Shown: piece by piece, positions 1 to 64,000 of the stretch
Layout of the letters: every line of letters begins with the position of its first letter
Numbering within the stretch: position 1 is the first letter of the stretch
Assembly: GCA_030390025.1 (NCBI GenBank)
Contig: CM059432.1
Location: forward strand, 89,840,001-89,904,000
Source of the DNA: Squalus acanthias
Lineage: Eukaryota
Direction of reading: 5' to 3'
Length of the DNA: 64,000 nucleotides
Position numbers and translations under genes: made by a program
The notes under the pieces: model-generated
The model's input: the letters and a program-made list of their open reading frames with translations, nothing else
Database searches by the model: none
What the model was told of the DNA's origin: nothing

Positions 1-118
1 TACCTTTCAGGGGGAGAAAGGATTCAAGGTGCTGTTGCAGTATTTAAATTGCTGCAGTATTGTGAAGGGGTAGGCCAGTAATTAGCCAAGGAATTGAATT
101 ACAGAGAGCAAAGGAAAC

Positions 119-790
119 ATGTCTGGTCATGCTTCAGCAGAGCCTGGAACCCTCAAATGTTTACTCCTCGGTAGAGATTTTTCTGTCCAAAATAAGGCAA
201 ATGAACAGCAGATATTTGGCACTGAGGGAAGGAGGCCAAACAAAGGTGTGTTGCAGGCCCAGTGGAGGAAGGTGGCCTTGACAGTGAATGCCACCTTTAC
301 CAAACTCTGTGCCAGAAGATGTTCAATGACCTGACCAGGTTAGCCAAGGTAAGAGAAGGCACATATCTCCACCCACTTTACTTTTCTTGTGTTGAATATC
401 ATCTGCTACTTACCTGAAACGTATAGGAAGTACTGCATCAACCTTCACACCCCTTTCTTTCTCCTGCAAGTATTCCTCACGGGCAGGCTATCATAAAGCG
501 AAACAGTGACTCACCTGATACCTATTTGCTTGTTTCCAGCACCTGTTGCTTTCTCATACCTGGATTGCATTCCATATGATTGCAAGCAGAAGGTCTTCAC
601 ATTATGCGCTTTGTTCTTAAAGGAGAAAGAGGCCCACACTCAATGGCTGAAATCTAACACAGCTTGTGAAATGCCCAGCATAGACCTCACACCTCTTACG
701 AGGAAGAAGCCCTGGAACTCTTGGGCAGACATACAGAAGAAGCAGTGGAAATGGGGAAGTAGGAGCAGAGGTGCCAGCTGCACGTTGGTC
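119..790 (+). pseudogene. Degraded PIF/Harbinger Myb/SANT-like accessory gene (two exon remnants)
   Basis: QWRKVALTVNA...CQKMFNDLTRLAK|gtaag followed by aag|EKEAHTQ...LTP/EEEALELLG. Same exon layout as the intact copy at 41660-43097, but frameshifted. Confidence 0.7.
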
Positions 791-889
791 ATGGAATTCA
801 ACTTCTCATGTCTCTTAAATTCCTGCAGCACAACTGAAATCCATCATCACAATACATTAAGACCAAGCAATTTAACCATGCAGCACACA

Positions 890-1597
890 TTTGACGGGCG
901 ATACACGGCCTCCTAAGCCTTCAATATGGCAGGCAGGAAGTGTATGCTCATTACGAGCTGGAAGTGCGCCTATGCAAATAAAAGGCCTAATGCCTGTTTG
1001 AGATGCTTTTTCAAGATTGAGTTGCTCTGGATACAGACGTCATTCAGGAAAACCAGGTTGACATGCGGCCTATCCAGCAATCCTTAAAGGGACCGCTGTA
1101 GGCCGCAACCAAAAAGGTAAGTTTCTTTTTAAATACTTACCTAAATGTGGATTTGGGAGGGGTAGGAATGCCCCATCTGGCTCCATATTCAAGTCACCGC
1201 TGCTGGCCTCCGCTCCCCCACCCCCCCCACCCTGATCGCCGCATCCAACCCCTCAATCACCACATCCACCCCCTGCCAATTGCTGCAAACAGCCCCTGAT
1301 CACCCTCCTCTCTCAGTTGCCCCCCTCCAGATTGCCCCCTCCTCCCGATCGCAGCTCTCCTGATTCCCCACTTCTCCCGGTAGACCCCGACCCTTCCCTC
1401 CTCCTTTAAAGACTTCCCTGAAGGCTGCTGCCAGCGACACAGCAGCCCAATATTAGAAGTCTCTTCACCGCGTGCTACCTAGGGATGCCCAGTAGGTGTC
1501 TGTAGCTCGGAGGTGTAATTTAAATGTGGCCCAAAGCCCAATATCAGGTGAGTCTCGGGCCTACTCGGTCAGGTCAGCACAAACTAATTTCTACCCC
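890..1597. mobile_element. Non-autonomous Harbinger-type element (MITE-like), left end uncertain
   Basis: Ends in aatttctacccc, like the other GGG-initiated TIRs here. C-rich core and convergent AG|GTAAGT donors at 1117(+) and 1140(-). Confidence 0.5.
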
Positions 1598-1651
1598 TGT
1601 GAATGCTTCAGCTCATTTCATGTGCTGAATAGAGTGCATAGAGTGATGCAC

Positions 1652-2130
1652 TAGAATCATAAAATCATAGAATGATACAACACAGAAGGAGCCCATTGTG
1701 ACTGTGCTGGCTCTTTGGTAGAACTATACAATTAGTCCCACTCCCCTGCTCTTTCCCCATAGCCCTGTATTTATCCACTTGTCTTTTGAATGTTACTATT
1801 GAATCTGCTTCCACCAACCATTCAGGCAGTGCAATCCAGATCACAACAACTTGCTGTGTAAAAAAATGTTTCCTCATGTCACCTCTGGTTCTTTTGCCAA
1901 TCATCTTAAATCTGTGTCCTCTGGTTACCGACCCTTTTGCCACTGGAAACAATTTCTCCTTATTTACTCTATCAAAAACATTATGATTTTGAACACCTCT
2001 ATCAAATCTCTTCTTAACCTTAACTGTTCTAAAGAGAACAACCCCAGCTTCTCCAGCCCCTCCACATAACTGAAGTCCCTCAACCCTGGTACTATTATAA
2101 TAAATCTCTTCTGCATCCTCTCTAAGGCCT
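1652..2130 (-). mobile_element. CR1 LINE 3' fragment
   Basis: ORF2 C-terminus (TRGHRFKMIGKR...FFTQQVV..W.ALP) and ATTCTATG-like tail at about 1652-1675. Confidence 0.9.
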
Positions 2131-2277
2131 GGTAGCCACTAAGTACCAGTAGTCTGATGTAGCTGGAGGTGGAAGATGAGGAGGCAATTGTTGCTGGTTG
2201 CAGGAAAGGCCAAATCTCAAGGTTTCAGCATTTAAAAGAAAGATGATTATCGAGCATCAAACGTGTAGTGGAGATCA

Positions 2278-3018
2278 GGGGCAATTTTAACCCTAAACCA
2301 GCCAAAACCCGGCAGGTGGGTAGTTAAAATCGTCCGGGTCATTTACCTGCCCTGGAGCTGCTGGGAGTTAATTTTTCAGGTTTTAATCTGCTCAACTGAG
2401 TAGGGAGCAAGGACACCCGACCAAAGCTGGCAGAGTCCTTTTTTACAGATGTCGTTTACAAAAATGTCATTGGGACCCGACTACAATTTTAACTAGGGTG
2501 CCTGAGTGGGAAGTGGCAGTGAGTTATCCATCAGGCCAATACTGCAGTGAAGAGGATTGGAGCCAGAAAAAGATCAAAAAGGTAAGTTTTTAATAATTTT
2601 TTTAATTTTCCTTGTCGGGCCCAGAGGAGTAGGAGAGCTCCTCCAGGCCCCACAGGAAAGCATAGGCTTCCCCTGCTGTGAACTCAACCCACCCCCACCC
2701 CTCCCAATCGCTGGACCCCCAGCAGGACGGCCCGGCAGCTAATCCCACCACTTACCTGCTGTCAGTGGGTGGCCTCCGGGCTGCAGAATATTCCACGCTT
2801 CCCACTGAACTTCTGCCTGGATTGGATGGGAAGTTGGCTGGTGGGATATAACCCAACTAACCCCCCGGCGGGGTGGTTTTTGGTTGGACGGCCATTTTAC
2901 AACCTGCCTGATTTTACACTCCATTGGGGCGTAAAACCTGTCGGGGTGTAAAGCAGACGACTGACCTGCATGCTGTCAGGGGGTGGTGGGGGGGAGTGGT
3001 TAGGTTAAAACTACCCCC
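2278..3018. mobile_element. Harbinger-type MITE
   Basis: Imperfect TIRs GGGGCAATTTTAACC / GGTTAAAACTACCCC, flanked by tca / taa (3-bp TSD-like). No coding capacity. Confidence 0.7.
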
Positions 3019-3329
3019 TAAGTTTGAAAGGGCAAAATATTTCAGGCACCAAGGAGAGGTGTGAAACAAATAAACAGTAGAATTGCACATAGATTTCTGT
3101 AGACTAAAGAATTGTTAGCACTGATTTTAGATGTGCAAATTGATTTGGGGCAAGGTAGGGGAATGTCTGGGAGAATCAGTTGCAGAGTGATTCAACAATG
3201 GAAGCCTTGGTAGTTGTTGGGGAGAGCTAAATGTCAGTTTATGAATGATATGGTGTATTTTCGGAAGGGAAACCATAATGGCAAGAATGCTTTTGCAATG
3301 GGAATGGGTCCAGGTATTATTTAGGTGAA

Positions 3330-4205
3330 GGTGTCCTTTGTAAGCTCTGCTCACTGATGTCTCCTAGCTGGCAGAGGCTTAGCAGTGACTTCTTGAAGTA
3401 GATTCTCGGCCGCCTGCTCATTCTGTTGGTTTGGTATAGCCCCCTCTTCCTCCTATGGGACATTAACCAAGTTCTTTGTGAATGGCAAAATTGTGTATCA
3501 TGCAGTAAGCCACAATGATTGAAGACACCCTGGCTGGACTGTACGGAACCCACCATCTCCTAGATCTATCATGGTATTTAAAGTGTGCCTTCAGAATATG
3601 ATCTGCTTAATGACAAGCCTGATGGTACCGAGAGCATCATAGTATCAGAGTTTAGAAGAAGTCCTAAGGAAACTAGCCGGGGTCATTAGCCACTGCTGCA
3701 GATGGTGTCCTTGATCTCCAATTAGCCATACACACACTTGCCTTCCACTCATAAACAGTGGTGCTGTGGTGAACTGTCTTAAAACAAAAGAACAATGGTG
3801 GCTCCCTGGATATTAAACTATCATATATATTATGGGGTTGATCTTATTGCACATCTGCTGTATATTAATAGAGTGAAACGCTTTCCTGTTGAGAAAGTTG
3901 GTAGAATTCTCAAGAGGGCACGTTTGGTGACATGGGTACAGCTGATCGCAAGTTGCACCTGGGGAATTCCTGGCATTCTATAAAAGTTGACTGCTCTCTC
4001 ATGAACTGGGCAGCCTCTGCAAACAATGCATCCATCACTTGTTTGAGCATCACTGACTGACTGCCTGATGTTGCACGTGTCCCCCAGTGCAGCCTGAAAG
4101 GAACCAGTGCCATCGACATTGAATTTGATTGCAACTTTGACTGATACTAGCAATGTGGTGCCTCTGGTAAAGGTGAGCTCTAGGTTCAGGGAAAGCCTGT
4201 GGCAT
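3330..4205 (-). pseudogene. Degraded Harbinger DDE transposase (HARBI1-like)
   Basis: Motifs VKVA...GSFQAALGD..I.QS, F.R.PG.PQVQ.AI.CTHV and ..LH. region across frameshifts. Interrupted on its 5' side by a CR1 tail. Confidence 0.85.
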
Positions 4206-4208
4206 CAT

Positions 4209-4603
4209 GGGAACATAGGAACATAGAATCAAGAGTAGGTCATTCAGCCCCTCGAGCCAGTTCCGCCATTCAATGAGATCATGGCTGATCTGTGACCTAA
4301 CTCCATATACCTGCCTTTGCTCCATATCCCTTAATACCTTTGATTAACAAAAATCTATCAATCTCCGATTTAAAATTAACCATTGATCGATCACCAATTG
4401 CCATTTGCGGAAGAGAGTTCCAAACTTCTACCACCCTTTACGCCTAGAAGTGTTTCCTAACTTCACTCCTGAAAGCCCTGGTTCTAATTTTTAGACTATG
4501 CCCCCTAGTCCTAGACTCCTCAACCAGTGGAAATAGTTTATCTCTATCTACCCTATTAGTTCCCCTAAATATCTTGAAATCTTTGACATATCACCCCTTA
4601 ACC
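4209..4603 (-). mobile_element. CR1 LINE 3' end
   Basis: gaacatag-gaacatag tail, 3'UTR (GGGGCTGAATGACCTACTC) and a degenerate ORF2 end. Confidence 0.8.
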
Positions 4604-6104
4604 ATTAGCATTCCTCTATTGGCTCACGATGGAGGTGCAACCTCCTTTAGCACTGCCGATTGGTGAGGTCAAGATATGACCGCCATGGTCTGTAAATACA
4701 GAGGTGTGGTGAGAACAATGCAGAGCCCATCAGCTTCATTAAGATGAGTAAAGGACAAAAAAAGGAATATTCAGCAGCAATGTAGGAACTAATACAGAAT
4801 ACTCAGAAGGTGGTCTTTAAATCCACTTCCACCTATCACAGCTATCTAACAACCCTGAGCACCTCTTTTATACTGGCATTCATTTAGAGAGGCATGCCAA
4901 AACAGCAAGAGAGGGAATTTCAGTGCCAGACATTCATTGAGGATTTAAATATGATTATGTATATAGACGCATGACTGTTACTATCATAACATCCAAGTTT
5001 TCCTAGAAGTTATACTCTGTGTAGTGTATAGCCATCAATGAATACTTGAATGACAAGGCCTGGTTACAAGACAGCACTCTCATCAACAGATTTTGTCATA
5101 AACTATGAGAGCAAACCTCCAATGATTTATATTCACCATTTGAACCACATAAGTTTTCTGCCTTGAAATTATTCCAGGCTATCTTTGATATATCATTATA
5201 TTATGAGATTGATAATAATGGTTTGATTCGGCTGTGTTTATGGTATTTTTTGCTGACACCTGTCATGGTAAAGCCTATGGCCAGTGCACCTGGTGACACC
5301 ACACCGAAGGATAAATGATGGTGGTATATTCACTGCAAGATTATTGAATGATAATCAACAGCTGGCTAACAAAAAATATGGCAATCACTATATGTTACAT
5401 CATTATTAAGTACATATATGAGCTACTTCATTGGTAAATTTATATTAAGTTTTGTTCCATGATTGTTATTATGTTCATGGCTTCCAACACAATAATTTAT
5501 TGAATTTAAGTTAAAAATGGTGACTTATCACTTAAGCAGCCAGCTCCATGTATCAAATCCAAGACAATTTTTAAACCTGATTATAGAGTGGTCATGGCTT
5601 AAACAGAATACCGCGTAACTATGGTATGACGCTCTTTTCTATCACGCATTAGTTATGGGATCTTTCATGAATGAAAGCCATTAATATTTCTCTACTGACA
5701 CAATATCCTGTATCAGCTAAATGTTACATAACTGAATTATGTTAGAGTGAACTTTGTATGCTCATATTTTACGACTAATTGATTATTGAAAGTGATATTA
5801 TCACTACAAGTTTATTAAGTGTAATCAGCAGTTAATTAACAGGCGTTTTTTTTAATTGCCTTTCTCTTTCTATAGCAGTTTCTCTGCTTCTCATCAACCC
5901 TTTTTGTTGCCCTCTCTCTGTCTTTGTTTGTTTTGTGATTTGCTTATACTGCAACTTTAACATGACTGCAAATCCGACATTGTTTTGCAGCAATGCTAAG
6001 GTTCCACTACAAATCGAGAGACGAGGCCAAACAATTCTCAGGAAAAAAGTGGCGTGCGACTCCCTGGAGGAGGTTCTCTCACCAATTGGGATTGACAATA
6101 TATT

Positions 6105-6816
6105 GGGCCGTATTTTGTGACCCCTACGGGTGCGTACGAGGTGTGTACGCGCCCATAGGGGCCACGCAAGTTCCGGGTTTAGGCATGCGCTAAAACTTGC
6201 GATCTGTCAAGATCCTCCACATCCCCGGGAGAAGGGCCTCTGCAGGTGGAGAGTTGCGCTATTTGCCCAACTTCCGCCCACTGAATGCCCGTGAAATTCT
6301 TATGCCTGCTTTTACCAGCAAAAGAGTTTTAAAAAATAGAAAAATAAAATGTTATCACTCATTTATACATTAAAAACCCTGTCCAATAAGGTAAGTTTAT
6401 TTTTAGCCCTGTTAAAACATATTAAAAAAAATTCAAAAATTTTAATTTTCGTTTAAGATATTTAATTTAATGGCATTTTAATTAATTTTAAATATGTAAT
6501 TAAAAAAAAATGTATTTCATGTGTTCGTGTATTTATTAAGTGATCCCCATTCGTACTTATGGGGATTCCGTACGTACGGAACTCCCATAAGTATGAATGG
6601 GGATTCCCTTCTTTTATTGGTTGGGCCAGCCCACGTGATCCCAGGGGCGCTTGCGAACCGCATGCACCCGAGATACGTGGGCCTCTGCCCGCGCGTACCC
6701 GGAGAGGCCCAGGAGCGCGAATCAACTTACCTCCCGGGCCACCAGGTAAATGTGCAGATTTTTTACAGGTCAGAGGCATCTGCCCGCAGGAAGCCTCCAA
6801 TTGCAAATTTTGGACC
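6105..6816. mobile_element. Harbinger-type MITE with internal palindromes
   Basis: Weak TIRs GGGCCGTATTTTG / CAAATTTTGGACC, flanked by ATT on both sides (6102-6104, 6817-6819). AT-rich core and hairpins at 6117-6165 and 6543-6604. Confidence 0.65.
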
Positions 6817-6977
6817 ATTAAGTATAGCTTCAGTGTAGTGTTAAACCAGATTTAAAAAGTCCCTTAAGCCTACTTAGAGTTAACTTAAATGTTTAGAGAT
6901 TGCAGATGCTGCCATCTGCACTCTCTGAACATTTAAATTCTAACTACTGGCAGAAGAACACTCTATATGTGGGTAAC

Positions 6978-7210
6978 CATAGGAACATAGGAGCAGGATA
7001 AGGCCATTCAGCCACTCGAGCCTTTCCCGCCATTCAACCAGATCATGGCTGATCTGTATCTTAACTCCACTTACCCACCTTAGTTCCATATCCCTTAATA
7101 CCCTTGACTAACAAAAATCTATCAATCTCAGTTTTGAACTTTTCAGCAGCTTTTGGCAGAGCGAGCTCCAGATTTGCACTACCCTTTGTGTGAAGACATG
7201 TTTCCTAACA
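6978..7210 (-). mobile_element. CR1 3' tail (outer element, resumes at about 11800-11910)
   Basis: cataggaacatag tail and 3'UTR. Breaks at ...gtttcctaacatca and the ORF2 C-terminus (VFKMIKGVDRVDREKLFPL...TKGHNLQI) reappears at 11800-11910. Confidence 0.75.
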
Positions 7211-8096
7211 TCATAGAATCATAGAAATTTATGGCACAGAAGGAGGTCATTTGCCCATCGTATCTGTGCCGGCCAAAAAAGAGTGATCCAGCCTAATCCC
7301 ACTTTCCAGCTCTTGGTCTCTAGCCTTGTAAGTTACGGCACTTCAAGTGCATAACCAAGTACTTTTTAAATGAGATGAGGGTTTCTGCCTCTACCACCCT
7401 TTCAGGCAGTGAGTTCCAGACCCCACCACCCTCTGGATGGAAAAAGTTCTCCTCAACTCCCCTCTAATCCTTCTACCAATTACTTTAAATCTATGCCCCC
7501 TGGTTATTCACCTCTATGCTAAGGGAAATAGGTGCTTCCTATCCACTTTATCTAGGCCCCTCATAATTTTATACACCTCAATTAAGTCTCCCCTCAGCCT
7601 CCTCTGTTCCAAAGAAAACAACCCCAGCCGATAAAATCTTTCCTCATAGCTAAAATTCTCCAGTCCTGGCAACATCCTCGTAAATCTCCTTTGTACCCTC
7701 TCTAGTGCAATCACATCTTTCCTGTAATGTGGTGACCAGAACTGTATGCAGTACACTTGCTGTGGCCTAACTAGAGTTTTATGCAGTTCAAGCATAACCT
7801 CCCTGCTCTTGTATTCTATGCCTCGGCTAATAAAGGAAAATATCCCATATGCCTTCTTAACCACCTTATCTACCTGTCCTGCTACCTTCAGGGATCTGTG
7901 GACAAGCACTCCAAGGTTCCTCTGTTCCTCTACACTTCTCAGTATCCTACCATTTATTGTGTATTCCCTTGTCTTGTTAGCCCTCCACAAATGCATTACC
8001 TCACACTTCTCTGGATTGAATTCCATTTGCCACTTTTCTGCCCACCTGACCAGTCCATTGATATCTTCCTGCAGTCTACAGCTTTCTTCCTCACTA

Positions 8097-8417
8097 TCAC
8101 AGAATCACAGAATCCCCACAGTGCAGATAGAGGCCATTTCAGCCCATTGAGCCTGCACCGACACATATCCCACCCTATCCCCGTAACCCCATATATTTAA
8201 TCCCCCCTAACACTAAGGGTCAATTTATCATAGCCCAAATCAACCTAACCCGCACATCTTTGGACTGTGGGAGGAAACCGGAGCACCCGGAGGAAACCCA
8301 CGCAGACACGGGGAGAATATGCAAACTCCACACAGACAGTCACCCGAGGCCGGATTCGAACCCGGGTCCCTGGCGCTGTGAGGCAACAGTGCTAACCACT
8401 ATGCCACCGTGTTGCCC
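8097..8417 (-). mobile_element. tRNA-derived SINE, HE1/V-SINE type
   Basis: Head GGGCAACACGGTGGCATAGTGGTTAGCAC (A box) ...GGTTCGAATCC (B box), V-domain-like core TGCGTGGGTTTCCTCCGGGTGCTCCGGTTTCCTCCCACAGTCCAAAG, CR1-like tail (GATTCTGT)2. Splits CR1 ORF2. Confidence 0.9.
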
Positions 8418-9886
8418 AACCACACGGCCAATTTTTGTATCATCTGCAAACTTCTTAATCATGCCTCCTACATTGAAGTCTAAATCACTGGTATATACCA
8501 CAAAAGCAAGGGACCTAGTACTGAGCCCTGTGGAACCCTATTGGAAACAGCCTTCCAGTCACAAAAACATCCGTCGACCATTACCCTTTGCTTTCGGCCA
8601 CTGAGCCAATTTTGGATCCAACTTGCCACTTTCCCTTGGATCCCATGGGCTTTTACTTTTCTGACCAACATGCCATGTGGGACCTTGTCAAAAGCCTTGC
8701 TAAAATCCATGTAGACTACATCAAATGTGCTACCCTCATCAACCCTCCTTGTTACCTCCTCAAAAAATTCAATCAATTTAGTCAGACATGACCTTCCCTT
8801 AACAAATCCATGCAGACTCTCCTTGATTAATCCGTGCCTTTATACATGATGATTAATACAGTCCCTCAGAATTTTTCCAATAATTTGCTGACCACCGAGG
8901 TTAGGCTGACTGGCCTGTAATTACTTGGTCTATCCCTTTCTCCATTTTTAAACAACGGTACAACGTTTGCAGTCCTCCAGTCCTCCGGCACCACACCTGT
9001 AGCCAGAGAGGATTGGAAAATGATGGTCAGAGCCTCTGCTATTTCCTTCCTTGCTTCTCTTAACAGCCAGGGATACATTTCTTCCGGGCTTGGTGATTTA
9101 TCTATTTTCAAAGATGCTAAACCCCTTAATACTTCCTCTCTCACTATGTTTATCTCATCTAATATTTTATATTCCTCCTCCTTAACTACAATGTCTGCAT
9201 CGTCCCTCTCTTCTGTGACGACAGACGCAAAGTATTCATTAAGAATATAGGATGTGCATTCGACGGGACTGAGGTGCCCTGCTATGCTATTTATTAGACT
9301 ACTAACTAAACTTCTTAGTTTGACGCACTGCTCTAACTTAGAGAGAAAAGAGACAAAATTATTTACTCAAGTTTAACAAGAACTACTGAGATACTAAACA
9401 CAAAGGGGGAGAAATTCCCTACCTTAACGCCACCAGTTAGTACGGCACTAAGTGAAGAAAGTGGCGGCGGCTGCCGCTCTTTCGCCAGCTGGTGGCAGGT
9501 CCTGCGGCGTCCTCCATTTTAGATGTGCCGGTAGCGTTAGCGTTCTTAGGTAGCACCCTGAAAAAAAAAATGCCGGTGTGGTGATGTCACACGCCGACTT
9601 AATGTCACCACTGCGAACTTCGACCCTAGCACTGAGTTCAGCACTGGGTCCTAAGCACGCCAGGTAAACCTAACGTGCAAGCAGACTAACAGAGGCACTG
9701 TCAGCACTTCTTAAAGGAGCACACACATCTTTCAGGTAAGTTTGCATTTAAGCTTTTGGATGTTTTTTTTTTAATTTTTATTGAAGAGGTGGCTTGCTGC
9801 AATAGATGTTAAAAGTTTTTTAAATGTGTAGGGAGGGCTGCTGGACGCTTGCAAGGCCTCAGATGATAAAGGAAGGCCTCTGAGAA

Positions 9887-10029
9887 GACAGAAAATGCTA
9901 GAAATACTCAGCAGGCCAGGCAACATCCATGGAGAGAGAAACAGAGTTCACGTCTCAGGTCGAGATGCTGCCTGAAAAGCTGAGTATTTCCAGCATTTTA
10001 TGCTGTCATTTCAGAGGTACAGCATCCGC
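9887..10029. repeat. Short fold-back repeat resembling a shark Penelope-like pseudo-LTR fragment
   Basis: Arms GACAGAAAATGCTAGAAATACTCAGC..CAGGCAACATC and GATGCTGCCTG..GCTGAGTATTTCCAGCATTTT..GTC are reverse complements. A related copy lies at 10505-10584. The family assignment is from recall. Confidence 0.5.
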
Positions 10030-10504
10030 TCGCAGAGGGAAGAGGAAGAAACAGAAGAGGAAGAAGCCGAGGAGGAGGAAGCAGAAGAGGAGTAAACAGA
10101 AGAGGAGGAAGAAGAGGAAGGATGCAACCCAGACAGCCCCTTTCTGGCCTAGATATCCGGGATAGAATCATCCGCCTACAATCCCAGTGACCACAACCCC
10201 AATTCCCCTTTCAACATTTGTCCCACACCTTACCTTCCCTCTGTTACTGACCATCACAGCATCCTCTTGGCCACAAGGCTGAAATAAGAGCCACCACAAA
10301 GCAAACTTTCCAATCCAACTTTATACATCTATCCATCCAATATGACATCAAGAAATGAACTCATCAACCTTATGCATTCCCTTAGTGACTGTCTTGTGTG
10401 TGCCTTTGCCTTTCCTACTGACACAGTGCTCCCCCAGTGGCTGCAGCATGGCTGGTGGAAAGCTGCTGACTTTCAGTGGGGGACACGGCAAATAGCCTTA
10501 ATAC

Positions 10505-10584
10505 AAAAGCAAAATACTACGGATGCTGGAAATCTGAAATAAAAACAGAAAATGCTGGAAATACTCAGCAGGTCAGGCAGCATC
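10505..10584. repeat. Second fragment of the same Penelope-like repeat
   Basis: aaaacagaaaatgctggaaatactcagcaggtcaggcagcatc is nearly identical to the arm at 9887-9927. Confidence 0.55.
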
Positions 10585-12145
10585 TCCTCTCCCTCTTCTT
10601 GGCCAACCACTGGCTGGGCAGGCTGCATTTCTTGCGTGTGTGAAATGAGGAAGGCACAAGGGTGGAGTTGTGGTGAGGGGAGAGTGGGAAAGCAAGAGGT
10701 GCATGCGAGAAGGAGGATAACGTATGAAGATACCAGCATCTTGTATCCTTTCTGCCCTGCCACTGGCCAAGGGATCAGCCATGCCCCCTCCAAGAATGGC
10801 CTGCACCGTCTCCTCCAAGTGGGTGAGGTGAGGCTAGCAATGGGAGATGTGCCTCGTGATTGGTACAGATTGTTGGTAGGTGAGTGTTTGGTGGGGGAGT
10901 TGTGCATTGAGCAGTGTGTGAGGCTCATGATGCAGTTGGTAGGAGACGGCTTTTGAAGATGCATTCACTGACCTTGACCAGTGGTCTGAGGTAATGAAGC
11001 TTCAATGGGCACTGGAGCCAGGTGGTGGGGGCAACACTGATGGCAGTGACAGCCTCGGTGATGTGGTCCCACATCGTTCTTTCTGGAGGGCCTCCTGGCT
11101 CCAGTGAGTACAGGGCTTCTCTTGCAGTGTTGATCCCCCTGCACAAAGCTGGAGTGCTGCGTGCGAGACCCTGGGTGACCCTTCCCTGGCTTGCTGAGCC
11201 ATTTGTGTTAGTGCTGAAGCAGTTTTCCCATTTTTTGAGGTTCGGAAGGGAATTCAGCTTTAAGTGCTGCAGACTCCCATTTGGGACTTCTTTTTAATGG
11301 TAAATTATTTTATTGAAAGGCAGTAAGGGCTGAAAGCTGTATTTTTTCACTACATTGTAATTTTTATTACTTCTGAATGCATTGCCCCTTTAATTCATAG
11401 CCCCTTTAATTGCCACAATGCCTTACTCCCAGAGGCTGTAAGAAGCAACAACATCGACTGTGGATGGGAACTTTGGGTTGGAGGCTACCAGTAGGGTGTT
11501 GCACGGTAAGTTAGCGCTGCGCTCCACATCGCCAACCCCCAGCGTGAATTTTTCAATGGTAGCGTTGCGGCCATTTTCGGAAGCCATTAACTCAAGTTGC
11601 CACTGACACCGGCAATTCTGTTGGCGCACACAAATTTTTCACCCTAAAGAACCTAAATATTGGCTATCTAGATACTTAACTTAGAGTCCTCCTTTTGAGT
11701 TGGACTTGAGAAACCGCCTCCACCGAATTCCTACTACCACCAAATTCTTCCACTCTGCTTGCGATCCACTCCGATTGCAATTCGCCCAGCTCTGTGCTCA
11801 AGCTCTATAATTTGAAGGTTATGTCCCTTTGTTCTGGACTCCCGCACCAGAGGAAATAATTTCTCTCTATCTACTCTATCAACTCCTTTAATCATCTTAA
11901 ACACCTCAACCATGCATACACAGGGATTTTTCCTGGGGAGGACAACAGCAGTTCCATCCAGGTAGTATGGACTTAGCAACTACAGTAGAAATATAACATT
12001 AGTCTCCCCTTCTCTATTTGTCTCATACGATTTCTCTCATTATTATCTCTGAATCCATTTGATTCTAACTGTTTTTCTTACTTTCTTTCTCTCTTTTTCA
12101 CTCACTCCTTCCCTCAGTCGCTTCTTTTGTGTCTCCCAATTTCTT

Positions 12146-12535
12146 GCATTTGCATTTGAACTTGCATTTTAGTAGCGCCTTTCACAATCTCAGGACAGCC
12201 CAGGGTGCTTCACAGCCAGTCAAGTACTTTTGAAATGCAGTCACAAATGAGATAATTGCCCAGATAATCATTTTTGGTTGTGTTTGTTGAGGATGAATGT
12301 TGGCCAGGCACTGGGACAAATCCTCTGCTCTTCTTCAAAAAGTACCAAAGGATCTTTTACACCAGACGGGTCCTTGGTTTAACATCTCATCCAAAAGGCA
12401 GCAGCTGCAACAGTGCAGCACTTCCTCAGTACTGCACTAAAGTGTCAGCCTAGATTAGGTACTCCAGTCTCTGGAGTGGGGCTTGAACACACAACCTTCT
12501 GATTCAGAGGGAAGAGTGCTAACGTTGAACCAGTG
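12146..12535 (-). mobile_element. tRNA-derived DeuSINE (SacSINE1-like)
   Basis: Minus strand: tRNA-like head (TTAGCACTCTTCCCTCTGAATCAGAAGGTTGTGTGTTCAAGCCCC), Deu-like core (GTGCAGTACTGAGGAAGTGCTGCACTG...GGATGAGATGTTAAACC), L2-like tail AAAGGCGCTACTAAAATGCAAG. Confidence 0.8.
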
Positions 12536-13283
12536 CTGTACATTACTCAGACACTTTCTCTTTCTCTCTGTTTGTATGTCGCTCCCTTTTTTTGCCTGTA
12601 TGTCTTTTTCTCTTTTTCTTTATGCTTCCCATTCCGTATGCTTCTTAGAAACATTTTTCTCCCTTTCTTTCTGTATGTCTCTTGCTCACACTTTCTTTCT
12701 ATCCTTTTCCTCTCACCTCCCATGTAGACCCGGTGCCAGATTTGAATTTCAAACCATCTGATAATTGCAAAAATTATCTTACATGGCAATAGCTATGAAG
12801 GAGGGAGTAGGGAACTGTGGCCGAGAGCTGTAAGAAACAAAGGCTGGACAGGGAGGGAGGCTCACGCGGAGAGGGTGTGGGGAACTACAGCGTGGAAAGG
12901 AGTGTGGTGCTAGGGCCTGGGCTGGGATACAGTACTAATTATGTGACCTAAGCTCCTGTAAATACTATGTTACTTAATGTTTTCATTTTGATTATGAAGA
13001 AAAAAATGTGGGCCTGTAATGCTCTTGTAATAGATGCACAGGTAAATGCACAAATAAAGGCCCAGGCAGTCATTCTTTTGGTGTAAATCAAAAAGGTGGG
13101 CAAGGAATCTAGGAACTGGCCAGCTTGTGAAGCTGACAGACGGGAAGGAGCAGAGGTCAAGATGCTGGCAGGGACTCAAGTCCAGAGGTAGCCAACTGTT
13201 GACGGTGGTCTTACTTCCTTAATGGCTTCTGTTAAAATGGTAGTGGTAATGCAACATCAGGAATTTGTCTGTTGGCATCTGAC

Positions 13284-14903
13284 TTTTTTTTAAATTTGTT
13301 CCTGGGATGTGGGCATTGCTGGCAAGGCCAGCATTTATTGCCCATCCCTAATTGTCCTTGAGAAGGTGGTGGTGAGCCGCCTTCTTGAACCGCTGCAGTC
13401 CGTGTGGTGAAGTTACTTCCACAGTGCTGTTAGGGAGGGAGTTCCAGGATTTTGACCCAGCAACGATGAAGGAACCACGATATATTTCCAAGTCAGGATG
13501 GTGTGTAACTTGGAGGGGAACTTGCAGGTGATGGTGTTCCCATGCACCTGCTGCTCTTGTCCTTCTAGGTGGTAGAGGTCGCGGGTTTGGGAGGTGCTGC
13601 CAAAGAAGCTTTGGCGAGTTGCTGCAGTGCATTTTGTAGATGGTACACACTGCAGCCACAGTACGCCAGTGGTGGAGGGAGTGAATGTTTAATGGATTGA
13701 AAATTGGTTAACAGATAGGAAACAGAGAGTAGAAATAATTGGGTCTTTTTCGGGGTGGCTGGCGGTGACTAGTGGGGTACCGCAGGGATTAATGCTTGGA
13801 CCCCAGCAATTCACAATATATATCAATGATTTGGATGAGGGAATCAAATGTAATATTTCCAAGTTTGCTGACAACACGAAACTAGGTTGGGATGGTGAGT
13901 TGTGAGGAGGATGCAAAGAGGCTTCAAGGCGATTTAGACAAGTTGAGTGAGTGGGCAAATTCATGGCAGATGCAGTATAACGTGGATAAATGTGAAGTTA
14001 TCCACTTCGGTAGGAAAAACAGAAAGGCAGAGTATTATTTCAATGGTGATAGATTGGGAAATGTTGATGTACAAAGGGACTTGGGTGTCCTTGTACACCA
14101 GTCACTGAAAGCAAACATGCAGGTGCAGCAAGCAGTTAGGAAGGCAAATGGTATGTTGGCCTTCATTGCAAGAGGATTTGAGTAGAGGAGCAAGGATGTC
14201 TTGCTACAGTTATACAGGGCCTTGGTGAGACTACACCTGGAGTACTGTGTGCAGTTTTGGTCTCCTTACCTAAGAAAAGATATACTTGCCATAGAGGGAG
14301 TGCAGCGAAGGTTCACCAGACTGATTCCTGGGATGGCAGGACTGTCGTATGAGGAGAGATTGGGTCAACTAGGCCTGTATTCACTAGAGTTGAGAAGAAT
14401 GAGAGGGGATCTCATTGAAATGTATAAAATTCTGACAGGGCTAGACAGACTGGATGCAGGGAGGATGTTTCCCCTGGCTGGGGGGTCTAGAACGTGGGGT
14501 CACAGTCTCAGGATACGGGGTAGGACATTTAGGACTGAGATGAGGAGAAATTTCTTCACTCAGAGGGTAGTGAACCTATGTAATTCTCTACCACAGAAGG
14601 CTGTGGAGGCCAAGTCACTGAATATATTTAAAAAGGAGATAGATAGATTTCTAGATGCAAAAGGTGTCAAGGGGTATGGGGAGAGAGCGAGAATATGATA
14701 TTGAGATAGAGGATCAGCCATGATCATATTGAATGGCGGAGCAGGCTCGAAGGTCTGAATGGCCTACTCCTGCTCCTATTTTTCAATGCTTCTATGGTGG
14801 ATGAGGTGCCAATCAAGCAGGCTGCTTTGTCCTGGATGGTGTCGAGCTTCTTGAGTGTTGTTGGAGCTGCACTCATCCAGGCAAGTGGAGAGTATTCTAT
14901 CAC
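13284..14903 (-). mobile_element. Second non-LTR family (CR1/Jockey-group) 3' part, split by a CR1 (pieces 13284-13690 and 14798-14903)
   Basis: C-terminus ...SKSWNSLPNSTV...LQRFKKAAHHHLLK with an A-rich tail. Same family at 18926-20682, 21405-21635 and 23915-24870. Confidence 0.8.
13691..14797 (+). mobile_element. 5'-truncated CR1 LINE
   Basis: RT C-half and C-terminus (LEYCVQFWSP, RRMRGDLIE, FFTQRVV) with 3'UTR ending cttctatg. Confidence 0.93.
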
Positions 14904-15245
14904 GTTGGCATTTTAATACCCCAGGTATTAAAAGAAATAGGTGAGGAAATTGCAGATGTGTTAGTCATAATTTTCCAAAGCTGTCTGGATTCGGGAATTG
15001 TGCCTTTAGATTGGAAAATTGCAAATATCACTCCAGAAGACTACAGCCCTGTCAGTTTAACATCAGTTGTGGGGAAATTCGGGAATCTATCATCAGGGAC
15101 AGAGTATCTTAGCACTTGGACAAGTATGAGTTGACCAAAGTGAGTCAGCATGGATTTATGATGGGTAGGTCATGTCTGATTAATCTAGTTGAATTCACTA
15201 CCATGCTGCATTGGGGAGTGTCTATGCATGTTGTTTATATGGAGT

Positions 15246-18200
15246 AGAAACATAGAAACATAGAAAATAGGTGCAGGAGTAGACCATTCGGTCCTTCGAG
15301 CCTGCACCGCCATTTAATGCGTTCATGGCTGAACATGCTACCTCAGTACCCCATTCCTGCTTTCTCGCCATACCCCTTGATCCCCCTAGTTGTGAGTATT
15401 ATATCTAACTCCCTTTTGAATATATTTAGCGAACTGGCCTCAACAACCTTCTGTGGTAGAGAATTCCACAGATTCACCACTCTCTGGGTGAAGAAGTTCC
15501 TCCTCATCTCAGTCTTAAATGGCTTCCCCTTTATCCTTAGACTGTGACCCCTGGTTTTAGTTTTCCCTAACATTGGAAACATTCTGCCCGCATCTAATTT
15601 GTCTAAACCAGTCAGGATTTTAAACGTCTCTATAAGATCCCCCCTCATTCTTCTGAACTCCAGAGGATACAAGTTCAGTTGATCCAGTCTTTCTTGATAT
15701 GTCAGTCTGGCCATCCCAGGAATCAATCTAGTGAACCTTCATTGCACTCCCTCAATAGCAAGAATGTCCTTCCTCAAGTTAGGAGACCAAAACTGCACAC
15801 AATACTCCAGGTGTGGCCTCACCAAGGCCCTGTACAACTGTAGCATCACCTCCCTACTCCTGTACTCAAATCCCCTTGCTATGAAGGCCATCATGCCATT
15901 TGCTTTCTTGACTGCCTGCTGCACTTGCCTTCCCACCTTCAGTGACTGATGTACCATGACGCCCAGGTCTTGTTGCACCTCCCCTTTCCCTAATCTGCCA
16001 CCATTCAGGTAATAGTCCGCCTCTCTATTTTTACCACCAAAGTGGATAACCTCACATTTATCCACATTGTACTTCATCTGCCATACATTTGCCCATTCAC
16101 CCAACCTGTCCAAGTCACTCTGTAGCCTCCTAGCATCCTCCTCATTGTTCACACTGCCTCCCAATTTAGTGTCATCCGCAAATTTGGAGATATTACATTT
16201 AATCCCTTCGTCCAAATCATTAATATATAATGTAAACAGCTGGGGTCCCAGCACCGAACCCTGCGGTACCCCGCTGGTCACTGCCTGCCATTCTGAAAAG
16301 TACCCATTTACTCCTACTCTTTGTTTCCTGTGTGCCAACCAGTTCTGAATCCACGTCAACACATTACCCCCAATCCCATGTGCTTTAACTTTGCTCACCA
16401 ATCTCTTGTGTGGGACCTTGTCGAAGGCCTTCTGAAAGTCCAAATACACCACATCTACTGGTTCCCCCCTGTCCACCCTATTGGAAACATCCTCAAAAAA
16501 TTCCAGAAGATTTGTCAAGCATGATTTCCCTTTCACAAATCCATGCTGACTTGGACCTATCATGTCGCCACTTTCCAAATGGTCTGTTATGACATCTTTA
16601 ATAATTGCTTCCATCATTTTACCCACGACCGATGTCAGGCTGACCGGTCTATAATTCCCTGCTTTCTCCCTCCCTCCTTTTTTAAAAAGAGGGGTTACAT
16701 TGGCCACCTTCCATTCCATCGGAACTGATCCGGAGTCTAAGGAATGTTGGAAAATTATCGTCAATGCATCCACTATTTCCAAGGCCACCTCCTTAAGTAC
16801 TCTGGGATGCAGACCATCAGGCCCCGGGGATTTTTCAGCCTTCAGTCCCATCAATTTCCCCAATACCTTTTCCCGACTAATAAGGATTTCCCTCAGCTCC
16901 TCCCTCTTACCAGATCCTCTGACCCCTTTTATTTCCGGCAGGTTGTGTGTGTCCTCCACAGTAAACACCGAACCAAAGTACTTGTTCAATTGATCTGCCA
17001 TTTCTTTGTTCCCCATTACGACTTCCCCTGTTTCCGACTGCAGGGGACCTACGTTTGTTTTTACTAACCTCTTTCTTTTTACATATTTATAGAAGCTTTT
17101 GCAGTCCATTTTAATGTTCTCTGCAAGCTTCCTTTCATATTTTATTTTCCCTGCCCTAATCAAACCCTTCGTCCTCCTCTGCTGAGTTTTGAAGTTCTCC
17201 CAGTCCCCGGGTTTGCTGCTACTTCTGTCCAATTTGTATGCAACTTCCTTGGTTTTAATACTATCCCTGATTTCCCTTGTTAGCCATGGTTGAGCCACCT
17301 TCCCTTTTTTATTTTTTACGCCAGACCGGGATGTACAATTGTTGTAGTTCATCCATGCGATCTCTAAATGTCTGCCATTGCCCTTCCACTGATAGCCCCT
17401 TAAATATCGCTTGCCAATTTAACCTCGCCAATTCACGCCTCATACCCTCAAAGTTGCCCTTATTTAAGTTCTGGACCATGGTCTCTGACTTAACTGTTTC
17501 CTTCTCCATCCTAATGTAGAACTCCACCATACTATGGTCACTCTTCCCCAGGGGGCCTCGTACCACAAGAGTGCTGATTAGTCCTTCCTCATTACACAAC
17601 ACTCAGTCCAGGATGGCCTCCCCTCGAGTTGGTTCCTCAACATATTGGTTTAGGAAACCATCCCTTAAACACTCCAGGAAATCCTCCTCCACCGTATTGC
17701 TTCCAGTTTGAGTAGCCCAACCTGTATGCATATTAAAGTCACCCATGATAACTGCTGCGCCTTTTTTGCATGCACCTCTGATTTCCTGTTTCATACCCTC
17801 CCCCACCTCACTACTACTGTTTGGAGGTCTGTACACAACCCCCACTAACGTTTTCTGCCCTTTGGTGTTCTGCAGCTCAACCAATATTGATTCCACATCC
17901 TCCAAGCTAATGTCCTTCCTAGCTATTGCAGTAATCTCCTCTTTAACCAGCAATGCTACCCCACCCCCTTTTCCTTTTATTCTATCCTTCCTGAATGTTG
18001 AATACCCCTGGATATTCAGTTCCCAGCCTTGATTGTTCTGGAGCCACGTCTCTGTAATCCCAATCACATCATATCCGTTAACATCAATTTGCACAGTCAA
18101 TTCATCCACCTTATTACGGATACTCCTTGCATTAAGACACAGAGCCTTTAGGCTTGTTTTATTAACACCCTTTGTCCTTTTAGACTTATGATTTAGTATG

Positions 18201-18570
18201 GCCCTTTGTGTTTCTTGTCATTGTTTACTCGGATTTCCCTTATTGTTTCTCACCCTTCTAACATTTGTTTCTGACTGCATATTACTTCCCCCTGTTTCGC
18301 TACATAGGTTCCCATTCCCCTGCCATATTAGTTTAAATCCTCCCGAACTGCCTTAGCAAATATTACCCCGAGGACATCGGTTCCAGTCCTGCCCAAGTGC
18401 AGACCGTCCCTTTTGTACAGGTCCCACTTCCCCCAGAACTGGTTCCAATGCCTCAGGTATTTGAATCCCTCCCTCCTGCACCACTGCTCAAGCCACGTAT
18501 TTAATCTCGCTATCCTGTTCATGCTACTCTGATTAGCACGTGGCACTGGTAGCAACCCAGAGATTACTAT
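15246..18570 (-). mobile_element. Young CR1 LINE, 5'-truncated within ORF1, near-complete ORF2
   Basis: ORF1 esterase-type end (VISGLLPVP...RDGLHL...EDLN*, 18328-18570), APE endonuclease (ITETWL, VVYRPPN, IMGDFN, SDH), RT (LDFQKAFD, PQGSVLGP, FADD) and (TTTCTATG)n tail. Confidence 0.97.
15343..18337 (-). pseudogene. CR1 ORF2 (endonuclease + reverse transcriptase) with four lesions
   Basis: In-frame TGA stops at 18218-18220, 17603-17605 (Trp position) and 15739-15741 (Arg position), plus a +1 A in an A-run near 17315. Otherwise continuous. Confidence 0.9.
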
Positions 18571-18925
18571 CTTTGGCTTTTGATAAGGTTCTGCATGACA
18601 GATTATTAGCAAAAATAAAAGTGCACAGAATTAGAGGTAACCTTGTGACATGGGTTGGTAATTGGTTGGGAGGTAGGAGACAGAGAATAGGGATAACGGG
18701 AGTGTATTCTGATTGGTTGGATGTGACAAGTGGTATTCCCCAGGGATCTGTACTGGGGTCTCAGCTTTTCACCGTGTTTATATCAATGAATTGAATGAAG
18801 GAATGGAGAGTTGTATACCCAAGTTTGCAGATGACACTAAGTTAGGAGGCACAGTAAGTAGATGGAAGCAGCAAATTGCAAAGAGACGTAAACACATTAA
18901 GTAAATGGGCAAAACTGTGGCAGTT

Positions 18926-20682
18926 CGCTACGTCTCCATCACCATCAAGACAGGTGACCAAGCCTGGTTCAATGAGGAATGTAGAAGAGCATGCCAGGTG
19001 TACCACCAGGCGTACCTAAAATGAGGTGCCAACCTGGTGAAACTACAACAACATGCATGCTAAACAGTGAAAGCAGCATGCTATAGATAAAGCTAAACGA
19101 TTCCACCACCAACGGATCAAGTCAGCCCAGCATGCAAGTACAAAAGACAAGGCTGAAGTGTTTGCAACCGTCTTCAGCCAAAAGTGTAGAGTGCATGATC
19201 CTTCTCGGCCTCCTCTTGTCGTCCCCACCATCACAGATGCCAGTCTTCTGCCAATTTGATTCACTCCACATGACATCAAGAAACAGCTGAATGCACTGGA
19301 CACAACAACGGCTACAGGCCTCAACAACATCTCAACTGCAGTGTGGAAGACCTGTGCTCCATAACTAGCCACACACTTAGCTAAGCTGTTCCAGTACCGC
19401 TACAACATGGGCATCTACCCAAAAATGTGCAAAATTGCCAGGTATGTCCTGTGCAACGTTTCCTCTAAGCTGCAAGGCCACGCCGTGCTCTGCCAGTCCC
19501 ACGCAGCCCCGGACCGGCTTTTCCCATGTTAAATTTCGCACACTGCGCGACACTGTGAATGGGCCGCACAGCCCCTTAAAGGGGCCACGCACCCAAAAAA
19601 GAAATTAGGGGAACATTTGTTCTGTCCACAAAAAACTGAACAAATCCAATCTGGCCAATTACCACCCTTTCAGCCTACTCTTAATCATCAGCAGATTGTT
19701 GGAAAGGGTCATCAACAGTGCTATCAAGCGGCACTTCCTCATCAATAACCTGCTCACCGATGCACAGTTTGGGATCTGCCCCATACCACTCAGCTCCATA
19801 CCTCATTACAGCCGTGGTCCAAACATAAACACAACAACTGAATTCCAGAGGTGAGGTGAGGGTGACGGCCCTTGACGTTAGGGAGCATTTGACTGAGTGT
19901 AGCACCAAGGAGCCCTCATAAAATTGAAGTCAATGGGGATTGGGGAGAAACTCTTCACTGGCTGGAGTCATACCCAGCACAAAGGAAGATGCTTGTGGTC
20001 ATTGGATGCCAATCATTTCAGCCCCAGGACATCGCTGCAGGAGTTCCTCAGAACAGGTCAGAAGTGGGGATGTTCGCTGATGATTGCACAGTGTTCAGTT
20101 CCATTTGCAACTCCTCAGATAATAAAGCAGTCCATGCCCGCATGCAGCAAGATCTGGACAACATCCAGTTTTGGGCTGATAAGTGGTAAGTAACATTTGC
20201 TCAACACAAGTGTTGGGCAATGACCATCTCCAACAAGAGAAAGCATAACCACCACCCATGACATTCAATGGCATTACTATCAGCGGGTCCCTCATCATCA
20301 ACATCCTGGGAGTCACCATTGACCAAAAACTGAACTGGACCAGCAACATCAATGCCATGACTACTAGAGCAGGTCAGAGGCTGGGTATTCTGCAGCGAAT
20401 GGCTCACCTCCTGACTCCCCAAAGCCTCTGAACCACAAGTAAGGAGTGTGATGAAATAATCTCCACGCGCCTGGATGAGTGCAGCTCCAACAATACTCAA
20501 GAAGCTCCAAACTATCCAACACAAAGCAGCCCGCTTGATTGGCACCCCATCCACCACCTTAAACACCCAGTCCCTCCACCACTGGCGCACCGTGGCTGTA
20601 GTACGTATTATCTACAGGATGCACTGCAGCAACTCGCCAAAGCTTCTTCAGCAGCACCTCCCAAACTCGGAACTCCACCACT
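18926..20682 (+). mobile_element. Second non-LTR family, degraded RT region
   Basis: QPQDIAAGVPQ, EVGMFADDCTVF and IQHKAARLIG motifs with deletions and frameshifts. Confidence 0.8.
19454..19618. mobile_element. hAT-type MITE (about 165 bp)
   Basis: TIRs CAACGTTTCCTCTAA / TTAGGGGAACATTT with a degenerate 8-bp TSD gtcctgtg / gttctgtc. Homologous to 24225-24388. Confidence 0.8.
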
Positions 20683-21404
20683 TAGATAACATTTTGGATA
20701 CAAGAATTACAAATCGGAATATTTTCTTAGTGATGAGAGATTAGGAAATGTGGAGGAGCAGAGAGTCTTTGGGTGTCCATGTACACAAATCACCAAAAGC
20801 TAGTGAACAGGTACAAAAGTAATCAAAAAGGCAAATGGAATGTTGGCCTTTATCTCAAAGGAGCTGGAATACAAAGGGGAGGAAGATAAGCTTCAGTATG
20901 CCTTGGAGACCACATCTGGAGTGCTGCATTTAGTTTTGGGCACCAAACCTCAGATTGGATATATTAGCCTTGGAGGGGTAGAGTGTAGATTCACCAGAAT
21001 AATAATAGGAATTAAAGGATTAAATTATGAGGATAGGTTGCATATACTTGGCTTGTATTCCCTTGAGTTTAAAAGGTTGAGGGCTGAGATACTTGAGGAG
21101 TTCGATAGGATAGATATTTCCTCTGGTTGGGGAATCCAGAACAAGGAGGCACAATCTTCAAATTGGAGCCAGGCCATACAGGAGGGAAATCAGGAAGCAC
21201 ATTTTCACACAAAGGATAGTGGAAATCTAAAACTTTCTGCCCCAAAAAGACTCAGATCGATATATTTTTGTTAGGTAAGAGTATCAAGGAATATGCATCA
21301 AAGACAATTAAATGGATTTGAGGTACAGATTAGCCATGATCTAATTGAATGCATTAATAGTCATGGACCAATCAATTCACAGAAAATAGATAGACAGACA
21401 TGGA

Positions 21405-21635
21405 ATCAAGTCACCCACCATCTTGACTTGGGCATATATCACCATCCCTTCATTTATGCTGGGTCAAAATCCTGGTACTCCTTACCTAACAGCACTGTGG
21501 GAGTACCTTCGCCACATGGACTGCAGTGGTTGAAGAAGGCAGCTCACCACCACCTTCTCAAGGGCAATTAGGGATGGGCAATAAATGCTGGCCTTGCCAG
21601 CGACGCCCACATTCCAGGAACGAATAAATAAAAAA
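21405..21635 (+). mobile_element. Second non-LTR family 3' end
   Basis: QVTHHLDL...AGSKSWYSLPNSTVGVPSPHGLQWLKKAAHHHLLKGN* followed by an A-rich tail. Confidence 0.85.
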
Positions 21636-22914
21636 GTTTTAAAAAGGACTGATACTGGACAGACACATTTTTTTTAAATAATCAAATTTAATCAGCTCCA
21701 ACCTACATCCTGGCCATTTTGTATAATTCAATTGACTTTTGATGTTTCTGTTCTGTGTAATTTATCCAAGTACAGCAGTAACCCTCTAATTGTTCTGATG
21801 GTTAGAGGGAGTTGTCTCCCTGTCAAGAATGTAGATCTGTACGAGAACTGAAAGGTGTTAACAAAGCAGTTCCACAGCGTTTGAGTGATTTGAGCAGCAT
21901 AGCTCCCATAGAATCAGTGCTCACTATTTTAGTAACCAGTCTTTCTTTAAGGCATTCCCTGTCACCTCCTCAGTACATTTTAGCCCTTTCCCTGATATGT
22001 TTGCCATCTCATCCTCCTTCTGAGCGGAACTGAGTTTTATACCTGCCCCATTGCTGTCTGCCACCACTAGTGAAGGACACCTTCCCCTAACTGTAAAATA
22101 ATGCACATTCACTGTGCTGGAGGTGTTATAGCTTTTATTTTTAAAGACTGTTGACATGGACATAATTCTTAATTTTTAAGACATTCGTCTTACACTTGCA
22201 AATGGATCTCCTGATTGGTTATGTAGGATTTCAGCGACAATATTTAGAATGTTTATTAAAGAATGCTATGTTCTAATTTTGCTACTTCAGGAACTTTAAT
22301 TTTAATTTTCAGATAAAATATCTTTACCAGCAAACTGTATCACCACATATCAGGTATACTTAGGTGTGAGATTTATATCTTTGTATCTTCCTTCTATATT
22401 GTGGTCTAAGCTGAGACACATGCTATAGATAGTTAATCTATCCCTTTACTATATATCACATTCATAAAATAGATTTTGAAAGAGTTTTTGTGTTTGGTAT
22501 TCAGCTTTATATCTTTATTTATACAGAAAGTACAAACTAAAAATGTTGAATTGAGTATTGTATCACATATCCTCTCAGGAAACAGTGAAAATATCTTTTA
22601 TATTTCTGAACATATGCTGTCATGAAAAATTGTTTTAAAGTTGTATTTTAAATGTGTGTTAGAAATAGAATAAATGATGACCAGCACTGAAGTTTGATAA
22701 ATATCTCTACTCCAAAGAATGACCATAACCCACTACTGGTTCCTTCACTGGTGAGTTATCAGCCCAGCTTACCAAAAACACTCACACACTCTGCTTTTTG
22801 TCTTACCATTTTACAAACAAAAACAAAAAAAGTTAAAGTACATATGCATACGCCATGTGAATAATGATCACATGCCCAACAACAGTGTCTAATGCAATTA
22901 TCCACATCTGCATT

Positions 22915-22962
22915 CTTAATTAACCACATGTGGTTAGTGGCTAACGTATTGAACAACACTGG
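22915..22962. mobile_element. Possible hAT-Charlie-like terminal remnant
   Basis: ccacatgtggttagtggctaacgtattgaacaacactg resembles Charlie/MER3-type ends (recall). The other end was not identified. Confidence 0.3.
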
Positions 22963-23221
22963 TCTAAACCATTATACAATTGCAGGCTGTCTGCCATATT
23001 ACAAGATTTTTTTTTAAGTTATTTCATATTTTATTGATATTTATTCACTTTTGACATCTTATAATAAATGTTCAGAACACCTGATCTTAAAATTTCTGCA
23101 TTATGTTCATGCTACGAATGATTTTGAGTTTCCAGATATTGTAACTAGAATTAAACTATATCTTCATTTTTGGTTATAAACTACAACCTTTCTGTTAACC
23201 CAATCAATTCTGTAGTGGCTA

Positions 23222-23912
23222 ATAGTGCATAGGTCCCTGAAGGTGGCAGGACATATTGAGAGAGTGGCTAGTAAAGCATATGGGATCTTGGATTTCATTA
23301 ATAGAGGTATTGAGTACCAAGGTAGAGAAGTTATGTTGAACCTTTATAAAGTGCTGGTTAGGCCACAACTGGAGTATTGCATCCAGTTCTGGTCACCACA
23401 CTTTAGGAAGGATGTGAAAGCCCTTGAGAGGGTGCAGAGGAGATTTACCAAAATGGTTCCGGGGATGGGGGTCTTAGCTACAAGGACAGGTTGGAGAAGT
23501 TGGATTTGTTTTCATTAGAGCAAAGGAGGTTGAGGGGTGAATTGATAGAGGTGTACAAGATTATGACGGGTTTGGATAGGCTAGACAGGGAAAGGCTGTT
23601 CCCACTAGTTGATGGTACAAGGATATGGGGACACAGATTTAAGGTTTTAGGCAAGAGATACAGGGGGGATGTGAGGGAAAACTTTTTTAGGCAGCGAGTG
23701 GTGAGGACCTGGAACTCGCTGCCGACGGAAGTGGTGGAAGTGGACACACTCAATGTTTTGAAGGGGAGACTGGATAGGCACTTAGGGAAATAAACTTGCA
23801 GGGCTACGGGGATAGAGCGGGGGAATGGGACTGACTGGATTGCTCGACAGAGAGCTGGCATGGACTCGATGGGCCGAATGGCCTCCTTCTGTGCCGTTAT
23901 GACTCTATGACT
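23222..23912 (+). mobile_element. 5'-truncated CR1 LINE
   Basis: LEYCIQFWSP, QRRLRGELIEVYK and WNSLP motifs; tail tatgactctatgact. Confidence 0.92.
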
Positions 23913-23914
23913 AG

Positions 23915-24870
23915 TGCCCATCTAGGCTTGGGCTGATAAGTGGCAGGTAACATTTGTGACAGGCAATAGCCATATCCAACAAGAGAGAGCCTAACCACCT
24001 CCCCCTGACATTCAATGGCAGTACCATTGGTTATTCCTTCACCATCAACATCCTGGGGTTCATCATTGACCAGAAATTCAACTGGAACAGCCACATAAAT
24101 GCTGTAACTAGTAGAGCAGGTCAGAGGCTGGGTATTCTGCACCGCGTGGCTTACTTCCTGATTCCCCAAATCCTCTCTACCATCTACAAGGCACAAGTCA
24201 GGAGTGTGATGGAATACTCTCCACCAATGTTCCCTTTAAGCTATGCAACCATACCATGCTCCAGGGAACCCGTGCAGCCGGCTTGCTGGCTTTTCAATGT
24301 AAAAACTGCGCATGCGCTGTATTTTGAATGGCCCGTGCAGCCCCTTAAAAGGGCCACGCAGGGCCAAACAAAATTACAGGGAACATTGCTCTCCACTTGC
24401 CTAGATGGGTGCAGCAGCAACAACACTTAAGTAGCTCAACACCATCCAGGATAAAGCAACCCACTATATTGGCACCTTTTCCACTAGTCTAAATGTACAC
24501 CTCCTCCTTGGCTACCATGTGTACTAACTACAGGATGCACTACAGAAACTCACCAAGATTTATTCGGCATTTACCTCCCAAACCCACGACTTCCACCACC
24601 TAGAAGGACAAAGGCAACAGGTGCATGGGAACACCATGACCTCCAAGTTCCCCTCCAAGTCACACACCATCCTGACTTGGACATATTTTGCCATTCCTTC
24701 ATCGTCGCTGGGTCAAAATCCTGGAACTGCCTATCTAACAGCATTGTGGGAGCATTCACCACACAGGACTGCAGCGGTTCAAGAAGGTGGCTTTCTCAGA
24801 GCAACTGGGGATGAGCAATACATGCCGGCCTTGCCAGCAATGCCCAGAGCCCAAGAATGTAAAAAAAAAA
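23915..24870 (+). mobile_element. Second non-LTR family 3' part
   Basis: LSTIYKAQVRSVMEYSP and the same 3' end as 21405-21635, with poly(A) at 24861-24870. Confidence 0.85.
24225..24388. mobile_element. hAT-type MITE (164 bp)
   Basis: TIRs CAATGTTCCCT / AGGGAACATTG and a perfect 8-bp TSD CTCTCCAC (24217-24224, 24389-24396). Confidence 0.92.
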
Positions 24871-25279
24871 TTATAATAGCAGACATTTTTTTTAATTACT
24901 TTGAAATATATATTCACTGGCCTTAAAAATATTTGTAGTTATAGAACATTACTTCTATCTAGGTTGTACAAAAATGACAATCAATATTTTTATATATGAA
25001 TAACTGTCTAGGATTAAAATGTAATACTATTTTTAAAGTTTTTTTTAAATACAAAAAAAGGCTTGGGTTTCAAAGTGTGCTGTGCAGTTGCAGCCAATGG
25101 CTGGCTAGCTGTGCAGATTGGCACTTTGTTCAGAGCTCGGAATCTTGCCTTGATGGTTGCCGTGGCATCAACCGTTGACCTGTGTGCCGCTATCCAATCA
25201 GCGAGGGGTTGCCTAATCGACAATTTTGCGCGGGAAGAGGCAGTCCCTCCTCGTGCTTTCAGTCTGTCTGCATGGGGGA

Positions 25280-26660
25280 AAGTGAGAACAATTTAGGCCT
25301 AGAGAGTATTACAAGGGAGAATGAAAGTAAGACAAGTGCAGGGAGTGATTGAGAGAGATGCAGGAAAGAGTGAAAATGCACAGAAAAGAAAGCAAGAAAT
25401 GCAGAAGGAACGTGAATAAATGCCGAGAGAAAGTGATAAAAAGGAGAAAGGGAGAAAAAACGGTGAAAGAGAAAAATGCAAGTTCGCAATAGGGTGAAAA
25501 TGTTGGAAGAGAAGTGTAAGTGAAATTTAGAGAAAATTGGAAGTTAGAGAAAATGCAGTGAGAAACTGAGAGTAAGTGAGAAATTACAGCTGGAAGCAAG
25601 TGAGAAATAGAATGAGAAAATAGAATGACAATGTTAGTATAAATGGAGAGAAAACTGGGAAAATGATAAAATACAAGGGGAAAGAAAAAGTGAGGGAGAG
25701 ACCGATATAGAAGGTGAGGAAATAAAGGAAGAGAAACAGAAAGTGAAAATGGAAGGAAAGAGAAACAGTAGAAACAGTGAACCTGTCACAAGAGATTATA
25801 ACAATGCACTTAGAAACAACATGAGAAAATGCAGGAGGAAGGAAAGGCATGACAAAGTGATAAAATGTAGAAACAAAGAGAAAATAGAAAGAAAGTGAGA
25901 AGAACAGAAAGAAAGTCAACAAGGAAGTGTGAGAACGTGAGAAAAATACAGGGAAGACACCGCTACGGATGCACAGTGGAGGAAGAGGCACAGTAGAAGA
26001 GGTACAAAGGAGGAGAAAGTGACAACAACGCAGGGAGAGAGATTGGGAGGACTTCAATATTGGGAGAGAGAAAAGAACGAGGACGAGAGATAGGACAGGG
26101 ATGGGAGAGCGGAGAAAAGAAGAACAGATAGGAAACCGAATGAGAAAAATAAGGAGGGATGGAGAATGAGAAAAGAGGAAGGATGGAAAGATGAAGGAAA
26201 CATCAAAGGGAAGTGACAGATTCGTGGAAGACGGGGAGAGAGGAAGTTCGAGGGACGTTATGGTCTAAATCGGGGAAAGAAAATGAAAATAAAGTAATAA
26301 ATAGAGGGGAGGTGAACATAAATAAAATTACGACAGGAAAGTGTAAAAGTCGAGTAAGGGGTAAATGAAGGGAATATTGCGTCGGGGTCTAATTACGGGG
26401 TAACTAAGAATAAATCCTGAAGAGATGGGAGCATGACAGAAAATTAAATTGAATGATAAAAAATAAAAATGCGAAAGGAAAGCCAGTGGAAAACGAATGA
26501 AATGAAGAGAGCCCGGGAGGAGGAAGAAGAATATGAAAGGGAACAGAAAAGAGTTTAAGGATGAAAGACGGGAGGAGGTGGACAAAAAGGGAGGCTGCTG
26601 ATTTTAAAAAAACACACACACAAAAGAGTGAGAAAAAGGAAAAGGGGAGAGTGAGAAAGA
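25280..26660 (+). repeat. Low-complexity polypurine (A/G-rich) tract of about 1.4 kb
   Basis: Strongly A+G-biased top strand with no fixed period. Confidence 0.9.
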
Positions 26661-29600
26661 TCAGAGCGGCAGCATTTCAGTCACCAAGTCAAGCGTTAAG
26701 GAGCGTGTACTTAAACATTTCCTAACCACTCAATTTTCATCGACCAACCACTGTATTTAGTATTCTCCCCTAGTCGGTACAAACACGCCTCACTAAGTAC
26801 TTTAGAGGCAATTTCATCGATTTTCTTTAACAAATAAAAATAACGATTGTACAGCAACAGTTCGAATTTACATTGTCAGAATTTGATAGTCGCCATTTAG
26901 TGGAATTTTTGAAGAAAAAAATGGAGATCTGAAACAACAGTGTTGTGGAGCCTAACATAGACGTGGGTAAAGCGGGGATTAGCATGATCCTGCAGAGCAA
27001 ATATAAATCTGATATGTGTCTCCATTTCATCACAGAACATTGTTCAAAGGTGTTTAGTGAGCGTTTATAGTCTTATAGAATCCAGGGTGCTAAAATATCG
27101 TGGTAACAGTTATTTTTTAAAACATTTATACCACTGTACAAATTAAACTCTGCTGTTTATAGGAGGTTGTCATTCAATTGTGGATCATATTACAAAAAAC
27201 ACACAAACGAAAACAATGCTTTGTGCATTGTTTTTAGCACACAATGCGAAATGGGTAATTTATTTCTGTTTAATTTTGAAACGTTTTAAGAGTGCCAGAA
27301 ATGCAAAATCGGGCATTTAAAATATTGGGATATGAATTATTTAAATAGGCAGTATTTGTAAAAACAAGATCGTAAATATATGCTGTACTTGTGGAGTTTA
27401 TGATAAATATAAGTTAATTACACTCCTTTGATCAATAGACTAAGCCAAATATTGTATTTGTTTCTTTTTCACATGAAATAACCCTTTTTTCGTTGTGGGC
27501 GGAAATGTTTGATTGTAAATGATATGTCACATTTAAACGCTTTGATAGATTTCCGTTTATCGAATCGATCCAAGACGAGATCAATCGGATAACGGTAGTG
27601 TTTTACATAGGGTACATCTAGTCTATATTACTCGATTATAGATTATTTAACGATTTGGTGGTGTGATAATTTAATTTGTTTTCTTTCGAGATCTCAGGAA
27701 ATCTGAAGTATGTGTTGTCAGATATTAAAAATGCTGAAAAGGTTTTACAGTGATCAACAAAAATATAAAGTGATACTAAATGTAGAATGATCAATGTACT
27801 AATTTATATCTGCTGTGAATTAGACGCGGGTAAGTGCAATCCTTGGGTTCCATGCAAAATCGCTGGAAATATAGGCGTGAATTATTTGCGTTATAAAATA
27901 TGATTGCGGAATATTAAATTAAAGTCAGATAAGTCCGCATTGAGAGAGGCAGCACTCAGTCCCGAATTTATTTATCACAGTTTTCTACTGGGCCTGCTGC
28001 GCTGGACACTTTGGGGATGACAACCTTTCAAATCCGTGGGTTTTTGCAAACGTTTTTAGTTCGTTTTAAATGAGGGTGTCCGAGAAAGAAGTGATCGATA
28101 AAACTCCTGAGGTAAAAAAAATACTTTTTTCTTCAAATTATCTTTTGTTTTCTATGCTTCTAACAAAAGTTGAACAATTTATGGTTTGAAAATGTTACAT
28201 TATATAAGTATTCATTATTGCGCGTCTTGTGTGTTGGGTGGTATGAATTATCCAGGATAGAAAGTGAAATTTCTGTTGTTAAGTGATAGGAAATGGTGTA
28301 TATATTTCTGTGTTTATAAACAATGGGCCGAACCCGGGAGGAGATGATGGTCAGCCTGCTGTCAAAGTGATGACCTTTTAAGCCCCAGAGGGCGCCAGGC
28401 GTGTTCATCGTATACATTTCCCTTCAACAGAGAGAGAGAAAAAAGATCTGCCACTTTGTGTACAAAATAAATCCCTAAAATCAAATTACAAAGATCTATA
28501 GAATAAAGGATTGATAGAGCTGGAGATGAAACACAGGTAATGCACGAACTACTTTTTAACGTGTTAAAATTTGTATCTAAATGGAATCCTGAAATGACTA
28601 TAACACTTTATATTTAAAAAAATGTTATAAGAATGCGTTCTTTCAAACGGAATTAGTGGATTGAATCGTGGATCGTGTGCGATAATACCGAGAAATTTAA
28701 GAAGCGCGTTTTAGCCAGTGAGAATGTTTTAGATTTAAATGGATTTGGAAAGTAAAACATTTATTATAGAATAGCCGTTACTACACTAAGCAAAGTGTTT
28801 ATTATTGCAAAAGTTTTACTCTTGTGTGGCATTTTTCTGTTTTTCATAGGATCAACAAAGTCTAGCAGGTTGAACCGTAACTTAAAGACTAAATAAGTTT
28901 GTTGTTGGAAGTTCAAGCCAATCAATATATCTTTATCGTTGATATGGAAAATCGTTTTGTCTTAGTACAACATTCTTAGCTTTATCCACTGAGTGTAGGA
29001 AAATATAGTTTTGTATATTGTCCATTGCGGATCAGCAATGTATGGATTGTTATCGGCTTTTGAACAAGGTACTGAGGTTTAAAAAAATAGTTAACACAGC
29101 GCCTTTGGCAAATAGCCCCCGGGGGGAGTGAGGGTTATCGAGGTGTCTGGAGCACGGGTCCCTAACATTTAAGCAGTGCTGATGGGTTGGTGTGGAGCGA
29201 TCAGCGAGTCCCACAGAGAGAGGCGATGTGATAGACAAGGGGAGAGATCAAGAAGGCGAATTGAGGGCTACTGGCGGCCACCGTACACAGAGACCCTGAT
29301 AGAGACCTCAGTACACAACAGCATGGAACAGAAAGAGGGAGGAATAGAGTGCGAGAGAAATGGACAGAGAGAAACATGTGCTACTACAGTTCTACTCTAT
29401 CTCACCCAGCCTTATCATATCCTCTAACCTAGCTCTGAATAAAGTGCCTTCGATTTTCCCCCAGATAAGTGGTGATCTCCTGATTTTCTCATAACGATTA
29501 ACATCCTTAGTGTCTTATTCGATAGCGACTATTAAGGGTGAGGGACAGAAGAGAACAAAATAAAAGGTAGGGTTTGCCAGCTGTTAAGACCTATCTGAAA

Positions 29601-30370
29601 CAAAATCAGCCCCCGCGACAGCCACGCGTTATTTCAGTTTAAATACAATCAGGGATATAGACACAAACATTAAAATAGAGGAAAATTGTAATTTAGATTG
29701 CTGTTGCAAAGTCACGTCAGTAGATCAGATATCAACGCAATCAATACAGGTAGTGTTTCATTGAAAAGAAGCGATTAGTGTGAAAGCGACGAGGCTGGGT
29801 TTTTGATTTTTTAACCTTATTCGGCTCTTGGGGTTATTTGTCCTCGTATTTTTTAGTTTTTGATTTGAATGTCCTGATTATATATTTTTAAAAAGCCAAG
29901 CGAAACGGTATTATTTAGGATCGCATGCGCGAATTATTTTCTACACATTTTTCCTGGAAGTAGTTTTTATTTTAATTTCCATCATTAAAAAAATCTCCCG
30001 TTTTCAAGCAAGAATCTCGCTTTTTTGTGAGTTGAAGACTTTTCGCCTTCGCTCTTCCCTTACTTTCAACTATTCAAATTGCTTCTCATTGTATTTACAC
30101 AGCGGCTACACGCGCACACAGACAGTCACATACTTTTAAAAAAATGATCCCGGTGTATACAGTCAGGATCCCCCCCCACCCCCCACCCCCCAGTGTACGG
30201 ACGTAGACCTTTGTATATTATGTGACTTTTTTTGTTTCGTTTTGGTGAATCCGCTTTCTGAGTTTGTGGGAATGAGCGTGTGTGTGTGGGAGCATTAATC
30301 GCCCCAGTGCTGTAATTGTGTTTTTTTCTCTTTCTCGCTAGTGTTAAATCAGAGAAAGATTATTAAACCC

Positions 30371-30525
30371 TGTGTGTGTGTGTGTGTGTGTCTTTGTCTT
30401 TGTACTGATGCGGGACCGGGAGCTGTGTGGTGTTGTGCCCTGTCCCTGTCTTTCTCTGTGTCTCTGTGACTGACTCTCTCTCCCGTTCTCTCTGTGGCTC
30501 TGTGTGTGTCTGAGTGTCTGTTGTG
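30371..30525. repeat. (TG)n and TC/TG compound microsatellite
   Basis: Seen directly. Confidence 0.9.
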
Positions 30526-30559
30526 GGTCATGTTTATGACTTTTCCATTATCGGCCACC

Positions 30560-30951
30560 GTGGCTTCAACTTCAAAGCGTCAAGTCCAATCTTTTGAATG
30601 TTGATCACCTCACTAATTACACCTTCCCGTCGTGCATCGGTAATGAAGACACATGCGCACTCAACTTAATCAGCCATTTTTTACAGGGCAAAATAATTAG
30701 CAGAATAAAGATATATCGGATTTTCATTTCCAGTTTCCCTTTTCCGTTTGCGGTCGCACGCTGACGAGAGTGCTTACACAGCCGGGCCCAAAGGACCGCT
30801 TCACCTCCGATTTGCTTCTGGCCCGGGATCCTTTTTATTTTAAAAACAATCGGGGGGCCAGTGGATGTGACAATAATTAATGTCATTATAAAAAAAATAA
30901 AGAAGAAGAAGAGGCTGCGAGGGAAAATAGTAAGTTGCACTTTATTAAGCG
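30560..30951 (+). other. zfhx4: Putative non-coding exon 1 of zfhx4 (5' boundary uncertain)
   Basis: Lies within the CpG-rich region and ends at candidate donors ATA|gtaagt (after 30929) or GCG|gtaagc (after 30951). No transcript evidence available. Confidence 0.45.
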
Positions 30952-31821
30952 GTAAGCCAGTATTATATCGGAAACACAATGAGCCGCGTTATCGATTCGC
31001 ACTCTTTATCATTACAGACTTGGCTGGATTTTTTTTCTCGCAAAACATAAAAAAAATGGAATTGTTTCTAAATGCGATTTAAATAGGATTTGTTCTCTCT
31101 CTTGGAGAAATCGGGTACCTGGTGTTTACACAAGTGCGATCGTGGGACTTTTAGGACATGTAGATACACATCAGAGACAGATCGGGCTGTCAGATTGCCT
31201 CGCCTCCCAGTGAAACTACTTCCAGACACAACTTGCTCATTCTTTTGGGGGTCTCGAAAGAAGCAGTTTCTGTTCCGAGACAGAGAGACAGAAAAGGTGG
31301 CGACGCTGTCCAAGCCCCGCACTTTTCTGTCCTCCAGCGCTCAACTGTTCACTTTACTCCTGCCGCCTTTCAAAAGGAGCCGGTTTCCAGTTGCAATTAT
31401 AACAACCACCGAGTTAGTTCTTTTTTAAAAACAAATAATTTGTACAAAAATTGTTGCCTTTTTAACCAACGGCGACCATCAACCTCCAGGACCCCCCCCC
31501 CCCCCAACCACCTTTACTAAAATAATAATTCTCGGGATTTTTAAACATTCTTTCCGAGAGGAACGACCCCCAACTTAAACAGCATTTAGTTTTCTGTCTT
31601 CTTTTGTTGTTTTTTTTTACCTGGCAGTATGTGGGCCGGCTGCTGGATGGCTGAGGGAGCAGGCAGCTCGGCCGGATTGAACTCCTGCATCAGCCTGGGT
31701 CGGAAGGCAGCGGCAGCAGCAGGTTGTGTTTATTGCAGGGTGATGCTCTCGGGGCGATCAGACTCATGGTGATGATGATGAACTTGAAGGCAGACACGCT
31801 CCCCTGGTCTCTGGATCAGCC

Positions 31822-31880
31822 TGTGTGTGTGTGTGTGTGTGTGTGTGTCTGTCTCTTACTCTCTCTCTCTCTGTGTCTGT
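31822..31880. repeat. (TG)n(TC)n microsatellite
   Basis: Seen directly. Confidence 0.9.
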
Positions 31881-34752
31881 TTCCATGAGCAGCTGCTGCT
31901 GTTTCTGTCAAAAGCCGAGCTAAACTCTTCGTCCCCAATTTGTATCGCACATTATCCGTTTCGACTCATCCCTGTATGTCTCTAAGTATCTTTTCTAACA
32001 CGATTCGGAGCTCCAGACAGCTAAATCCGCGCCTCAACTCCCTTTGCCTTAACTCCGCTGTGTTCTGTATTTTTTGATTATTATTGAAGCTCGTATATAG
32101 TAGCCCTGCCTTTTCGTTCGGGGCAGACTTCTGCGATTGGGACACGACAGTGACACGGGGATCGATCGTTTAAACTCAGAGCAAAGGCTGGGTATGTAAC
32201 GCACTCTCTCCCCTTCATCACTCCAGCAGCAACTGTGGGCACAAACAAAAAAACCCACACGGAATCTAGGCTAAAAATAGAAAGGTTCAGAAATAGCATA
32301 GGTATAGAAACGTCGCGTGGAAACGTCTAATTTCCAAGTTCCCGAAGAATTGTTTACAATTTTTGATACGAAAGGGCTCAATTATCTAAAACCGTCACCA
32401 TCAGAAATAAACACTTTCACTTTTTTCCCAAAAATGTCTATAAAGGTCTAAAAGGAAACAAAATACATACAGTGCGGCTTAGACTGGCGAGTTGATCTGC
32501 GATACAATCTTTTCTGTACTTCTAAAAGGTACATCCAATGGATTTTGCAGTGACTGTAAATGCATATCTATATAGACACAGGTACATATGGATTATGTAT
32601 ATGAACACAGGGACACATAGCGACAGAGGTATTTCGTGCGAATCGTTCTTTGTTTTCCGTCTTTTCTTTTTCTCTTGGACGACACTGAGGTTATTTTTCA
32701 GTAATGAACGGTGCCAAATGCTAACATATTAAATTCGTTTTACACACCAATAGAGACATTTTGGTTGATATAATAAGGTTTTGTTTTTGTTCTAAGATTA
32801 TTTAGTCAATGGCCTTAATAAAATCTTTGAGGCTAGTAACAATAGTTGCAAATACAGTAGGTTAACTTATTAAACGTTGTTCATTTTGGAATGATTAAGA
32901 ATGAGATTTGTATAGATTATTATCATGCAGTACTGTCATTGACGTTTGCCATGTTTCATCCACAATTAAATTAGAACCTTATCCGCTCAGATTGTGCAGT
33001 TAAGCGTTTTACAAAATGGTGCAAGAAACGTCTGTTTTTATGCAATAATTTTCTTTAATTTTGTATTGATATTCTTAAAAACCTTATGTTGCAAAATGGC
33101 TAATCAAATAAAAAGGGCTGGGTGAATCAGTTCATATATTCTGCAATATTCTCTTGGCACTTTAACCATAAGCTAAAACTTACACAGTGAAATTAGATTA
33201 TCCACAATAACAATATTATAGCCTGCATTGGATGGAAGCAGAACTGAGGTGGCTTTGTTGATTGCAAGGGTTTAATGTTGCATTTCAGAATCTGATGTGG
33301 TTTAGCCTCCCTTCCATTAACTGGAAAAACCCCTGAGGTTTTACAATTATTTCTTAAAGATAATACATTTAACATGGAATTGGTAGGCAGAGGAAAACTC
33401 ATAAAGGCAAGAAGGAAAGCCCTTAATAACTCTTGAGATTCAGACATGTTCAGCAGTAAGATTGGTTCTGACTTCACCGAGGGTCGACAATGTGTCATTT
33501 CCATGAAGCCAAATTGCCCTCACCCTATATGATATTAATGTGCAAATCAATATTTCAGGGATTAAATTTCCCTTCTTCATTTTTTATGGTTTCTACCTCA
33601 ATAAGTCTCAAGTCTATTAGAAGAGGCTTAGTGATTTAAAATCCTTCACTGCAGAACGGCTTGTTGCAACCTTTTATTCCCATCTCTTTCTTTTCTAAAG
33701 CTTGAAACATTGAAGGTGTCCCAAGGAATCTGGTAGTCTCTGTCAGCACATGCTCAGTTGTGCATTTGACCTGTGATAAGTTAAAGGCCTGAGAAAGCCA
33801 GATTCATACCGTTGGTTGTTGCCTAAAATATTGTGCTAATCATATATCGATTTATGTTCTAAATCATAATTATGCTTTCATTTTAATAGTGGAAGCCAAA
33901 TTATTTGGTGACTATTCAAGACAATTGTCAACTAATTTGATGATAAAACCCTGCAGAGTAGGAAATACAGTATATAGTTTACAAAAAGAATTTCGACAAC
34001 AATAAGATAAAAATGTTCAAAAGTTAACTAGCTTGTTATAAGAATTTTAATTTCAAAGTTCAGCGGCATAATTGATTAGCACACAATAATTTGTTTTCTT
34101 TGAAGTGATGTATTCTCAGTCTTTTAGTATTTTCCCTTAGATTTTCCACTCAAAATCCATGTTTATGATTGCGTACGTTATCACTAGGAAGTTGCTGCTG
34201 ACGTGAAAGTGACGCCATCAAACTTATTAAGAGTTAGCAGCATATCTGCTAGTTGCTATTGTTTGTGTCAGATCTATAAATAGCGTGAATATATTTAGTG
34301 ACACTGGGTCTTCATATTTCTATCACCAAGTGAAGTTGTGGTGCTAGGTTATTGACAGGTAAAAGCTGGCAACATAGTCAGGCTACCGTAGTGCAACGTG
34401 ACGATGCTGTTAATTTTAAAACAATTTTTGTGCATATTGAAACAGTCAGCAAACTGCTGTTAGATTTAGTGAAAAGATTTACTACCAAAAATACAAAAAA
34501 AGTTTTGTAAAGTCAAAACGTAGGTTAAAATGTAACTACGGGACCAATGTAGCTTTTACGGATATGTTAGCCTGTTGTAGTTAAAATTGTTAAAGTCTCT
34601 TGAGTCAGTACATTATTTAGCAGTCTGGAATTTTGAATGCAATAAATATATATAAAATAGCAAAACTGAAACCAAATAGCAAAATTACACAACCAAAACA
34701 TTTCCGATTCTAACCTAAAAACTCTACCTTATTTATTGTGCATGATTTTGTG

Positions 34753-34761
<9 letters not shown>

Positions 34762-34785
<24 letters not shown>
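34762..34785. repeat. (TG)n microsatellite
   Basis: Seen directly. Confidence 0.9.
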
Positions 34786-37700
34786 GTTGTACCTATATAC
34801 AGTAAACCAGAATGAGAAGCTTTCTTCATCGCAGTACGGGCAGTGAGCATACACTGGTGTTGGAATGCAGTTACTGTTTCACTGGAGTAGTCTTATTCCC
34901 ACTGCCGCTGATCCATTGCTGAATGTATAGGCCTCAAATCAGGAATCAGTGTCAATTTCAAGTGTCTCTCTCTCTCTCTCTCTGTCTCTGTATGAGCCAC
35001 TCAATTGAAAGGAAACACGCAGCCAGGTTTTTATAACAGAATGTGAGAAAATAGTAAAAGCGAGACTATTTTATGATTGTGAACCATCTGGATGAAGTTC
35101 AGATGCAGCTGCACCAATTTTCGTACACTGCAGAACATTTTTTCCATTCAGTGTAAAATGTTCCTTCCTAAAAATGTGGAGCAGACTCGCTCAATTTAGT
35201 CTGCAAAAAGAAATGCATATGAGAAAGGACAAAGGCTCCTTAATCCATGCAAGATGTCCATTTTGCCAAAAATTCCTTTCTCTTTTGCTTTGAAAAGTTA
35301 TATCTATTTCACATGTGTTGCTGTTGTGAATGTGTGACTTTAAATTTATTTTGTTCAGATTCAATATAAATAACACTTATGGGGAATTTTTCATGCTCAT
35401 CAAAAATACAAATAGGTTTGATTCCTATTTACTGCTAATTCCAATAAAATAATTTTAAACATATATTTTATATAATTGCTTATGAGTTTTTCAGTAATAC
35501 ATCTTTTTGAAGCAGATTACTTTACTGTTTGAGATCATTGTACAATCCACAAGTGGAAGTGTAACTGGATGAATCATGGTACTATGAATAATTGGCGTGA
35601 GTTAATTATTGTGCTACATCGGCTGATAAAAGTGAAGCTGTGATTGGAAGTCAGAAATGCTGGCAGGTTAGTACAGTTCACATACCCACAATACCAACAA
35701 CTCTTGTGGGTGGAAAGATAAGAAGCTAGTAGTAGGCTTAATGTATTAAGCGTAGGGTCCTTCCGTTTGAACCCCGGGGCTGTGTGTAACACAACAATTC
35801 TTTCTTGGTTAGAATCTCTTCTTTTAGGGTTAAAAACTTGGCTGTAGTTCAAGCTAAATAGCACCCAGGGAAAGAGCATGTGAATATGTACAACTTTCAT
35901 GTAATTAGCGCTTAATTATATTAACATATGCAAATTGTTAATTTAGAGGCTTGTTGAGCTGGCAGAGATCAGCCGAGCACAATTGCATTATTGTTCTGGA
36001 GAAAATAATGGATTTTGAGTTGGGTAGAGGAAACACATAACTAGCTATCTAATTTAACTCATACCATGGTAAAATTTCATTAGTCACCATGGTAACTGGG
36101 TTAATTGTGCTGACTAATGTTCAGGGCTACAGAGGGTCCTAAAAGAAAGCCTTGTTTGCCTAATCCACCTTACAACGACACTTGTTTGTACATGTTTCCT
36201 TTGTATAGGAATTTGCATATGCAAACGAATAGTTTTTCTGTCTCATTTGTCATGGTTCTTCATTACCCATGAAGAGGACATTGTTACTTAGCTTTTGCTG
36301 AGTGTCCTAAGACAGCGCAGTGTCAACCAGTCCAGCTACATTCTTTCATAATTTGTTTCTGATTAATAGACCAGTTTCAGGTTCATTCTATTCAGACCTT
36401 AGCAAGGAAAGGTCAATTATGTTGCTGAAAAGGGTTTCCGCAGTAACTAAAGCTGTTTTTCTTTGACCAATTAAATCACAGCTTAAAAGCAAGTGTAGCT
36501 TTACATTGTGGAAATACCTTCACTAATAATCTCTCTAGGTTCTGATAACAGAATATGAAAAAAAGAAGAGATTCTGCTGTTCCAGAATTAATCCTGTTTT
36601 TTGACAGAAACGTAAACTGATATAATTGCTTTTCAGTTGGAGAAATGGAGGTTTATACAAGTGTGAAAGCATCGGAAAAGGATTAGCATTTTTTTGCATA
36701 ATGAAAAGTACTGTTGAATGGCAGACTGAATGGTTGACTGAATGACTAAGATGAAAGGAAGATGAAAACGCAGGCTCTTCTTTTCCCCCCCAAATGCTCA
36801 GCTCACTCTAAAGATGTATTTGTCCAGGACTTGAGAAAACAAGCATAGTCTCATATTTCAGCAGCTTTATGGAATTCCCTTGGATTCTCTCATCTTGTGG
36901 AGTAATATGTATGATAATGGTGCAGCTTGGGGCTGATAAACAAAGGTTTGTATACAGGAGAGTTACAAGAACATGCCAGGCATGTCACAAACCAAATATT
37001 GACCACCAGTGTCAAGGATGTTCAACTATTTTCTTTGGTAAAGTTTTTGCCAATAAAAGTTACAAGCAGTATTCTATAGAAAGGTAATATTAACTATTAC
37101 AGTGTTACATAAATAACATTCACTGTAATATCGCCACTTTATTATGTTGTGTTTCATTTCTTAACTACTTAAATCAAAACTTTGTCAGAGATACCATTTA
37201 AAGAAAATGAGCTTTTATTGGTTAACAGCCACCAAAGTGATTTGTGAATCTTTGCTTCATTGTCATTCTGAAAGTGAAAATACCACAGGTGTTACTTTTG
37301 AGAACATAAAATGAGATATTTTGCCCCTTTGTTTAAATAATTATTTATCCTAAGTATATTTTCAATAGGTTTCACATGGGTTTAGGTTGTAATAAGTAAC
37401 AGTTTCAGGCCCCAGACGATTGTAGACATAGACCATCAGCTGTTGACCCCTATTGTTTGCTGGCAGTTCACAAAACTTCTATATGCACATACTTGTCATT
37501 TGAATAAAGGTCTTGTCAGGTTAATTTTTAATGTGAAATTACTTAAGCTGTAAAAGCTTCAGGGCACTTGCAATACCATAAACTGAAATCGCCGTAACTG
37601 TATATTGGTACTTTAATTTGCGTATGACTATTTTAACAAGCAAAATCTGTTATATTCTGTTTCTGTAAAGATTGGCATATTTTATAATTGTGTTAAACAC

Positions 37701-39603
37701 ATTTAATAAACTGTCATGTGCTGTAATTGGCACATTTCCAGTCTCTGCAGAATTGAATGACAGGCAGGTTAGTAGCTGGTTACAATTTGCCCGTGCTCCC
37801 GTAGTATAGAGGAGGAATAGCTAAACGACTCTAAATTACAAAAATAATAATTGTAATGCTGTTGAAGTAATCCAGTGAGTCTATTGGACAGACTGTACAA
37901 ATGCAGTTGTTCCACAGTATGAGTGCAACCACTGTGTTAAAAAAGGTGGATTGATTAACATAGCAACTCATTCTGACAAGGTTATTACGTTTTATTTTTA
38001 ATCACAGAATAGCTTTAAACGATCAAGATGGCTCTTGCTTATGTTTGGTGTTTTTTTTCAATTTAGCTACACCATGTCTAAAAATGTAATATGTACAATC
38101 CACATGCTTTGGAATTACTCTGGTTAAAAGTACAGGAGGAGATTGGATGTATTAAGTTTTTCACTTTTGATTCAATTATATTTTGTTGGCATGCAAAACA
38201 GTTTAGTGTATTACTACACTGGCAGGAACAGCGTTCAACTTAGATGGAACTTGAAATGTACAGCTAATACTGATATATAGTTAGTTTCTATGAGAGAGAT
38301 TTCTGTGTCCTATCCATTAAATTGTAATCCTGAGAGACCAGGACCTTTCAATGCTATACTGTATTTTGTTATAGAAGGAACTGCATAAATCATATTTGCA
38401 AATACTAAAGTTTAAGAAAAAGAGCAATCTGATTTCTTTTTGTTTTAGCAGAGATAATCATTCAAAGCCATTTCACAACATTTAGCTACAACATAATGAA
38501 TGATAAAAAAGAGGACAATGAAACTGTTGAATGACAAAGCAGAATAAGCTCTTTGAAATAGCAATAAGGTATGAATTAATTGGATTTAACATCAAACTAA
38601 TACAGAGATGAACAAACAAAGCAGAACAATATCACAAAACCATGAAGTATTTGTTGTTTCTTTAATGATATATTTGGCAGGGAGTGTGTGACTGCTTGGA
38701 CTATAAATAATAACCGCTGTACAACCTACCATATTGAAAGTAGCCTGCTATCAGCCTGTCACAGACTTGAGAGTGATCATTGTAGATAAGCTTTTCCCTT
38801 AATTGAAATGCACATATTTCTGAACAATTTTGCTATAAGGTTGAAAATGAATAGCTATACTAATGCCATCTTCTGTCGTGTAAGATCCATGATTAAGCCT
38901 ACAATGGGATATCAAGAATTATAGGAATGATGTGTTTCTCAAATATTTAATCAACTCCTTATAGTACTGTAAAAGGCAAGCCACTCCAGACATGCTAATG
39001 TATAGATGCATTCTAGTTTAGTTAGAAATGCCATCCTAACATGGCATGCAGTATATGCCTGTTAATCGGAATAAGCTTCTATGGGAACATTTACTCAGCA
39101 CAATTCACTATTTGCTTAGTAGGAACAATTCAAAGTTTGAGATAGGTGATGCCTTCCTCAACCATGCTGTGTTGTCATTAAGAAATTTCCATGTGAGCTG
39201 CAGAAATATCTGCACCTTCTTGGAAAGAATGGGGATTAGCTGTGTGCGCGCTGACATCTATGATCTATTTAATGTAAAAGAAAAAAGAATGGGTGATATC
39301 CAATGCAGAGAAAGGAAATAGATAGCATATCTTACAGACAGCTTTGGGCGAAGCAGTTCTCTTTAGTAAGATCAGAAATGCTGTCAGAAAATACACACTA
39401 TATATATAAATATATATATATAATATAATATAATATATAAAATGTGTGCATGTGTACATATTTTTCTCAGATGACCAGGCTTAATGTAGAAAGCTTTGAG
39501 AGGTTGTGTGAGATTATTGAAATTAAGCTATAGTATATAGTACTTTATCCACAGCTTTTAACTGATAGTGTGAAATGTTTTGATGGGCTATTACAGCTAC
39601 ATG

Positions 39604-39900
39604 TTACATAGAATTACATAGAATCTACAGTACAGGAAAAGGCTATTCGACCCAACTGGTCTATGCCGGTGTTTATACTCTGCACAAGCCTCCTCCCACT
39701 CTAATCAACTCTTCCCACATCCCTCTAGTCACTTCTCCATCATGTATGCAGCAAGCCCCCCTTTAAATGAGTCAATGCTATTTGCTTCAACCACTCCATG
39801 TGGCAGTGAGTTCCACATTCTCACCACTCTCTATGTAAAGAAACTCCACCTAAATTCTTTATTTGATCTGTTAATGGCTATCATGTATTTGTGCCCCTTT
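39604..39900 (-). mobile_element. Old CR1 3' end
   Basis: ttacatagaattacatag tail and a diverged copy of the 40117 element's 3' end. Confidence 0.8.
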
Positions 39901-41200
39901 TATTAATTATGTCAATTCAATAATCATTTCACAATTTTTATATCTTTTGTGGGCTGTACTTAAATATTGCTCAGATATACCAAAATGGAGTTTAAAAAAG
40001 CCTTAGCAAAGAACCGCTTAAGTAACAAAAGTCTTAACATAACTGACTCTGTGGCTGACTGAACCTTTAAAGTTTAAAGGGGATTTAAAGAGAATTACAT
40101 TTTATGTATTTGTTCTTTACATAGGATTACATAGGATATACGGCACAGAAACAGGCCATTCGACCCAACCAGTCCGTGCCGCCGTTTATGCTCCACACGA
40201 GCTTCCTCCCGTCTTTCCTCATCTAAATCTATCAGCATAACATTCTATTCCCTTCTCCCTCATATGCTTGTCTAGCCTCCCCTTAAATGCATTTATACTT
40301 TTCACTTCAACCACTCCCTGTGGTAGCGAGCTCCATATTCTCACCACTCTTTGGGTAAAGAAGTTTCTTCTGAATTCCCTATTCGATTTCTTGGTGACTA
40401 TCTTATATTGATGGCCTCCAGTTATGCTCTTCCCCACAAGTGGAAACTTTCTCTCTGTATCCAGTCTATCAAAACCTTTCATAATTTTAAAGACCTCTAT
40501 TAGGTCACCCCTCAGCCTTCTCTTTTCAAGAGAAAAGAGACCCAGCCTTTTCATCCTTTCCTGATATGTATACCCTCGCATTTCTGTTATCATCCTTGTA
40601 AATTTTTTCTGCACCATCTCCAGTGCCTCTATATCCTTTTTAAAATATGGCGACCAGAACTGTATGCAGTACTCGAAGGGCTTGATTTTGCCAGGCCCGA
40701 GGAGGCAGGATTGGAGGTGTGTGAGTTGTTAAAATTGCCAAAAATGGCGGGCGGGCCTGATCCCGCCTCTGTCCCGCCTCCGAGCAATTTATCAAAAGCG
40801 TGTTTTCTGACCCCCTTTCCATCCCGCCTCCAAGAGGCGGGATAGGCCCTTAAGGCCCTTAACAACCAGTTAAGTGCCTCTATAATCCCATTTTGAGAGG
40901 CCTTTCTGATTTTACCACATTTCCCACGTCCTGCACGTCTCCTCTGGAACATGCCAGTGAATCCTGGCGGCCTCACAAGTGGACTGCTTACTAACAGCTG
41001 CAGCTCCACCATTAAAAAGGAGTTTTCAGCAATCATCATTTGCAGGTGGCAGAACTTTGTTGTCTCAGGTCTGGGGGAACTTTTAGCAGGCATTGTTGTG
41101 GAAGTTTGGAGCCTGACCCCCATCTCCAGTGTGACCTCCTGGGAAACCCCTCTCGCCACCTTGACTGAGCGCTTCCTCAACTGAGGCATATACCAGAAGC

Positions 41201-41427
41201 ATGGGAACCATTTATTTCCTTTCCTCCTGGACATCAGATTTGGACGAAGACCAGCCGTGGCAGCAGCAGAACCATGAACAACAGCACCACCAACAGCAGC
41301 AGCAACAACAGGAGCGCCAAGCTGCTCCTCACCCACCTGAAGCTGCACAGGCCAGAAGACGCCAGCGCGCGACCACATTGCTGCCCGGGATGCAAGGGAC
41401 GCACTCATCTTGGCCAGACTTGCTTAG
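41201..41427 (+). pseudogene. Harbinger transposase remnant (Gln-rich N-terminus joined to last residues)
   Basis: MGTIYF...QQQQ...ARRRQR is followed in another frame by HIAARDARDALILARLA*. No DDE core motifs lie between them. Confidence 0.65.
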
Positions 41428-41659
41428 CCTGCACAATCAAACAATTTTGCCTCGCAACTTCTTATCAGACCATCGACAATGGCCAAGAACCTGTGGATTC
41501 CTATCACTCTGACCACCATACTGACAATTGCAAGTCGCCCTAAGCCCTCAATGTGGAAGTCCCATTAGCGAAATGACACACGGCACAACTGCAACAGTTT
41601 GCCATCAGAATTTTTCATGACAATAAGCAACTGATGGCTTTTCAAAATTAAACACAACA

Positions 41660-43097
41660 TTACACCCAAGTGACTACGGTAGCCAGCCTTACCATGGAGG
41701 TAGCCAGCCTTACCATGGAGGTAGCCATCCTTTCCAAGGTGGTTGCCATCCTTTCCGTGGTGATGCGTTCATGCGCCAACGCCTCCACAAAGGCTCTGCT
41801 CATGTTAGTGATGGACTCCTCCATCCGCTCCACACTCGCAGCGACCCTGGAGACAAAACATACCAGAGACTCCTGCACCTGTTCCTGGAGTTCCAGCACT
41901 GCTCTCCTTCTGGATAGACCCGGAGGCACAGGGTCGACATGCAGTGGAGCCGAGCTGGGAGCATCCTCTCCACTGCGACGAGGACTCTCCGCTGCTGTCC
42001 CTGTCTCCACCATCTGCTGATGCTCACTTGTGAGCTGTGATACACACGGTGACAACTCTACTCTATGTCCTGAAGGTCCCACCGAGGTGTGAGTGTCTGC
42101 GCTGGTGCTGGGTGCGCTTAATTCTGCTGACGGAGCACCCTGAGAGGTTGCAGCTTCCTCTGAGGAGTCTGGAAGCTCAGGCTCTTCCTCCTGGACAGTG
42201 GGGACGGGGGCTCTCGATGGTCCTGTGGGGAAGTAAAGGAAAGAGTTAGAGATGTGAGGTAAAGGTTGCATGCACATTGAATTGTGCAGATGATCATAAG
42301 TCAATCTGTTAGAGCATCAGAATCATTATCAGTCACTCATGCAGTGTCAATGAGAGAGATGCCAAACTATTCTGTCACCAGCTTGCTGTGATGCGCCCGC
42401 GTGTCCGTCCCCCACTTGGGAATCCTCCTCGATCCCGGCAATTTCCAGGGCAGCCTCCTCCGAGGTGGTAAGCTGGACTATTGAGGGTGGCCCTCCTCCT
42501 GTCCTCGCTCTTTCCCTCTTATTGTGGGCTCTCTTTTCCTGCAATGAGGGACACAAGTGGAGTTTGAGTGAGAATGAAGGAGTGAGTGTAGAGAATCCAT
42601 AGCATAGATGCTTAGAAGGAGACAAAGGGCCCTCCCTGTGTGTTGTAAGTTGTTGTCATTGCGTCACAGTGATAGGGAGTGTGAGGGCTGCATGGTCGAA
42701 TAGTTAAGTGAATGTGACCATAGAGAGAGAGGAAAAGGCTAAGGGTGCAGGGATGTCAGTGTCAAGTGGGATGTGGAGGAAGAGGTTGACAAAGCAGAGT
42801 GCTGGTGAGGAGAGGTGATGGGGATGAGATTGAGGATGATGAGAAAGTCATACTCACTTTTCCTGTGCGGAGAAGGTCATGCAACCTCTTCCTGCACTGC
42901 AGCCAGGTTCTGCAGCACATAGAAATGGCATTGACCTCCTGGGCCACTTGCAGCCACAGAGCTTTAGTCTGTTGTGGTGGCTTTTTTCTCCCTGAGGAAG
43001 GGAAGAGCACCTCCTTATTAGATCTTGCTCCCTGCAGCAGAGCTTGGAGGGAGGGCTCATCAAAGCGAGGTGCACACTTTTGCTTGCTGGTGGACAT
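41660..43097 (-). CDS. Harbinger Myb/SANT-like (trihelix) DNA-binding protein, 3 exons (43097-42858, 42538-42379, 42222-41660), 320 aa
   Basis: MSTSKQKCAPRFDEPSLQALL...LWLQVAQEVNA...RTWLQCRKRLHDL..K|EKRAHNKRERARTGGGP...|GPSRAP...coiled coil. GT-AG introns of phase 0 and 1; 240+160+563 = 963 nt with no internal stop. Confidence 0.8.
41679..41762. repeat. 21-bp tandem repeat (2 exact + 2 diverged units) encoding heptads
   Basis: gtagccagccttaccatggag x2, then gtagccatcctttccaaggtg and gttgccatcctttccgtggtg. Confidence 0.9.
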
Positions 43098-46000
43098 GGT
43101 CGGTAAATGAAGTCCTTCATACAATGTCCAAAGCGTTTCCAGTCTCCAGAAGAAGCAAGGCTGCTTGCAAGCCTTAAATCCAGCAGCACTGATGACGTCA
43201 TCGGAGGCGACTTTCAGGATGGAAAGACTAATTGAGCCAGGGGTTCCCACACGCTGGAAATCAAGTGCCCAATTAGGGGAAAATCGCACTTTTTTCCCAC
43301 TTCACATCGGAGTCGGGGTCCTCACACGAAAACCACCTGACACACCACAGCCCAACCCCAATGGCAAAATCGAGCCCTAAGTGTGGTCTAACCAAGGTTC
43401 GATACAGGTTTAGAATAATTTCCCTACTTTTCAATTCTATACCTCTAGAAATAAACCCTAATGCTTGGTTTGCTTTTTTTATGGCCTTGCTAACCTGTGT
43501 CGCAACTTTTAGTGATTTGTGTAGTTGTACTCCGAGATCCCTTTGTTCCTCTACCCCACTTAAACTCTCACCCTCTAAGTAATAAGTGACCTCCCTATTC
43601 TTCCTACCAAAATGTAATACCTCACATTTATCTGTGTTGAACTTCATTTGCCAATTGTATACCCATTCTGCAAGTTTATTAATGTCCTCCTGTAATTTGT
43701 TGCAGTCCTCCTCAGTATTGTGACAGTTGTAGATTTTACAAGGGGGTAGCTTCTTTAGACCTATGAGCATGATATGCAGGTTTTCAATTTGTGCGCCCAC
43801 CGCATGAAAAGGTGCCAGCAATTACCTGACATAGTAGAAAGGGCATACACCGTGTTGGTACAGATCCGTAGGTTTTGAAGTGGTATGAAAGAATGGTAGA
43901 CGTGTTCCTTTGCTGAAATGAAGCAGGTTGCAAAGCTGGAACTATTAAGCTCTGCCAAGTGTTGTTGGTCCTACAGGCCTGTTTAAGTGCTCGCTGTCAA
44001 CAAGCAAATCACAGGGAGCACTTTCTCTGGCTCACCTCCGATTTATTCATGAACTAAGCTTCACACACCACTCCGCTTTGTCCTTGGCCCAATAAGAGGG
44101 GGCAGGTGCCAATAAGAACATCACTTGAAGAATTGCCTTCAGAGCCCCTAGATGTAGGCTGACTCCACTTCTGAAGGTCCGTCTTGTAGCTGATTCTGTT
44201 GAGACCCTAATTCAGAAATGAATTACTAGGGCCAAAATGAATGTAAATTCCTTTCACTTCTACATTAAGTTTCAAATAAATGAAGTAATGACTAGTGGAT
44301 GTTAATTAGAAGAAGGAGAATTAGACGAATCTCCAATCTGTATCTTGCAAGTACTACTGCTCTGTCATTTAATTGGCATTTATTATGTAAATAGATGCCA
44401 ATAGTATCAAAGATGGGCATGTAAAGTTTACAAGTTGTGTTTTCTAAGCAGTGTGAGCAATATGCAAGAAAAAGTTACAGTAATACTAGTACAGTGTAAT
44501 CTACCTCTGATTTTTTTTCCCAAAGAGCGGGAAGGATACACAACAGACAGATATCTGGCACAGTGTTTGCAGTGGGGCAGAGGTTGAGTACAGTTACTGA
44601 AATCCCTTGAGAAGCACTTACTAAGTAGCCTTCTCATATCCTGTCTGATCTATGGTGGAAGAGTCTAAGCAGCTATTACATGTATGTGCAGGTATTATTA
44701 GCCAATGAAGGATTTAAAAAAAACAAAGCAACATCAAAAACTCAGCGTCTTGGAAAATGATGGGACGAGAGCTAATGGGATAGAATCTATTTCCACATCA
44801 GGAAAATGCACTGATGGAAGCTAATGATTTAGTTGTGGATAAAGTAGTCATCTTGTGCAATCTGATCACAGTCATGAGATCATTTGTCATGGATGAAGTG
44901 AAAATGTCAGGACCAATGAGTCTGTGAGTGCCGAAGGGGGCAAAAGGGCTTTAGGAGACACTTTTGTGCAGTGCTAGGGACACAACACAAATGGAACTCT
45001 GGGGAAATGCAGGGTAGTGTGTGTTTCCTCAGAGTAGTAAAATTTGATAAAATAAGATACAAAAGGATAAAGATGGGGTTGTGACATCAGACTTTAGTGA
45101 TATCTTAACAGTGCAAATAAATTCAATATAAAAAAGTAGTTTTTTAAAGGCAGTTGAGCATAAGCTGTCCACTTGTAGAGGTGAAAGTCAGTCTTTATTT
45201 CTCCTGGTTCTACAATGGCATTTTAAAAGATAATTTGTAAAGAATAGTTGACTCCATAGCTTCAGTGGTCTGATGACTGCCTAGTCCATTAAAATGGTTA
45301 AACAATCAGTACGTCGTGCATTTAACAGAAATACCAGGACCTGACTGAAGGATTCTACCAAATGTTTAAAAGGTGCTAGTTGTCACAGTGTGGCGAGTTA
45401 TTGTTCCTTTTATTAAACTGAGCTGAAATAGTTTACCTTAGTAAAATGTAAAAATAAATAGACCCTTCAGTATAGCCAGAAAAGCAACTGTCTTAACTCG
45501 CTTCATCTGTTTTGAGCATAAGTTTATAATCAAAGCATTACAAATGTACTTTTAAAAAGTTAGAGTTAAAATAAGATCACCTTGATTGGCCTTTTTTTCT
45601 GCCCTTCTTCGTGGTGGAATAACTGGGCAGTGTTTCAGAAAAAATCAAGTTCAAATCCAAAGAACACCAGTGCAGTTTCCTCTAAGTACATACTTCAGAC
45701 TTGCAGAAGAAGTCTCAGTTAAATCTGACATCATAGTTTCTTATACTTCTGTATGAAGGGGCCTTTATAACATCTTTCTTTTCTAATTTGCTAAAAATGA
45801 TTTAAATATGACAATTATTGTTAATAATCTCAATAAAATTATTTTTCTGTCCTAAAATACTTCATATGGCTCTCATAATTGTATTTTTATATAGTCATTC
45901 CCACTTAAAATATTTGCTAAAATAAAGTCAATCATAAAAAGCAGCATATTCCATTTCATTATAGTATTGCTTTGTTAATTACTGCTAGCTATTGTCTGTT

Positions 46001-49000
46001 TGCACTAAATCCTGAAACCTAATCAACATCCTGCTTTCGGTAGTGTCTTGCGGTAAACTTTAATTAACTCTTATTACATTGAAGAAGTCTTCAGCTGCTG
46101 TACTAACTAATCATTTACCTTCATTATAGTCTGACAGCTCGACTTGTTAATGGCTCTAATAGAACCAGCATTCATTGAATAAACCTGCAGAGTTTACTTC
46201 ATTCACATTACTTGGTGCAGAATTACACTGCTACTAAAATAATCAGCTAGAGCTGGAGCTAGTCAATTGTGTCACCCTGTTTAGCTTGACTGACATGTGT
46301 TACTTTTGTAAATAACCTTGCTAATCCCCTCCAGCAAATTATTAGTAAAAGAAATGAAAAGGTTTTAAAACAATAGCTTGTGACTCTTTATGTCAATAAA
46401 ACACAACTTTAATGAAACCATTAAAAGCATTTTATTATGGAATAGAATAGAGTGAGGCGGGCAAGTTGTAACTGTTCCTATTTAGTCAGCTATGCAGACA
46501 ATGTGGGTCTAGTTTGCAATTTACTATTGTTGTTCCTAACTATCAAAGAGGAAGGGTAGAGAGCTGAATTAATAATTATGTTGTCCATTTCTACAAGAGC
46601 CCATCGGAAGGCAGCACGTTCCCATTATTGTGTATTTCAGCTCACCAGTCAAGACGATAGCGGTTAGCGTGATGTTAGAATATCGTACTTTCACTCCAGT
46701 TGGATCTCGTGTTTCTCAGAGAAACTATTGTTGAACTATTTTGCAATATATAAAAATATAAATCACTGCAAAATCAGTTACCCATTTTTTGTAGTGGTTA
46801 TTGCAGCAATTTGTTTAAAGTTTTGATTACATTATGAATTTTGAGAGACCTCATTGATATATCAGGCTGGTGCAACAAAAGAAAATGCACCTCACAAAAA
46901 GTTTGTGTGAAAGGTGACAAATGGTGGAACCGGATGATATACAGATAAAAATACATTGACGATAATAACAAAGAAACCATGTCACCCCTTCACTATGACT
47001 CGTGGAGATAGCATTTCCGTGGAGTTCTCCTCCGTAACTTCAGCGGAATATATGGATTCTGCCAATCTCCTACCAAGGTTGTGGCGAGAGACCAGGAAAA
47101 TCCCAAACAGAATCTCCAAGTGACCAGGTTTAGCCAGCGAGTTGTTGAGGCATACAGATATAGACGAAGAAGAGCTTGGGTTCACTGCTTGGTCTATGTT
47201 GAGTCAGCTGGCGCAGCAGTACAAGTTACATAATAAGCCTTTGCGCCTCGGGTTAGAGAGGAGTAAATCAGCCGTTTCTGACCACGTTTTAGTGTTCCTT
47301 GCTGGAATTGGCATGTGTGGATATTGGATGAGGACAGTAGCGGGTTGAACTGTACAGCTCCATATGGACAAATAACATGCTGACGCTTATGACAAGACTT
47401 GCACAAATAATGGCAACTTGGGAAAAGTAGGGTGACTGGAATCATATCCCATGAAGGGGTCATCTTCACGGGAGGGGAGAAAATCAGTGACAGAAAATAA
47501 GCTAGGCCGTTGAAAATATGTTATGTAGGATGAAAACCAGCTGAAATCAGTGCATTACAATGAATGATTTGTACAAAGTGTTTTAGGCATTCAAAACATT
47601 CTTGCAAAAGAATTTTATTTAATTTTGAATGTTTGATTATGATAAGCTGCTGAATTATATGTGTACCTTTGTGCAGAGTGTTTTTGGGGGGATAATTTAA
47701 TCACTGGTTGAAGTCAAATCTCAGATGGCCATTGACCCAAATGCCTCAAAACTGGTAATATTTAATTTGTAATTATTGTATAGCTATGAATCATCATTTG
47801 TGGGCACTATATATGTTTAATATTCTAAGTATAGCTATTGCAATAAGATTTGAATTCATACATCACTCCCCAATTATTGTGGTTGCTGTTTCAGTTTTAA
47901 AAATATACACGGTACACTTTAGTCACACTGCAATATGTGCTACACTTGTATTTTTACTGGCCTAAAACCTGAACAAAGGTGTAATTTATAAACAGGATTT
48001 TGCAGTATTTGTAATGCTGTGATTACATTTTTTTAAATGTCTTTGTTCATGCTCATTTTCACATGACCTTTTTAAATTTAGGAATGATGAGAATATCTTT
48101 TTAGAAGATTACTCTAAAGCTACAATTCCAGGCAGAAATCCCTCTTCTGAATAATAGACTGACTTTTCTGGTTATTAAACACGTTCAGGTCTAACATTCC
48201 TGTTATACCTATCTTTTTAACTAGATCTGAGGCTAAAACATTGCTAATAGCTTTGGAATGCTCACTGGGGTACCTGGTCTGTGATTACATTTTATGAAGA
48301 TAATTACAGTAGAACTAGCCTTGAAGCAGGATCTGCTGGAGAACAGCTTTTGAACTCTAACATATATCGTGATTCTGGTTAGGTGGCAGTAGGAAGAGCC
48401 TTCACTGCACAGAAATGACCTGATAATTATATCAGGATCTGTTATGAACATAAATAACTATGAGTGAAAATGTCAAAACCTGTAGCAACTGGAATACTCT
48501 GCAGAAATTAGAAGCAGGAGTACAGCAGTTTTCTCACTTATTGTTCACATTATCCTTCAAAGCAATCCAAGTGACCTCTATACGTTTATGAAGGGTTGAG
48601 GTAAAATTACAGATTCTGAGTAATGATCCTTAAATAAACATGGCACTAATAATTGTTCATTCATAGTCCAGATTAATGCACTGGATCTTTGCTCCTGACT
48701 TGCAAGGACAGCATGGATTTGAGATTAGGCTGTATATGTGAAGCTGGATTGCTAACTTTACATTAAATCCTGATCAAGAGCATTTTTTTGTGGAGGGATA
48801 AAAGAATGATGCTATCAACAGACAGATGCTTGTAAAATCAGCTGCAATTTACATAACCTTCGAGTACTTTCATATTGTATACACTTTGCATTATAATACA
48901 AGATGTGATTGACTTGTAGATTAATATTTATTTAGCACAGGGAAATCAAAGCGATTAAGCAGTCATCATTTTAAATCTAATCCTTCTTTGCATGGACGAG

Positions 49001-52000
49001 ACAAAGGGAGGGTGATTAATGTATATGAGGCTGATAGAGGCACAGTGAAATTCTTCTGTTTCATCTGTACCCACTTCTGATTAAAAGAATAGTACCGCAG
49101 CTCCAAATGTAAAGCAGACTTGCATCGAGGGTACCTCACTTTCCATATGGGCCCTTGATTTTTGATTCCTACACACGTCAGATATTTAACTTGCTTGACT
49201 ACCAACTTTATTGCACCCTTTATGCTTCATGCTCCGATGATTCAATACTACAAGCTTCTTTGAGTAACATCAACAAGAATGTTGTTCAATGCAGTCAGAG
49301 TATTTAATGATACAAAGGGGAGGAAGATAAAAATGCCACGAGAAAATTATTCATCAAATGTTTTTTTTAAATTGTTAGGCTAACTATTATTACGCACTCA
49401 AAATGTAAATCTTTGTGAAGATTGGGGACCCTTACCCCAACATTATTTCTTCACTACAGATTGCAAAAAAATTACTGACTGTACCAACCCAATTTGCACT
49501 GAATGCGCATGTGTTGGAACCATGTCGAGGAAACATTGGGAAGTTAATGTGAATGCCAGAACAATTAGAACTGTGCAGTTTGCTCTATTTTGTTACAAAT
49601 GATACAGTGATTTTGTTTGCTGTAAGAACGAAGGGGGTTTTGCTATGGCAGCATTAGCCTATCAGATACTGAACTTCAAGTACATGGGGGAGCATCAGTC
49701 AGGTTGCAGGAAAAGTCTTGTTGTAACAGGAGGTTTGTAATGGCACAGTTTGTTACAATGAGGCTTGACTTATCTTTACAAATGGGTGTGGGAGGACCTT
49801 GTTCATCAGGGCTGAGCTCCTAGCAGTGTTTAAAAAATAACATTGTAGTTCATACTAAATGACTGATTTTTTTTTAAGTAGCTTTGTGGAGAAAAGTGTT
49901 AGTTTGCATTTATGTCCTTTACAATGTGATACAAACAATAACGTGTCAACCGTCTAATGTTGCTTCCAATGTGCAAAAAAAGCTGTATTTATACTTAGAA
50001 TGAAATCCATAGAAACTGTCATGCTAAGGTTGTATATGTCACATGTTGTCTGATTAGTGGTTAAAAACATCTGGTTTGATAACTTATGTAAGCATTCATG
50101 AACAGAATAAAAAAAGGCAAACTTTGACTAGCCAGGTAGCATAAGGACACAAACCTTTCCTTTATTTATCTATTTATTTATGGGTATTTATCTTTGAAAC
50201 CTTAAAGCCAATTCAGATTTAATTTTTTCACCTTTTACAAGACAGATGTATATTTTGTTTCAGTCTTCCATTCAAACTTAATTACCTTCTCCGTCTTTGT
50301 GGTGACTTGGACGGAAAGTTTTTGTCGAGTCAAAAGAGGTCGTCACACATTCTTTTGCAGTTCTCTTCATTAATTCATCCTTGCAGGAGCACTTTCTATC
50401 ATGCTGGGAAGGTAGAAGGGTGTAATAGAAGAGCCCTGAAACATCAGCAGGAAGCTCTAAGCTGGTTAATGCAGTATAATTGTCTGGACATAGACTGGCC
50501 TTTGTTTGTGCGGTTCACTTCGAATCAGCTGTAATTAACTCCAGAGTGTTTCCAGATTGCCAGCAAAAAAAATTACAGCTTTTCTGTTTTAAATTGGAGA
50601 GCTCACAAAGACATTAGCTATGCAGATTGGTTTACTTTGATTTGTTCCTTTCTTATAAGTGAAGGGTTGTGTAGTTTCTAAAAACTGTTTTCAGTTATTG
50701 TAAAATTACATAAATTTTGGGTTTTCAGTGTCCAAGAATCATTTTAAAATAGTCTTTTTCTAAGCAAATAAGTTATAAGCCCATTATTAGCCAAAATTAA
50801 AACAGCTAACAATTACATTTCGATATGTCAGTAATGCAACACGCAGTCAGCTTGTTACAATATAATTTTGTTTATATGAGTGTTCAATAGGGATATATCA
50901 CCAAAAACCTGCATCACATAGAGAGTAACAAAGAAGAACATGTGGTTGTGAGTTTCTTTTGAACAACTTCAAATGTTCTGAAAGATGGCCAATAAACTGA
51001 GAAGATAAAGGAAAATTTGCTCAGCTGAAGATTAGTTCATAATTGTTGGCCTAAGCCACATTACTCTAGATAGGAAACCTGAAGTAATCTAACATAATTA
51101 CTGCCTTTTTGTGCAAAATATGGTACCTGTATTTAAGTGCTTAAAAAGGACGAGAGCAGTAAAAAGCTGTTTAATTCAACACAATCCACGGCTAGCAAAA
51201 CATCTACTCCACCCTGCCAGTGTGTACTGCAGCTTCTAATCATGGATTCTGAAATGGACTAAAGGAAGTTATAGCACAGGATAGATTGCTTGCGACTATA
51301 TCTAATAACATTGCACATTGTGCAGAAAAACTGTCAAGAATCAATGCAGAAGTTCGTGCATTACATTTTTTCTTTTTAGATTTGAACAAAATAATACAAA
51401 ATCTAAATGTGGATTTAGCAAGTAAAGGGGCTCTTGGTGCCTGTATAATGCTGCTTTGATGGATTTTTCATCAGTCGTTTGTATGTGGCAACAAATAAAC
51501 AAGTATAATTACACTTGTGAAGGTCCATTCATTCCTTTGTCAGGATTAGATATATGTGCAGTTTTCACACTGATCCTCTCTTTTGTCTTTGCCTAACTCA
51601 GTATGACATATTGATAGAGGATTTGGTGTGGGGAAAAAGGCCACAGCAGAGACAGTGATGACCTTTAGGAAACTTGATATAATTCTGGCATAATTGTATT
51701 TATTTTTAAGAGAGTTATGTAAGTTCTAACTTTGCGTGGGTTGAACTGGTGTTTTATGTGGACAGCTTTTAACCTGTCTCTAACACTGCAAATAAAGAAC
51801 TGAAGTCAAGTAAGGGAACTAAACAGCAGATGGAAAAACAAAAGAACCAAGAACCCTATTGGTCTTTTTTTCCCAGCACTTAACAGTGTGGCAAACCTAC
51901 CATTCCTCTGCCATTATTCTCTTCCCTTGATCAGATCACGTTCTTTTTAATCACTTCTCAAACACTGTCTCACTGGAGCGGAGAAGAAGGCTGGGACAAT

Positions 52001-55000
52001 CTCAATTAAAAAACAGAGGTATAATTGGCATTTGTGATTCTAGTTCTTTGTTCCAATGGGAACTGAACATTCATTCAGTGCAGAGGCATTGCCCTATTGT
52101 TTAACATGTACACTTTTTGTCAGTTAATCTTAGTGTAGGAGTATCGATTATTTTGCTTGTAGCCATTCAACCTGTATTTGCTGAAGGAGGAAAAGAGGAG
52201 TTAGCAATTCAATCATACATAAAAGTCAGTTGTTTGTATTTAAAATGATGTTTTTGTTATTATACAAATTTGAACAGTACAATAGAAAGAATAGACATGT
52301 ACTAAGAGCAGATTGTGTTCCATAGTTGCAGGATTAAAGCTCAAGATAAAATAGTTTGCAAAAAAAGATACATTTATCTAAATTATTGGGAAATATGTTG
52401 TGGAAATTTGCAAAACACCAAAGCATGCTTGTTAAGGCTTTTAGATGTTAAAGCTTTCTTAGTTAGTGTCTGAAGAAGAACTAAGGGCTTTGATTTGGTT
52501 TGTCTGCAGAAACCATGTATGTCCAAACAGCAGGTATCAAGAATAGTGTTCAGATGTATATAGCATATTTTATAATTTATCAGTTTATAATGATTCGCTA
52601 TGTATTGCCCAGAAGCATGGAGATATTCCCCACAGAGTCATTTAGTGCTTGAAGTGTTGAGAGATGCCACATTACAAATCACAGTCTGCTGCATTTTGTC
52701 TTGTTTCATCATTGTAGAGAGATCCCCCCCCTCTATAATTGTCTTAATTGAATTGTTTTGTCTGTGTGCTTATATAATGCTTTTAATATATGTTGCTCTG
52801 CATCTTTCTGGAGCTATAGGTAGAACCATTTACAAAACAGTGAAGACATGTCATTTATCAGTGTCTGCTTTTTCAGATGATGAAATGAAATATGAGTCCT
52901 CTACATAGTACTATATGTTTTGAGCTTATTTCTGATGTAAATTATTCAGTGTTGGTGGATATTGGTGTATGTACAGTATGTGCTAACAAGAGTAGATAGT
53001 CAAGTCTGATCCTGTCTGTTCACCAAATAAAAAGCAATGTAAGGCTGCTTTATGCTGGAAATGGCAAGAGAATGCGCCACGGAGCCTATTTTGTATCTGT
53101 CCGGAGTTATCAAAAGTGGATTAAAATTGGACCTATTAAGGTTGTAAACTCCTGAGAGTGCTCAGGGTATTTGCATCTGCCTGGCGTGTTCTGTTGCCAT
53201 TTCCTATGACTGCTGGAGTACTGCATCATGTTCCAAAAACGATAGCCTAATTTCCGATACAAATATTGTTGGTGTTAAATTGCCAAATGCAGAGGTAAAT
53301 GTGCCTGTGTGTGAACTAATTAGAAAATTATTAGGTTTTCATGGTCTTTGTGTTGAGGTTCATTTCAGAAATGCTTTTTTATGCTGCATGCAAGCCATGA
53401 GCATAATTAACCTGGAGCTCATCAATGATTAAAATTACACGCTAAGCTTTATGATATTCAATTCAGAGGCAATTAGACTGTCATTTTAGCCCATCTCAGA
53501 CAGCAAAACTAATTTTAATTCATTTTCAATCTGTGTAAATCTTCTGATGTCTCTTAAACTGATCATTTCCCTCTTTGACTTAGCTGAAGAGATTAGATTT
53601 GATTAGAGCAAAAAATTTAAGCAGCTATTCTTCAATGCTTAATAGCAGATTGCATCCCCCAAGCCTTATTTAGTCAGAAGTTGTTTTAAATTAATCCCCC
53701 AAATTGCTGCATACCAAGGCATTATGCATACAACACAGAATGATCTCTGCTCTCCAAATGTTCAATAGCAGTGAGTATTTTTTATTCATGGTTATGTAGT
53801 GTGGAATTATGTTGTCTTATTGACACCGCACGTGGCAATTTTCTTAATTTTGAGAATCGTAGTATACTGGCCCCTGAAGGTATACAGTGAGCTGTACTAT
53901 CTCTTGCTCAAAGCCTTTGTCATGAATTGAAAGTGAGCACTGAAGTGGCTGACCACCCTGCTGTTGTGTATAGTGCCATCATTCTGTAAACTGGGAGATC
54001 TGCAAGGACTAGAGACACTCAGGATCTATGCAAGTCATTAATACAGTAGTTGCAGTCCAGTGGGCAATGAGGCTGAAGGATAGCAGAGTTTTCACCTTAA
54101 CTTTCCTTCTGTGCTTCACCCTGCTGTGAAATAGTGATATGGCCTTTACAAACTACATCTGTGTTTCCACTAAACGGAATATATGGGCTGTGGTGCCTGC
54201 TTTGAGAAAATGATTGAAGGATTTTCATCATCGGGGCTTTCATATGATTTGTTAAAAGATAGGAGAGAAGTTGATTGAGGTAGTAGCTGAGAGATGAGCA
54301 ACACACCAGGATTGACAACATCAAAATTGTATTTGAAACGGTGTTCATTACGTTTTGCAGTGAAAAAATTTGACTGAGTCTGATTTTCCCCAAGGATGGT
54401 AGGACTGGATGCACTAAATATTAATTTCTGTTTCTATGCCTATTGAAGTAGCTGAAGCGTGGGGAAGAATCCTGATTGGTGCTTAATCAGGGCTTGTTAG
54501 ATACCTGCTGAGGGCTCTCACATAAGGAAGATTTGAAGTAAGCTGATTTACTTGGTCAGAGGAGAAGCAAAGAAGAGCTCAATCTTTTTTTTTGTTGGCA
54601 CTATAATAATTTGCTTACTTTTCCCTCGTGCTATTGGGTTTATCTGACAAAATATGCTAAGAGTAAAAAACAGCCCATAGCAAACTTTATAATCTGAAAG
54701 CCTTTTGAAAAGATTTAGTGAAAGAGGTAAACTATCAGCTCTAGTGTTTTCTTTTTGTGCATTTATAAGAAAAATCTTGTCAGGACTGTACTTTGCAAAG
54801 GAGTCGATTAGCATTCAAGAAAATGTAATGAGGATGGTGAGAGCATAAAAGCATTGTCTTGCATTATTCAAATATTACCAAATATCTCTTGCTAGAATTT
54901 TCAAGTGAAAATCCATATTGTTGCTGTTTTTGATCTTTCCATAATACTTAAAATCTACCTTTTGACCTATTTGTGAGACTGAAGATTAAGACTCTTGTTT

Positions 55001-55509
55001 TATTATGGAGCTGCTTGTACAGAAGAGTGAAGTATTTTGGATGCGTTGCCATGTTATTTGTGTGAGTGATTACTGCTGCTGAGGCTCCAGATCATTACAA
55101 AAGCATCAGTACTGTGACAGTATGATTTCATAGGAAATTGTTTTTTGTGTATGATAGACTAGTTAATTAAAAGTTTTATACTGAAGAAATATAATATAGG
55201 TGACTATGGATTACAATATATCAAGAAATTAAATGTTGTACATGTACTTTATGAGGAGAAATAAATAATGTAACAATTTTAAATTACCACTTTTGTAAAA
55301 TGTTAAAGGCTAATATGTTTAGATCCATATATAAATTTGCAATGAAGTCCACATTATACTAGACATCAGATTTCCACAGTCTGTAAACTAGAGATGAACT
55401 ATTAGAGAATATTATTACTATTTCATAAAATGGCTTCTCTCAACTTATTTTTTGTTTATCCAGGTCCCTGACAGGCTGGATGAAATGAGATCCCCATGTA
55501 GCAATTGCC

Positions 55510-58087
55510 ATGGAAACCTGCGACTCTCCTACTATCTCTAGGCAGGAAAATGGGCATAACACATCAAAGCTATGCGGAACGACACAACTTGATAATGAGT
55601 TGCCAGAGAAAGTTGCAGGGATGGAGCCTGACAGGAAAAACAGCGCCACGGATGACAACCTGAGAACAGATGAGCACAGAAGCAAAAGCTTGTTGGATTT
55701 CAGTGTGGAGAATGCTGCCACCACTCAGGTTACCTCAGCAAAAGAGATCCCCTGCAACGAATGTGCCACTTCTTTTTCAAGTTTACAGAAATACATGGAG
55801 CATCACTGCCCAAATGCCCGCCTTCCTCTTCTGAAGGATGACAATGACAGTGAGATAAGTGAATTAGAGGATAGCGATGTGGAGAATCTGACAGGAGAGA
55901 TAGTTTACCAGCCTGATGGGTCGGCATTTATAATAGAGGACTCCAAAGACAGTGGGAAGAACGTGCAGCCAGAAATGAACAGTAAGCTCTTTTCCTCAGC
56001 ATTTTTTCTGAACTCACTCACAGCGGCTGGGGAAAAGAATGAGCAAGCAACCTCTGCACCTATGTCGTTCTACCCGCAAGTCATCAACACTTTTCATATT
56101 GCTTCATCCCTCGGGAAACCATTTCCTGCCGAACAGGCTTTCCCAAATACCTCAGCATTTGCAGGAGTCGGTCCTGTCTTGCACAGTTTTCGTGTCTACG
56201 ATGTCCGGCACAGTAGTGAGAAAGATTATCTCAGCAGTGACGGCTTGGCCAAAAACTCCTGTGTGTCCAAAGATGTTCCTAACAATGTGGACTTGTCTAA
56301 GTTTGATGGTTGTGTTAGCGATGGGAAAAGGAAACCTATTTTGATGTGTTTCTTGTGCAAGTTGTCTTTTGGCTATGTTAAGTCATTTGTAACCCATGCT
56401 GTGCATGATCATCGGATGGGCCTCAATGAAGAAGAGCAAAAGCTCCTAAATAATAAATATATCTCCGCCATCATACAGGGGATAGGCAAAGACAAGGAAC
56501 CTCTAATAAGCTTTCTGGAACCAAAAAATTCTAATTCTATTCATCCTCAGTTTTCAAGTGCAAACCTCATAGGTCCCGATCCAACCTACCGTGGTTTGTG
56601 GAGTGCATTTCATGTTGAAAACGGTGATTCTTTTCAGGCTGGCTTTGCATTCTTGAAAGGAAGTGCAAGCACTGCTGGTTCATCAGATCAGTCACTAGGG
56701 AACACCTTAGTGCACAAAGCTGAAGCAAACCTTGGGGGGCTGTCTAGTTCAGCTCTGAACACCCCAATTACCTCAGCTTCCCTCAGTCACTCATCATCTG
56801 GGTCAAACAAGTTGTCAGGGAGCAAGGACCAAGAGAGTAACTGTGAAAGAGCAAAAGAAACGTTTGTCTTGCATCCAGATGGAGAGTTCCAAATCAAAAG
56901 TGAACCTATCGAGCCAATGGATGACGATGAAGATGACACATATTCAAATGAGCTTGATGATGATGAGACATTGTTGTCAAGTGGATTAGTGGACCGTAAT
57001 GGTAGCAAAGAATTCCCTATCTCAAACCAAAGCATTTCTATGTCTCCTTTAATGCCCAGTGTGCTAAATTTAAATGAAAAGGGTACCTCTTCTTCCTCTG
57101 TGATTGTTTCTGATGATCTAGATAAGACAAAACAGCATGCAGCACATAAGGATAATTGCAGTGACAACTATAGCATTAGTGACAAGGACTTTGCAGGTGC
57201 CAGTAAAGATTGTGCCACAACCCCTCAACCAAACGACTCAACCCACAGAGATGATGATAGTCCTGGTTCTCATTACCAGCACAGCTGTAACCCCTATACA
57301 CTAGGGGCAGGTGAAAGTCCACCAGGAAGTAGTATTGAGTGTCCCAAATGTGACACGGTCCTTGGCTCATCACGCTCTTTAGGTGGCCACATGACCATGA
57401 TGCATTCACGGAATTCATGCAAGACATTGAAATGTCCCAAATGCAACTGGCACTACAAGTATCAACAAACCCTTGAGGCACATATGAAGGAAAAACACCC
57501 TGAACCTGGCAACTCTTGTGTTTATTGTAAGACTGGACAGCCTCACCCTAGGCTAGCCAGGGGTGAGAGTTACACTTGTGGCTATAAACCCTTCCGCTGT
57601 GAGGTTTGTAACTACTCTACAACTACCAAAGGCAACCTCAGTATTCATATGCAGTCAGACAAGCACCTAAACAATGTTCAAAACCTTCAGAATGGCAGTG
57701 GAGAGCAAGTGTTTGTTCATAATGCTCCAGGACCTACATCTAGCCTCAGTGGCTGTGGGACACCATCCCCATCCAAACCAAAACAAAAGCCCACCTGGCG
57801 GTGCGAGGTGTGTGATTATGAAACCAATGTGGCAAGGAACCTTCGCATCCATATGACAAGTGAAAAGCACATGCACAACATGATGCTGCTGCAGCAGAAC
57901 ATGAAACAAATCCAGCACAGCCTGCACTTGGGTCTGGCACCTGCTGAGGCCGAGCTTTACCAATACTACCTGGCCCAAAACATAGGCTTGACAGGCCTGA
58001 AACTGGAAAATCCGGCTGACCCGCAATTCATGTTAAATCCATTCCAGCTTGATCCTGCAACAGCTGCAGCTGTGGCTCCAGGACTAG
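55510..58087 (+). CDS. zfhx4: Zinc finger homeobox protein 4, first coding exon (exon begins 55464 with 46 nt of 5'UTR)
   Basis: Translation [15 protein letters not shown]...[22 protein letters not shown]...[23 protein letters not shown]...APGL is recognisable as the ZFHX4 N-terminus with C2H2 fingers. Acceptor tttgtttatccag|55464 and donor ACTAG|gtcagt after 58087 (phase 1). Confidence 0.97.
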
Positions 58088-58944
58088 GTCAGTGCTTAAT
58101 GGGATTTTTTTCTCTCATTTACAATTGTCATTTCCTAGCTTTAACTCGTTAAGGTCCAAATTGTTTGTTTATCTTTTGAACCAAGCACCCTCTTTTATGC
58201 ACTACTGGAATAAAATATTTCCTGTGAATTTCCATTGACAGTTGCTATCAGTAGAATAAAAGTAATGTTCATTAATCGTAAAATTTTTAATTACAAATAT
58301 ATATTGTCTGGTAGATGGAAGTGTCATCTTGTTTTTTACATTAGTCATATATTTTATGTTGATTTAATTTCACTGCAGTTCTCAATGTGTTAAAGTACCC
58401 AGGGTTTAATGATTGTGTTGGTGTGTAGTATAGACCGTTGTAAAGTTACTTTCATATCATTTCATTGAATTTCTGTTGGCTTTTCATACATTTAAAATAT
58501 TTTCAACATTTCAGTTGACCTTAGTTTTGTGAGACCTGATAACGTTTGTGTATCTGTTGAGATAAACGAATATTTAAAAAAAATAAAAGGCTCTGTGTAC
58601 ATATTAGTCCCTGCTAAATATGTCAGGGGTTCACACTAAGCAAAAATATAAATTCGGGCATTCAGAGTGAAAGCCCACAATGATATATCTGCGCAATTAG
58701 TAATGTTCTGACAATCCAGAAGCCCCATAGTCAGAAGATACTACTGTACTATAATTCATTTAACACTTTCCAGTATGTTCTACAGAATTTATGCGAGGCA
58801 GTTAACAATTTGGATACACTTATTGTGTTGCTGTAAAATTGGGTTTAACACCAACTCTTTTGTAGCAGAAGTAACTTCTTCGTTAAATAATATATCATTA
58901 AAAATTACATTCTTCAAATAAAAGTATTTTGGTACTCATGTGTT

Positions 58945-59061
58945 GGGAAATTCCTAGGAGCTGCTCTAGCTCTGCCAGCGTTACCTGTGTAAATGGAGTT
59001 TGTGACGCCCTTCCAGCGAAGTAATGCTGAAGTAGCGGGAGCAGCCCGCAGGAATTTTCCA
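58945..59061. mobile_element. Small fold-back MITE-like element in zfhx4 intron 2
   Basis: GGAAATTCCT..GCTGCTC..GCT..CAGCGTTAC pairs imperfectly with GTAATGCTG..AGC..GAGCAGC..AGGAATTTTCC. A similar relic lies near 47000-47105. Confidence 0.6.
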
Positions 59062-59430
59062 GTCCTAAGGTTTCTTACTGTAACTTGAATTAGCTAAGTG
59101 AAGGTAAATTGGGGCACTTATGCTCTAACTGTGCCTCAGTTTTGTTTTATTATTGATTAACTTTGATGTCTTTAAAAATACAAATTCAGGGATGACATCA
59201 TGCCCAATAGGAGTAATTAAAGCTATCTGATGAGAGAATTTAGGAGTTGAAAGGGATGATTGTAATTGATCCTGATTCAATCCTATTACAGCTTTTTATA
59301 GTTTAAGCTCCAGAGAAAGCAAACTCCTCACCAAGGCTTTATTTTACCAGTTCCTCTCTGTGTTTCTATTTCATGGTTTAGGCTTTCCTTTTCTAACAGC
59401 AAACTGTTCGCTCTGATTTTCTCTTTGCAG

Positions 59431-59933
59431 TTAATAGTGAGCTACCACCTGAAATGAGGCTTGCGAGTGGTCAACTAGTGGGTGATGACCTGTCCTTCCT
59501 TACTGCCGGAGAGATTTCACCTTACATCAATGACCCCTCACTGAAGCTGTTCCAGTGTGCTGTCTGCAACAAATTTACCACCGACAGCCTGGAGGCCCTC
59601 AGCTTGCATGTGAACAGTGAGCGTTCACTCCCTGAAGAGGAGTGGAAGGCTGTGATTGGAGACATCTACCAATGTAAGCTCTGCAACTACAACACTCAGC
59701 TGAAGGCCAACTTTCAGCTCCATTGTAAGACAGACAAACACATGCAGAAATATCAGCTGGTGGCCCACATCAGAGAAGGGGGCAAACCTAATGAGTGGAG
59801 GCTGAAGTGTGCAGCTATTGGGAATCCAGTGCATCTGAAATGCAATGCCTGTGACTATTATACTAACAGTGTGGATAAGTTGCGCCTTCATAGTACCAAC
59901 CATAGGCATGAGGCAGCAGTCAAGCTATATAAG
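59431..59933 (+). CDS. zfhx4: zfhx4 second coding exon (503 nt, C2H2 zinc fingers)
   Basis: Acceptor ttttctctttgcag|59431 restores the frame (G|TT AAT AGT GAG = [14 protein letters not shown]). Encodes FQCAVCNKF...[17 protein letters not shown]...AVKLYK. Donor AAG|gtaaga after 59933. The gene continues beyond the window. Confidence 0.96.
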
Positions 59934-62501
59934 GTAAGAAAATGAGATCTGACCATTCATATGTACATAATTTATAATACTTGAAGAGACAATATTCTGT
60001 GACAGATCTAAGTAGGCTGTGTTTCTGTATAACAGAATTGAAAATAATTATGTAGACAAATTAAATCAGCCAATATAGCACAGACCAATATGTCTCTAAC
60101 ATCCTTAACATTCAAATTTAATTTGAACAGAAACAGTATAGAACTAATTTGTTGAAAACATATGGGACCATTTGAATTATAACCTAAATAAGCTGTAAAA
60201 TTAGGACACCGTCTCCAAGATCATGCAATTTTAATTGATTTGGTAAATGTTAGTTATTGGACAGTTACCAAATAGTTGATTATTATAGCGTTTGAGGACA
60301 CCATTGGTATTTGATTCTGTTTTTTTGAAAAATCAATTATTCACTCATGTACATCTGTGAGTATGCAACACAAAAACAGTTTTGTAAAGGCAAGGAAATG
60401 TGCCTCAAACACAGTGAAAATAACACACTTAACAATGAGGAGTAAGTGAGCAGGTACTCAGCTGCCATATTCAGTGCACCACACACACACTGAAGTAGTG
60501 AAAAAGTAGTCTCATGTTAGAGTCCATTTTATTAAGACATCAAATAATTGACCCTTGAGCTAGAGGAGGGGTGGTCTGTATTAGGAGATTTCAATGTATT
60601 ATTGTTGATAATAACCCTAATGTTTACACATTTGATTCCCTCTCCCACTTTGATAAGTTGTTGATTGATTTTCAAGCTTGTAAGATGTTGGCTGTAAGTT
60701 AGCTCACTGTGTATATTCCTGAGATGCTGTTCTTTCACAACAGGATGTATTAGTGAAGCCAAACATTTTTTTAGATCCAATGGACTAAGGATAGTGAAGC
60801 AGCTGTGTGCAAAACTATGTTTGTCCCACTGTTTGACAATCAATTTGATTGATGAATTAGTGTGTTGCTGTTGTGATGGACAATCCTAATTATACTTCAG
60901 AAAAGGAATACTTAATAGGTGTGGCTGAAGTCTTGCAGCTTTCTGGACTTTTAAACTAAGACATTAATAGTTATGCAGAAAACTGGCTCTTTGGAATGCT
61001 GACATTAACAAGTCTCACCAAAGAGTCATGAAATGATTAATAACTTGAAAGGCCATTGCTGTTTCAACATGTCTACTTGACATCGTGAGTTGACCTTCAT
61101 GAGTACTGAATGCACAGTTGACAATGTGATGTTGTTGATGCTTACTGATGTTTTAGAATCATGACAAGGGGCTGGAAGGGTTGGGCTTTAGTGGATGTGA
61201 GTGTGGTGGTGGGCTGGTTATTTGAAGCAAGTAGGGTCTTTTTTGTATAGCACTTATAAAATACAAATGTGAAAATGATCAGATGTTTATCAAGAAGCTT
61301 ATATTCAAAAGTTTGCTTGCTGGTAAATGTAGATGTGTTTTCATCAGAGCATTGATTGAGTTGTCTAGATCTACAAAATTTCCAAACTTTAGCAAATGAT
61401 TGACAACATTTGAACTTATTTTGAAAAATTATTTTGTGTAGAAGATTAAAATTCAGAATATATTAGACACTTGCCAACACCATTAATCATCTTTGACATG
61501 CAGAGAATATACAGTAATTACATAATCCATTCTTCAAATCTTATCTGTGTATTCATGTAGGACACCTACTTTTAACAAAAGTTACTTAACATTCAGCTGG
61601 AACACTATGAATATTTGATAGATATGAAGGTGGGAACAGAATCCTATTTTTAATTAGTAGAGTAACAAGGTTACAAAATCAAGAAAAAACAATTTAATGT
61701 AAAACACAACAAGAAGATTTGACTGAACATAATGAATATTTTTTTTAGTAAGAATGGATCTGCTAGTTTCCCTGAAGACAACTCAGCACATTTAATGTCG
61801 CTGAGGATGTTTTAGAACCATGTCCGGTCAGCACAGCCTGAAGAGTTATTACAGGTTTATTGACACACAACAGCTGCAAATATCTGTTCCATTTTATTGA
61901 TTCTGCTATTATTTTCCTAGCAATGTGGAGGGAAGAGTCTTGACAAGCTGAACCCAGAAGGCATAACCGTCATGCCAAGTATATGACATATGAATTTTTT
62001 TTAAGTTTCAGAGCCACAGTAGACTGGTATTACAGTATTAGGTTTTAAGCAGGACCCATGGGACTTAGTAGAAATAGAAAGTGGAATTCTTCACAAATGG
62101 TTTTTTAATTCTCAGCCGTAACATCGAAAATCAGTGACAGTTCAAAATAATTGTGTGGACAAAATATGTGCCACAGGTAAGGACCTCAAGTTTTACCAGA
62201 ACACAATACTGTAGGGAACTATTGCTAGTCTAAAGTATTTATTCCCCACTCCCATTTGTCCCACAGTCATTGCCTTCTACTTTAATACACTTACAACTTT
62301 GTAGAACGGCTGCTCCATGGAGTCCAGAACATTTCTTCCAAGTGGAATCAGACATACAATGCTGATGTGGGGCAGGGGGAATCCTTGCAGACAGCATTAC
62401 TAATTGCAGTGTAGTCTTTTTATGGACCAGTTGGAAGCTGACCTTTCCTTTTTAATGCAATTGACCTGTTGAGTTTGTTTGTGTTTATCGCAAAAATCAA
62501 C

Positions 62502-64000
62502 GGCTGTGAAATTCGAATCTTTAGCACCGGTCGTTAAGGCCGGTTTGGAAGGAAAAATGGCAGCAGCCTCAACCGTTCGCTTCTGGTAGGTCCCGTGGCA
62601 GCAGCCATTTTGGGCAGGTCAGCAGCGCTGCCTTTGCCTGCGCTCACTGCAGATATTTAGATGATCCAGATCGTCACGTAAATGAGTGTGCAATGCTGAT
62701 TTGACGCATGATCGCCACTCCGTTTAACGCCTTCTTCTAATCACAACAGCTGACCACGCGTTCAGCAGCAGGAAGGACCCCCCACCAGCGCTATTTAAAG
62801 GGATCATCATCAACTTGCAGCTGACTTGCTTTTTCATTTCTACTTGCTCTGTGTAAGTTTGTGCAACTGATTGGAGCTTTCTAGAGTTATTTAAAGTTGC
62901 TGAGCTGACAGGGAGTGTTGCTGCAAGTGGAGAACGCCTTGCTTCTCATTTAAAAGGGTTCTGCTCACACCACTGGCTCCCAGTCATGGGGGCTCTACTT
63001 GCAGTCCCCCTCGTGCTCGAGTATGACAGGGAGATGGAGCGGAGTCAGCGAAGAGGAGGTCAAGATGCTCGCAGAGGGAGGAGGAGGGGAGACAGGAGGG
63101 TTCTCAGCAGGAAGCCTTACCCACCTAGGGTCTTCCGAGAGCACTTCTCCTACCTGCACCTAATCCAGCAGCAGTTTATTAGGAGGCTCAGCTTCACCAA
63201 GGAGGTGGTCACAGAACTCTGCCACCTCCTGCAACCAGACCTGCAGCCTCAGAGCAGGGCGACGACGGCTCTCCTGGTGGCCCTCAAGGTTACCGTGTCC
63301 CTCAATTTTTTCACCAGCGGATCCTTCCAGTCTACAGCAGGAGACATAGCTAACATCTCCCAGTTCGCCGTCCATCGCTGCATTCGGGAGGTCACAGAGG
63401 CTGCACACATGTGGCTTTGTGGGCGCCGCATACCAATCCTGACATGTTACATAACTGCAAAGGCTACCACTCACTTAATGTGCAGTTGGAGTACGACCAC
63501 GCCCGGCACATCATGATGGTGAATGCCCGCTATCCCGGCAGCAGTCATGATACCTTTATCCTGCGCCAGTCCGGTGTGCCAACAATCTTCCAGCCACCAC
63601 GTCAAACCCAAGGGTGCCTGCTCGGAGACACGGGCTATCCACTCTGCACCTGGCTGATGACTCTCCTTCACAACCCCATCATTCGTGGCCAGCAGTCATA
63701 TCATGGCAGCCATGAGGAATATCATCAAGCAGACCATCAGGGTGCTAAAGCAATGATTCCATTGCCTTGACCGTCAGGAGGAGCCCTCCAGTGCTCGGCA
63801 GAGCAGGTGTCCCATTTTGTGGTGATCTGCTGCATGCTCCACCACTTGGCCATCATGAAGGCCCAGCCCTTGCCACCAGGGATTGCGGGACCACCGGAGG
63901 AGGAAGGGAGGAGGCAGGCAGTAGAACCCCGTTCTGGACGGGCTGCCCGTGAGAGCCTCATCAGACTCCAGTTCCAGTGAATGAAACCCCAGATCCCCAA
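62502..64000 (+). mobile_element. Harbinger element in the intron after zfhx4 coding exon 2, running off the window
   Basis: Starts GGCTGTGAAATT (TIR-like) with a GC-rich leader and then the transposase relic. Confidence 0.8.
62986..63980 (+). pseudogene. HARBI1-like Harbinger transposase, frameshifted and internally deleted
   Basis: YPPRVFREHFSYL, KVTVSLNFFTSGSFQSTAGD, N.KGYHSLNVQL..D, NARYPGSSHDTFIL, LLGDTGYP, CCMLH. The segment leading into the first catalytic Asp (DCTH) is missing. Confidence 0.92.

What the first reader, a model, noticed from the sequence alone, without database searches (positions are those of the whole stretch)
18110..18345. In-phase U_UUA_AAC slippery site links CR1 ORF1 to ORF2: candidate -1 programmed ribosomal frameshift in a vertebrate LINE
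Seen: on the minus strand ORF1 ends GAG GAT TTA AAC TAA, so the heptamer T_TTA_AAC (18337-18331) sits in the X_XXY_YYZ phase directly before the stop. The -1 frame reads FKLIWQGNGN... and runs 76 codons without an indel into the endonuclease (ALCLNARSIRNKVDEL), broken only by one TGA at 18218-18220. Established: UUUAAAC is the coronavirus ORF1a/1b shift site. Inference: ORF2 may be made as an ORF1-ORF2 fusion, gag-pol style. Caveats: I see no clear stimulatory stem or pseudoknot (only a G-rich run GGCAGGGGAATGGG), an in-frame ATG at 18280 allows reinitiation, and the ORF overlap in CR1 may already have been noted.
Basis: partly seen in the sequence, partly recalled or inferred. Interest (0 to 1): 0.72.

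Follow-up and report, generated by a model that had tools for sequence, protein, structure and literature searches.

The report
Conserved ribosomal slip site in CR1
A very common jumping gene of sharks and other animals ends its first gene on the same seven-letter slippery sequence that coronaviruses use, and its second gene continues one base back, often with no start codon, so it is most likely made by ribosomes slipping, which would answer an open question about how these elements make their copying enzyme.

Summary
Confirmed. A 5'-truncated, dead shark-type CR1 LINE ends ORF1 with T_TTA_AAC TAA, and the -1 frame leads into the endonuclease. The TGA at 18218-18220 is private to this copy. 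53 of 61 ORF1 relatives end in LN, among them sharks, rays, coelacanth, Xenopus and turtle. More distant ones end in GN or KN, the peptides of G_GGA_AAC and A_AAA_AAC. In DNA, four lineages with saturated silent sites keep TTTAAACTAR (22 of 23 junctions). One lineage has no in-frame AUG before the endonuclease motif, so AUG reinitiation cannot be the general mechanism. No stimulatory stem, pseudoknot or long-range duplex is conserved. An unpaired (C/A)AGGGG run 8 nt after the heptamer is kept in 6 of 7 families. Best reading: -1 programmed frameshifting gives an ORF1-ORF2 fusion (about 0.8). This is inferred from conservation; no translation data exist. Ten literature searches found no report for CR1; a -1 shift is stated for Dictyostelium TRE LINEs. 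The scan noted the same idea before, elsewhere in this genome (e1-8041403).

The parts
18328..18576 (-). 3' remnant of CR1 ORF1 (SGNH/GDSL esterase end, DGLHL...EDLN*); element is 5'-truncated here
   Evidence: 74% identical to residues 235-315 of Pristiophorus ORF1 P0002
18353..18355 (-). TAA that closes the -1 frame 15 nt upstream of the heptamer, which bounds where ribosomes can enter ORF2
18331..18337 (-). slippery heptamer U_UUA_AAC in X_XXY_YYZ phase
   Evidence: invariant block in 7 families
18328..18330 (-). ORF1 stop UAA directly after the heptamer (UAG in most relatives)
18317..18322 (-). conserved (C/A)AGGGG run starting 8 nt after the heptamer; candidate unstructured 3' stimulator
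   Evidence: 6 of 7 families, always CAG/AAG GGG codons; no consensus pairing
18140..18337 (-). -1 frame linker, 66 codons, FKLIWQG... to the CLNARS endonuclease motif
   Evidence: no indel listed between 18120 and 18480 in four runs
18278..18280 (-). in-frame ATG, preceded by out-of-frame ATGs at 18326, 18315 and 18305; position not shared by other lineages
18218..18220 (-). TGA private to this decayed copy
   Evidence: other letters at 18218 and 18220 at 100% of depth in 4 of 4 runs
17606..18139 (-). ORF2 APE endonuclease; the Asn of CLNARS aligns with LINE-1 ORF2p Asn14
15343..17605 (-). rest of ORF2 with the RT domain; broken by stops at 17605-17603 and 15741-15739 and a frame break near 17310
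15245..15342 (-). 3' UTR ending in short octamer-like repeats
   Evidence: read from the sequence

Best explanation
Esterase-ORF1 CR1 LINEs make ORF2 as an ORF1-ORF2 fusion by -1 programmed ribosomal frameshifting. Most ribosomes read ...Leu-Asn and stop at the UAR right after U_UUA_AAC, giving ORF1p. A minority slip back one base on the heptamer and read a linker of 37-88 codons into the endonuclease and RT. This sets a gag:pol-like ratio. Shown: the heptamer, its phase, its invariance at nucleotide level, the open -1 linker, and the absence of an AUG in one lineage. Inferred: that slippage happens, and at what rate. Weaker inference (about 0.4): the pause comes from an unpaired G-run 8 nt downstream (a protein-bound or mRNA-channel element), perhaps helped by the adjacent stop, and not from a folded RNA.
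For: Proteins: 53 of 61 with the DG.H motif end in LN. The last tripeptide fits a slippery heptamer in 50 of 80 clusters at 70% identity and 21 of 34 at 50%, against 4-5% at other offsets. The residue before LN takes ten different values but is Q/E/K/M/W (no codon ending in U) in 0 of 38, against 13 and 16 of 38 one and two places earlier. Before GN it is Q 9, A 1. LN, GN and KN are the peptides of three heptamers listed as most shifty in PMC5009743. Out-of-frame proteins read FKL at the spot. DNA: 5 of 5 loci with esterase plus endonuclease end T_TTA_AAC TAG; 22 of 23 junctions overall. Four lineages are 35-42% identical in the endonuclease with 4-fold sites about 25% identical; per-lineage chance of these codons is 0.023, 0.068, 0.004 and 0.136. 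No Met before the endonuclease motif in L013, L098 and 11 of 11 readable G012 copies; the first Met lies 16 codons past the start of the motif that holds the Asn aligned to L1 Asn14. One contig spans the junction with 42 fewer letters, phase kept.
Against: No translation data at all. No stimulatory structure: local folding is at shuffle level, there is no consensus fold, and the long-range duplex is at chance level and not conserved. Only L009 has a good hairpin. In-frame AUGs exist in the window family, L009 and L010. L213 has the heptamer, but its -1 frame closes after 13 codons and the endonuclease is in +1 (single copy). 9 of 23 junctions are not open to the motif (2 stops, 7 shifted or cut short). 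The GN/KN heptamers are inferred from protein only; no DNA was found. Esterase-bearing L170, L174 and the long-ORF1 elements lack the heptamer. LINE-1 ORF2 starts without needing its AUG (PMC5009743 passage), so a missing AUG does not by itself prove a shift.
Confidence: 0.8

Rival explanations
1. Termination-reinitiation: ribosomes stop at UAR and restart in the -1 frame at a nearby AUG or non-AUG codon, as in SART1 or LINE-1. The conserved ten bases and G-run are a reinitiation signal.
For: In-frame AUG 2 nt after the stop in L010, 8 nt after it in L009, and at 18280 in the window. Reinitiation is the mechanism reported for SART1 (PMC3708506, PMC10275272 passages). L1 ORF2 initiation is described as AUG-independent.
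Against: No AUG in the L013/L098/G012 lineage, and no CUG/GUG/UUG/ACG in the L013 linker. First-Met positions in ORF2 relatives scatter from 13 to 91 residues before the motif (gene-caller starts). Three out-of-frame AUGs come first in the window. It does not explain an in-phase X_XXY_YYZ, or the switch to GN and KN with matching upstream residues.
Confidence: 0.12
2. The frame change happens at the RNA level (polymerase slippage, editing or splicing at this site), or the motif serves another RNA or DNA function such as packaging or target priming.
For: No structural stimulator was found. The motif ends in AG in most families, like a splice acceptor.
Against: The stop is TAA in the window and L213, so the AG is not kept. 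Runs of three T and three A are short for polymerase slippage (own knowledge). Phase with both reading frames is conserved. No insertion or deletion is listed at the site, but only contigs were laid, of runs guessed to be DNA or of unknown kind.
Confidence: 0.04
3. Only the ORF1 protein end (Leu-Asn) is conserved, and the heptamer is a by-product.
For: LN sits a fixed 21 residues after the catalytic-His motif in most vertebrate-type proteins, which could be structural.
Against: The codons are invariant where other silent sites are saturated (product of four lineages about 1e-6, about 4e-5 without the window). The residue before LN varies freely among those with U-ending codons. Tail length varies from 19 to 34 residues in distant groups while the end stays LN, GN or KN.
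Confidence: 0.04

Closest known systems
CR1 subgroup 7 LINEs with type IVB (zinc finger/leucine zipper + esterase) ORF1 (PMC4120745, abstract and passages)
   Same: Esterase ORF1, APE-RT ORF2; the window copy is sister to a Pristiophorus protein (72%).
   Different: The passages read say nothing on how ORF2 is translated and call the type exclusively vertebrate; here esterase ORF1s with the same heptamer also occur in ORF2 branches outside the vertebrate-type clade (hosts not determined).
Dictyostelium TRE5-A and TRE3-A (PMC5911963, figure legend passage; primary papers not seen)
   Same: APE-type non-LTR elements stated to need a -1 frameshift for ORF2.
   Different: Different clade and host; no esterase ORF1 is described in the passages read; shift site and experimental basis not seen by me.
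Coronavirus ORF1a/1b -1 frameshift (IBV U_UUA_AAC; PMC5009743 and PMC7618472 passages)
   Same: Same heptamer, same phase, polymerase in the -1 frame.
   Different: No pseudoknot 5-9 nt downstream; the stop abuts the heptamer; a G-run is conserved in place of a structure.
PRRSV nsp2 frameshift with a C-rich, protein-bound stimulator (PMC7618472 passage)
   Same: An unstructured sequence motif 3' of the shift site standing in for an RNA fold.
   Different: G-rich rather than C-rich; no trans-acting protein identified; resemblance only.
SART1 and LINE-1 ORF2 reinitiation
   Same: Bicistronic LINE RNA with low ORF2 output.
   Different: Those give a separate ORF2p from a UAAUG junction or a spacer; here the frames overlap on a slippery heptamer and one lineage lacks any AUG.

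Membership tests
CR1 clade LINE, esterase ORF1 | APE endonuclease followed by RT in ORF2 | tested here: met
   Pfam PF03372 and PF00078; profile aligns to L1 ORF2p
CR1 clade LINE, esterase ORF1 | SGNH/GDSL esterase in ORF1 | tested here: met
   PF13472 weak on the 82-aa remnant; 54-74% identical to six longer ORF1 relatives carrying PF13472
CR1 clade LINE, esterase ORF1 | Placement in the CR1 clade against reference elements | tested here: inconclusive
   Quick tree groups it with chondrichthyan proteins, but no named reference CR1 was in the tree; the label CR1 rests on domain layout, the short-repeat tail and recalled knowledge
-1 programmed ribosomal frameshift signal | X_XXY_YYZ heptamer in phase with the upstream frame | tested here: met
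   definition in PMC7618472
-1 programmed ribosomal frameshift signal | Open -1 frame from the heptamer into the downstream protein | tested here: met
   14 of 23 junctions open, the rest decayed or cut short; window stop private; L213 is a miss
-1 programmed ribosomal frameshift signal | Nucleotide-level conservation beyond coding need | tested here: met
-1 programmed ribosomal frameshift signal | Stem-loop or pseudoknot 5-9 nt downstream | tested here: not met
   hairpin only in L009, weak 7-bp stem in L013
-1 programmed ribosomal frameshift signal | Measured trans-frame product dependent on the heptamer | not testable with these tools
   needs a reporter, ribosome profiling or mass spectrometry
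SART1-type termination-reinitiation | Conserved in-frame AUG at or next to the ORF1 stop | tested here: not met
   present in L010 and L009, distant in the window, absent in L013, L098 and G012

The most novel reading that the evidence does not exclude
CR1-group LINEs as a whole make ORF2 as a gag-pol-like fusion through interchangeable recoding signals: -1 shifts on U_UUA_AAC, G_GGA_AAC or A_AAA_AAC that travel with the short esterase ORF1, UGA-C readthrough in one set of families, and UAG readthrough with a small GC hairpin in another. The -1 signal uses a new kind of stimulator, an unpaired G-run 8 nt downstream beside a stop codon, conserved from sharks to distant animal lineages.
Probability: 0.4. 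Interest if true: 0.85.

Novelty: new variant of a known kind. Interest (0 to 1): 0.72.

Why it matters
How LINE ORF2 is translated from a two-gene RNA is called an open question in the reviews read. CR1 is the dominant interspersed repeat of chicken and very abundant in these runs. A conserved -1 shift would mean ORF2p carries the whole ORF1p, esterase included, which changes models of the CR1 particle and the annotated ORF2 start. It would also expose CR1 to host anti-frameshift factors and supply a natural high-copy shift site with no folded stimulator. A 100-nt reporter tests it directly.

Tried and rejected
No whole genome is held for the window, so no genome-wide family count. ORF1-alignment scans of viral, metagenome and genome collections confirmed no locus; ORF2 alignment A2 found none in viral contigs; A3 gave 5 distant ones there, not used. 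No RNA holder listed, so expression is untested. Long-range pairing of the G-rich tract with 17055-17039 (-24.3 kcal/mol, best site in the element) was rejected: 78 of 300 shuffled queries, 33 of 300 shuffled targets and 40 of 331 other tracts did as well, and the homologous site was not the best partner in any other family. No G-quadruplex in the window's linker. A search of 20 more genomes with the GN-type alignment found no GN-type DNA. Taxon names for unnamed proteins could not be looked up. A single-sequence PDB search was blank; the profile worked. The supplement of PMC4255032 held no copy of the motif; the supplement of PMC2734521 was only listed. Wicker 2005 is not held. The careful tree did not finish; the quick tree is used. 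The second search of earlier findings, by sequence, was empty.

Full report
Observation. On the minus strand the ORF1 remnant ends GAT TTA AAC TAA, with the heptamer at 18337-18331 in X_XXY_YYZ phase. The -1 frame opens 15 nt upstream and reads FKLIWQGNGN..., with an ATG at 18280 and a TGA at 18220-18218. It reaches the CLNARS endonuclease motif at codon 66. Pfam gives a weak GDSL esterase, an APE endonuclease and an RT. The copy is 5'-truncated near 18576 and ORF2 is broken at three further places. TTTAAAC occurs 20 times in the window, so the single copy is no evidence; relatives decide.

The family itself. Contigs of four runs (X3, X9, X14, X17; four coded organisms) were laid on 17900-18580. 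All four read other letters at 18218 and 18220 at full depth, giving an Arg codon, so the TGA is private to this copy. No insertion or deletion is listed between 18120 and 18480. No variant at the heptamer, stop or ATG appears among the 40 rows shown, but 82 rows were not shown. One contig of X9 joins ORF1 to the endonuclease with 319 letters in place of 361, a difference of 14 codons that keeps the phase.

Protein ends. Of 120 proteins carry the DG.H motif and 53 of these end in LN, nearly all 21 residues after the motif. Named ones come from Pristiophorus, Mustelus, Stegostoma, Hemitrygon, Hypanus, Mobula, Leucoraja, Pristis, Narcine, Latimeria, Xenopus tropicalis and Chrysemys; no named bird was among them. 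Adding the hits gives 249 proteins, of which 149 have the His block and end 15-36 residues later; the other 100 were left out. The last three residues can be encoded by a slippery heptamer in 93 of 129, 50 of 80, 37 of 62 and 21 of 34 clusters (90, 70, 60, 50% identity), against 4-5% at offsets 2-12. The misses include a group ending like L170 and several with long tails. At 70%, 38 clusters end in LN, 10 in GN and 1 in KN. The residue before LN takes ten values but is never Q, E, K, M or W, which have no codon ending in U (0 of 38; 13 and 16 of 38 at the two preceding places; 1 of 99 over all members). Before GN it is Q nine times and A once. [quoted passage not shown] Clusters share ancestry, so these counts are not independent events. 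Five out-of-frame or fused proteins read FKL at this place, including a Hypanus model that runs from esterase through FKLDVQG into the endonuclease; such models are not evidence of a real protein.

DNA of other lineages. ORF2-based scans returned 160 loci from metagenome and genome contigs (apparently animal DNA in those assemblies, hosts not determined). Five had both esterase and endonuclease, and all five end ORF1 in T_TTA_AAC TAG. Searching 15 of the genomes behind them gave 27 more loci: five duplicates, three not reaching the ORF1 end, L169 and 16 copies of one family in G012 with the motif (one decayed to TTTAAAG), and two distant esterase elements without it (L170, L174). Leaving those two out, 22 of 23 junctions have TTTAAAC then TAA or TAG. 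Of the 23, 14 are open to the endonuclease motif, 2 have a stop and 7 are shifted or cut short. These fall into four lineages (window; L009; L010; L013/L098/L169/G012). Between lineages the endonuclease is 35-42% identical and 4-fold sites match in 3-8 of 19-25, which is saturation. Given each element's codon use, the chance of these three codons is 0.023, 0.068, 0.004 and 0.136, a product near 1e-6, or 4e-5 without the window. TTTAAACTA is the only long invariant block in a seven-family alignment. Twenty more genomes searched with a GN-type alignment gave 23 loci. One, L213, has the heptamer with TAA, but its -1 frame closes after 13 codons and its endonuclease lies in +1. It is a single copy and counts as a miss. 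The other 22 lack the heptamer at the ORF1 end and are long-ORF1 types, lack a nearby ORF2, or look bacterial. In a quick tree the heptamer-bearing elements do not form one supported clade, which suggests that the signal goes with the short esterase ORF1.

Start codons. L013, L098 and 11 of 11 readable G012 copies have no Met before the endonuclease motif; in the typical G012 copy the first Met is 16 codons into it. The motif's Asn aligns with LINE-1 ORF2p Asn14, a conserved active-site residue (recalled). L013 has no CUG, GUG, UUG or ACG in its linker either. In-frame AUGs do exist in L010 (2 nt after the stop), L009 and the window; in the window three out-of-frame AUGs come first. AUG reinitiation is therefore possible for some families but cannot be the shared mechanism.

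Stimulator. Local folding downstream of the heptamer is at shuffle level, and six sequences of one lineage give no consensus pairs. A 15-bp duplex with 17055-17039 looked attractive but failed three chance controls and is not conserved. L009 alone has a hairpin at the canonical spacing. What is conserved is (C/A)AGGGG starting 8 nt after the heptamer in 6 of 7 families (three of four lineages), always as CAG or AAG then GGG, so the constraint looks like RNA rather than peptide. It may be a protein-binding or mRNA-channel element, by analogy with the PRRSV C-rich motif (PMC7618472 passages). This step is speculative.

Mechanism and rivals. The best-supported reading is -1 programmed frameshifting to an ORF1-ORF2 fusion (0.8). 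Reinitiation (0.12), RNA-level frame change (0.04) and a protein-only constraint (0.04) each fail to explain phase, codon invariance and the LN/GN/KN switch together. None is excluded by experiment.

Literature. Ten searches of the open-access library showed no paper proposing a frameshift for CR1. I saw passages of PMC5009743, PMC11835228, PMC3708506, PMC2734521, PMC4120745, PMC5911963, PMC7618472, PMC13405545, PMC10275272 and PMC3542737, parts 1-2 of 3 of PMC3894237, and a supplement search of PMC4255032. PMC3894237 and PMC3708506 call ORF2 initiation unresolved. PMC5911963 states a -1 frameshift for Dictyostelium TRE5-A and TRE3-A. The original chicken and turtle CR1 papers and Repbase reports were not seen; I recall that the turtle paper reports overlapping ORFs, so an earlier remark is possible. 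It is an unchecked AI note, seen after my reading was formed, and it supplied the TRE lead.

Verdict. The feature is real and conserved, and it most likely works like a viral -1 frameshift site. It fails the classical structure test, so it is filed as a new variant. Interest 0.72.

Noticed in passing
L197:2461, L198:2568, L199:2250, L201 (minus strand), L203:2337, L208:1806, L209:2192, L194:2389: LINEs with a long esterase-bearing ORF1, seven of the eight ending in a CCHC-like knuckle, have ORF1 and ORF2 in the same frame split by one TAG followed by G (CGG in two). Seven of eight have a GGC...GCC four-pair hairpin 6 nt after the stop; L199 and L201 have no Met before the endonuclease motif. 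Candidate UAG readthrough (contexts in PMC3542737).
   Followed up: partly
L007, L008, L017, L019, L020 (ORF1 stops at about 983, 1015, 708, 733, 1646): Non-esterase CR1-like elements with ORF1 and ORF2 in one frame split by a single TGA followed by C (CAA, CTG, CTT, CTG, CTG); L019 and L020 have no Met before the endonuclease motif. Candidate UGA-C readthrough, in two separate tree branches.
   Followed up: partly
L170:290-300: An esterase ORF1 of another type ends HSI then TGA CTG with no heptamer and an in-frame ATG seven codons on.
   Followed up: no
L091 about 2420-2435: ORF1 ends A_AAT_TTA TAG with ORF2 overlapping in -1: another canonical heptamer in a non-esterase element; its sister L092 has a -1 overlap without a canonical heptamer.
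   Followed up: no
L006, L011, L012, L015, L016, L018, L022, L023, L193, L196, L205, L215: -1 overlaps of ORF1 and ORF2 with no canonical heptamer at the ORF1 stop.
   Followed up: no
P0201, P0269, P0167, P0262: ORF1 proteins ending FFR, GFR, FFH, FFN, which fit U-rich heptamers one codon before the stop; no DNA.
   Followed up: no
window 18441-19007: The truncated 5' end of the element meets an opposite-strand LINE RT fragment; the window holds about 15 further RT-bearing LINE fragments and no second ORF1.
   Followed up: no
P0010, P0088; L086-L165: CR1 ORF1 proteins filed under Pseudomonas aeruginosa and Proteus mirabilis, and many LINE loci inside prokaryote assemblies: apparently animal DNA contamination in public records.
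   Followed up: no
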